From assembly GCA_026770705.1 (NCBI GenBank), contig JANJGN010000003.1, forward strand, positions 230,640,001 through 230,704,000: 64,000 nucleotides of DNA. Reading direction: 5' to 3'. Shown here piece by piece: positions 1 to 64,000 of the stretch (positions are counted from its first letter, which is position 1; every line of letters begins with the position of its first letter). Below the pieces are notes generated by a model, which made no database searches, was not told where the DNA came from, and was given only the letters and a program-made list of their open reading frames with translations. The position numbers and the translations under genes are program-made. The DNA is from Isurus oxyrinchus (Eukaryota).

Positions 1-652
1 TCTTGAGAGGCAGCCAAAAGCTGGGTCCAAGAAGGCGTCTATCATGGAGGATCTTGAGAGTGAGGTCAAGAAATGGACAGGTTTAGGGAGAGAATTTAAC
101 TACTCGAGTTTGACATTCTGCCATCGTTTGGTGGGTCTTTGCTGGTCAGTTTATCAAGTCGATTCAAGTTCTGATCTATCCTGGCTTGGAATTCCTTTTC
201 TGCCAGGTGAATAAATTCTGGCTCTGCCTTCCCTAGTCTCCCCACGTGGACCTGAACCTCATAGACCTGCTTATTGTTGGTGTGGGTAGAGCTCAGGGCC
301 CAAGCAGTTGAAGACATGACCACCACTGGTGGTGTGGATGGAGGAGAGGCCAGATTTGGAGGAAGGGGTGGTTTGAGGGAGTGTTTATTCATTTCTCAAT
401 TCCTGAAGCAAGTGGGAGGAGTCTAGAACTGTGGGTATCATTTCAGATTAAGGAATCACCCATTTATGATGGAACTGAGGAAGAATTTCTTCTCTGAGAG
501 GATCATTAACAAGGGGAGAAGTTGGTATAGTGGTAATATCACTGGACTCTAGAGGCCCTGGGTTCAAGGGTTTAAATCTCACCACAGTAGCTGGTGGAAT
601 TTAAATTCAATTAATAAATATGGAATATAAAGCTAGTCTCAGAAATGGCGAG

Positions 653-1342
653 CGTTGAAGTGGGGTAACACTTCATAAGATTTATATTAGGACATGTATT
701 AATAGTTGTACAATAGACAAATGTAGTTATGAGAGCTCTTTCTAAGCATGATGGGAAATATAACCAACACATAGGCATGATGGATATATAGCCAGCACTG
801 CAGGAACCCGACTAACTATCACAAGACATAAAACTTAATGACCTTCACAGGATGGGTAAACAAATGTTAGGGCAATAAGAGCACAGAATGGGAGGTATTA
901 GATGCAAAACATTTCCTAGTCTCCCAGTGAAGTAACAGAGGACACCTGCAGCCTGAATAATTCTGCTCATTAGGTATGTTATTGGAGGTTGTACTAGGCA
1001 GTATAGTGAAATGTGATAACTAAAAGATTTAAATATGCTACGCAGCCTTTGTATCAGAGAGACACCCTGTAGAATCTGAACAAAAATAAAAATACCTGGA
1101 AAAACTCAGCAGGTCTGACAGCATCTGCGGAGAGGAACACAGTTAACGTTTTGAGTCTGTATGAGTCTTCAACAGAACTAAGGAAAAATAGAAAAGAGGT
1201 GAAATATAAGCTGGTTTAAGGTGGGGTGGGACCAGTAGAGCTGGATAGAGGGCTAGTGAAGAATCAGGCTGTGTCCCCCCAACAAATGCTTGTAAATAAA
1301 GTCCTTTGTTACTCGAAGCTTACAGAATCGAGAGTGTTAACA
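653..1342 (+). mobile_element. LTR-like insertion (possible ERV solo LTR)
   Basis: Interrupts the SINE; begins (c)GTTGAA, ends TTAACA, with AATAAA near the 3' end. No clean TSD. Confidence 0.45.
1077..1259 (-). mobile_element. Neptune-like Penelope 3' end fragment
   Basis: Matches 10107-10290; flanked by agaatc duplication (1071-1076, 1260-1265); hammerhead core mutated. Confidence 0.8.
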
Positions 1343-1877
1343 GCATGAAACTATCATCGATTGTTGTAAAAACCCATCTGGTTCACTAATGTCCTTTAAG
1401 GAAGGGAATCTGCCGTCCTTACCTGGTCTGGCCTAATGTGACTCCAAGTCCGCAGCAATGGGGTTGACTCTTAACTGCCCTCCAAAATGGCCTAGCGACC
1501 CATTTAGTTCAAGGGCAATTAGGGATGGGCAACAAAAGCTGACCTTGTCTGTGACACCCACATCCCATTAAAGAATAAAGAAAAAATAATCTTTGAATTC
1601 TCTATCCCAGAAGCAGTGGAGGCTGAATCAATGAATATATTCAAGGCTGAGTTAGACAGGTTCATGAACTATAGGAGAGTCAAGGGTTATGGGGAAACAG
1701 GCAAGAAAGTGGAGTCAAGACCAAGATCAGATCAGCCATGATCATGGCAGAGCAGGCTCGAGGGGCTGTATGGCTGACTCCTACTCATAATTATGTGTTC
1801 TTACTGTGTCTCCATTGTGCCAGTAAGAATTGTTGTTGGAGTTTGAGATGATACAATATTTATTATTAATAAATAAA

Positions 1878-2305
1878 CACGAACAGAAAATGCCAGAAAC
1901 ATGCAGCAGGCCAGGGACCATCTGTGACTTTTCATCAGAACTGGAAGAAGTTGGAGATGTAACAGGTTTTAAGGAAGTACAGGGGCGGGGAAAGGGGGTG
2001 GGGAGAAGGGAAGGAAGGAAAGAATGAAAGGGAAAGTCTATGATAGGGTGGAAGGCAGGAGAGATTAAATGACAAAAGGGTTGATGCTGCAAGGCAAAAG
2101 AGGGTGGTGATGGGGTAGGTCACAAAACAAAAGATGGGTGTGAATAGCAACAGCAAAAACCATTATTAGCATCTGCTTTCCAAGAAATAGGAGTAGTGGC
2201 TATGATCTGAAATTATTGAAATGAATATTGGCACCGACTCAAAAGATGAGACATTGTTCTTCGAGATTGTGCTAAGCATCACTGGAACATGAGGACAGAG
2301 GGCAA
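1878..2305 (-). mobile_element. Older Neptune-like Penelope 3' fragment
   Basis: Diverged similarity to 10107-10700, including the ORF end (tgatctgaaattattgaa vs tgatctgaagttgttgaa). Confidence 0.65.
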
Positions 2306-2659
2306 CCTTTACTAAACTGTGATTGTAACCTTTGCTTATGAGGAACCTCATTAAGTAGAGAAAACTAAAGTTAGCTTATGTTGTGTGGCTTTTTCGTTCC
2401 TTGCGCAAATGCCCCTGGTGGGGGAAGCGGAGTCCATGAGGGAGGAGGGTTGGGGGGAGAGGGGAGCACCTCCACCTGTTGCACTTGTGACCTGCATCCC
2501 TGCTTCTACTAGTGGGATGCAAAGGGTCGTTTGGCCGATGGTCATGGAGATATTCCAATGCCCCCAGCACTCTGAACGAAGATGTTTAAAAGGATCCCTG
2601 AAATGGAAGAAAACTGGACGGGAATAAGATACAGCAACTTCATTTTTGTATGAATGGAT

Positions 2660-2665
2660 TTTATT
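2660..2665 (-). terminator. Candidate polyadenylation signal (AATAAA) for CLEC3B
   Basis: AATAAA on the minus strand about 580 nt after the stop, followed by U/GU-rich sequence. Use of this site is not demonstrated. Confidence 0.5.
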
Positions 2666-3245
2666 TCTGGACAGAACAGTAGCATGCATAGTGTGTTTAC
2701 AACCGTGCACTGCAAGGAAACTGGACTAGCCTCAAAGCCAAGCAAGCCGTGAACTCCTGAGTTTACAAACATTCCACACCGAGGGCAGCATTGAGGACTG
2801 TATGTGTGCTGGAGCATCAAAGTGCACTGGCATTGAGAGGTGGGAGGGCCATTCAAGGGAGGCCCTTCCCACCCTCCCCACCCCACACCCGCCCCCCTAC
2901 TCCGCTCAGATCCTGATCTCCGCCACACTACACACTGAGGCACCAGGTGGACCCCCTTCCCCAGGGAAACACAAGGGACAGGGGTGGGGGTTCCATCGGG
3001 CTGCATCCAGCGGTAGCTGCGTGCGTGATTGGCACAGATGGCATCACAGGATCAAGCTCCCTACTCTTCTCTATCTTCTCCAAAAATCCTGATGGAAGAT
3101 CCAGAATAGATACAACCTGAGGGAGTTGAAAGTCGATGATAATCTGCACCACTCACAAGATATCTTCTCTGAAACAGTAACTCATTAAGCATCAGTAGCA
3201 TAACTAAACCAGTCAGGCTATACTTGAGGAGAAACACCAAAATGC

Positions 3246-3646
3246 TTAAGGAATATTAAATTGACAAAAGTAATTCTTCTGAAGCCTACAGGACTCGTCA
3301 AACCATTTGCCAATGGACAGACCCGACAGCGCCACACAGTTGGCCTTTGTACCACCATCGGGCTGCTTGGTAATTTCCATCTCCCAGTTGGTGTAGTTGG
3401 CGCTCTTGCTGGTTACGTCCATCCATACTCCCTCAACCTCGATGTCGGTCACACCGACCCAGATGTTATGGTCCTCTCCCAAGGTCGTCCTGGCGTAGTC
3501 GTACAGAGCGTCATTCTCGTCGTGGTTGTGGGGCGTGCTGAGAGTGCCCCCATGCAAGATGCAGTCGTCAGCCGCCTCGTGGAAGCTCTTCTGTCCAGCC
3601 ATCAGCAGGAAGCACTTCTTGTAAACTTTCATACCTCTCAGGCACA
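3246..3646 (-). CDS. CLEC3B: Tetranectin coding exon 3: C-type lectin domain and stop codon
   Basis: Acceptor ccag|TG; VCLRGMKVYKKCFL...IWVG...QPDGG..NC...GKWFD..C....YFCQFNIP*. Joined CDS is 609 bp = 202 aa, the same length as human tetranectin. Position next to EXOSC7 favours CLEC3B over CLEC3A. Confidence 0.95.
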
Positions 3647-5968
3647 CTGGACAGGGAATATAGGGGTTGGAATGAGTTACTGATACTGCAGCGACACAGT
3701 TCCCAACACTTAACGTGACTTGAGTTAATTTGGACGGAGGGCTTGTTTTGTTTGCGACCCACCAATAGCAAACCTATATATATTGTGCCATGTCTAGTTG
3801 CCTTAAGGTCATTGAAAGTCAAACCCATCATGCGAGACCAACTTTAGGTGGCAGCTTCCTTTCCCTGAAGGACTTTCATCAACTAACTGAGTTTTTACAA
3901 TAGTCTGGCACATGTTATTAATTACTTTTCTGCTGCCACCTCAGGAGTTATTAGATTTATTGAATTCAGTTTTATTACTTGCCACCATGAAGTTTGAGTT
4001 CAAGTTGCTGCCACACTACCACAGCCACCAGGTTACCACATCCAACGACAGAGTCAGAAGAGATCTCACTGAAACATGTAAGCTTCTAAAGGGGGCCTGA
4101 CAGAGTAAATACTGAGAGGATGTTTCCCTTCGTGGGGGAATATAGAACAAGGGGACACAGTTTCAGAATAAGAGGGTCTTCCATTTAAGACGAAGATGAG
4201 GGGGATTTCCTTCTCTCAGAGGGTCATTAGTCTTTGGAATTCTCTTCCCCAGCGAGCAGTGGAGGCTGGATCATTGAATATGTTCAAGGCTGAGTTAGAC
4301 AGATTCTTGATTTGACAAGGAAGTCAAAGGTGACGGAGATAGGCAGGAAAGTGGAATTAAGATCAGCTATGATCTTATTGACCAGTGGAGCAAAGTTGAG
4401 GGACTGAATGGCCTACTCCTGCTCATTTCTTCTGTTCTTATGTAAAAATCCAATTGGATATTTCAGACTGTAAAGAATGGATTCTCCTCTGAGTTGGAAC
4501 ACTGGGAGATTTCTTTTTCGTGAGGTTCAGATCATGGGACAGCCTGGTAAAACCTGACTGAACTGAAAGCAATATCGACTGAAGAGAAGAACATCTTTGT
4601 TCATCTTTCAGTAAATGATCTCTCCTGTCTTCCTCCTCAACTGAAGGTGTTGGCCCCTTCAGGAATACAGTTCTCTGAGTGCTGGACTTTCTTATACTTC
4701 ATCCAAGTGGCCATTCTTGTTCTGTGCCAACCCAGCCGTCGATGCCCTGATTTTAAAATGGGGGAAGAGGGGTGGGGTGTTGTGAGTGAAACCTGAAGCA
4801 GTGATTAGGGGAGTGCCAGTGGTGGGGGCTGGTGGAAACCCAGATATGTGGAGGCCTGGCCTCATCTCCATAAACTCCCCCAGAGAGACCTGCCTGAACC
4901 CAGTTATGTCCTTTCTGCAGTACTGAGGGTGCAGTTCAGGAGGAATTTGTTGAGCGGAAACAGCAGCCGGGGACCCGTGGGAACAGTCACTGGCAGTTGG
5001 TTGGGTGGGTAGTAAGGTGGAGGGGGGAAGGGGCACCAGAGGTTATTGTGGGAAAGCCTTGGGCAATGTAGGCCCCAGGCTTCCATGTCAGGCCTGTACC
5101 AGAAGAGCACATTTTGACCACCAAGAATATCCAAATCAATGTTCCTCAACCCACTAGCCCCACATTCACATTTTCCAGTGCCTCCCCTTACAAGAATACT
5201 CTTGAAGGGGCAGGTAGAGGTCTCCAATCCTACATGACCAGCTGGCAAACACAGAAGCATGTTGTCCCAGCCATGATCTATCCAGCTGACTCCCATCAAG
5301 CTTCTACTAGGAACAAAAACAGAAAATGCTGGAAAACACTCAGCAAGTCTGGCAGCATCTGTGGAGGGAGCAACAAAGATAATGGCCCAGATCTTCTAGT
5401 CTCCCAATGGTCAGAGACCAGACGTACCCCAGAGGATGTGCTATGCGACCTCTTGGAAGTTCCAACACAAGTACTCTGTGAGAATTGCCCGGGAAGTTTC
5501 AACTTCCAATGGGCAAGCCCCCTGCATCCAGAACAAGTCTCCAACTCTGAGTTAGAGTCGGAGATTTTGGATGGTTCCGACTCGCTTACCTCTCTTCCTA
5601 GATAGTTATTCAGGAAATGTTAGATTGAAACAAAAACTCTATCTAACTCCTGGGTAATTATAAAACTGACCACCCCCCTAACTGTCCGCTGAGCACCTCC
5701 CCACCGCTGACCCTCTGACTCCACCTCTACCCTCTGAGAACCCTGACCCTCCGGCCCAACCGACTTTCTGACTCCCCCGCCAACCCTCCAACACCCACCC
5801 CGATAACTCCAACTCCCCAATGGGAGGATATCCTTTCTTACGTAAGGAGGCCAAAGCTGTCCACAGTACTCCAGGTGTGGTCTCACCAATGCCCCCATAC
5901 AGTTGTAGCAAGGCTTCCCGACGTTTATATTCCATCCACCCCCCCACCCCCCACCACCCCCCCATTAC

Positions 5969-6067
5969 CTGTGTGCAGTGCCTGGTTCTCCTTCAGTAGG
6001 CTCACCTCCTCCAAGATGTGAGCAATCTGCTTCTTGATGTCTTCAATCATATTTAGTGTCACCACCG
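5969..6067 (-). CDS. CLEC3B: Tetranectin coding exon 2: trimerising coiled coil
   Basis: Acceptor tttgttcag|, (A)VVTLNMIEDIKKQIAHILEEVSLLKENQALHT, donor G|gtaat. 99 bp, phase 1-1. Matches human ..EVALLKEQQALQT. Confidence 0.95.
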
Positions 6068-6204
6068 CTGAACAAAGGTGAAGAAAATGAAGTGAGTGGT
6101 CAGGCCTCGAAACGCTGAGTATGAATAAAATCAGTCTAAAAGTGATGACAAAACCAGCCAGGGAGATCAAGGAATTGTTCACCCACAAAATACAACTAAT
6201 ACCA

Positions 6205-6345
6205 ATTTGGTAGTACAGAAGTTAAGCACTGCTAAAAAAAAAGAGACATGCTGTCGATGTTGCTCCCTCTAAAATTTGGCATTCTTGCATCTGTCCTGAT
6301 GAGTACAAGACGAAAAACTTCGACAGCATGTCTCTTGTTTTCAGT
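6205..6345. mobile_element. Tiny Penelope relic (family of 41250-42625): 3' end plus inverted pseudo-LTR piece
   Basis: Perfect 17-bp inverted repeat at 6241-6257 / 6320-6336; sequence aligns by eye with 42545-42625. Confidence 0.75.
6291..6326 (+). ncRNA. Minimal type I hammerhead ribozyme motif
   Basis: ctgtc-CTGATGA-gtacaagac-GAAA-aacttc-gacag: stem I ctgtc/gacag, both core boxes intact, UUC cleavage triplet. Stem III palindrome AAGCTT appears mutated to AAACTT. Confidence 0.65.
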
Positions 6346-8690
6346 AATAGTGCCAATTGATTGCTCTCAATATTCCTTGGAGAGAAACCTTGTGGCCCAG
6401 AGACTCCACTTTAAGGCAAAACCAATGCAAAAGGCCACAGAATTTCAAGCACAAATTGTGTTCAATGTAACGCCCATTGCGCGTGTTTTAAAAAATATCA
6501 TGCTGCAAGACAGCCCCGCCCCCTAAAAATGCCACGTCACCCCCAGCATGAATCAACCACCAGGACAGGTTCCTGCTATTTCCACTCACTCATTGTGGGC
6601 CCACAAGTCGGCTCCAAAAATTGAGCTGGTTCCTTTAAGCACAAAGACACTAACAGACACATTTTAAAAGCTTTTGAATATATATATTTTTTTTAACTTA
6701 AATTGACTAAGAAACTGAGCACACCAATCTAACTAGTCAGTGGTTCTGAATAATTTATTTTATTCAGTTATTTAAAATTGGGGTTACTCACAGATGGTGG
6801 GCTTGACATGCTGATTAATATGCTTAATTTTTTTACATTTTGATCTGCATTAATCAAAATTTACCAAGTTACCACTCTTAAGTATATATATATATTTTAA
6901 AATTACCATCTAAGATGCTGACCGATTGTGCTGGTGAGCAGCAGATTTTGCATTTGGCGATATACAGATGAGTTTAAAAGGAAAGGCGCTACATAAATGC
7001 AAGCCTTTCTTGTTGAAGGTTCTTACATGTCCTCCTGGAGAGTTTTGCGTAGGAGCCATGCAGCATTGTCATTATATCTCTTGGAGTTTCAATATTGAGG
7101 CAAACACATACAAAGGAAGAACCATTTGAAAGTATTCTGAAAATAATATTGGTCAGTGACTGGTCCTTTATTGAGGCTGCCTCGGTTTTACCCCTGACGC
7201 GTGACATTTCTTACTCGGGTGAGGCTGAGTCAGGGGAGGGGATGTCCGGCAATGTGACCTGGAGATCTGGAATCATTTCTCTTTGGGTGTGCCAACCAGC
7301 CATCAGTTAATTCCTCCTCCCTTCCTTCTGCCCATAAAATGACACATGGTCCTGGTGTCCCAGCCCCACAGCTGCCCTCCCCCAGTCCCTTCCCAAAATT
7401 TGCATCCCTGACTCGCTGCACGTCCCTCTGATGAATGCTAGCAGCTATTTGACTCTGGTGGGCATCGCAATTCTGTCCCTGCGCTTCCACAGCCGGGTGT
7501 GGTGGGGGGTGGGGGGGGGGGGGGCGGGCAGGTGAAGCTGGTTGTTGCCTTTCCCCATTACCACCACAGCGGAGGTCCACATAGACCCAGGGCTCGCTCC
7601 ATTGACCCCGAAGGTCTGTGCGGCCCTGTACTGTGCAACAGATTGGCAACAGATCACCACCACACTCCACTCTTCCTTGGAATGAATATCCACTCAGTGA
7701 CATTGTGTGTAGCACATAAATGCAACCAATGAGAGCTTGTATTGTGCTGATTAACTCCACAAAAACCCAGAGACATGAGCACATCGATCAAGGCTGACAC
7801 TCCAGTGCATTGCTGAGGGAGCACTGCACTGTCGGAGGTACAATTTTTCAGAAGAGAAGTTGAACCGAAGTCCCATCGCAGGGTCATGAGGACTTGAAAC
7901 GTCAACTCTTTTCTTCTCCGCCGATGCTGCCAGACCTGCTGAGTTTTGCCAGGTAATTCTGTTTTTGTTCTAAGTCAATGGATCCTGTTATAATCTCTTT
8001 TCTGCTATAGGTTCACTTATCCTTTCCTTGAAGTGTTCTATCTGTTTCATGGAGATTATATAAATTCATAATTGAGAACAAGTGATAGCATGATTACTAA
8101 TAATAAAAATGCAGTTCAGAGTGGCATGACCACAACCAGTACACATGTTAGTACAGTTTACAGATCAGATGAACATATTTGTCTGTAACGTATAGAGAGA
8201 CAAGAGAACTTTAAGCACAGGAGATCCTTCCACTGCCAATGAATTCCTATATAAATGTCCTGGTTTCATGAACAAACAGGTAGAGATGTGAAATTTTATC
8301 ACACGGTCCTTTGACAAGCATTTTCTGCATCAGTTTCAATTCTATTAAATCCCACATTTATTTCTCTACTCTCCCTCCTGTCCTGAAAATAATTGCTCCA
8401 CAGCCCCCTCTTCCCCCTCCTCAACTAGTCCCCTACTGAAGCTCGCATCTCTCACTTGCTGCGAGTCCCTGCGGTGAATGACTGCAGCTATTTGACTCTG
8501 GTGGGCATCGCAATTCTGTCCCTGGGCTGAAGTCAGCTGTTGCCTTTCTTGTTATTGCCTCAGCGGAGGTCAGCACAGACCCAGGGCTTGAGTCTGTCGA
8601 CCTCTGTGTGGGTCAGTAACTGTAACCAAGGCTGGGCAATGGAGGGAGCCTACACCTGCTCTAAGCAAAAGGACTAGATCACCGATGTAC

Positions 8691-8799
8691 CTTTCTTTAG
8701 GGCCGCATTCTTCCTTGGCTTGGTATTGGGTGACTGCTCATGGGTCGTCTGCAGGAGATACAGAACCAAGAGCACGAGGGAGGTTCCTCTCAGCTGCAT
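8691..8799 (-). CDS. CLEC3B: Tetranectin (C-type lectin domain family 3 member B), coding exon 1: signal peptide and basic N-terminus
   Basis: Minus strand reads accATG, MQLRGTSLVLLVLYLLQTTHEQSPNTKPRKNAALKK, then G|gtacat donor. 109 bp, phase 1. Resembles human MELWGAYLLLCLFSLLTQVTTEPPTQKPKKIVNAKK. Confidence 0.9.
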
Positions 8800-9210
8800 G
8801 GTGTTCAAAGCAAGTGGAAGGACTGGGAGCAGTTCTACCCTGATTTATCTGAGAAACTGCAAAAAAAAAACCACACAGTAATCAAAACCTGATGGCCAGC
8901 TAACCCATCCAAAGAGAAATGATTCCAGGTCTCCAGTTCACACAGCTGGCTGCCAGGCACACCCTCCCCAGATGTATCCCCACCTGCATCGGAAACGTCT
9001 CACATTAGTTACCATCTGTCCATAATCATCTCTAAATTAAAAACAAACTACTGGATAGGACTGCACCATCAGCAGCTGGCCAACGATCCCAGTCCAAGCG
9101 CACATTTGGGATGTTTCACAGGGAATGTCAATGTTTGGTTCAGTTCAGTGGTGGAAAGGAAGCAGGAGATACAGAGGCAAAACCTGCAAAGTGAGATGAG
9201 GTTGGAGGAC

Positions 9211-9341
9211 AGGGGTGGGGGTGGGGGTTGGGGGCCGGGAGGGGGGGGTGGGGGTGTGGGGGGGAATTGGGGGCCGGGGGGTGGGGTGGTGGTGTTGTGG
9301 GGGCGGGCGCTGTTGTGGGTGCGGGTGCAGCATGGGGGGGG
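9211..9341 (+). repeat. G-run low-complexity tract about 410-540 bp upstream of the CLEC3B ATG
   Basis: More than ten runs of 4 or more G in 130 bp. Confidence 0.85.
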
Positions 9342-10106
9342 TCTCAGACAATCGAGGACATAAAGTCTGAGGGGCAGATCTACTGAATCCAACTCGCGTA
9401 ACAGCAAGCTGCAAATCTGAATCTAAAAAAGGGGTCAATAAACTGGAGGGGCTCATTAAAGTGTAAGAGGGGCAAAGAAATGATTAGTGAAGGTCCTGTG
9501 AGTGATCGGGGTCTTAGAAGTGTCAAGATCCAGTGATAGACAACAAGGTCAGGGGGGATGGTTGAGGTGGATATGAATTAACTTGTAGCCATTATTTCTG
9601 AGGGAGCAGAACTGTACTGAGAAGTTGGGCAATCAGATGGAGGCAGGGAAGGAGTGATAAAATGCTACATAAATGCAAGTCTTTCTTTTCTAGGAACATA
9701 TAGAATGAGTAGACCATTCAGTCCCTCAAACCTGTTCTACCAGTTTTCAGTGAGATCAGGGTTGATCTAGGGACATAGGAGCAGGAGTAGGCCATTCAGC
9801 CCTTCGAGCCTGCTCCACCATTCAATTAGATCATGGCTGATCTGGTTTTGGTCTCAGTTCTGCTTTCTTGTCTGCCTCCCAAAACCCTTGGCTCCCTGGT
9901 CTATCAAAGAGCTGTCTAACTCTGCCTTGATTAAATTTAACGACCCAGCCTCCAATGCTTTCTGGAGAAGAGAATTCCAGGTAGTCCTCATCCCTGTCTT
10001 GAAAGGGGGACTTTTTATTCTTAAATTGTGTCCCCTCATTCTAATCTCCTCCACAAGTGGAAATATCCTCCCGGTATCCACTCCATCATGTCCCCTCAGG
10101 CTCTTA

Positions 10107-11513
10107 AACAAAAACAGAAATTGCTGGAAAAACTCAGCAGGTCTGACAGCATCTGTGGAGAGAGAGACAGAGTTAATGTTTCGGGTCCGTCTGACTCTTC
10201 ATCAGAACTAAAGAGAAGTAGAAATGTGGTGAAATATAAGCTGTTTAAAGGGGGTGGGACTGATGAAGCTGGATTGAAGGCCAGTGATGGGTGGAGGCAA
10301 AGGACAGATTGCAGAAGATGTCATAGACAAAAGGTCGAAGGGGTGTTGATGGTGGTGATACTGGCTAAAGGAGGTGCTAATGGTGACAGGGGTGGGGGGA
10401 GGGGACAGTGTGGGAGAAAAGATCAAAATAGACTAAAAGGTGGGGATAAAACAATGAATGGAAATAAATTTTTAAAATAATAATAGTAATAGGTGGGAAT
10501 ATATATATATAAAAATTAAAAAATAAATATTTGAAAAAAGGGGATCAAAAAGGGGTGATGATGGAGGAGAGAGTTCATGATCTGAAGTTGTTGAACTCAA
10601 TATTCAGTCCGGAAGGCTGTAAAGTGCCTAGTCGGAAGATGAGGTGCTGTTCCTCCAGTTTGCGTTGAGCTTCACTGGAACAATGCAGCAGGCCAAGGAT
10701 GGACATGTGGACATGAGAGCAGGATGGTGTGTTGAAATGGCAAGCGACAGGGAAGTCTGGGTAACACTTGCGGACAGACCGAAGGTGTTCTGCAAAGCGG
10801 TCGCCCAGTCTGCGTTTGGTCTCTCCAATGTAGAGGAAACCGCATTGGGAGCAGTGAATGCAGTAGACTAAATTGAGGGAAATGCAAGTGAAATGCTGCT
10901 TCACTTGAAAGGAGTGTTTGGGCCCTTGGACGGTGAGGAGGGGGGAAGTAAAGGGGCAGGTGTTGCACCTTCTGCAGTTGCATGGGAAGGTGCCGTGGGA
11001 GGGGGTTGAGGTGTAGGGGGTGGTGGAGGAGTGGACCAGGATGTCCCGGAGGGAACGATCCCTGCAGAATGCTGGCAGGGAAGATGAAGGGAAAATGTGT
11101 TTGGTGGTGGCATCATGCTGGAGTTGGCAGAAATGGCGGAGGATGATCCTTTGAATGCGGAGGCTGGTGGGGTGAAAAATGAGGACAAGGAGGACCCTAT
11201 CATTTTTCTGGGAGGGAGAGGAAGGTGTGAGGGCAGAGGCAGGGGAGATGGGTCGGACACAGTTGAGGGTCCTGTCAACCATCATGGGTGGGAAATCTCG
11301 ATTAAGGAAGAAGGAGGACATGTCAGAAGCACTGTTTTCGAAAGTGGCATCATCAGAACAGATGCGACGGAGGCGAAGGAACTGAGAGAATGGGATGGAG
11401 TCCTTACAGGAAGTGGGGTGTGAGGAGCTGTAGTCGAGGCAGCTGTGGGAGTCGGTGGGTTTGTAATGGATATTGGTGGACAGTCTATCACCAGAAATTG
11501 AGACAGGGAGATC
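10107..11513 (-). mobile_element. Penelope-like retroelement (Neptune-like), 5'-truncated: RT thumb, Cys linker, GIY-YIG endonuclease and 3' region with hammerhead motif
   Basis: ORF ..STNIHYKPTDSHSCLDYSSSHP..KDSIPFSQFLRLRRICS..CNCRRCNTC..NLVYCIHCSQCGFLYIGETKRRLGDRFAEH... Target duplication tcccctcagg(c/a)tctta at 10091-10106 and 11514-11529, inside a CR1. Confidence 0.9.
10171..10209 (-). ncRNA. Minimal type I hammerhead ribozyme motif in the Neptune-like 3' region
   Basis: Minus strand reads agtt-CTGATGA-agagtc-agac-ggaccc-GAAA-catt-aact. Other copies show GAAACGTC (7896) or AAAACGTT (1145-1152), implying consensus GAAACGTY. Confidence 0.6.
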
Positions 11514-13554
11514 TCCCCTCAGGATCTTATATGTTTCAATAAGATCACCTCTCATTCTTCTAAACTCCAAAGGGTGTGGGCCCAATCTGTTCAACCTTTC
11601 TCCATAGGATAAGCCCTTCATCCCAGGAATGATTTGAGTCAACCTTCTCTGAACTGCTTCTAGGCAATTATATCTTTTTTCCAAATAAGGAAACCAAAAC
11701 TTGGTACTCTAGATGGAAAACCTCCATACTTTTATATTCCATTCCCATTGCAATAAACAGTAACATTCCAGTTGCCTTCCTAATCACTTGATGTGCCTGC
11801 ATACTAACTTTTTGTGATGCATGTATCAGAACACCCAGGTCCTTCTGTACCACCAAGTTCTGCCAGCTCTCTCCATTTAAATAGTATGCTGCTTTTCTAT
11901 TCCTCTTGCCAAAGTGGACAAGTTCATATTTTCACACATCATACTCCATCAGCCAATTTTTTTCCCATTCATTTATCCTACCTATATCTCTTTGCAGTCT
12001 CCCTACCTCCTCTTAAGAACTTAGTTTCCTACCTATCTTGGTCTTGTTAGCAAATTTAGCTACCGTACATTTGGTCTCTTCATCCAAATCATTGATGTAG
12101 ATTTTAAATAGTTGAGGCCCCACCACTGTTCCCTTTGGCACTCCATTCGTTACAGCTTGCCAACCTGAAAAAGACCCATTTATTCCTACTTTCTGCTTCC
12201 TGTTAGCTAACCAAACCAAACCAACAAACGAATGTGTTGCCCCTATACCATGTTCTCTTATCTTATACAGTAAGCTTTGATGTGGCACCTTATCAAGTGC
12301 CTTTTGAAAATCCAAATACACCACATCTACAAGTTTCCCTTTATCCATCTTGCTTGTTACTTCCTCAAAAAATGTTAATAAATTAGTTAAACACGATTTT
12401 CCTTTCACAAAACCATGTTGACTCAGCCCAATCACATAATGATTTTCCAACCATCCTACCACAGCCTCCTTAATAATGGATTCCAGCAATTTCCCTATGA
12501 CTGCTGTTAGGTTAATTGGCCTACAGTTTCCTTGATTTCTGTCTCCACTCCCCCCCACTTCCTTGAATAAAGGTGTTACATTAGCTATTTGCCCATCCAC
12601 TAGGATCCTTTAAGAATCTAAGGGATTTTGGAAAATTATAATTAATGCATCTATAATCTCTGCAGCCACTTCTTTTAAGACCCTAGGGTGCAGACCATCT
12701 GGCCCTGGGGACTTGTCAGCCTTTAGGCCCAATAGTTTACCCAACACCTTTTCTCCAATGATGGTGATTGTTATAAGTTCCTCCTTCGCATTCACCGTTT
12801 GATTTTCAAGTATCTTTGGGAAGTTTTCGAAATCTTCTACAGTGAAGACAGATACGAAATACCTGTTCAATGCCTCAGCCATTTCCTTGCTTTCCATTAT
12901 CAATTCCCCAGAGTCACTCTCTAGAGGACCAACGCTGGTTCTAGTTACTCTTTTCCTATTTAAATACTTGTGGAAATTCTTACTATCTATGTTATATTAC
13001 TAGCTAACTTTCTCTCATACTCAACTTTCTCCCTCTTTTTTTTTTTAGTCATTTTTTGCAAGTTTTTAAAACCTGACCAATCTTCTGACCTACCACTGAT
13101 ATTTGCAGATTTGTACAGTGCTTCTTTCAATTTAATACAATCCTTAATTTCTTTATTCAGCCATAGATGATGCATCTTTCTCAAAGAGTTTTTCTTGCTG
13201 GGATAAATCTTTGCTGAGAGTTATTAAATATCTCCTTAAAAGTCTCCCACTGCATCTCTACTGTCCTACCTTTTAACTTAGTTTCCCGCTTCACTTTAGA
13301 TAGCTCTACTTTGATATCTTTATAATTGCCCTTATTCAGGTTTAAAACACTAATCTTAGACCCACGCTTCACCCTTTCAATCTGAACATGAAATTCTGTC
13401 ATGTTATGGTCATGTTATGTCACCCCAAAGGCTCCTTTACTGTGAGGTAATTGATTAAACCTGTCTCATTGCTCATTACCAGGTATCGAATAGCCTGCTC
13501 CCTGTACTAATGTCATCCTTAATTAACAGAGCCACCCCACCATCTTTTCCTCAC

Positions 13555-16500
13555 TAGTGAGATAGCTGATGCATTGGTTTTAATTTTCCAAAACTCCCTA
13601 GATTCGGTGAAGGTCCCATTAGATTGGAAGATAGCAAATGTAACTTCACTATTTCAAAAGGTAAGGAGACAGAAAGTGGGAAACTACAGGGCAGTTAGCT
13701 TAACATCTGTCAGAGGGAAAATGTTAGAAGCCATTATTAAAGAAGTTATAGCAGAGCACTTGGATAAGTTCAAGGTAATCAGGCAGAGTCAACATGGCTT
13801 TGTGAAAGGGAAATCATGTTTAACCAATTTATTGAGTTCTTTGAGGAAGTAACATGTGCTGTGGAGAAAGAGGAACTGGTGGATGTACTGTACTTAGATT
13901 TCCAGAAGGCATTTGATAAAGTGCCACAATAGAGGTTATTGCGTAAAATAAAAGCTCATGGTATAGGGGGTAACATATTGGCATGGATAGAAGATTGGCT
14001 GGCTAACAGGAAGCAGAGAGAAGGCATAAATGGGTCTTTTTTCAATTTGACAAGATGTAACGAGCGGTATGCCACAGGGATCAGTGCTGGGACCCTAACT
14101 GTTTACAATTTATATAAATGACTCGGATCAAGGGATAGTTGCCAAATTTGCTCATGACACAAAGATAGGTAGGGAAGTATAAAGTATAGGAAAGTATGTT
14201 GTGAAGAGGACGTAAGGAGGCTAGGAAATGATATAGATGGTTAAGTGAGTGGGCAAAGGCCTGGTAAATTGAGCATAATGTGGGAAAATGTGAAATTATC
14301 CATTTTGGCAGGAAGAATAAAAGAGAAACATGCTATCTAAATGGTGAGAGATTGCAGAGCTCTGAGATGCAGGGGATCTGGGTGTCTTAGTGCATGAATT
14401 GCAAAAGGCTAGTATGCAGGTACAGCAAGTAATTAGGAAAGCTAATAGAATGTTAACATTTATTGTGAGGGGAATCGAATACAAAAGTAGGGAGGTTATG
14501 CTTCAGTTATACAGAGCACTTGTGAAACCACATCTGGAGTACTGTGTACAGTATTGGTCACCTTATTTAAGGAAGGAATTAAATGCGTTTGAAGCAGTTC
14601 AGAAAAGGTTCAGAGATCACAGTGCAGAAGAGGCCCTTCAGCCCATCGAGCCTGCACCGACACGTGAGAAACACCTGACCTACCTACCTAATCTCATTTA
14701 CCAGCACTTGGCCCATAGCCTTGAATGTCAAGCCAAGTGCTCATCCAGATACTTTTTAAAGGATGTGAGGCAACCCGCCTCCACCACCCTCCCAGGCAGC
14801 GCATTCTAGACTGTCACCACCCTCTAGGTAAAAAAGTTTTTCCTCACATCCCCCCTAAATCTCTTGCCCCTCACCTTGAACTTATGCCCCCTTGTGACTG
14901 ACCCTTCAACTAAGGGGAACAGCTGTTCCCTATCCACCTTGTCCATGCCCCTCAATCTTGTACACCTCAAACAGGTCGCCCCTCAGTCTCCTCTGCTCCA
15001 ACGAAAACAATCCAAGTCTATCCAACCTCCCTTCATAACTTAAATGTTTCATCCCAGGCAACATCCTGATGAATCTCCTCTGCACCCACTCCAGTGCAAT
15101 CACATCCTTCCTATAATGTGGTGACCAGAAATGCACACAGTTCTCCAGCTGTGGCCTCATCAATGTTCTATACAACTCCAATATGACCTCCCTACATTTG
15201 TAATCTATGCCTCGATTGATAAAGGCAAGTGTCCCATATGCCTTTTTCACCACCCCACTAACATGCCCTTCTGCCTTTAGAGATCTATGGACACACGCGC
15301 CAAGGTCTCTTTGTTCCTCAGAACTCCCTAGTGTCATGCCGTTCATTAAATACTTCTTTGTCAAATTACTCCTTCCAAAGTGTATCACCTCACATTTTCA
15401 GGGTTAAATTCCATCTGCCACATATCTGCCTATTTGACCATCCCGTCTATATCTTCCTGTAGCCCAAGACACTGTTAACCACCCGGCCAATCTTTGTGTC
15501 ATCTGCAAACTTACTAATCCTAGCCCCCACAAAGTTACCTATGTTGTTTATATAAATGACAAATAATAGGGGACGGAGCACAGATCACTGTGGTACGCCA
15601 CTGGACACTGGCTTCCAATCACTAAAGGATCCTTCTGCCATCACCCTCTGTCTCCTCCAACTAAGCCAATTTTGACTCCACCTTATCAAATTACCCTGTA
15701 TCCCATGTGCATTTGCCTTCTTTATAAGTCTCCCATGTGGGACTTTGTCAAAGGCTTTGCTGAAATCCATATAAACTACATCAACTACACTACCCTCATC
15801 TACACACCTGGTCACCTCCTCAAAAAATTCAATCAAATTTGTTAGGCCTGACCCACTCTGACAAAGCCATGCTGACGATCCCTGATCAAGCCTTGCCTCT
15901 CCAAGTGGAGATAGATTCTTTCCTTCAGAATTTTCTCCAATAGTTTCCCTGCCACTGACGTGAGACTCACTAGTCTGTAGTTCCCTGGCTTATCTCTACA
16001 ACCCTTCTTAAATAGCAGAACCACATTAGCTGTTCTCCAGTTCTCTGGCACCTCCCCCGTGGACAGAGAGGAATTAAAAATTCGGGTCAGAGCCCCTGCG
16101 ATCTCCTCCCTTGCCTCCCTCAGCAGTCTGGGACACAAATCATCCAGACCTGGAGATTTGTCCGCTTTTAAGCCAGCCAACACCTCCAAAAACTTGTCAC
16201 TCCCTATATCAATTTGCTCAAAAACCTCGCAGTCTCTTTCCCCAGTTCGATACCTTCATCCTCATTCTCTTGGGTGAAGACAGACATGAAGTGTTCATTC
16301 AACACTCTACTGATGTCTTCTGGCTCCACCCATAGATTGCCCCTTTGGTCCCTAAAGGGCCCTAGTCTTTCCCAGGTTATCCTCTTCCCATTGATATACT
16401 TATAGAATATCTTGGGATTTTCCCTACTTTTACCAGCCAGAGCTTTCTCATATCCCCTCTTTGCTCTCCTAATTGCTTTCTTAAGCTCCACCTTACACTT

Positions 16501-19500
16501 TCTGTGCTCCACTAATGCCTCTGCTGATTTGCTCTCCTTCTGCCTGCTAAAAGCCTCTCTTTTCCTTCTCATCGTAACCTGAATATCTCTGGTCATCCAT
16601 GGTTCTCTGGGCTTGTTACTCCTTCCTATCACCCTAGAGGGAACATGTTGAGCCTGTACCCTCCCCATTTCCTTTTTGAACACCACCCCCCCCCGCAACA
16701 CTGCTCCTCTGTAGATTTCCCCACAAGTAGCTGTTCCCAGCCTGCCTTATTTTACTAAAATCCACTCTCCCCCAGTCCAAAAATTTTTTTGCAGCTTGTC
16801 GATTTCTTTGTCCATAACAAACTTAAATTGTACCATGTTGTGGTCACTATCACTAAAATGCTCCCCACCACTACCTCAGCCACCTGTCTGGCTTCATTCC
16901 CCAGAATTAGGTCCAGCAGTGCGCCGTCTCTTGTTGGACCCTCTACATATTGACCTAAAAAGTTCTCCTGTACACATTTCAAGAAATCCACTCCATCCAA
17001 GCCATTAACACAATGTCTATCCCAATTAATGTTGGGAAAGTTGAAATCACCTAATATAATTACCCTATTGTTATTGTTTTTACACACCTCCACAAATTGT
17101 GCACATATTTGGTCCTCAATTTCCCGCTGACTATCTGGGGGTCTATAATAAACACCTTTGCCCCTTTTTTATTCCTAAGCTCTACCCACAAAGCTTCATT
17201 CGATGCCCCCTCCATGATACCATCTCTCCTTACTGCAGTAACGGACTCCTTAACTAATAATGCAATGCCTCCTCTTCTTTTACTGTCTCCCCTCTCTCGC
17301 CTGAAGATTCTATATCCCGGAATGTTGAGCTGCCAATCCTGCCCTTCCCTCAACCACGTCTCAGTGATAGCTACTATATCACAATTCCACATGTGAATCC
17401 TCACCCTTAACTCATCCGTTTTACCTGTAATACTCCTGGCACTAAAGTGGAGACCATCCAGCCTTGCCTTACTCCCTTGAAGCTTATTGCAGCTGTACTC
17501 CCTCTGACTTGATTGTTTTACTGTATTATGATGTGTCCCTATTCTGCTAACATTCTGTGTCCCCTCCCCCTGACGAATTAGTTTAAACTCCTCCCAACAG
17601 CAGTAGCAAACCTGCCCACAAGGATGTTAGTCCCGCTCTGGTTCAGATGTAGACCGTCCCGCTTGTACAGGTCCCACCTTCCCCAGAAATGGTCCCAGTG
17701 ATCCAGGAATCTAATACCCTCCCTCTTGCACCAACTCTTAAGCCAGATATTCATCTGCGTTATTCTCCTATTTCTGTGCTCGCTAGCACATGGCACTGGT
17801 GGTAATCCAGAGATTACAACCCGAGAGGTCCTGCTTTTTAGTCTACTGCCTAACCCCCTGAATTCTTAATGCAAGACCTCATCCCTCTTTCTACCTATGT
17901 CATTGGTACCAACATGTACCATGACCTCTGCCTTATCACCTTCCCCCTTCAGGATGCCCTGCAGCCATTCAGTGGCCTCCCTGGCACCAGGGAGGGAACA
18001 TACCATCCTGGAGTCACGTTGAATGCCACAGTAGTGCCTATCTATTCCCCTGATTATAGAATCCCCTATTACTATAGCTCTTCCTCTCTTCCTCCCCTCC
18101 TGTACAGATAGGCTGCTTGTGGTGCCAAAAGCTTGGCTCTGTCTGCACTCCCTGGAGGAACCAGCACCCTCATCAGCCTCCAAAATGGAATACTGATTTG
18201 CGAGCAGGACCCCAGGGGACTCCTGAACTACCTGCTGGTTTCTGTTGGACTGCCTGGTGGTCACCTGTTCCCTTCCTTCCTCAAGTCCCTTCAGCTGCAG
18301 TGTGACCACCTCTCTAAATGTGCTATCCACGATGCTCTCAGACTCGCGGATGCTGCACAGTGTCCCCAGCCACCATTCCAGCTCTGAAACCTGTGCTTCC
18401 AGGAGCTGATCTGGACACACTTCCTGCACACATGCTGGTCCGGGCACTGGAAATGTCCCCAGCTTCCCACATGGAGCATGAGGAGCACACCACAGCTTTG
18501 AGTGCTCCTGCCATGACTTATCCCTTTAAATTAAACCTTTTAAGTCAATTACTCCAGGGCCTTCTTTTCCTGATCCTAATTACTGTAGAGTATACAAACT
18601 GTAAACCACAAAAAGATCTTAAACTTATAAGTGATTAAAGTAGTAAATACCTTACCCACTACTTACCAGTGATTCCTTTCCCTTGTAGCCTCTACTGCTG
18701 CAGCACGTTCTGAAGATTTAAGAAGTTGAAAAGCAAGGAAAAAATGCAAAGAGCACCTCGTCCCCTATGCTCCAAATTCATGCTTTGCACCAAATTCCAA
18801 ATACCCACTCAGGCTGTGCCCCACTCAGGATGTGCTCTCTCTCCTGTTCCTGTGTGAGCACACTGTAGCATGCTTCTAGATAGTCCCTTTCTTAAATAGA
18901 GCTGACCTGACTCCCCACTAGTTAAGCTTCAAATAGTAATTAACCTCTATTCAGGCCCTAATCAGGCTCCAGGTGATTGACGGTTAACTGTCGCACAGTC
19001 AGCTGAGTCAGCTACCTTACCAACCTAGACTACTGACCTTACAAAAATTAAAGAGAAGTTAAAGAGAAAGACTTACCAGTTCAATTCTCGCTTTGCACCA
19101 AATTCCGAATACCCACTCTGGCTGTGCCCCACTCAGGATGTGCTCACTCTCCTGCTCCTGTGCAAGCACACTGTAGGTTTACCAGACTAATACCTGGAAT
19201 GGGTGGGCTTGTATCCACTGGAGTTTAGAAAAGTAAGAGGTGACGTGATTGAGGATCCTGAGGAGTCTTGACAGAGTGGATGTAGAGAAGATGTTTCCTC
19301 TTGTGGATAATCTAGAACTGGGGGTCATTGTTTAAAAGTAAGGGGCCACCTATTTAAAACAGAGATGAGGTGAATTTTTTTTCTTTCAGAGGGTTGTGAG
19401 TGTTTGGAACTCTCTTCCTGAAAAGGTGGTAGGAGCAGAATCTTTGAATATTTTTAAGACACGGATGGATAAATTCTTGATTAGCAAGGGGATGATAGAT

Positions 19501-19620
19501 TATCAGGGATAGGCGGGATGCAGATTTGAGGTTACTATCAGATCAGCCATGAACTTATTAAATGGTTGACCAAGCTCAAGGGACCAAATGGTCTCCTGCT
19601 CCTTGTTCTTATGTTCGCAT
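13555..19620 (+). mobile_element. CR1 LINE 3' half (RT), split by the 14631-19174 insertion
   Basis: RT fragments VPLDWKIANV, QHGFVKGKSCLTNL, LVKPHLEYCVQYWSP at 13555-14630 continue at 19175-19620 into a typical CR1 tail. Confidence 0.85.
14631..19174 (-). mobile_element. Near full-length CR1 LINE (5' UTR, ORF1 zinc finger + SGNH esterase, ORF2 APE + RT), mutated
   Basis: ORF1 fragments CRKC, AIVIGDSIIRG, VHVGTND, DGLHLN. ORF2 fragments DIVAITETWL, IILGDFNFP, LDLIL, KSPGLD, VVYMDFSKAFDKVPH, GVPQ, RRLRGDL. aggtt is repeated at both junctions in the host CR1. Confidence 0.9.
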
Positions 19621-20149
19621 GTCAAATACCCTTCAATATCCTGGTCCAGCCTTGGTCACCCTGCAGCCATGTCTCAGTTGATGGCTATCAGGTCATACAT
19701 ATTTATTTCTATCTGTGCTAACAACCAGCCACTTTTAATAAGAATGCTGCATGCATTCAGGTACAGAGCCTTTAACTCTGCCTTTTTACCATTTTTGCAA
19801 TTTCTGGCCTTATCTGCCGGTGCACTCTTAAGTTTGTACTCTCTGTCACTTCCTGCCACACTCTGGATATCATTATCAAAATCACTACTCTGCTCTATTA
19901 CCTCATTGTTGCTCTTTGCTTTACTACATCTCCTCTCATGATCCCTTCTCCCACTATTTAGTATAAAGCCCTGTATCACTCTAGTTATAAGACTCACCAG
20001 AGCGTTGATCCCAGCACAGCTCAGGTGAAAACCTGTCCCAATGGTATAGCTTCCATTTTCCCCAGTACCGGTACCAGTGTCCCATGAAACGAAAGCCATC
20101 TGTATGTTAACTTCAACCACACCCTCTCCTCAGCTCCAGATTCCTTAGG

Positions 20150-20850
20150 ATCACCGGACCTTGATGTGCATGTCCACCGGTCCCTTAAGGTAGCAGGACA
20201 GGCCGATAAGGTGGTTAAGAAGGCATATGGGTTATTTGCCTTTATTAACTAAGGCATAGAATATAAGAGCAGGTAACTGTATAAAATGCTGGTTAGGCCA
20301 CTGCTAGAGTATTGCGTGCAGCTCTAGAATCCGCATTATAGGAAGGATGTGATTGCACTAGAGAGAGTGCAGAGGAGATTTACCAGGATGTTGCCTGGGC
20401 TGGAGAGTTTTAGTTATGAGGAGAGATTGGATAGACTGGGGTTATTTTCCTTGGAGCAGAGGAGATTGAGGGGGGACATGATTGAGGTGTATAAAATTAT
20501 GAAGGGCATAGACAGGGTAGACAGGAAGGAACTTTTCCCCTTGGTGGAGGGATCAATAACCAGGGGGCATATAGTTAAGGTAAGGGGAAGGAGGTTTAGA
20601 GGAGATGTGAGGAGGAATTTTTTCACCCAGAGGGTGGTGGGAACCTGGAACTCACTGCCTGAAAGGGTGGTAGAGGCAGAAGCCCTCATAACATTTAAGA
20701 AGTGCTTGGATGTGCACTTGCGATGCCATGGCATACAAGGCTATGGGTCTAGTGCTGGAAAAGGATCAGAATAGTTAGGTACTTGTTTGACCGGCACAGA
20801 CTCGATGGGCTGAAGGGCCTTTTTCTGTGCTGTAGACCTCTATGACTCAA
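20150..20850 (+). mobile_element. CR1 LINE 3' fragment
   Basis: ALERVQRRFTRMLPGL..RRLRGDMIEVYKIM..RRNFFTQRVV, followed by a (tatgactc)-type tail. Confidence 0.85.
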
Positions 20851-22574
20851 TGACTCTTGTCTGGCAAAATTCTCTGGATTTCAGATTCAAAATGATCAAT
20901 TGAGCTCCAGCATCCACTAGTTTCTGGGGGAGAGACTTCCACACCTCTACCCACCCTTTTGCATGAAGAAGTGTTTCCTGACATCTCTCCTGGAAGGCTT
21001 GGCTCTCATTTTAAGCTGACATCCCCTTGTTCTAGAGTCCCCCACCAGTGGAAAGGTTGCCTCTCTATTTACCCTATCAAATACTTCCAAACCTCTACAA
21101 TCCTCATCCTTATGAATGTGGCAACATGAACAGACTTTTGGCATCAAGTAAATCTAATCTTGCCAACACCCAAAATCCACACCACACTCCCCCACAAGGG
21201 TCCCTGGACAGCAATCAGGAGTTAGTAACCTCGGGCAGGACTACGCCCACCCTGATCGAAGGCACTGAGATTAATTCCTGAAATTGGTAGGGTTAGACCA
21301 GACCAGGAATCAAACTTACAAAAACTGTTCATCTCTAACAAAATCTTACTGCACAGAAGGGGGGCATTCGGCCCATCGTTCCTGGGCTGGGTCTTTGAAA
21401 GAGCTGCCTAGTTTCATTCCCGTCCCCTGCTTTCTCCCCACATCCTTGCAAGTTAATTCTGATGAAATAACCTGAACTTTAAACCTGAAACATTAACTCC
21501 GTTTCTCTCCCCACAGATGCTGCTTTACCTGCTGACTGTGTCCAACATTTCATTGGTTTTATTCCAAACTAGGGGTTTTTCTGTGATCTGTTTTGGTTTA
21601 TTCAGGGTGGAGAAATGTCGCTTGTAAACCGTCTATTGAAAATATTTGTTCTAAACAGTCTACTGCAATAGCTGGATCTTTGCACACGTTATTACACTTG
21701 CAAGCATTCAACCCCCAGAAACCCCTTCCCAAATTAGTTTCGCCACTAAAAGGGTCTTGTCTTAAAGGTCCCAAATATTTTGAGTGCTATTGTTAGCCCA
21801 GAGAGGATTTGATGGGGGCGTGACACCGAGTCATTCCAGCTGTGGAGTGCAGGCAGTGGGCTCTGGAATGTTCGAGAAAAGTATCCGCCTGTTTTTCCAA
21901 CAGCTGCATACCACTGGTTCTCAGCCAACTTGAGATGTGGCACCTCTTCTGTAACAGAAAGTGAGGAGCAAAGCAATAAAATGGATGTTCTGATTACTTC
22001 AGTCTGTTCTTACATGACTGTAATGCCCAGCCTCCGCAGGCCATAAAATTTCATTTCCTGTAAAGAAAAGAGTTCTGTTTAAGAATAAATCAATTGTTTG
22101 TGAGCAAATTTCACCTGCCGCCCCCCCACCCCCCACCTTGCAGAATCACCTTGATCGGTGTGATAGAATATCTTGTAACTATCTTTTATACCTTGTAACT
22201 GTGTGCCCTGTCCTGTCTGGGAAACAAGATTAGTCTGCAGTCATGTGGAATTATGTAACTAGACTCTTTGACACCCACATTTTAAAAGGTAAGTTTGACC
22301 GGGTAGTTCATGTCTCTCCGCACCCCACCCCAGCCCAACCAAGTTTTTTTTTAACTCCTGAGTTTGTTTCACTCTCTAATCCTCCCCCCCATCATTTTCT
22401 TCAGCTGGTCTGCAGAGGTCATAGCTTGACTGAAAGAATGGATCAAGCGCCCTCCACTTAGATTTCTGCCACTTCCCAAGTGTCACTTGGTGGGGCTGAC
22501 CCTCCAAGAGGGTTCTTTCCTTCCAAAAGGGAAGGCACGCACCTTCATCTTCCTGTTCCGCCAAAGTTGTGGTG

Positions 22575-25330
22575 AACCCATGGCTCAGTTGGTAGTGCTC
22601 TTGCCTCTGAATTCCAGATTCAAATTCCACTCCGGCACTTAAACACAAAACTCGAAGCTGGCACTCCTGTGTAGTGCTGAGGGGGTGCTGCATTGTCAGA
22701 AGTGTTGTCTTTCAGATGCGATGCTAAACCAAGGCCATGTGCGTTGGCTTTGGTGAATGTAAATGATCCTATGACACTACTTTGAAGAAGAGGGGAGTTC
22801 TCCTTAGTGTCCTGGCAAAGATTATCTCTCAATTAACAACACAAAAAAAAGTTTTAAAAATTCTTTCAGAGTATGTTGGCATCACTGACTAGGCCAGCAT
22901 TTATTGCCCATTCCTAATTACCCTTGAGAATATGGTGATAAGCTGCCTTCTTGAACCGCTATATGACTGTGATTGCGGGTTTGGAAGGTGCTGTCAAAGG
23001 AAACTTGGTGAGTTGCTGCAGTGTATCTTGTAGACGGTACACACTGCTGCCACTCTTGTGTCAATGGTGGAGGGAGTGAATTTTGAAGGTGGTGCATAGG
23101 GTGCCAATCAAGCAGGCTGCTTTGTCCTGGATAGTGTCAAGCTTCTTGAGTGTTGCTAGAGCTGCACTCATCCAGGCATGTGAAGAGTATTCCATCACAT
23201 TTTTGACTTGAGCCATGTCAATGGTGGACAGGCTTTGGGGAGTCAGGAGGTGATTTACTGTCTGCAGAATTTCCAGCCTCTGACCCTGCTCTTGGAGCCA
23301 CAGTATTTATATGGCTAGTCCAGTTCAGTTTCTTGTCAATGGTAACCACCAGGATGTTGATAGTGGGGGATTCAGCAATGGTAATGCTATTGATTGTCAA
23401 GAGGATATGGTTAGATTCTCTTGTTGGAGCTGGCACTTGTGTGGCACGAATGTTACTTGCCACTTATCAGCCCAAGCCTGATTATTGTCCAGGTCTTGCT
23501 GCCAATGGACACAGACCGCTTCAGTATCTGAGGAATTACAAATGAGACTGAACATTGTGCAATCATCAGTGAACATCTTCACTTCTGACCTTATGATGGA
23601 AGGAAGGTCATTGATGAAGCAGCTGAAGATGGTTGGGCCTAGGACACTACCCTGAGGAACTCCTGCAGTGAAGTCCCAGAGCTGAGATGATTGACCTCCA
23701 ACAACTACAACCATCTTCCTTTGTGCTAGGTATAACTCCAACCAGTGTTGACTTTTCCCCCAATTCCCATTGACTTCCGTTTTGCTAGGGCTCCTTAATG
23801 CCACACTCTGTGAAAGGCTGCCTTGATGTCAAGGACAATCACCTCACCTCTTGAGTTCAGCTCTTGTGTCCATATTTGGCTGTAATGAGGTCAGGAGCTG
23901 AGTGACCCTGGTGGAAGCCAAATTGAGCATCAGTGAGCAGGTTATTGCTAAGCAAGTACTGCTTCCATCAATTTACTGATGATCAAGAGTAGACTGATGG
24001 GACAGTAATTGGCCGTGTTGAATTTGTCCTGCTTTTTGTGTACAGGACATACTTGGGCTTCCACATTGCCAGGTAGATGCCAGTGTTGTAGCTGTGCTGA
24101 AACAGCTTTGCTCAGAGCATGGCAAGTTTTAGAGTACAAGTCTTCTGTACTATTGTTGGAATATTGTCAGGGCCCATAGCCTTTGCAGTGTCCAGTGCCT
24201 TCAGCCATTTCTTGATATCAAGTGAAGTGAATTGAATTGGCTAAAGACAGGCATCTGTGATACAGGGAACCTCTGGAGGAGGCCGAGATGATCATCCATT
24301 TGGCACTTCTGGCTGAAGATTGTAGCAAATGCTTCAGCCTTATCTTTTGCACTAATGTGCTGGGCTGCTCCATCATTGAGAATGGGGACACTTGTGGAGA
24401 CGCCTCCTCCTGTTAGTTGTTTTATTGTCCACCACCATTCATGGCTGGATGTAGCAGGACTGCAGATCTTAGATCTGATTTATCGCTTGCTGCTTCTGCT
24501 GTTTGGCATGCATGTAGTCCTGTGTTATAGCTTCATCAGGTTAACACCTCAATTTTAGGTATGCCTGGTGCTAGTCCTGGAATGCCCTCCTGCACTCTTC
24601 ATTGAACCAGGGTTGATCCTCAGCCTGCTGGTAATAGTAGAGCAGGGGGTATGCTGGGTCATGAGGTTATAGATTGTGGTTGTGTACAGTTCTGCAGCTG
24701 ATGGCCCACAGCACCTCATGGATGCCCAATTTTGAGTTGTTGGGTCTGTTCAGATCTATCCCATTTAGCACAATGGTAGTGCCACCCAGCACAATGTGAG
24801 GGGCACCTTTACTTTGAAGGTGGGACTCCATCTCCCCAAGAATTGTGCAGTGGTCATTACTACCAATACTGTCATGGACAGATGCATTTGCTACAGACAG
24901 ATTGGTGAGAATGAGGTCAAGTAGGTTTTTCCCTCTTCTTGGTTTTCTTGCCATCTTTTGCAGACCCAGTCCAGCAGCTATGCCCATTAGGACTCAGCCA
25001 GCTTGGTCAGTAATGACGCTACTGAGCCACTTTTGGTGATGGACATTGAAGGTCCCCCACCCCGAGTACATTCTGTGCCCTTGCCACCCTCAGTTCTTCT
25101 TCCAGTTGGTATTCAACACGGAGGAGTACTGATTCATCAGCTGAGGGAGAGGGGGCAAGATTATCTGGTCATTATCACATTGCTGTTTGTGGGAGCTTGC
25201 TGTGTGCAAATTGGCTGCCAACATTCCTACATTACAACAGTGACTACACATCAAAGGTACTTCATTGACTGTAAAGCATTTTGAGACATCTGGTGGCCAT
25301 GAAAAGCCCTAAATAAATGCAAGTGTCTCT
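22575..25330 (+). mobile_element. Deu-domain SINE (SacSINE1-like); head 22575-22850, tail 25160-25330
   Basis: tRNA-like head gctcagttggtag, Deu-like core gtgctgcattgtcagaagtgttgtctttcagatg, L2-like tail ..ataaatgcaagt. Family name assigned from recall. Confidence 0.6.
22855..25155 (-). mobile_element. CR1/L2-group LINE (second family), degraded ORF2, inserted in a Deu-domain SINE
   Basis: NLLDLILTN, ANYCPISLL, GVPQGSVLGPTIFSCFINDLP..MFTDDCT. Its 3' tail is shared with the SINE at 510-1587. Confidence 0.8.
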
Positions 25331-27829
25331 TTCAATTACCCAGTTGGGATAAGGAACTCAGTAAAGTGTTTCTCACTGCTCTTGGGGGAAAGTGTCTTTG
25401 CTGCAAAAAGACTATCCTTTAGGGAGTATATTAATGCAGCAGAAATATACTCGAATGGTGCCAGAAATGAGGGGTTTCAGTTACATGGAGAAACTAGAGA
25501 AACCTGGGCTAGTTCTCCTTTGAAAAGAGAAGATTAAGGGTAAGATCTGATAGAGATCGAAGGGTTGTGGTGGAGTAAATAAGGAGAAACTGTTTCCTTT
25601 GACAGAAGGGTTGGTAACCAGGGAATATAGTGATGGGCGAAAGAAGCAGAGGTGACGTGAGGGGAAAAAAATTACACAGCAAGTTCTTGTGATCTGGAAT
25701 GCGCTGCCTGAAAGGGCGATGGAAACAAATTCAATAATAACTCCAAAAGGGAGCTGAGTAAACACCTGAGTTGGAAACATTTGCAGGCACTGGGGAAAAG
25801 AGTAGGGAAATGGGACTAATAGGACAGTTCTTTAAAGGAACCAGCACAGACGATGGACCAAATGGCCTCCTTCTGTTGCGTATCATTCTAAAACATCATC
25901 TTAGATAACCACTTCTCTTGAACAGGAATTTTAAAAATACGTAGGCCCAGAGTATTCAACAGCAAACCCACAGGCAGGATTCTGCTCCATGGTGACATTT
26001 GTAATTTAAAAATATTCCGAAGAGCATTATAGGGCCTCGAGGTCTTGACAGGGTAAACACTAAGGGGTTGTTTCTCCTGTCCGGGGAATCTAGAACATGG
26101 AGTTGCAGTCTCAGAATGAAGCATTGGCCATTTTGGATTGAGATGAGGAGAAATTTCTTAACTCAAAAGAATTGATCTTAGGAATTCTCTATCCCAGGAT
26201 CAGTCACTGAATATACTCAAGGCTAAGCTCAATAGATTTTTGAGCATTAAGGGAATCAAGGGATCTGGGGATAAGAGGGAGATGGTGGAGTTGAGATCGA
26301 AGATCACCCATGATCTTATTGAGTGGCAGAAGGGACTTGAGGACTGTATGACCTACCCCTGCTCCTTTTTCTTATATTCTTAAAGTATTTTTAAGCTGTT
26401 CTTATCCTGCAAAAATGACTAAGCAGCCACGCCTGTGAGCATTCTCCCCAAAGGTGAAAGGTTCTTCACCCTCATGTTAATTAACCACCTGAAAGCTCAC
26501 AACAAAACACAAGAAATTATAACTGCAAAACATGGATTTTATTTTTCTAACGCTTTTGCAGTCAGAGGAGAGCTTGCTTCCTTCGACATAGCGATGTTTA
26601 CTTAAAATCTGCTAGAAAGCAAGAGATAAGGCATGAAGTCTAAATGTGAAACATTAATTTTTGTATCATTGCCCATAACATCGTGGTTCACAAGTGATAC
26701 AGTCGCAAAACAAGTTCCATGGATAATCCTCATCAGTGAACTAGAAGTATCATACACTCCCCCATTACAGAGTTTATTTGCAATAGAAACAGTGACTGTT
26801 TTTTGACAGCAGACACAATGATCGGGCCAAGGACACAACACTGAGAACCCCTGCAGCAACCGTCCTGCTATCATGGCGGGATCACCATATATTTGCCAGG
26901 TACGTAAGTAAATTGGATTTAGGAATTGGAAAAACCTGGTTGAAATTTGTGAACGATACCGAATTGGAGGGTAGAGCTAACAATGTGTAAAGCTACACCA
27001 AAATTCAGGAAGACACAAACACACTTGCACAGTGGGTGGATAAATGACAAATGTGATTCAATATAGCAAAATGCGTGGTTGCCTTGTATGCTACGGTTTC
27101 CTCCATGTCACTCAACAGTAGTTTGGCTGCTTCGAGTGCTACTCCACATTAATCTGACTTGTGAAGTGCCAAGCTTGCAAAGACCCTCTAAAACGCTTCC
27201 AAAATCATCCTTGGCCGTTTCAAAATTGGAAATAAAAACTTTTAAATCGTAACCCAATTTACAATCTTGCTGCAGAAAAGATACCACAGCCCTCAGGCGA
27301 TCAGGGTTAATATCATTTGTCGCCTTTGACGTATCCCAGCATAAAATCACACCATTAATTGCAGCACCTATTTGTGGCTCAAGAGTCTTAATTTCAGCTG
27401 GCTGGCTGTAGGGGATGCATTGGCCAATATTTTCCTACACCCATCACTCCCTCATACAGACTATAATAGATCCCAGATGCATTAAATAATGTATGAAACA
27501 AAACATTACAAATACAGATTAGAATGCTTATTCTTTAGAGGCTGTGGACAGGAATGGTAGGGAGAAATAAATCCAGCTTACTTTATGGATATGGCAGCTA
27601 TCCTTAAAAGTTCCACACACTGTTCCAACATATGACAGCCCTAGAAACAGCAACAACAAATATTGCATTTGCTTTCAAATTTTAATTTTTCTTCCCTCTT
27701 TTCTCCCCCCAGGGCATACATCACTGTCAAAAAATGGTGGAAAAGCAACCAATTTTTGGGCCACCATTGTTGGTGTTAACCCTAGCAGCTGCATGATAAT
27801 CTTCCCTTTCAGTGATCCTTATTGTTTGG

Positions 27830-28135
27830 CAGCACCCTCCAAATCCATGACCACTATCGTCTAGAAGGACAAGGGCAGCAGATACACGGGAACACCACCA
27901 CCTGGAAGTTCCCCTCCAAGCCATTCACCATCCTGACTTGGAAATTACTTGCCATTCCTTTACTGTCATTGGGTCAAAATCCTGGAATTCCCTGACAGCA
28001 CTGTGGATGTACCTACACCACGTGGACTGCAGCGGTTCAAGAAGACAGCTCACCACCATCTTCTCAAGGGCTATTAGGGAGGGGCAATAAATGCTGGCAC
28101 AGCCAGCGAAGCCCACATCCCGTGAACAAATTAAA
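27830..28135 (+). mobile_element. LINE 3' end (family of 22855-25155)
   Basis: Reverse complement of 22860-23000 and 46360-46620; ends in an A-rich tail. Confidence 0.7.
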
Positions 28136-29679
28136 AAAATCTAGCTGTTAATAACACATAGCAATATAATGCTCTGCACAGCTGACAAGGTAACTGAAGA
28201 CATATCAAATCTGTAACAGAAGGAATATTATTACAGCGCTTATTCAGTGGCAGCAGTTCTACTTATTTGTCACACAGCACTGATTGTGAATATTAAATGA
28301 TACTTCTGTCTACCCTGACAAATTCTTCATGATCTTAAAACATCTATCAAATCACCCCTAAGTTTTCTCTTTTCCAGTTTATTAAAAATGTGCTGTTTGT
28401 TATGGAGAATTGAGAATAACTTAAATTCTGAAGTTCTGGAGCCAACTTATCAGAGGCAGTTCAAAATTAGACCTCACGCTGGAAGGGAGCCCAGGCTATC
28501 ATCTTTGTCAAGAGGTTACATGAGTTTACAGTTTGTTATTAATTGCACAATGTTCAGCACCATTCGCAACTCCTCAGATGTCCTTATCCAAATGCAACAA
28601 GACCAGGACAATATCCAGACTTGGGCTGACAAGTAACGTTTGCATCACACAAGTGCCAGGCAATGACCATCTCCAACAAGATAGAATCGAACCATTGTCT
28701 TTTGACATTCAATGGCATTACCATCACTGAATCCCCCACTATCAACGTCCTGGGGGTTACCATTAATCAGAAACTGAACTGGGCTAGCCATATAAATACT
28801 GTGGCTACAAGAGACAGGTCAGAGGCTGAGAATCCTGTGGCAACCAATTCACCTTGACCCTGCAAAGCCTGCAGAAGAACACTCTCCACTTGCCTGGATG
28901 AGTACAGCTCCAACACTCAAAAGGAATTTGAGGGTTTACAACTGATCTTCACTCTTCCCCAAATATTTTTGTGGCTGTATCTACAAATATTTTTGTGGCT
29001 GTAAGTATTAATGAACAACTCAAAGTGAGATAAGAGAGCTATAAACTTATTTATTTGTGCATACTACTGTAGCTATTAAATAACAGGAAGACCGGAGTCC
29101 ATTTAAAGCATTTGTTCTTCATTTTCAGTTCACGTGGATGGAATAGGGTTCACTAAATCAGCAAGGTTCACACAGATTTAGGGAGAACTCTCACTGAAAT
29201 AGAGATGCTAGGCTGGACACATGAATATATTCAGCCTGTAACAAAGGAAGATTTGCCCAGTTAGCTTGGGTTTCATTTGAAAGTGAATTCTTGCTTTTAG
29301 TAGCAGCAGCTGAATGGTGCTTTGGTTGCCTTTTTGAAGTACTGGTAGGGAATTGAATAATCTATATTCCATTTATTTATGTACTTTATGTAGAATAAAG
29401 CCAGTTTGTCTTACAATTGTGCTGTGTCTTACAAATGATTTTCAGCCTGTCTTCTGTAAAACAGATAAATACACATGATGGCACATATGAGATGACTGTA
29501 GCTAATAGATTCAACGGTTCCATTTTACTGGACCTGGCTCATGCTATTGTTTAACTAGATATTGGATGATAAAAACACCTTCTAGATAGTAAGGTGCACA
29601 AGGTCCACTTATGAATACGCTGACAACACTCAAACCAAAAGAATATCGTGTGCAAACTTGCTTAAATTTTTGAGACACC

Positions 29680-30455
29680 TATGAACATACAATTTGATAG
29701 CAGAAGTCAGCCATTTGACTCCTTGATCCTGCTCCAACATTCAAAAAGATCATGGCTGATCTGATCGTGGCCTCAATGCCACATCCTGCCTACCCCCAAT
29801 ACCCTTTGACTCCCCTGTTTGTCAAGAATCTATCTACCTCTGCCTTAAAAATATTTAATGACCCTGCCTCTACTGCTGAGGAAGAGTGTTCCACAGACTA
29901 ATAACTTTCCCAGAGAAACAAGTTCTCATTTACATTTTAAATGGGATGCCCCTTATTTTTAAACTGTGTCCCTCTAGTTCTAGACCCTCCCACAAGGGGA
30001 AACATCCTTTCAGCATCCACCCTGTCAAGTCCCCTCAAGTCTTATTGAAACTTATAAGATCGCCTCTCATTCTTCTAAAATCCAACGGATACAAGCCCAA
30101 CTGTCCCAACTTTCCTCATAACTCCTTCCCAGGAATGGGTCGAGTGAATCTTCTCTGAACTGCTTCTAATGCAATTATGTTCTCCTTTAAATAAGGAGAC
30201 CAAAACTACGCGCACCACTCTGGATGTGGTCTCACCAATATCCTGTACAACTGCCAACAAAACATCCCTGCTTTTATATTTCATTCCCCTTGAAATAAAC
30301 AACAACATTCTATTTGCCCTCTTAATCACTTGTTGTACCCGCATGCTAACATTTGTGATTCATGTACCAGGACACCCAGAACCCTCTGTACCTCAGAGTT
30401 CTGTAATCTTTCTCCATTTTGTTAGCATGCTGCTTTTCTATTCTTCCTGCCAAGG
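29680..30455 (-). mobile_element. CR1 LINE 3' fragment
   Basis: QQVIKRANRMLLFISRGMKYKSR peptide and a CR1 tail. Confidence 0.8.
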
Positions 30456-31106
30456 GACATTGGATGCTTTCTATATAACCGGGTATAATTTGGGCAGTGA
30501 AATTATAGAATATGTTGAACAGTACAAAAGACCATTATTCATATGGCACATTCTCCACAGGCATCAGATGTAGCCTTCATTACTCAAAGAATGTCCTCAT
30601 TGGATGTTATGACAGAGGGCAGAAAGATCATTTAGTCAGGGAAGGGGAGTCTGGATTGAATGGCATTGTGAATTGGAACAATATCCTTTCAATCAAGGAT
30701 ATGGTTTAAGAAGATGGCACCAACAGAGGCAATGAAAATATTGTTACGGACGAATCCTGTGATTTGATAGTTTAGGGATTTTCAATCTATGTTTGAGTGG
30801 GACTGACTCCCAATCCCAAAATTACCCTTATGATGCAAAACCTGGCACAACAGTCCAAGTGTGGTAAGCAACGTCACAGCGGTGAGAGTCAGTCTGACAA
30901 CCCGCTTCATAAGCAAGATGTCTAATAAACCTGAGGCAAGTGCATTTAATGAGACTTTTCACTTACGGGGGACAACTTGCCTCCAAATTGCAGTACGAAA
31001 TGGATGCAATTTCCCATTTGTTTTTATATGTAATTTATTTCAGGGAAAGTATATAAACTTCCCAACAAATTCTCTCCAGCTACACATACAGTATTTTAAA
31101 TAAATC

Positions 31107-31112
31107 TTTATT
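31107..31112 (-). terminator. Polyadenylation signal AATAAA for EXOSC7 (very short 3' UTR)
   Basis: AATAAA on the minus strand 26 nt after the TGA, followed by U/GU-rich sequence. Confidence 0.65.
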
Positions 31113-31138
31113 AGTGAGAAGTATTTATACTGCAAAAG

Positions 31139-31243
31139 TCAACCAAGAAATCCAACTTTTTGGCGTTTCCTTCCTAAACTTTCTTCTTTCTCCAAGGTGG
31201 TCTGTAATGATTCATGCAACGCTTTCCCAACTCGGTTTCCTGT
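31139..31243 (-). CDS. EXOSC7: EXOSC7 exon 8 (last coding exon)
   Basis: (ct)n-cag|TGNRVGKALHESLQTTLEKEESLGRKRQKVGFLG*. Joined CDS is 876 bp = 291 aa, the same as human. Confidence 0.96.
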   Translation of the reverse strand, partial: TGNRVGKALHESLQTTLEKEESLGRKRQKVGFLG

Positions 31244-32089
31244 CTGAGAGAGAGAGAAAGAGCAGAAAAAAAGGTCAACTTCATTCTGGAATGAAAAAAA
31301 GCGTAACTTAGGAGCAATTTTCCAAGTTGGCACTGGAGCCTCCTGTCACCTGGACTTGCTTGGAAACCCTTCCCTTAATCCTAATCGTGTTTTAAAGACA
31401 AGTATAAATCTCAGACCACAGGACATTGAAAATCTGATCAACAAGGACATGAGGGAATTCCAGGGGAATTCTTTCATTGTTTTTAACCACTTACAAAGAT
31501 GGAGAAGATGGACAGGTACACATTTCCTGAACTATAAATAACTAAACAACTCTAGAAATATTTGAAAAATTGGTTTGGATTAACTTATCTTCCCAACATT
31601 TTCACCCTTTCTGCCACCTTCCCCCAACACACATTCTCCAGATTGAGATTTCACTATATAAGAATGGGCATAAAACAAAAATGTAATTCCAGGGACAAAC
31701 GTCTGACAGTCAGGTATTCCTGACTGCACCGATCTCTTCTCTGGGCATGGGATCCCTCTCTTTTCTTTAATCTTCCCCTGGCCTTCAACAAAGGTACTCG
31801 AACCCAACTATTAAGGAGCACCCAGGAAATTGTTCACTAAGATTTCATCCCTCTGTCCATGAACATCATAGGGCAGAGGTCTGGAGCACAGTAAATGGAC
31901 TCTGCGGTGCATCATTCTATGAAAACAGGTACTGTTACTCCAAACTGTGCTTGAACGAGTTTGCAATCAAAATTTCATATATTACAAAGGAGGCAGTTCC
32001 ATTGCTGGGGTGGGGAGGAGAGTGAAGATCAGACAATGGCTAAAGTATTCCTGTTTTCAAATATTTGGTGCTAAAAACAGTGAAAACAG

Positions 32090-35000
32090 GGACAAGCTCA
32101 TAAGCATTTAGTATTGCCTTTTTTACTACCTCGTAGTCTGCAGATTGTTTCTCTGATAAGCAAGCATACACATTCGTGGCTGCACCTGACAAAACACAAC
32201 ATCATAGTCCAAGCATCTCTTGGCCAATTCAATTTCATAGCTATTGTCTCAAATGAGGTGAAATACCTTTCAACTCCACCCTCTGTAAATTTAAGCACCA
32301 ACTGAAGATTTTTAGTTAAATCAAATTCCTCAAAGGAATCAAAGTCACCATCTGAATCACCATTTCTCCTTTCTTTCTTTATTCTAAGTTTTTCCTTAGC
32401 CAGGGAATGCTGTCTGACCTCCTTCTCTCACTGATGTCCAAGCTTTCGCATTTCCATTTCTTGTGCTTTTTTCCTTTTTCTTGCTCCCTTTTTCCACTGA
32501 AACTTTTTCATTTGTCTTTCAATCTATCCCTTTCTTTTCCTTTCTCCTTTCTTTCTAAATCAAATGTTTTCATTTCTCTTCCAATTCAATTATTTTCATC
32601 CCTTTCCTCTAGTTCAAGCCTTTCCCTCTTTCTATATCAAGCTGCTTCATTTGCAACTGAAGTGTTACTACCTCCGTCTGTGACACACTAGTTTCGGGTG
32701 TTTCTTCCAACTTTAAATGCTGGGCAAGTACTTTAACCATTTTATTCCCATCTGCACTCTATCTGCTAACTCTCTCAACTCAGAGGTTTCAAATACTCCA
32801 CAGTCGTACCCTCCCACTCCCAGAAAAGTTTGAGCAGCTGCCAAAGCCACGTTGCAGTCCAGCCACTTTAACATCCCTCGACACAAAACTTCCCGAGTTC
32901 AGTACTCTCCTCGTATCCTTTGGATTCACAAAACTCCAAATATTTCAAGGAATTTTAAATCTCGCAAAGAGCCCCCTAATTTGTTACGACTGTGGCTGAT
33001 GTTATTTGCTGAGCAAGTCAAATCCCTGAGGGAAACTTGTCTTACTGATTATAACTTTTTTTTTGTATTCTGAAAATGAGGGGAAAACTACTGATCTCAG
33101 AAGCATAGAATCCCAGTAACATTTTTAGGACTTTAAATTTTAAAAAAATGTATTAACAAGAAGCAAAACAACTTAAACCCACAAGATGAAAATTAGATAG
33201 TTGAGACAGTCTTACAAAACAATCCCCAAAAAAACCCACTTGGTGAGGACACATGAGTAAACTACTTGGCAACAGGTCCCTTATAGATTTTAACCATAAA
33301 AATCCAGTAATATTACCCAAGGCAAAAACTGCTGCTATTTTAATAAAGTATCCCACACGACTTCTCACTCTCTTCCACTTTTGTTATGATCCCAGCTGAT
33401 GTTACTACTGGGCAAGTCAGATCCCAGGGCGGGACCTGGCTTGATGGATCCTAATTTGAATGAATGAATAAAACATTTATTAAACAAGAAAAGATGGACT
33501 ATATTACAATACTCCTTCACCCACAACTATACCTTTATAGATATATACAAATTCGTAAGGATAACACAAGTTATAAATTCTATCTTACATTCTAATATTC
33601 CAGTAAGTACACAGTCCATGTAAACCAATAGGCAACCTGTGGTCAAAGATACCACACTCTGAAACTAAGTGACAGATGCTACCTCAAACAGACTCTATGG
33701 ATCTCTCATCAACTCCCCCCAGACGCTTGCCACACCATGAGCCAACCAGTATCACTGAATTTCGTCTTTCACACAAGGGCTTTCAATCTCCATTCTCGAA
33801 GAGCCCGCTTTGGAATCTTCTCCTAAATGGCGCTCTCTTGGACGCCTTCCACAAGGGTCCACCTCCAGGGTTTCAAACTCTCTTCCGATGTTCCTCTCCC
33901 CTGGATCGCCTTGTGCATTTAAGACTTGCCTTCCATGCACTCTCTCAAATGCTCAGCTATGCCAACAGAACACCACTGTTTCACATGCCCAAGGGAAAGG
34001 GTTACAGATCTTTGGCTGTCTCCTTGGATCTTCTAGCTTCTCACAAACCTATTTTGCTTTAAGTCTGCATCTTGCAGCTTTCTCGCTTTAAGCTTGGAGC
34101 CTTCTTCTCTGCTCCTCACTCTTAACCACTTAACAGGACCTTTTCCAGATTCCCATTCTTTTCCTTTAACTAGAAGGTCTCATTCACTGGTTTCTGGGAC
34201 CTTCTCCTGTTCTAATGGGAAATCTGCTTTTTGCAGTTCCCTCTCCTTTCCAGCTACTCCTGGCTCCAACTGAACTAAAAACCTACTTTTCTGTTTTTCT
34301 CTGTCTCTGTGGGTCCCTCTCTCTGGACCTCTGCTGCTAGACAACAGCACAGTTTTTTCTACCTTGTGTTTGTTTTCACCTCCTTCAAGAGTCATAAAAT
34401 CTCATTAGAATGCAGGTATCTTTTAAAGTGAAACTAAAACCACCAATACAGAAACACAAATTCAATTTAAACTTAGAAGATATACCATATTCCTAACACA
34501 TACACACAACTTTCTTAAAACTATCTCTAGTTCCTAATACTCTGCTGTGGAATAAAACCAAAGTAAGTTCAGGAACAGACTGTTCTCTGAAAACAAAGAC
34601 TTCTGTGACTTGAAATTGGATGGCTGCTTCAAATTCATAACTTTTCTCAGCACATAGCTGGTCTCAGGACATCTCCCCCACACAGCCAACACAACTCAAC
34701 TTTGCTCAAATATCCTTTGCCCCATTGATCTTAGGCCCCATTGTTCTAAGCAGCTCTTTGAATTCATTTTTTCCAAAATATAAAAAAACTCCCATGTTTT
34801 CCTAATGCCTCCACTTTCAGGTTAAATAAAATTTAATAAGCTTCCCTTGTTTACCTATGAAAACTTTGTAAGTTGTAGAAGTCCCTCATCACTTCTAAAC
34901 TCCCTTTGAAATTTAACAGCTAAAAAGTCTTCCTTACCTAGCACCTAATGCAAATTTTAAAACCCTACCTATTTACTTGTACATTCAACTTCACCATAGC

Positions 35001-35140
35001 CTCTCATCTAGCAACTTTACCTTTCAGCTCTCTGCTCCCACAGCCTTTACTAACCTTCTCCCAGTTTAATTACTTGCACACATACACACCCTTCTGTACA
35101 CCATATTTCAAAAATATTTGAAAAATAACATCTTCATAGT
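32090..35140 (-). mobile_element. Gypsy (Gmr1-like) LTR retrotransposon relic: 5' LTR (~35140-32982), primer-binding site and degraded gag
   Basis: The LTR ends GTAACA at 32982, followed by tagggggctc.. resembling a tRNA-Pro PBS. gag-like peptide VLKFTEGGVERYFTSFETIAMKLNWPRDAWTMML is preceded by a Glu/Lys/Arg-rich coiled-coil tract. The far LTR boundary is approximate. Confidence 0.65.
33382..34539 (-). mobile_element. Solo LTR nested in the Gypsy LTR
   Basis: Reverse-complement homolog of 56544-57849 along its length; 4-bp flanks cttt/ctct. Confidence 0.75.
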
Positions 35141-36454
35141 GATCCCCACCCTGCAACCCCAACACAAGCATAAGCTCCTGCCCACAAACAGCCTGAACTT
35201 TCTCCAATGGGAATACTAGTTAAAGAGCTGGCAATATGTCCTTACAGGTATTGTGTTAACTAAAACATGATACAGCTAATGCACAATAATGTTTCATTAG
35301 TAACAGTTCAATCTATGTTCAAGAGTTGGTGGGGGGGGGGGGTGTAATTCAGAGCACAGCAGCTTAAGGGAGCAACTTTAAGGAGATCTGCAACCCTCGC
35401 TTCCCATTTGCTTTCATAGAAAGCAAATAAAAACATGCTCTTGCTTCCAGTGTACAAGCTCACAGGCAGCCCTGCTCAGGGAGCTTAAAGGTTGCGACTT
35501 TGACAATGGGACCTTTTGTGCAGGTGGTTATAATTTCAAGGGTGGATATATTGCACTGCAGTGCAATATTAATTTGCAAATTATGCAGGAAACCAAATTA
35601 TATTAGCCTCCAGACACATGTGTCCAAATCAAAATGACAGCGAAAAGAATGCTGCTCTGCCTGGAAACAAGAGCTGGCAAATTGAGCAGTCAAGTTAGAA
35701 CAAAATGTTACGCTGTACAAAACAACAGCTGGAAGTCTTCAGCTGTCAAGTGGAATGGCAATTTCACCATTACAACTACCAGTGATGTATACAGAAGCAG
35801 CAGTGTATTTCTTCTTCTTTGCCATCACAACTGATGCTATCAGAGTCATTCAGTAACAGGAAAAAAGGGCTAGCCAGCATTGCTAACAGTACTGTGTACT
35901 GGTAACAAATTAGGCCCCATTTTTAATTCACCATGTTAAGATTCGAGATATGTTAACGTGAAACAAGTAAGCAACATCTCATTCATTTGGAAGTCTGAAA
36001 CATTCACAGTGGGAGCTCCTTTGAGGAGAGGCAGCAGAAAATTACATTTGTCCCGTGTACAGATGCAGCACCCGGGTGTTGCAAACACCTAGCTGATGGT
36101 GCTCTTTTGATGACAGATTGAAATCTGCAGCTACAGCCAGCCAGCTTGTTAAAGTAAGTGTAATCTGACAGGTTGCATATTGGTGAGAAACAGATTCACA
36201 GCTGGGATTTAGCAAACTCCTGGTCTCCAAAGAACTGCAAAATTAAAGCGAGTTATTTTCACACCCATAATGTTCTCACACACCACTGAGAAACCAGTCG
36301 GAGCAGACGTGATGGTAGACTGATCAGCCCTTCAGTTGGGGAATGGCGAATGATATAACAGAAGCTGAAGGGGTGATTTCATCCATACTTATGCACAAAC
36401 CAAACCCAAATAGCCAACTGCAATCATGTTGCATAGCGGGATTTCATTGGCAAA

Positions 36455-38825
36455 TTAAGATAAAGAAGAATGAATGTGCTTATGACAGGTGTCAGTTGGA
36501 AAATACAATCAAGAACCAAGTGGAATACAGAAGGGTCAGAGGAGAGGTGAAAAAGCAAATAAGAGAAGCAAAGTGGGATTATAAAAAAAGACTGGCAGCC
36601 AACATAAAGGGGAATACCAAAGTCTTTTATCGGCGCACAAATAGTAAGAGGGTGATAAAAGGAGAAGCTGGGGCAATTAGGGACCAAAAAGGGGAATTAC
36701 ACATGGAGGCAGGGGACATGGCTGAGGTGAATGAATTAAATGAATACTTTGCATCTGTCTTTACCAAGGAAGCAGGTGCTACCGAGGCCATGGTGACAGG
36801 GGAGGAAACTCTGTCACTAAAAACGTTCAAAATTGATAAGGAGGAAGTGTCGGATAAACTGTTGGCACTCAAAAGTGACAAGGCGCTAGGGCCAGATGAG
36901 ATGCGCCCAAGGATATTTAAGGAAGTAAGAGTGGAAATTGCAGGGGCACTGGCCATAATCTTTCAGTCATCCCTAGACTCAGGGTGCCAGAGGACTGGAG
37001 AATTGCAAACATTATATCCTTGCTCAAAATACATTGTAAGGATAAGCCCAGCAATTAAAGGCCAGGCAGTTTAACTTTAGTGGTAGGGAAGCTTCTAGAA
37101 ACAATTACTCGGAATAGAATTGGCAGTCACATGGAAAAATGTGGGTTGATTAGGAAGATCCAGCTTGAATTTCTAAAGGGGAAATTGTGTTTAACTGACT
37201 TGGAGTTCTTCGACGAGGTAACAGAGAGGGTTAAATGAGGGTAATGCTGTTGATGTGGTGTACGTGGATTTTCAAAGGACAGTAGCAACGTGGATGCAAT
37301 ATTGGCTGAATAATAGGAAACAGAGGGTAACGGTCAATGGATATTTTTTGGGCTGGAGGAAGGTCTGTAGTGGAGTTCCACAGGGGTCCCCAGGTATCGG
37401 GGCCCTTGCTTTTCCTTATATATATTAATGATCCAGATCTTGGTGTGCAGGGGACAATTTCAAAGTTTGCGGATGATACGAAACTTGGAAGCATTGTAAA
37501 CTGTGAGGAAGACAATATAGAACTTATTCGCCACAGGATTCCTAGTCTCTGACCTGCTGTTGTAGCCACAGTATTTATATGGCTAGCCCAGTTCAGTTTC
37601 TGGACAATGGTAACCCCCCAAGACTGTTGATAGGGGATTCAGCAATGCTAATTCCATTGAATGTCATGAGGCAATGGTTAGATCTTCTCTTGTTGGAGAT
37701 AGTCATTGCCTGGCACTTGTCAGCCCAAGCCTAGATATTGTCCAGGTCTTGCTGCATTTGGACATAGACTGCTTCAGTATTTGAGGAGTTGCGAATGGTG
37801 CTGAACATTGTGCAATCATCAGCAAACATCCCCACTTCTGACCTTATGATAGAAGGAAGGTCATTGACGGAGCAGCAGAAGCTGGTTGGGCCGAGGCCAC
37901 TAACCTGAGGAACTCTTGCAGTATTATCCTGGGACTGAGATGATTCACCTCCAACAACCACAACCATTTTCCATTGTGCTAGGTATGACTTCAACCCTCA
38001 TTCCCATTGACTGCAGTTTTGCTAGGGCTCCTTGATGCCACAGTCAGTGAAGTGCTGCTTTGATGTCAAAGATAGTCACTCTCAGGTAGGTGACAGATGA
38101 AGTTCAATGCGGGGAAGTGTGGGGTGATGCATTTTGGCAGGAAGAACATGGAGAGGCAACATAAAATAAGGGGTACAATTCTTAAGGAGATGCAGGAGCA
38201 GAAAGACTTGGGTGTATATGTGCACAGATTTTTGAAGGTGGCGAGAGCAGTTAATAAAGCACATAGTATCCTGGGCTTTATTAATAGGGGCATACGGTAC
38301 AAGAGTAGAGAGGCTACGCTGAACTTGTATTGAACACTAGCTGGACCTCAGCTGGAGGTCTAGCTGAATACAGTTCTGGATGCCACATTAGAGAGAGTCC
38401 AGAAGAGGTTTACAAGAATGGTTCCAGGGATGAGAAACTTCAGCTATAAGGATAGATTGGGACTGATCTCCTTGGAGAGAAGGCAGCTAAGAGGAGATTT
38501 GATAAAGGTGTCCAAAATCATGAGGGGGCTGGATAGGGAGAAACTGTTCCTGCTCGTAAAGAATAGAGAACGAGGGGACACAGATTTAAAGTGATTTGCA
38601 AAAGAAGCAAATGTGATGTGAGAGAAACTTTTTCACACAGCGAGTGGTTTGAGTCTAGAATGCACTGCCTGAAAGAAGTGTGGTGGAGGCAGGTTCAATC
38701 AAGGGCATTAGGTGATTATTTGTTTCTATTCACGTTTCTATTCAATGTACCGGGAAAAGGCAGGATAATGGCATGAACACAATGTTCATTCAGAGAGCTG
38801 ATGCAGACACGATGATTCTGTGGCA
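36455..38825 (+). mobile_element. CR1 ORF2 fragment interrupted by an antisense LINE fragment (~37525-38085)
   Basis: LAANIKGNTKVFY..LNEYFASVFT..KALGPD, LLFLIYIND..ISKFADDTKL, MKFNAGKCGVMHFG. The insert encodes VNDLPSIIRSEVGMFADDCT on the minus strand. Confidence 0.8.
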
Positions 38826-38955
38826 ATGTTTGGCTAACTGCACTCAAAACCCAAGGCAACACAAAACGTGGGAGAAATGAAAGGTGACTACCAAGTGATT
38901 GAGCTGAATGAGAACAGAGGCTATCCAATCGTTCAATTAAGTCATCAATCCATAC

Positions 38956-39111
38956 CTCTAACATTTCAAAGATGCTTGCTGGATCCAAACTGCCTCCTCC
39001 AACTTTCCTGAAGCAAGTGATGGTCCCTTTTCTGGTGACAGAGACCAACAGGCTGGCCATACAGCAAGCTTCCTCTTGTGAGGTGGCATCAACTACATGC
39101 CTGTAACCGAT
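38956..39111 (-). CDS. EXOSC7: EXOSC7 exon 7
   Basis: ttccacag|IGYRHVVDATSQEEACCMASLLVSVTRKGTITCFRKVGGGSLDPASIFEMLE|gtatg; 156 bp. Confidence 0.96.
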
Positions 39112-40718
39112 CTGTGGAAGACAAGCAACACCAGTAATCCATTTAGTGAGGGATTGCTTCCCCTGACAGGAGAATCTAAAACTGGGTAGCCCAGCTTCAG
39201 GATAAGGGGTTAGCCATTTTGGACTGAGATGAGGAGAAATTTCTTCACTCAGAGTTGTGAATCTTTGAAATTCTCTCCCACTGAGGGTTGTTGGTTTTCA
39301 GTTGATGGGTATAATCCAGACTGTGATCAATAGATTATTGGGCGATAATGCAATCGAGGGATAAGGCGAGAAAGCGGATTTGATCAATCATGACCTTATC
39401 GAATGGTGAAGGAAGTTCGAGAGGCCTGTTCCTATTTCTTACGTTCAAGCACTTAGAGGAGCCTGGGCCTGTTTCTGTGCTGCAAATGCTTTGTAATCCT
39501 ATGTAGTATCTCTCGCTTTAATGCACAGAACTGAATCACTATAGATAACTCTCTCTGCAGGTGTTGTGCTCTTTTTATCAAACCAAGTCTGGAGAAAGCT
39601 CTTTTACAAAATAAACCAAATTCTTTTTTTGAAAACACAGTAATGCAAGTAAACATATTTCCAAACACAGCAAAGCCATTTTGATGCAGTCCTTTTTCAA
39701 CAAGAGAATTTTCGATCTTAAACGCGCTTTCTACACTACTTCTGCATAGAAAATTAAAACCTGGCATAGGAATGTATGTTTTGGTCATTAGGTGTTGCCA
39801 AGTGAACCAGTGTTCGTAAACCGTGAAGTTGGGTTCGGAGTATGGTGACGACATCTAGTGGCTTTTCATGTCTATGGCACCTCATATACATGTTTAAAAA
39901 TGTGACCGGCATCTCCTGATGCTAAAGCATAGGCACACTTCTGTCCCATTCTTCACAGGCGTGCCATTCACCCTCACGCCCACACTATATAAGGGACTCA
40001 GCCAAAATTACTCAAATTTGATGTTGGTTACAGACCTGATCACAATGAGGAATTTGCTGCACAAAAAGGCAAATTATAAAATGACAGAACAAGTTAACAC
40101 TGCAGCTTATTCTAATTGAATGGCAGGACAGGCACAAAGGGTTAAATGGGTGGAAGTACTTCCGCTCAATAAATTTTGCAATGCTGCAACCCTTACACAA
40201 GTTTAAAAAAAGAGACCGCTTATATATGCAGGGCCCCATATATTCAAACTGTCCAGGCTTTTAAACACCCAGAACAAGATCCCTTACGCTTTCGATCCCA
40301 AAATGATTCAAAGCAAGCCTTGCCGATGCATCAGCATCCTCTTAAAGGGAAGGCACACCAGAAAGAAACTACAGCAACAGGTTCAACACATTAAAACCAT
40401 ATTATAACCCTACAAAGGTTACAAATGAAGGTTATCAAAACATCTACAAACCACCTCCTCTGTAGAAAAAAAATCTACTGCAGCACTTGGGACAAAAACA
40501 TTTATAAAACATTTTTTAAAAAGTGTCAGTTATTGTTAAGTAGCTCCATAAAAGTTGTTTTTAATGCCATTTTAATTCATATAAAAACTTTAGCATGAAG
40601 ATAATAGTTGTCATGTGAATGAAATCCTCTATGCGTTAAGAGTAAGAGGCCAAATACTTTTACTTAAGTTTGGAGTAAGATATTTTTTACCCATAAAAAA
40701 CAAGTAGATTTATCTTAC

Positions 40719-40842
40719 TTTGCTTAAAGTGATGACGCAAGGTACATTTTCCACATTGAGACGAATGCAGTCATATGGATCATCTGAGAGCTCTATTTCC
40801 TTGGAACCTTCATCATCTTCGAGTACTCGGACCTTTGGAATT
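40719..40842 (-). CDS. EXOSC7: EXOSC7 exon 6
   Basis: cttcccaag|IPKVRVLEDDEGSKEIELSDDPYDCIRLNVENVPCVITLSK|gtaag; 124 bp; AAG acceptor. Confidence 0.96.
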
Positions 40843-41249
40843 CTTGGGAAGACAGAAAACGAAGTGGAAGTGATTAAAACAATCATCTTTCAGCCAACGT
40901 CTTTGCACCAGTGAGCTAAAGCAGTTCTTTTCCTAGCATACGTGGACAAGTCTCTGTCAAATCGTAAATTCCAGCTCTGACCTTTCAGCCAGTTAACACA
41001 ATGCTTCCAGACAAAGAGCAGGCGACCAGTTCATCCACACCAGCTCATTAACACAGCTTTTTAAAAGGCTGGAAACATTGCTAGCCACCAGCATACAAAC
41101 TTTAAACTATTCAGTGGATGGTATCAAATGCTGTTAACTTATTGGCTATCTATGGAATCTAATCCTAAATTAATCTCTCAGATTCCTATTGATATCAGAC
41201 ATTGTAAATTTATAATCAGCAAGCAGGAAATGTTGAATTACTGTTACAT

Positions 41250-42625
41250 TTAGTCGTTTAGTACAGAACTTGGGGTATTGCTGACATATGGAAGCTTTCT
41301 GTCTTGCACACATCAGGGCACTTTGCCAGAATACCAAAATAAGGGGAAAACAACAATTTACAATGCATATGAAGAGAGTGCTGATTCGTTGGCAAATGGA
41401 CTCTGATTGATAGAGGCGTTACCATGGTGAATGCACCAGTGATGGGGACAGTTAACTGCCAAGCATTGTTTGAAATGGTCAAGGCATTGCCTTGAGGAAT
41501 GAGTCAGCAAATGGCTGTCATTTATTTTGTTTAGCTGAAACAGGTACAGGGTGTACATGTTCTTTCTGTCTTCAAAGAACAGGGCCCTGTGCATTAATAC
41601 ATGTAACTTCCAGTATATGCAAATGGACCACACTGCAAGCCCAACTGACAATCTTAAATTGGTTATCAGCGTAATTCTTAGCACACTGAGGATTATTTAG
41701 CAAATATTGTCCAATCGCAGAATCACGTCTAATGTTGGACACTGTGTTTTGAGTTTTGCAAGCACGGGCTGTTTGGGTACAGTCTGTACCTTGGCTGTTG
41801 CGAACAGTGGCTGGGAGATGCTGTTTGATACACTCCGCTAGCCTTTGGGCCTACATACCTAGCATCTCACTTGTGCTGAAATTCATATACTATGTGACTC
41901 CTTTGTGTGATAGGTAGAACGTCTGTTTGGCTTGATGACAGCATCCTGTTAGTGGCGAATACCGCTCGTGTTGCTACTGCATTGTAGCAGCATGAAACAA
42001 CCAACTTCATCTTTTGCTCAAAATTTTGAAATACCTTGCCTTTCCAGGGTAATCTGATGTAGAATGGACAGTGCCGAAAATGACAGCATAAGGCCCGTTC
42101 ATGAGTTTGCATGATACACAGTGCAAAATGCGCTGATCAGGGTGGCCATTATCCCACAGGATGCCTTTGATGTGCCCTATTTCAGCATCAAGCTTGCATG
42201 GCGAGCAAATGGCTTGGGCCCTATTGACAAGGCTGCCAATAAGACCAATCTTATAGCGTGTGGAACTGTAAGAATCCCAATGCGTCTACTGATCAGTGAA
42301 GGTAGGCTTGCGGTAGACCATGGTAGAGAGCCCCGTGGCAGATTTCTCAACTAGTACGTCAAAGGAGGGGGGTTCATCTGACTGCTCCATTTCAAAAGTG
42401 AATTTGAGCGCAGGATGGAGCCCAGTAAGACATAAGGAAATTGTTACATGCAGTTACGGATTTAAATATAGCAAACGCCTCTACCAATCAGAGTCCACTT
42501 GCCAACCAATTAGCACTCTCTTCACTTACAGCACAAATTGTTGTTTTCCCCTCATATTGGTATTCTTGCGAAGTGTCCTAATGAGTGCAAGATGAAAAGC
42601 TTTGACGTGTCTCTTTTTTCAGCCA
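41250..42625 (-). mobile_element. Second Penelope-like family (Penelope/Poseidon-like), degraded, with inverted pseudo-LTRs
   Basis: Minus-strand peptide CPFYIRLPWKG..DVLPITQRSHIVYEFQ..DARYVG..IKQHLP (GIY-YIG region). 41281-41421 is the reverse complement of ~42474-42610. Both repeats contain a decayed hammerhead core. Confidence 0.8.
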
Positions 42626-43297
42626 CACTGTGATATACCTAAATTGCCTTTGTAACCTCTTATTTATTTTGTCAATTAACCCTGTTGTTACTAATTTTAA
42701 AACAGTTTGTACAAATAAAAGGGCGGCCGACTTAAATGCTGCCAGTTTGTAAGCATGGCTATATCAGAGAAAATCAGCTAAACACAGAGAGGAAGGTATA
42801 GGTTATTCTGATAGGGTAAGATGAAGCAGGGAGTGAACAACCAATCCTTGGCTTTGTGATTTGAAGTTTCTCTTGACAATTTAACAAAACAAAGCCAGTT
42901 AATTAATTCAATCAGTAGTTTGTGCTGATCCTGATGGGGGTCAATAGCGTAATGCAAACATAATCCCAAATGGGTGATGCAAGAAAATTCAAATGCCAAA
43001 TTTAAACCAAATTAACTTGCAGACATAAAACTGGGTGGCAAACCATGGGAGACAATGTAATGGTGGTGTCACTGGACTAATAATCCAGAAGCCCAGGCTA
43101 ATGCTGTCAGGACAGGTGTTCAAATCCCACCATGGTAGCTGGTGGAATTTAAATTCAATTAATAAATCTGAAATTGAAAGCTAGTTTCATGGTCATAATT
43201 ACTGAGACTATCATTGAATGTTCACCAAATTCCTTCAGCGAAGGAAATCTGCTGCTCTTACCTGGTCTGGCTTACATGTGACTACAGACTGACAGCA

Positions 43298-44984
43298 CAG
43301 TTTCACTTCCTCCAGATAAAAGGTGTGGCTATGGGTACCCGCATGGGCCCCAGTTATGCCTGTCTCTTTATGAGGTATGTGGAACATTCCTTGTTCCAGT
43401 CCTACTCAGGCTCCCTCCCACAACTCTTTCTCCGGTACATCAATGACTGCATCGGTGCTGCTTCATGTTCTCATCTGGACCTGGATAAATTTATTAATTT
43501 TGCTTATAGTTTCCACCCTTACATCATTTTCACATGGTCCATCACTGACACTTCCCTTCCTTTCCTTGACCTCTCTGTCTCACTTTCTGGTGATAGACTG
43601 TCCACCAATATCCATTACAAGCCTACCAACTCCCACAGCTACCTCGTCTACAGCTCCTCACACCCCGCTACCTGTAAGGACTCCATCCCATTCTCTCAGT
43701 TCCTTCGCCTCTGATCTGATGATGCTACCTTCAAAAACAGTTCCTCTGACATGTCTTCCTTCTTCCTTAACCGAGCTTTTCCACCCACGGTGGTTGACAG
43801 GGCCCTCAACCGTGTCCGGCCCATCTCCCGCGCATTGGCCCTCACGCCTTCTCCTCGCTCCCAGAAACATGATAGGGTCCCCCTTGTCCTCACTTATCAC
43901 CCCACCAGCCTCCGCATTCAAAGGATCATCCTCCGCCATTTCCGCCAACTCCAGCATCATGCCACAGCCAAACAAATCTTCCGTTCACCCACCTGGCGGC
44001 ATTCCGCAGGGATCGTTCCCTCCGGGACACCCTGGTCCACTCCATCACCCCCTATACCTCAATCTCTTCCCACGGCACCTTCCCATGCGACCGCAGAAGG
44101 TGCAACACCTGCCCCATTACTTCCTCTCTCCTCACTTTTTTAAGGGCCCAAACACTCCTTTCAAGTGAAGAAGCATTTCACTTGCACTTCCCTCAATTTA
44201 GTCTACTGCATTCACTGCTCCCAATGCGGTTTCCTCTACATGGGAGAGACCAAATGCAGACTGGGTGACCGCTTTGCGGAACACCTTCGGTCTGTCCGCA
44301 AGCATGACCCAGACCTCCCTGTCACTTGCTATTTCAACACACCACCCTGCTCTCGTGCCCACATGTTTGTTCTTGGCCTGCTGCAATGGTCCAGTGAAGC
44401 TCAACGCAAACTGGAGGAACAGCACCTCATCTTCCGACTAGGCACTTTACAGCCTTCCGGACTGAATATTGAGTTCAACAACTTCAGATCATGAACTCTT
44501 TCATCCATCCCCACTCCCTTTCCGATCACCCCTTTTCCAATAATTTATCGTTTTTAATTTTAATATATATTTTTCTTTTCCCACCTATTTCCATTATTTT
44601 TAAATATATTTCCATCCATTGTTTTATCTCTAACTTTTAGCCTTTTTCGATTCCTTCACCCCACCCCCACTTGGGCTATCACTTGCTCATCTTGCTTTCT
44701 ACCCTTAATGTCACCATTAGCACATTCCTTAGATAATATCACCACCTCTTTGTCCTTCTGTCTGTAACATCTTTGGCAATTTCTTCTCTGCCTCCACCTA
44801 TCACTGGCCCTTTATCTAGCTTCACCTGTCCCACCCCCCTCTCCCAGCTTATATTTCACCTCATTTCTATATTTCTTAGTTCTGATGAAGAGTCATACGG
44901 ACTCAAGACATTGACTGTATTCCTCTCTGCAGATGTTGTCAGACCTGAGTTTTTCCAGCTATTTTTATTTTTGTTATTTTTTTT
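43298..44984 (+). mobile_element. Penelope-like element (same family as 10107-11513), frameshifted, inserted in a SINE
   Basis: QIKGVAMGTRMGPSYACLFM..FLRYIND (RT core) and GIY-YIG NLVYCIHCSQCGFLYMGET. TSD ctgacagca at 43289-43297 and 44985-44993. Confidence 0.9.
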
Positions 44985-45383
44985 CTGACAGCAATGTGGT
45001 TGCCTCTTAACCGCCTTGTGGAATGGCCCAGCAAGCCACTCAGTTCAAGGGCAGTTAGGAATCGGCAACAAATGTTGGCCCTTCCTCGTGATGCCCACAT
45101 CTCAGGGAAGAATAAAAAAAAACCCAGATGAGAGTTACGGTAAACTGGTTAAGGATTAGTATGGTGCCCTTGATGAATATTTTTATATTCTATGAATATA
45201 ATCATTCTTCAGATGATTCCAGCAGGTTTTGATTACATTCCAAAAATACAGCAAAAATCACATTGCGTATTACAAGTGCGATTATGTTTAATAATAACTG
45301 GTAACTCAAAGTGCAGAAGGTTACTTCTGCACATGCTAATGGCAAGTTGCTTAAGGCCCAAGTACACGAAACCAATTCCTTAC

Positions 45384-45454
45384 CTCGTATTATGAAGTGC
45401 TGCTTTAACGGCAATGGAGATTGCATCAAAAAGATTTCCACCACACTCCAACAA
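45384..45454 (-). CDS. EXOSC7: EXOSC7 exon 5
   Basis: ttttttcag|LLECGGNLFDAISIAVKAALHNT(R)|gtaag; 71 bp. Confidence 0.96.
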
Positions 45455-46344
45455 CTGAAAAAACGGACAGCTTAAAGTTAACAAAAGTTGTACTTTACAG
45501 TCTAGCCCTTTTAAAATGTAGTCCCAGGAAAGCCATGCAAGGCACATCATCAGATTGTGTAGGTGGGGCGGGGGGGCGGAGGAGGGGGAGAGAAAAAACC
45601 TTAATTAAAATGATGGCATATTTGCCTTTAATAGAGGAACCAATGAACAATATTACAAAAAGTTAATGTACTGCACAAATGAACCAAAAAGCAGGGCAAA
45701 GCAAAGGTTGGGAAAACCGTGCACATCACAGTAAAAGTGGATAAATATGAATCCTCGTTTAGTGCCATTTGTACACCTGAGCTTGATATTTATAATAACC
45801 AAGTCAAACTAACTATATTCACACACGAAACATTGTACACGTTGTCAGTACTCTGTAATCCACTGCAGAAATAAAGGCTGCCTTTTCAAACATATTCATT
45901 GAAGAGTTATTTAAAAATGGTCAACCAAACGAAAAAGTGCAGGACTGACTGCAAAGTTTTTAACTAAAATGGTTGATCTCCAAATTCTGTACTTTAAAAG
46001 AAGAGCAAATCTGCACCTGAAGCAATTTAATGAAAAAATTGCAAGTTTTTTGTGGTTTTTGCTGATCAAAAAATTGCTAGATTCATAAACATACCACCAC
46101 TCAGTCTAGGTCTAGCCCAGCGCTGGTATAGAGTTTTAGCCTTTTTATCCAGAGATAAACATTTCACTCCGACCGTACCCTACCTTCTTGATAAATAAGG
46201 GGGTGAAAGGATATCTGGGGTGGGCGGGAGGTTACAGTCAGATCAGCCGTAATTTATTGAATGGGGGAGCAGGCTCGAAGGGCCGAGTGGCCTACTCCTG
46301 CTCCTAACTTGTATGTTACCCTTTCTCTATTTTTACTTGGGGTG

Positions 46345-46995
46345 AATGAGTCGCTGTCAAGACCACCATTTGTTGCCCATCCCTAATTGCCCTTGAGAAA
46401 GTGGTGGTGAGCTGCCTTTTTGAATCATTGCAGTCCATGTGGTGTAGATACACCCACAGTACTGTCCGGAAGGGTTTACAAGATTTTGACCCAGCAACAG
46501 TAAAGGAATGGCGATACAGTTCCAAGGATGCTGTGAGACTTGGAGGGGACCTTACAGGTAGTATTCCCATACATCTGCTGTCCATGTTCTTCTAGGTTGT
46601 AGAGGTCCCAGGTTTGGAAGGTGCTGTCGAAGGAACCTTGGTGAGTTCCTATAGTGCAGATGGTACACACTGCTGCCACTGTGCGTCGGTAGTGGAGGAA
46701 ATGAATGTTTAACGTGGTGGAAGGGGTGCCAGTCAGGAAGGCTGCTTTGTCTTGGATGGTGCTGAGCTTCTTGAGAGCATCATTGGAACTGCACTTATCC
46801 AGGCAAGTGGAGAGTTTTCTATCACACTTCTGACTTGTGCCTTGTAGATAGATGGTGGACAGGGTCTGGGGAGTCAGGAGATGAGTTGCTAGCTGCATAA
46901 TTCCCAGCCTCTGGCCTGCTCTCATAACCACAGTATTTGAAAGGGTGATCCAGTTAAGTCTGTTAGTGGTAATCCCGAGTATGTTGATGTTGGGA
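46345..46995 (-). mobile_element. LINE 3' fragment (family of 22855-25155)
   Basis: RAGQRLGI..LKKLSTIQDKAAFL..LHYRRTVAAVCTI peptide and the shared tail. Confidence 0.75.
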
Positions 46996-47773
46996 CTTCG
47001 CCCAGTATAGTCTATATATTTTAAAAGGTTCCAAAATTTGCTGGCTGTGTTATCCTTTTATTTAAATATTACTTCAGAAAATTAATTCTAGTGGTTGGAT
47101 GTGACAGCTTTGTGGTTATTATAATGGTTTATGCTTGTTGCACCGTTTATGTATGTACAGTATAAATTCTCCAGCTGGCTGTCCCTGGTTCTTTGAGACA
47201 GAAGTGTATTTTTTTCTGCAAAACCATTAGCTTGGATTACAGGAAACATCTTTTAATAGAATCAGTTACCATGGGAACACACAGGTTTACTCAGGGAGTC
47301 AGGGCTGTGAGCTAATCTCTCTTTCAGCTTTCTTGCTGAACCCATTGTGTTTTACCCAGTCAGGCAATGTGCTACACTGGCTTTTTTGATTGTTTTGAAG
47401 CAGGACTGTGGATCAAGTGTACACACATTCAGGGGTGGGTCACGGGTTATGCTACCACTTGGCAGCTGTTGTGTACACTCCTGGAGATTGCAATAAACAT
47501 ATTACATAAAGCAGGACACAGGCTAGTTCTCGGAGAGTCTAATCTCAATGCCATTTCAATCAGTATTTGAGGTGTCATCTCGTTAAACAGGCTATTTCTG
47601 ATCTTAAAAAGAGATAAGGCCAATATCAAAACTGTTCAACTCCTGGCAAACTTAGTTATACGGTGTTCCTTTTCTGCAGTTTTTAAGTATCAAATCTGAC
47701 ATCACCTAACAATTCCCATTTGATTTTCCTATATTTTATGAACATATCTCTTAGCTTTCTGAAGAAAACGTAC

Positions 47774-47939
47774 CAGTACATCTACATAGAGGATCCAGCA
47801 GTGTTCCCTGGGAGTAATACACAGCGTCTTCAACTCCAAAGTGCTGCTGTTATCAAACACTCTGTATAGGGTGTTGGCGATTTCTGTGCCAAGGTCGTCT
47901 CCTCCACGCCCTTCAAACTCAGGAGTTGCATTGGCAGAA
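47774..47939 (-). CDS. EXOSC7: EXOSC7 exon 4
   Basis: cgttag|SANATPEFEGRGGDDLGTEIANTLYRVFDNSSTLELKTLCITPREHCWILYVDVL|gtacg; 166 bp. Confidence 0.96.
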
Positions 47940-49275
47940 CTAACGAGCAAAGACACATTTAAAATAACTCATCAACATGGTGTGCAGATGCGATGAAAAT
48001 ACTGAATTTGTTTCATAAGTCAACTTGCTAATTTAAAAAGTGAGAGAGCTTCAGCTGATCCCAATTTTCATTTTAGTCTCACTTGGCAGTGAAACAAACC
48101 AACAATGGAAAGTGCTCCACTATTACCATCCAGTGGTTTATTCGTGGAATTACAATTCACATATGTGCACTGTATAATGCAAGCACTGTTTAATTCTTCC
48201 AAATCCTTTAAGCCATTATCCGACAACTTGTATTAATACACAGTGCCTTTGACAGAACAAAAAGGTGCTTCACAGGAACATTTGACACCGATCCACATAA
48301 GAACATATTAGGACCGATTAACCAAAAGCTTGGTTAAAGAGATGGAGAGGCATCTTAAAAGGAGAGGGAAGGGTACAGAGATGGAGAGTTTTAGAGGGAA
48401 TTCCAGAGCTTAGGGTCTTGGCAACTGAAGACACAACTGCTAACGGTGAAGCAATTCAAATCCAGGATGCTCAAGGGGCCAGATGTGGAGGAGTGCAGTT
48501 ATCTCACAGTGTTTTGGAGCTGGAGGAGATTAGGGAGAGGCAAGGCCACGGGTGAATTTGAAAACAAGCTTGCAATTTTTAAAAATTGAGGTACTGCTTA
48601 GCCGGGAGCTAATACAGGTCAGTGAGCAGTAGGATGATAGGGGAACAGGATTTGGTAGGAGTTAGAGCATTAGCAGCAGAGCTTTGGATGGCCTCAAGAT
48701 TACAGATGCTGCAAGATGGGAAGCTGGCCAGGAGTGTATCCGAATAAAGAAGTCTAGTGGCAACAAATCATTGTACATGGATGAGGGCATTTTTTTCTCC
48801 CTCTCCTGCTTCTCCCATTTTTTCAGACAGCTCCTTGCAGAATCGTTATAGCGTAGGAGGCCATTCAGCCCATTGTCTCTGCACCAGCTCTGTGAAATAG
48901 CAATTCATTAGTGCCATTCTCCTGCCTTCTCCCCATGACCCTGCAAATTCTTCCTTTTCAAATAACATTCTAATTTCCTTTTGAATGCTTTGATCGAACC
49001 TGCCTCCACAACACTCACAGGCAGAGCATTCCATTTCACTTGTTGTGTGAAAAAGTTTTTCCTCATGTCCCTTTTGCTCATCTTGCCAATTACTTCAAAA
49101 CTCTGCCCTCTCGTCCCAATCACTTCATGAGTGGAAATAGTTTCTTTCCCATCTGCTCTTTCCAGACCGTTGATGATTTCCAATACAAATTAAGTGGATT
49201 ATTATGGTGTTTGTTCAAGGTCTAGCACCAACCTCCCTTTATCCCTTTCAAACTTTTACTTGAGGTGCATCTTAC

Positions 49276-49370
49276 CAGTCCACAAAAAATTCTAAAAAGC
49301 CTTCATTTGGTCTCTCCAGTTTGGGTGTGCCCATTTCAGCTTTAACACCCACCAGAATATCCGTGTGACC
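49276..49370 (-). CDS. EXOSC7: EXOSC7 exon 3
   Basis: ttcacag|GHTDILVGVKAEMGTPKLERPNEGFLEFFVD(C)|gtaag; 95 bp. Confidence 0.96.
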
Positions 49371-49525
49371 CTGTGAAAATACACATTGATAAACAGGTTA
49401 GTTACTTCCCCAGTAAATCAACTCTGATGGTCATATTAAGGAGTATCAATAGGGCCTAGTAACAATTAACCAATGTGATTAACATACTTAACTCTTAATC
49501 CAACTCATTTTGGTCAATCTTCTTG

Positions 49526-50294
49526 TTCAACTTGGGGGTAGGCTTGGCCTAAATAGCCAAGTGGTTATGTTACTGGGTTTGTAACCCTAAGATCAAGAGT
49601 TCAAATCTCACAATGGCAAACAATGTAACTTCATCTGAAACAGATGGAAATGGGTTTGTACTCAAAAAAAGAGTTACAGCCAAATATCCTTTGGCTTGGC
49701 CTAAATAGCCAAGTGGTTATGGTACTGGGTTTGTAACCCCAAGATTGAGAGTTCAAATCTCACAATGGCAAACTATGAAACAATGTAACTTCATCTGAAA
49801 CAGATGGAAAATGGGTTTGTGCCGGGCTTGGCCTAAATAGCCAAGTGGTTATGGTACTGGGTTTGTAACCCCAAGATTGAGAGTTCAAATCTCACAATGG
49901 CAAACTATGAAACAATGTAACTTCATCTGAAACAGATGGAAACGGGTTTGTGCTCGAAAGAGTATCAAGAGTTCAACTTGGGGGTAGGCTTGGCCTAAAT
50001 AGCCAAGTGGTTATGGTACTGGGTTTGTAACCCCAAGATCAAAAGTTCAAATCTCACAATGGCAAACTATGAAACAATGTAACTTCATCTGAAACAGATG
50101 GAAATGGGTTTGTACTCGAAAGAGTTTCAACTTGGGGGTAGGCTTGGCCTAAATAGCCAAGTGGTCATGGTACTGGGTTTGTAACCCCAAGATCCAAGAG
50201 TTCAAATCTCACAATGGCAAACGATCAAACAATGTAACTTCATCTGAAACAGATGGAAACGTGTTTGTACTCAAAAGAGTTTCAACTTGGGGGT
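49526..50294 (+). repeat. Tandem array of five tRNA-derived SINE-like units (~135 bp each) in EXOSC7 intron 2
   Basis: Units start at 49541, 49693, 49825, 49987 and 50141 (GGCTTGGCCTAAATAGCCAAGTGG). Each has A-box TAGCCAAGTGG, a B-box-like AGTTCAAATC and a 3' hairpin CATCTG-AAA-CAGATG. The array is flanked by TTCAACTTGGGGGT at 49526-49539 and 50281-50294. Confidence 0.9.
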
Positions 50295-53200
50295 GCTGGA
50301 ATCATCAGTAGACTGCAGGAGCGTCATACCTGATACTTCAGCTTGTCTCAGTGCATCTTCAGTAATGACTTCTCCAGTGAAGATGCTCAGCTAAGGACCA
50401 CAATGCAGTCCCTACTGTTTAGCTACCAGCCAGTCACAGATGAGTCAAAATCTTCTCCAATTTAACAATAGCAAGTCCAAAAGCACATGAGTCAGCTCCT
50501 TCCAAAAAAAAAAAACCCTGCACCCTGGTCCTGGACTTTATCAGCCTTCTCTGACTACTTGCTCAAGCTGACCCCAACATGTGTAAACAAGTATCTGTCC
50601 TCTTTTACCCCCAAAATAAACCTCAGGCTGGCAAAATAAATGACCTATTTCCACTACCATAACTTTGCCTGCCTCTAGCTCATCTTAATCCACGAAGATT
50701 AAAATACCCTTTTGTCAAATGGCAGCTTAGCTCGCACCTCAGATTCAGAATGCTACAGGTTTATTTCAAGAACCCTTGAAAGTATGACACTCAGACACTT
50801 TACACACACTTTTTTGAGAGCAAATATTTATTTTCTAATATGCCGAAACGTGCTCGATGGTGGTGGAGTTTACTTCATGCATTCTGCCTCACCCCTCAAC
50901 CAGTTCCTGCCTCATTGCAGGTTCTTATTTGATTCAAATCCATACAGGAACCCAGGAAAGTTTAATTTAACCAGCTGCCAGCCTGTAAAGGTTACTCCTG
51001 CTAACCACTGAAACCATAATGTTCACATTCATGAACGGATCTTTCCTAATGCAGTGTGTGAAAAGTGCTTTGCCCAATGAATTAAGCGTTGAAATGTAAT
51101 GGCTGTTACATAAACAAACGCAAACCTAAAGTAAATCCCAGGGGTGAGTTCAACATTGTGTGTCCAACACAGGCACAGTGAGCCGAATGGCCTCCTTCTA
51201 TGCTACATCATTCTATGCCTGACTCTGGCCAAGTTTTTAAAAAAAAACTATAACCGCATCAAAGCTTAGAATAATGCTGACCAAATTAACAGAGTGTGAG
51301 ATGGATGCTGGTCACAGACTAAGGTTGGTACCTTCAGCTACAGCCCACTAACACTGGACCCATTCCAACATTGAAAAACATACATTTCACGAGTCAGAGG
51401 GAACGTCTTGGAGTTTATTTTTTAAAAAGACCAAACTGATTTCAACAAGCTCCTGTATATGATACTGAATAAACAATACGCTTATCTATTTATATTACGT
51501 TGACAGGATTTTAATTTCTAAACTTGCTTCCTAGCAGACCTCCAAAGTTTTATCAATATTTGGTGAGATGGAAAGTTAAATCATTCTCAAGGTTGTTTGC
51601 TTTAGCCTTGCTAATACAAATGAAACCTGCACTATGTATAGACAGCAACAGGCACTGTAAACACTACTTCAAATATTTAAAGCAGATTTTTATAACAGCA
51701 TATTTCTGAAATTAGATTTATGCTTTGGTATCAGCCCAATCTCTTTTGTTTAAATAACACAGACCTTGGAGTTTGTGCTGCTTTTTCTGTGGCTCGTGGC
51801 AACCAATGTGTCTCACTCTTTTCTTCATTCTTGCTCACAAGAAGTAACAATTATGTTTAAAAACCACTGAATTTGCAACATACAGAATTGTGAAACAAAC
51901 TCATATTTAATGCACAGCAAGGCAAGGACATGCAAGACAGAGTTCCTACAAACTAAGCCCATGTGGCACCCTGGAACGCAATCAAAAGCAGGACATTTAC
52001 TCAAAGCAGCACAGGGTTAGGTCTATCCTCACTGTCAAAGCTGAACGAAGGAACTGTTTTAATTGGATGGTTTCAATGTGGTTGCACGGTTGTAAAGGAA
52101 AGCTATTTTGATCATCATTTTCTCCAGCATCCAACTGAAGAAGCCAATTGTTATTAAGTTTGCACATGCAGGGTTTACTCTGCTGTGCTCATACAAGGAA
52201 CGACTATAGCTCTATGTAACAGAATGATCTGTATCGTAAAAGAATCTGTACACAGTCATTCTTCTAGCTGCTTTAACGTGGTTCCTGAAAATTGTAATCC
52301 GGGGAACAGTGTTGGGTGGAACTTGCATCACTGGCATCAAGTACAGCATACTTGAAGGCAAGATGAACCACTTCTGTTAAGGTGGTTTGATACCACCACT
52401 TTCATATGAGAGAGATAAGTTTATAATGGGATGTCTAGATTGATTATCCATTCAATGGAATCCTGAGATGTCAAGTGGAGAAATGAGGTGCCCCCTGCAA
52501 TGGATCTTACTGGTCAGGTTGATGGGATGTGTACTATGGTCTGGGGCTTGTGGTGTACTTTTGGTGAGCGAAAATGCCATTCAGGGAAGATTTTGCCCCC
52601 TCTGATATGAGCAATTGGAGACAGTTCTTCAGCATGAAAAACATGCCTTCACTACTTCTTCCTCCTGGACTTAATTTCCACAACAATAGCTGTCTGAATA
52701 AAATATCTGATAAACAGTCCATGTGTATACTCAGCAAAGTCCTGCTTACGTGAGATGCTACAAGGATATGTCTAAAAGCTCTTCAAAAGGGACTAGGATC
52801 AACTCAACTCACAGGACCAGGAGTAGGCCATTCAGTCCCTTGAACCTGTTCAGACATTCAATGAAATCATGGCTGATCGGTGACCTATCTCCATATGCCT
52901 GTCATTGTCCAAGTTCTCTTCACTACATGGACATCCATTGGCCAGACGTATAGGGTTGCTGTTAATCTTTGTCTGCTGATCCACTACCTCAGCACACTTT
53001 TGCATTAAAACAGAACGCAGATGGGCAAACTGATTATATCCACACTTACAGCTCATTGCTAATTCACAGCTTTGTTGGAAATATTCCTCTGGCTAAGATT
53101 TCTCTTGCCGCAGCCTCTGAGCCAAGCCAACAGACAGATTCGCATCTTTCACAAATAAGCGTCAAGCGACTATATCGCTTAAGGGAACCCACCCACTAGG

Positions 53201-54549
53201 AGTCAGACATAACTTTCAGGTTACTGGCCCAGGATGAGAATACATACTGGTGTCAATTTCAAAAATCAAGATGCCAATCCTGCCTGGATCCTATTCACAG
53301 TTGGTGCAGAATTCCCTGAAATTGTCTCTGGAATGTGTGGGCATACGCCATTGTGTCACTGCATTTGTAGGTAAGCAGCCTCCAAACACATGTCCTAAAG
53401 CGAACTGCTTGACATAAAATCTATTAGGAAGCACAGGTAGAGTTGTAATTTACTATATGGTCTTCTTGTAACATGAAAAACGTTAAAATTGTTCGGTGTA
53501 AAGAGGACTTGATGGGACACTGCTTCAAAATGCTGAACTGGGAAGATGCAAGCTAAAGAACTATACAAGGCCTCAGAGGGTTATTGTAATCCTTTCCTTC
53601 CTACCCCCTGCTTTTCAGTCTGCCCTCTTTCAGCCCTGCCCCCAAGCTATGCAACATTCTTATCAAAAGGCCAAACATGAAACCATTTCAAATATTTCCA
53701 CAAGATGGGATAACTCTGGCTAAGTGGTGAATAAAAGCCAAATTCACATTCCCATCAGCTTTTCCTTCCTCTTTCCTTCGAGAGCAGCGTGTTACTGCTT
53801 GCATCATTGGGCCACTCACAATGAGTAAGCCCATCGACAGAACGGGTGCCTCAGTGCTAATACAGAAAGTTGGATGATTCAGACACATTCGCAACATCAA
53901 CTGGCTCAGAAACAAAGAGGGGAAAGAACTCTGTGACCAGCAGCTGGTCACTGACAAAGGAAGAGTGAAAACATCACAAGATGGGAATCACGGTGAAAAC
54001 TTTTGCCCTATCAAAAAGCAAGTACATCATTATCTTTGTTACGTTTTTGCCTCCTCAATTTAAAAGACTTTGAGAAATTGTCATGTACAAATACAAGACA
54101 TCTTCTGCATGTCAGACGTCCATTAAAATCATTATATTTACAAGTCTATTTCAGTACGCTTGTATCAGTGAACCTATGGTCCATTATTATTTGCATTATT
54201 ACATCATTCAGCAAGCAGGCCTATGTATTATCTTCTAATGGTACAAATATTAACGCTCAATTGTCCCCACTCAATATATGATGTGATGTTCAAACGTTTG
54301 GTCCAATATACACAGTGGATGGTAAAAAGGGTACATATTTGAAAGAAACAATATTTCTTTCTGTCTCTGCTAATTATTAGCAGTTACATTGTGCATTGCA
54401 TCACTCTCACTTTAATGAGATGCAAACAGATCAAAAAACTTTTAAATTGGTGAATACATAGCAAGTACCTCATTGAAATGCCTAAAACAGCCGGTGCATT
54501 TATTATATTTATAGGCAACAGCACCTTTGTAATTGACTCCTCGGACAAT

Positions 54550-54985
54550 GAACATACTTACGAACATACAAATTAGGTGAAGTAGGCCACTCGGCCCCCC
54601 AAGCCTGCTCAGCCATTCAATAAGATTATGGCTGCTCTGATTGTAACTTCCACTCCACATACCTGCCTACCCCAGTTAATCTTTCAACCCCTTGTTTATC
54701 AAGAATTTATCCAGCTCTGCTTTAAAAATACTCAAAGACTCTGCTTCCACTGCCTTTTGAGGAAAAGTGTTCCAAAGATTCACTACCCTCAGAGAAAAAA
54801 ATTTTCATCTCTTCCTTAAGTGAGTGACCCCTTATTTTTAAACTGTGGCCCCTAGTTCTAGATTCTCCCACAAGAGGAAACATCCTCTCCACAACCATCC
54901 TGTCAAGACCCCTCAGGATTTTCAAGGTTTCAATCAAGTCGCCTCTTACTGTTCTAAATTCCAGTGAATATAAGCCTAACCTGCC
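54550..54985 (-). mobile_element. CR1 LINE 3' fragment
   Basis: RLGLYSLEFRTVRGDLIETLKILRGLDR..MFPLVGESRTRGHSLKI and a tail. Similar short CR1 ends occur at ~4045-4445, 25440-25890, 26030-26380, 39160-39450 and 48845-49180. Confidence 0.8.
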
Positions 54986-55184
54986 ACTTCTCCGATATAA
55001 GTAGTTGCCTGTGCTAAGCATGGACAAGGCAAGTGGTGGGGGCTGTATTTGAATAATTAAATCACCCCACATACATTCCAAGATGAATTTATCTTAGAAT
55101 TACAGTGGGCTGTAACTCTACATTTATATAGAGGTTCAAAATGTCCTATGGATAAATTAAGATCCACTCATAGTGTTGAATGTT

Positions 55185-55502
55185 TGGCCTTGTGACACAG
55201 TGGACAGCATCGCTACGTGAGCCAGAAGCTTCAGGTTCAAGTCCCACTCCGGGAGCTGATGGCTAAGGAAGATGTATTCATTGTGCAGCCAAACAGGTTG
55301 AGTAGCAACTTGTAAATCCTTCCAACACACGCCAATGGCGGACAGTTAAGAGCGGGAGAGATTCCTGGTCAGCCACGTGATGGAAAGAAAGTTGGAGCCT
55401 CTCCCATCACTATTCACAGCTCCAGATTATAACATGCATGTAAAAGAGTCTGTTGCCATAACAACTCAGACTCCCTGAGAGAACTGTAACACACCACCAC
55501 CG
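55185..55502 (+). mobile_element. tRNA-derived SINE with (CAC)n tail, copy 1
   Basis: A/B-box-like head (gtgacacagtgg ... ggttcaagtccc); collinear homolog at 56152-56450. Confidence 0.7.
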
Positions 55503-55664
55503 ATAGTGTTGAATATCCTCATGTTTAAGAACAGTTAACTCATTTAATGCTGGGGGTGGGGGGAACTAAATGGAATCAAAATTGAAGTTCAAATAAAGTA
55601 TTGCGATAAACTTTCCAAAAAATTACTTTGATTTAGAATAAAGGCAGCATTAAACAGTCCTTAC

Positions 55665-55766
55665 AATTTTCACTCTGGCAGATCCACTTGTGTTTGACAC
55701 CACATCTGTTTCTATTTCAATATGTCTATAATCTTCACAGCCACGGCCATCAATTCGCAGATCATC
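55665..55766 (-). CDS. EXOSC7: EXOSC7 exon 2
   Basis: catcag|DDLRIDGRGCEDYRHIEIETDVVSNTSGSARVKI|gtaag; 102 bp; RNase PH-family R.DGR motif. Confidence 0.96.
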
Positions 55767-56151
55767 CTGATGAATGGAAATTGGAAAAAGTCACTTAAGA
55801 CATCAATTCCCAGCTGAAAAAGAATCACGCATACTATAGAAACAAATGGAACAATATGGCTACATGCCCAAGTCTGAATTGAAAGGCAGGCATAACTTTT
55901 CAATTATATGCCAAGGAGTTTGCTTTATCTTTATAAACTCTCAGATAAATTGATTACCTGAAATTACTTGCCACACACACTGTCAAAAATGCTGGAGCTC
56001 TAGCACCCAATGAGATGAAAAGACTCGGAAACATCACTGAATTAGTTACTAAGCAATACTCACACCTAGACTAAAGTGCTTGTAAACAGCAGCTTTACGC
56101 AAAGGAAAAGGTTAAAACTCATCAGCCGTAACGATACAAAAACTTAATGGG

Positions 56152-56450
56152 AGGTCTTGTGGCGCAGAGGGTAGCATCTGAGCCAGATGCTCTGGGTTCA
56201 TGTCTCATCACAGGACTTGATAGCCAAGGAAGGCACATTCATAACGCAGACAAACAGGTTTTCAACTTGCAAATCCTTCCAGCCAATGGCATGCAGTAAG
56301 AGTGGGAGAGATTCCTGGTCAGCCAGGTGACGGAAAGTAAGTTGGAGCCTCAACCACCACTATCCATAGCTCCAAGCTACAACATGCACGCAAAAGAGTA
56401 CGTTGACACAGCAGCTCAGACTCTGAGTGAATTGAAACACCACCACCACA
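56152..56450 (+). mobile_element. tRNA-derived SINE with (CAC)n tail, copy 2
   Basis: Shares gggagagattcctggtcagcca, gttggagcctc and the caccaccac tail with 55185-55502. Confidence 0.7.
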
Positions 56451-56543
56451 ACACTTAATAACTCCGGACTTATGCAATTCAAACATTTTATTCATTTAAC
56501 CCTTAATCATTTAACTGGGGCAGATATCATTGGAAAAGCATCT

Positions 56544-57849
56544 CGTTAGGAAATAGGGATAGCTTAAGTCAGTTATATTGGTATTTGTAGGTGCTAAGAA
56601 TGAGTTTTAGCTTTAAAGTTTAAGTTTGATTTGTATTTTTGTATCGGTGTTAAGAAAAGTCAAATTGAGTTTTAGTTTCACTTTAAAAATGTGCCTGCAT
56701 TTTTATGAGGTTTTTTTTACGACTGTTGTAGCTAAGTTAAACGAACAAGGAGAGGGAGTTGGGCTGTTGCCTTGAAACAGGGGTCCGGAAAGGCAGGTCC
56801 CTCCCACAGACATACACAGAAAAACTAAAGAAACAGCAGCTTTGAGTTCAGTTTGAAGCCAAGACACCAGAAAGATTGGGCACTGGGAGAGGGAGCTGCA
56901 GATTTCCCAAAAGAACCAAAACGTCCCAAGGCTAAAGGAGTGAAACAGAAAAGGGGGAAAGTCTCAAGCAGACCTTCTAGTCAAAGGAAGAACAGGAACC
57001 TGGAAAAGGTTCTGTTAAGTGAAGTTAAGAAGGAGGGGCAGAGAGAAAGGCTCCAAACTTCAGATTTAAAGAAACAAGATTTAAAGCGAGAACAGCTTGC
57101 AAGAGGCAAGAAGCTCCAAAGAGACAACTGAAGGTCTGTAAGTCTTTATTATAGGCATGTGAAGCAGTGGTACTGTTGATGACTGAGTCAGAGAGAGAGT
57201 GCATGGAAGAAAGCTTGAATACATGTGGCAACCCAGAGAAGAGGAAATTGGAAGGAGAGTTCAAAACTCTGGAGGTGAACCCTTGCGGAAGGCATCTGAG
57301 AGAAATTGTCGGTTTGGGAGAAGACTCCAAGGTGAGGTCTTAGAGAGTGGAGACTGGAAACCCTCGTGTGAAAGACTGACTGCTGAGACACCATTTGGCT
57401 CACGGTGTGACAAGCGTTGGGGCGGGTGGGGGGGGGGAGTGCTGCAGGGAGAGTTGCGGAGTGATCCATTGTAATTGGTTGAGGTGGTATCTGTCACTTG
57501 GTTTCAGAGTGTGGTGTGTCTGACCACAGGGTGCTTATTGGTTTACATGGACTGTATATTTACTGTGAACATTATAGTATAAGATAGCTTTTGTAACTTG
57601 TGTTATCCTTACAAATCTGTATATATCTGTAAAGTATAGGTGTGGGTGAAGGAGTATTGTAATATAATTCATCTTTTCTTGTTAATAAATGTTTTCTTTT
57701 GTTAAAAATTCATCAGCTGACTCCTATTTCTCTGTTCAGTAGCCTCTCTCCACATATCTAATCAAACAAATAAAAGTTAGGATCTATCAAGCTGGGTTCC
57801 ACTCTAGGATCAGGCTTGTCCAGGGGTAACCTCAGCAGGGATCATAACA
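56544..57849 (+). mobile_element. Solo LTR (~1.3 kb)
   Basis: (c)GTTAGGAA...CATAACA termini, AATAAA in the 3' part, 4-bp flanks atct/attt, and a second copy in the window. Confidence 0.75.
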
Positions 57850-58616
57850 ATTTGTAAATTGAATCTTTATTCTCTTAAGCATTTTATTCTTTTCTCAATT
57901 ATTCATTAAAATGGGCTTGAGTGTAGTCCTGAGGTTGACTCAAGTAGCCACAACAGGATAGAAGCTGCTCCAATTCTCAATATTCAAAAGAATCATGATG
58001 AATAAGATGGGCTCTTAACTTGGCCTTAATTCTTTAAATTCATTCTTGGTATGAGTGCCACTGGCTAGGCCAGCGTTTATTGCTCATCTCCAATTGCACT
58101 GGAGAAGGCGGCAGCGAACCACCTTCTTGAACTCCTACAGTTTTGTGCAGTGTAGGTCCACCCACAGTGCACTTTTCTGTAATGACTTTGTACAACTGAG
58201 TAGCACGCTAGGCCATTTCAGAGAGCAGTTAAGAGTCAACCACATTGGTTTTAGCTTAAATATGAGAAGATGAACAATGGACAAAGAGGGGGCTTTGATG
58301 GGTCCGGAGTCACATATAGGCCAGGCCAGGTAAGGGTAGCAGATTGCCTTCCTGTAGTTCAACTATAATAGGTCACTAATGTTTTATTTTCACCATCCCT
58401 AGTGTTAAATTCAAGCATCAGAACATTTGGACCTTCCAGTCTGAAATATATAGCGAAACAATATATATTATATATATTCCGATTGAAATAGGAGTGTATT
58501 TTTTTTCTTAATAAAAATGACACTTTTTTTGTAGTTTTGTTCATCCCTGTAGGCTGGGAGAGTTTGAAAGCCCCCATGCTCTCTACTATTCTGCTAGAGA
58601 TCTCCATGGACAGCCC

Positions 58617-59291
58617 TGTTGAAAACTAAACCTGCATATGCAACTGTCCTAGTCTTCTCTGAGTCTGCATCTATCCAAAGATACTGACTGCTAAGGGGGA
58701 AATTAAAAATGTTAAAAGAGAATACAGTAAGAATTTACTGAAAAACCCCTAAAATCTCCAGGCAGACATGGCTGCTAAACATATTAAGAATTGAAGATTA
58801 CCAGCTGAACATTGCACAGCCTTGTGTCAGACTGGAGACAAAAGTATGACATAAATTAGATTAAGTGTAACCCCCTCTCACACAGGGAAGGGTCAGATGG
58901 TTTTAGCTTAGATATGAGAAGATGAACAATGGACAAAGAGGGGGCTTAGATGAAACACAAACACACAGTTCTGAGTTGTGGGAACCAAGGTCTTTGTGAT
59001 TGGATAATATAATTATTTATGCATCCTTTAGAATAAGTGGTTAGCAAAATCACCTGTACTCAATAGGATAGAGTTAGCATGCGGCTGGTGTGTTGTTTAC
59101 CGATCGGATGTATTCAAATGTATTATGATAAGAAAAAGTACAAAAGTAATGAAATATAATCAATCTGGGAGCTGGGTCTTCATTCTTAGGAATGATTGCG
59201 GCTCCCTTGCATATGCTTGAATAAAACCGGTTAAAGGAAGCCTGAGTCTCAGGTTGCTATGGGATCGGAGTGTAACTTCTCTTCTTCAACA
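58617..59291 (+). mobile_element. LTR-like element (possible ERV solo LTR)
   Basis: TGTTGAA...TTCAACA inverted termini and AATAAA about 70 nt from the 3' end. TSD not evident. Confidence 0.5.
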
Positions 59292-61329
59292 GGTCTATGT
59301 GGTAGTTGCAGGATCGGAGGGTGTACCTTCTTCACTGAGTATGGGCACCGATTGGATACCTTCTCTTTGGCCCTATGCGGATATCTAGCAAGCAAGTAGG
59401 AAAAGGAACAGCAGCTGAACTTGTGGAGGAGGAGTAGAGGTCTTAGGTCATGGCTCTGGCTGCTAGGAGTCAAACCCATTACAGGGATGGGGAAATGTAA
59501 CCAGTCAGTGTTAATCAAGCAATTTTATGTTGCTTTCTGGGACAAAACCAAAGCATATGTTCTAAAACCTGAAGTTCTGCTCCTCTAAAATGAGGGCTTT
59601 GGATTCAACTGGTCAAGGTTTTTTTTGGGTAAGATAGCATACAAATCGCATGATCATTTACCACTATGCTAACAGCAACATACAAGAATAGTCCATTAGA
59701 AGAGATCAGCACCTCTCTTAAGTATTTGGCTCCTTAACAAAAATATGCACTTTGACTGCACTTCTCACAGAATAAATGTCCTGGGCAGTCAGCAGGGGAG
59801 GGATCAAGGATAGTCGTGTAGGTATACATGTGACACTAATTTCTGAGAGGGAGAGAGAAAGGGGTAGGGGACAAAAGATCAACTGGCCAAGTCAATAACT
59901 TCTATTTATGTAGCCCTTTAAAATAGGAAACATCCCAAGACACTTCACAGAAGCATTATAAAATAAAATATAACACCAAGCCACAAAAGAGTTTATTAGG
60001 TCAAAAGGCCAAAGCCTTGGTCTAACAGGTAGGTTTAAAGGAATGTCTTAATGGAAGGAAGCAGGGTAGAGGGTCAGTGAGGTGAAGGGAGGGTATTCCA
60101 AAGCTTAGGGCCTAGTCAACTCAAGGCACAGCCACCAATGGTGGATGGATTAAAGAGATGCATGTTATATTTAGACTGGAGAAGCTTGCAGCAGTCAAAG
60201 GACGATTTTCCATTTTTTACCACCTCATTGCATCCCTCAGAAACATTGTGAAACACTTTACATGCAATGAACTAGTGCAGTGACTTATTTACGTAGGAAG
60301 ATATGGCAACTATTATGCTCAAAATTCCGCAAACGGGAACGATCAGTTCATCAATTTTCAGGTTGGCTTTGAGAATGGACAAACTCCCCCTGGAAATTTT
60401 TTCTGGGAATTTGTCCAAGCACTCGGATTTGCTGACTGGAACATAGGACTCAGCATAGAGTGAAGGAACGGAAATAACTCAATAAACAATAACTTTAAAA
60501 GTGTTAAATATCTGTTGGGTTAACCATATAACAGATCAGAATTGTCAGTTCAACATAGAAAGGATGATGTAAAATGAAGGGTTTCAAATTCCTGGCATAC
60601 TGAAAACACTTTTGGGACTAGAGGAAGGTGTACAAACGGAATGGCCTACACATGAAATGGGGGAGACATAGGTATCCTGATGCAAAAGGTTAAGTTACAC
60701 GGTGAGGAAAGACTTAAACTAGTTGGGGTGGGGCGAGGTGAGTCAGGCAGGAAATGTCCACATATAGATCAAACAGTATGAGAAAAAGAACCACAAACCA
60801 CATGGGCAATTTTGTACATGAATGCATTTGGCACAAGAAATAAAATAAGTTGAGATAGAAGTACAAATTCAGTTTGAAGGACATGATGTAGTAGCAGCCA
60901 TTACAGAGACCTGGCTACAAGCTGTGCATGATTGGCAGCTAAACATCCCAGTAAATGGGATCTCTGAAAAACATCTAATTCTAGACATAAAAAATTCTTG
61001 ATTTAATGCCTCATCTTCAGTTAAACACCTCCAACAATGCAGCATTCCTCAATACTACCTGCAAGTGTCACCCTAAATGATATGCTTAAATCTCAGAATG
61101 TGGTTAACTCACAGCAACTTGCATTTATACAGCACCTTTAATATAGGAAAACATTCCAAACCAGTTCACAGATGCATTATCAAACAAACCTTGACTCCAA
61201 GCTGTGTGTTGGCAGCCTTCCATACACGAGAGATGAACTCGCTGCAAACAATAGGTTTAGGTGGGCAGTGGGGGAGTCTTCACTTGGCGCACTTTTGCTG
61301 ACAGCTGTGAAGGCCAATCCTTGAGAGGC

Positions 61330-61710
61330 AGGTTCTGCCATAAGTGCCGCACACAAAGCTGCCAATTGACATTGTGGGTTGTTGTTTTTGGCACTGGTTG
61401 CAGGTTACCGTGGTGGTGCATGCCAGACCACAGGTGGTGTCACCATTTCCCTCTTTCGCAAGCTAGACTATCGCGCCAGGGAGTCACTTATGTTTAGGGC
61501 CTTTGTGCCACATTTGAAAGTATCCCCAAAATGGGAGCCTTGGTTACCCCACTGATCATCTGGCGCCTGCTCACTCACCATACAGGAATCCTTGGGTATG
61601 TGACCATCTTCCATCCTGTGGACGTGCCTGAGCCACTGCAGCTGCCTCTGTTTGGTTTGTGCTAACAAATGTGGGAACTCTGCCTTTGAGAAGACTGTTG
61701 CATTCATGAT
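61330..61710 (-). mobile_element. RTE-clade LINE 3' fragment
   Basis: QRQLQWLRHVHRMEDGHIPKD matches the RTE C-terminal motif LRWLGHV.RMED.RIPK. Confidence 0.65.
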
Positions 61711-63243
61711 TTTAACATCAAGTCACATAAGGAGATATTAGGCTGGCACCTTGGTCAAAGACACAGATTTTAAGGAGCATCTTAAAATAGGAGAGGGAGG
61801 AATGTGGGGGCTCAGAGGTCAAATTCCAGAATCAAGATCTCAGGGAACTGAAGGCATGACTGCCAATGCTGGAGTGATTAAAATCAGGAATATGCAAGAG
61901 GCCAAATTGGACAAGTAAAGAAATCTGAGGGCTACGAGACTAGAGAAGATTAGAGATTGGGAGGGATGATGCCATGGAGAGGTTTGAAAATAAGGATGAG
62001 AATTTTAAAATCAAAGCTTGGCTGAACTGTTAGCCAACTTAGGTCAATAAGCACAAGGGTATTGGGTGAACAGGTTTTGATGACAGTTAAGACATAAGCA
62101 GCAGTTTTGGATAAACTCAAGTTTATGGAAGATGGGAAATTGGAGATCATTAGAATTCTAATTCAGTCAGGATCTGTACTTAGAAGTAGTTAATCATACC
62201 CAAAACTTTGTTGAGACTTTCCTGAAAGATGTGATAAAGTCAATTTGATAAATACAAGTTCTCCCTTGTTTCCATTGCTAGACTTAAGGCGGCTTAAGGG
62301 TCAGGCTACAGGCAAACAAAGTGACAGAAGACAACAGTGAAAACTACCAAGAACCAGAGGCAAAACCAGAACAAGATGAGACCATTACAAGTGAGATGAG
62401 TGGAAGATTGGAAGAAAAAAAGTGTTGAAAGCATTCAGCCAGTCAGGGTCTGCAGGGAACACAAAGTTATGTTGCAGGTTTAAGTGTTCCAACACTGGCA
62501 GACATGCCTTCATCTTAAACTCAGGAATTCCCTCAGTAAATCTTTCCACCCGTCTCTGCTTCTTGAAGGCACTTCATAAAACCTAACTCTTGGACCAAGC
62601 TTGACCACCTGACCTAATGTGCTTCAGTGTCAAGTTCTTGTTTTGACAACTTACATCTTGCACTTCACAGAACCGCAACGCTTTTGACACAAATTTTGAA
62701 GCTTTAATTGTGTATAGCCGCACACATCATTCCATGTGTGTCAGAACCATAACTGTGCAGGAGTGTGCAACATGGCATTATGGATAAGACATGCACACAA
62801 AACAATATAGATCCCAAATCATTATAGAATGACATAACAATAACACAGGGGCCACTTAGGTCAGTTGGCTAGATGGTTAGGGTGTGGTTCAGAATAATGT
62901 CAACAGCAAGGGTTCAATTCCCCTTCTAGCTGAACTAAACTTGGAACCTGCCTCCTCGCTCTGCCCCATGCTTGATGTGGAGTGGTGCCTCTCAGACTAT
63001 ATAAGCAATTTTCCCTCTAATGAGTGGGTTCCTCGTGGACTAGGCTAGTTACCTACCTACCTACCGACCTAACAATAACACTTTGAAGCGCCATTGGATA
63101 TTTCGCGACATGATAGGCGCTATATAAATACAAGTTTTTGCTGACTAAGTGTGGGCGGGAGGTTCGAGTCGATGGCGCTCCAGCTTCAGTAGGTCGCTGA
63201 GTCGAGCTGGCCTGACGTTGAGGTGAATTGGGCGAGCTCCTAC

Positions 63244-63300
63244 CTGCACTCCGTGCATCACATAGACTTTCTCCGCCTCACTCAGCACCACGGTGGCCAT
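63244..63300 (-). CDS. EXOSC7: Exosome complex component RRP42, exon 1
   Basis: MATVVLSEAEKVYVMHGVQ|gtagg (human MASVTLSEAEKVYIVHGVQ); 57 bp; lies in a CpG island. Confidence 0.96.
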
Positions 63301-63579
63301 CTTCCATCTACGTCATTACACTGCGACCCACGTGACGTCACCACCACCCCATCCGCATGCGCAGTTCCTACTGAAAGCGCTTGATGTCATGCACCGGCCC
63401 ACAGTCATCCTTCCCAGCAGGAAACAATTTAAATCAGCGCAGGCTGATGGGATCGCCACCCCCTGCATCCGCCGGTAAATGTGCTTAAAGTGAATTATAA
63501 CGCCGCCTGGCTAAACGGATGTTGTTGCGGTTGAGGCGCCTGGTGACCGTTTCTGACGTTACGGAGGACCGGAAGGCCT

Positions 63580-63993
63580 ACGTCAGTTCCGGTTTCGCCC
63601 CCCTCCCCCCCCCCCCTCCCCGAATCTCTCTCTCTCTCTCTCCCTCCCTCCCGCCATTTCCGCTTCCTGTTTCCCCTCCCTCCTTTCAGCGTCCAGGGTA
63701 ACGGGCGGTGCCGCAGTGGCTCCCGCTCCTGTCGGGTGGGAAGCTGAGGGACATCGGGGGAAGCAGAGAGCGAGGGGGTGTGGGTGTCTCCCCGGGTTCG
63801 GGGTTTGCTGCCAAGCCCCCCGGAGGGGAGGCCGGGCCTCGGTCTTCATGCGGCCTGAGGCTCCGAGCCGCCTGAGGAGCGGTGGCGGCTCCCCTGTGTC
63901 TGACTGAGGGACCCTGGCTTCGCTTGTTGTTGTGTGTATGTGGAGGGGCGAGGGAGGATAGGATAGGCCCGAGAAGACGCACAAGTTTAACTG
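63580..63993 (+). other. Putative non-coding first exon(s) of the divergent gene, likely ZDHHC3 by synteny
   Basis: Plus-strand donor-like sites AGG|gtaacg (63697/8) and CTG|gtgagt (63993/4) downstream of promoter motifs. No coding sequence is seen, so the identity rests only on human gene order (ZDHHC3-EXOSC7-CLEC3B-CDCP1). Confidence 0.4.
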
Positions 63994-64000
63994 GTGAGTG

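Follow-up and report, generated by a model that had tools for sequence, protein, structure and literature searches.

The five-unit array at 49526-50294 of the window (the whole 64,000-nucleotide stretch of Isurus oxyrinchus DNA analysed here) is real, follows a family-wide pattern, and owes its structure to retrotransposition, not to expansion of a satellite. Its family is a young 139-bp tRNA-derived SINE with thousands of stacks in the genome, among which the window array is typical. We consider it quite probable that such an array is a stack of unlike SINE copies, which a Tx1 LINE wrote in several rounds of target-primed reverse transcription. A first-pass annotation of the same DNA had rightly argued that a simple SINE insertion does not account for the array.

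The five units lie head to tail on the plus strand, with starts at 49541, 49693, 49825, 49987 and 50141; five units had been counted before, at about 135 bp each, whereas full units measure 139-140 bp, with 134 bp for unit 1 and 130 bp for unit 2. The 14-mer TTCAACTTGGGGGT, the target-site duplication (TSD), had been described as flanking the array and recurring at junctions 3/4 and 4/5, and we located four exact copies (starts 49526, 49972, 50126 and 50281). TSD copy 1 (49526-49539) is followed by an extra A at 49540 and by unit 1 (49541-49674), a tRNA-derived head plus tail whose 8-nt deletion and CCCTAAG and CTCAAAA variants are common to a candidate source copy on contig C7 (L038). Within this unit, at 49592-49603, lies the 12-mer ATCAAGAGTTCA of the B-box arm (SINE positions 52-63), the site adjoining the Tx1 LINE. 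The foreign linker already noticed at junction 1/2 occupies 49675-49692 (18 nt, beginning TAC-AGCC) and is a putative Pol III read-through tail of L038, cut at TTTT. Unit 2 (49693-49822) is clipped at position 130 and joined via CG (49823-49824) to unit 3 (49825-49963), which agrees with the earlier description of junction 2/3 as a direct fusion to a 3′-clipped unit. Unit 3 belongs to the GATTGAGAG/GTGCTC subfamily and has an exact twin on contig C16; the variants that units 2 and 3 share, once thought private to them, are family variants: of the 151 regions fetched, 31 contain GATTGAGAG heads, 48 such heads in all. After unit 3 comes a second copy of the 12-mer (49964-49975), which overlaps TSD copy 2 (49972-49985, extra A at 49986) through TTCA and matches the right junction of a related organism (organism B). 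The first reading had correctly seen ATCAAGAG before the second 14-mer but had overlooked that the Tx1 target site within the SINE begins with this sequence; its presence at junction 3/4 is best read as a second, nested target duplication. Unit 4 (49987-50125) is full length and matches a copy on contig C1 (L002) at 100% identity, with a predicted 8-bp hairpin at 50084-50102 and a predicted terminal ACTC-GAAA-GAGT hairpin at 50114-50125. TSD copy 3 (50126-50139, extra A at 50140) precedes unit 5 (50141-50280), which carries variants unique in the genome and is missing from the right junction of organism B, and TSD copy 4, again the exact 14-mer, forms the right end (50281-50294). As had been noted, TTTT is absent from the plus strand within the array; the first downstream occurrence, at 50603-50606, is where Pol III transcription begun within the array is predicted to terminate. 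Elsewhere in the window, older dispersed repeats matching the flanks of loci on contig C1 lie at 1075-1509, 5313-5383, 7890-7968, 10102-10182, 21486-21550, 43047-43297, 44923-45045 and 58187-58353.

An assembly artefact is exceedingly improbable, for although no long read spanning the array was found and the matching short-read contigs (one run, same organism) cover its outer junctions and none the whole array, they match both of those junctions exactly, the units are distinct from each other, and the same junction types recur across the genome.

The tRNA origin of the head is evident from the Rfam tRNA model RF00005, which units 2 and 3 match over positions 1-71 of 71 at 30 bits (gathering threshold 29); unit 5 scores 20.4 bits. 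As noted earlier, TGT occupies the anticodon position, the label 'Thr' being read from the genetic code rather than from comparison with a real tRNA-Thr gene. ARAGORN found no tRNA gene in the array, an Rfam scan of 48500-51500 returned tRNA only and no ribozyme families, and no ORF of at least 80 aa overlaps the array. The 3′ part of the SINE contains the CATCTG-AAA-CAGATG hairpin as claimed, and its predicted structure comprises an 8-bp hairpin within a longer helix plus the terminal ACTC-GAAA-GAGT hairpin (z -2.48, with 3 of 200 shuffles scoring as well). At five loci (L057, L059, L066, L069 and L070), tails that follow a LINE end have five extra bases in the hairpin loop; because this tail variant keeps the stem intact, it suggests that the stem rather than the loop is what may be recognised.

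Searching the 5.0-Gb genome for exact motifs, we counted 15,568 heads, 17,714 tails and 7,077 tail-plus-ATCAAGAGTTCA junctions, and none of these motifs occurred in reversed controls. With a tRNA-derived head bearing A and B boxes, and copies that are dispersed, numerous, non-coding and TSD-flanked, the family belongs to the SINE2 class. For our locus sample we took all clusters formed by the first 100 tail matches (contig C1, 0-19.3 Mb), which gave 53 loci, 11 of them with a single module; monomers made up 9 of the 52 loci with a pattern-matching tail. Long arrays are more readily detected, and once this is allowed for by weighting the share of monomers is about 0.29; approximately 70% of the sampled loci carry several modules. 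Arrays reach 20-30 modules. TSDs are locus-specific, measure 13-16 bp in 38 of the 43 arrays with a called TSD, and begin with T-A-C-A (33, 31, 31 and 29 of 37 at the successive positions). A clear right end is present at 43 loci, of which 21 contain at least two heads and 11 repeat their own TSD internally, 7 of these at locus-specific sites and 4 in a Harbinger site where the spacer could equally be a read-through tail. Spacers match the TSD of their own locus, and the expectation that each array would have its own locus-specific spacer held. One independent array (C1:452100-452549) has a design like that of the window, with a TSD beginning TTCAA and a tail-less head joined through a TTCAA match. 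At C1:10540527, C1:12657842 and L027, tail mutations that create an internal T-run recur as 3′-clipped modules ending at positions 117-126.

Local DNA duplication would be a rival route, a monomer growing into a satellite through slippage, through rolling circle or when TSDs undergo unequal exchange. Such duplication has been proposed for clam arrays in the relevant part of PMC11481361, it would suit the TSD-(SINE-TSD)n layout, and exact block duplications at the DNA level do exist in some long arrays (C10, C14 and C1:18.09 Mb). As the main route, however, it is refuted by neighbour distances equal to those of random pairs: in the C1 sample, tails of TSD-separated neighbours differ by a mean of 5.4 changes (n=19) and directly abutting tails by 5.3 (n=58), compared with 5.6 for random pairs of tails from different loci (n=581). 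None of the 19 TSD-separated pairs and none of the 58 abutting ones are identical, and the earlier suggestion of rolling circle or TSD-driven expansion into a satellite is, as the main route, not supported. The homogeneous units that characterise a SINE-derived satellite formed by local amplification are not what these arrays contain. In the window, units 3, 4 and 5 differ mutually by 5-9 changes (units 3 and 4 by 5); exact twins of both unit 3 and unit 4 exist on other contigs, the use of unit 4 as a search query having favoured the finding of its twin, and the variants of unit 5 occur nowhere else in the genome, so that the window units trace to separate lineages. Foreign tails, U6 and LINE pieces inside the arrays also count against duplication, which we regard as very unlikely. 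Because adjacent units resemble one another no more than copies taken from separate chromosomes do, satellite-type duplication is not the main route, and the units of an array evidently come from various parts of the genome.

The linkers between units point to RNA ends. The sequence at junction 1/2 recurs at other loci, as had been anticipated, with 26 matches on 10 contigs, several within duplicated blocks; 23 of them stop at TTT and pass after 0-3 (once about 8) extra bases into a new head, 2 are joined to a cut LINE, and the last, the monomer L038, continues as TTTT into unique DNA. L038 and unit 1 share CCCTAAG, the 8-nt deletion and CTCAAAA. It also has about five changes of its own relative to its presumed offspring and a TSD match of only 10 of 14, and in 6 of the 26 copies the preceding tail is without one or more of its variants; L038 is therefore a candidate for the source of this linker, or a relative of the source. 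A second linker behaves alike, with 6 of its 7 matches cut at T3-T6 and joined to a head and 1 continuing as T6 into unique DNA. Altogether, 37 of 90 distinct non-TSD linker sequences end in at least three T (30 of 83 without the 7 variants of the first linker, which had itself been searched for), whereas the figure is 2 of 32 for TSD spacers and 203 of 2320 for random stretches. Whole U6 snRNAs also lie between units, two of them at L070 (219-325 and 2975-3081), and one precedes a head at L129 (1359-1463). One of the linkers in L190 holds a tRNA-like piece (2640-2697). From these sequences we infer that the linkers are read-through tails of Pol III RNAs ended at T-runs, and that end-to-end template jumps across Pol III transcripts would build such junctions. 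The relevant passages of PMC6895275 describe how the R2 and L1 reverse transcriptases jump end to end from one template to another, and those of PMC4494074 mention U6-L1 chimeras. Template jumping and re-insertion, both on the original list of options, were rightly named as contributors.

The likely enzyme was found in the gaps of several arrays, which encode the ends of a LINE ORF2. An intact copy on contig C26 is 6,991 bp long; its ORF1 frame has 714 codons, and its APE-RT ORF2, of 1,296 aa, has a protein match to Xenopus Tx1 ORF2 that is 50% identical over its length; two ORFs, an ORF2 with APE endonuclease and reverse transcriptase, and a closest protein match to Tx1 place it in the Tx1 clade. 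We counted 282 exact 5′ ends of this LINE. The first 30, from 18 loci, all come after ATCAAGAGTTCA or a form of it with no more than two changes (SINE positions 52-63). Among the best 30 matches to the LINE 3′ end, 28 abut the B-box 12-mer: 26 run into the SINE tail from position 52 onward, so that this 3′ end is common to the SINE and its partner, and 2 run into the 12-mer and another LINE; the other 2 run into ATCA and other DNA. The LINE is thus placed in the B box of the SINE, with a copy of the 12-mer on either side, and it has the SINE 3′ half as its tail. Likewise, where a tail directly follows a tail it starts at position 52 in 309 of 310 cases, a count in which only later starts could have shown, the tail reference having been split at that position. 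The 3′ end appears to have been captured by the LINE from the SINE, and the shared tail, shared junctions and co-occurrence make it likely that this 7-kb LINE mobilises the SINE. No unusual fold was seen in the LINE's own 3′ end (z 0.05). At C1:1836437-1838057 and C1:15630128, arrays hold related but different Tx1-like 3′ end pieces that end in the SINE-like CTCATAAGAGT, possibly an older partner.

The Tx1 partner prefers repeated targets, with a second recurring site besides the 12-mer. This site (L221-L232, position 1501-1526) lies at the end of the Myb frame of an old Harbinger-like repeat with DDE_Tnp_4 and Myb-like frames, whose copies are 70-80% alike; the first ten bases of the LINE match the TSD there, and 345 exact copies of the site are empty. 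The bases that follow a tail depend on the tail variant: GTGCTC tails continue with AT in 184 cases vs T in 16, and GTACTC tails in 89 vs 419. Because the tail variant predicts the following bases, also at unique ATCA sites, the RNA past the GAGT end may pair with the primer, and such RNA-DNA pairing could account for much of the target specificity. The link of GTGCTC with ATCA further shows that part of the tail repetition was inherited from multimer source RNAs.

One could turn this relationship around and regard the SINE as an internal-deletion product of a tRNA-headed LINE, reduced to head, 12-bp repeat and tail, instead of as the LINE's target. Head-LINE-tail units do exist: nine of them, each of about 7.3 kb, stand in tandem at C2:61.83-61.89 Mb (L130-L138), separated from each other by the locus-specific outer TSD and by a short stretch in which the SINE end is repeated. 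The uninterrupted SINE, however, matches the full tRNA model across the 12-mer, and the LINE splits the B box. Moreover, of the 30 LINE 5′ ends examined only 11, from 3 loci, follow a SINE head, whereas 19 follow a SINE tail (11) or another LINE (8). We therefore consider a deletion origin unlikely, and keep to insertion of the LINE into the SINE.

Organism B gives a view of the history of the locus. In its sequencing runs, in which about 0.6 of the words are present, one run has the same left junction (TSD-A-head, to 49564), and in four runs from four samples the place of unit 5 at the right TSD is taken by a head that stops at position 59 and ends in CCAAGATCAAGAG, the sequence that stands before TSD copy 2 in the window. 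Because of this tail-less head at the right junction, the array must have changed since the split from organism B. In the simplest reading, a tail-less 59-nt head would first have been primed on TTCAA, completing the 12-mer and giving the right-junction state of organism B; a three-RNA chain (unit 3, then clipped unit 2, then unit 1 with its tail) would next have entered the 12-mer of that head; and units 4 and 5 would have been inserted last, at the TSD. Alternatively, units 4-5 may have been lost in organism B.

More generally, under our preferred reading of repeated insertion by the Tx1 LINE, a SINE without a terminator would be transcribed by Pol III into its flank as far as the next T-run. 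Reverse transcription would start at the GAGT end or at an internal match, where the next RNA bases (TACA, ATCA or TTCAA) would pair with the nicked target, and at the 5′ end of one RNA the enzyme would often switch to a further Pol III RNA by way of its U-rich 3′ end, as at junctions 1/2 and 2/3. Every copy would supply fresh target, so that later insertions could use two kinds of site: the B-box 12-mer (tail repeats, LINE insertions and junction 3/4) and TSD copies already in place (junctions 3/4 and 4/5). No clear age gradient was seen along the arrays: a difference in age between first and last tails had p=0.04 raw and p=0.24 after restriction to pattern-matching tails as an ascertainment control, and neither monomers vs last tails (p=0.22) nor TSD mismatch vs module number (p=0.19) showed one.

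A variant of this reading, which is possible though doubtful, departs from it only in the origin of the TSD-separated units. Here an unligated cDNA end would prime again after the 14-nt overhang had been copied, the reverse transcriptase would alternate between RNAs and overhang to produce TSD-unit-TSD-unit within one reaction, and organism B would later have lost units 4 and 5 by recombination between TSDs. All three TSD-head junctions of the window carry an extra AG, found at 3 of 37 outer junctions in the background, and fully independent insertions would rarely give the same AG three times; re-insertion before an existing TSD-head junction, on the other hand, would copy the AG as well. The left and inner spacers at C1:1917811 share the same shortened 9-nt form, and the 345 exact preferred Harbinger sites are empty, yet the poor site in the window has four TSD copies, both as serial priming would have it. 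Against it stand the right junction of organism B without units 4 and 5, which calls for a precise 14-bp deletion, and the unique variants of unit 5, whereas units 3 and 4 have exact twins. Somewhat speculatively, the Tx1 enzyme might both farm its own landing sites by spreading a SINE that carries its target and alternate between the overhang and many Pol III RNAs within a single integration; if so, each array would be a record of the source loci transcribed in one germ cell.

Stacking of unlike copies by separate insertions, our main reading, would offer a route to tandem arrays without recombination. Natural examples number in the thousands, and every joint in them preserves one step of reverse transcription: priming on a match of 4-5 bases, a jump to an RNA 3′ end, or a return to the target. 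Carried-over tails point to active SINE source copies, which are usually hard to find. With a young, intact Tx1 ORF2 that jumps frequently and at a defined site, the second half of LINE integration, which is still little understood, becomes open to experiment. As a passenger, the SINE would spread landing sites for its own carrier, a feedback loop in which the LINE's target is likely moved by the LINE itself.

The closest parallel is the crocodilian SINEU with Tx1-Mar and Tx1-9_AMi, for which the relevant passages of Kojima 2015 (PMC4494074) describe SINEs mobilised by Tx1, tandem SINEU-3 copies that sandwich a TSD, with sequential insertion given as the cause, one Tx1 family that prefers Harbinger transposons, and template-switch additions at 5′ ends. 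The Tx1 mobiliser, the tandem SINEs around a TSD and the Harbinger preference are alike in both systems; unlike SINEU as presented there, our family has a tRNA-derived head, the main LINE site lies inside the SINE, the LINE has the SINE tail, and arrays of 20-30 modules mix RNAs from traceable source loci. The blood clam arrays of Martelossi 2024 (PMC11481361) have, in the sections that deal with them, TSD-(SINE-TSD)n and TSD-(SINE)n-TSD layouts, with about 3% of copies in arrays, highly similar units, and unequal recombination as the proposed cause. The outer layout with a TSD between units is the same here, whereas in our family most loci are arrays, units are unrelated, and the joints bear signatures of retrotransposition. 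Template jumping by R2 and L1, as covered in the pertinent parts of PMC6895275 and PMC4494074, gives occasional one-jump chimeras or in-vitro products, whereas chains of jumps are a routine genomic product here. Xenopus Tx1L, the closest named ORF2 (50%), inserts into Tx1D, a repeated non-autonomous element that is, by the account in PMC4494074, a DNA transposon not moved by the LINE, whereas the target element here appears to be moved by it. Multimers of the Dip and B2 SINEs are head-to-tail and comprise up to half of all copies (up to eight units in Dip), as stated in the relevant passages of PMC8466645, where these SINEs are A-tailed and the mechanism is left open; the satellites derived from SINEs in squamates are, in the corresponding part of PMC10702118, homogenised satellites made of SINE parts. 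In the literature searched, no paper on this SINE family came up, nor any on a LINE targeting the SINE that it moves, and the main text of PMC13343379 does not mention Tx1, tandem or tRNA. Each ingredient of the system has a precedent; the combination, at such a scale and with traceable partner, target and source loci, is new.
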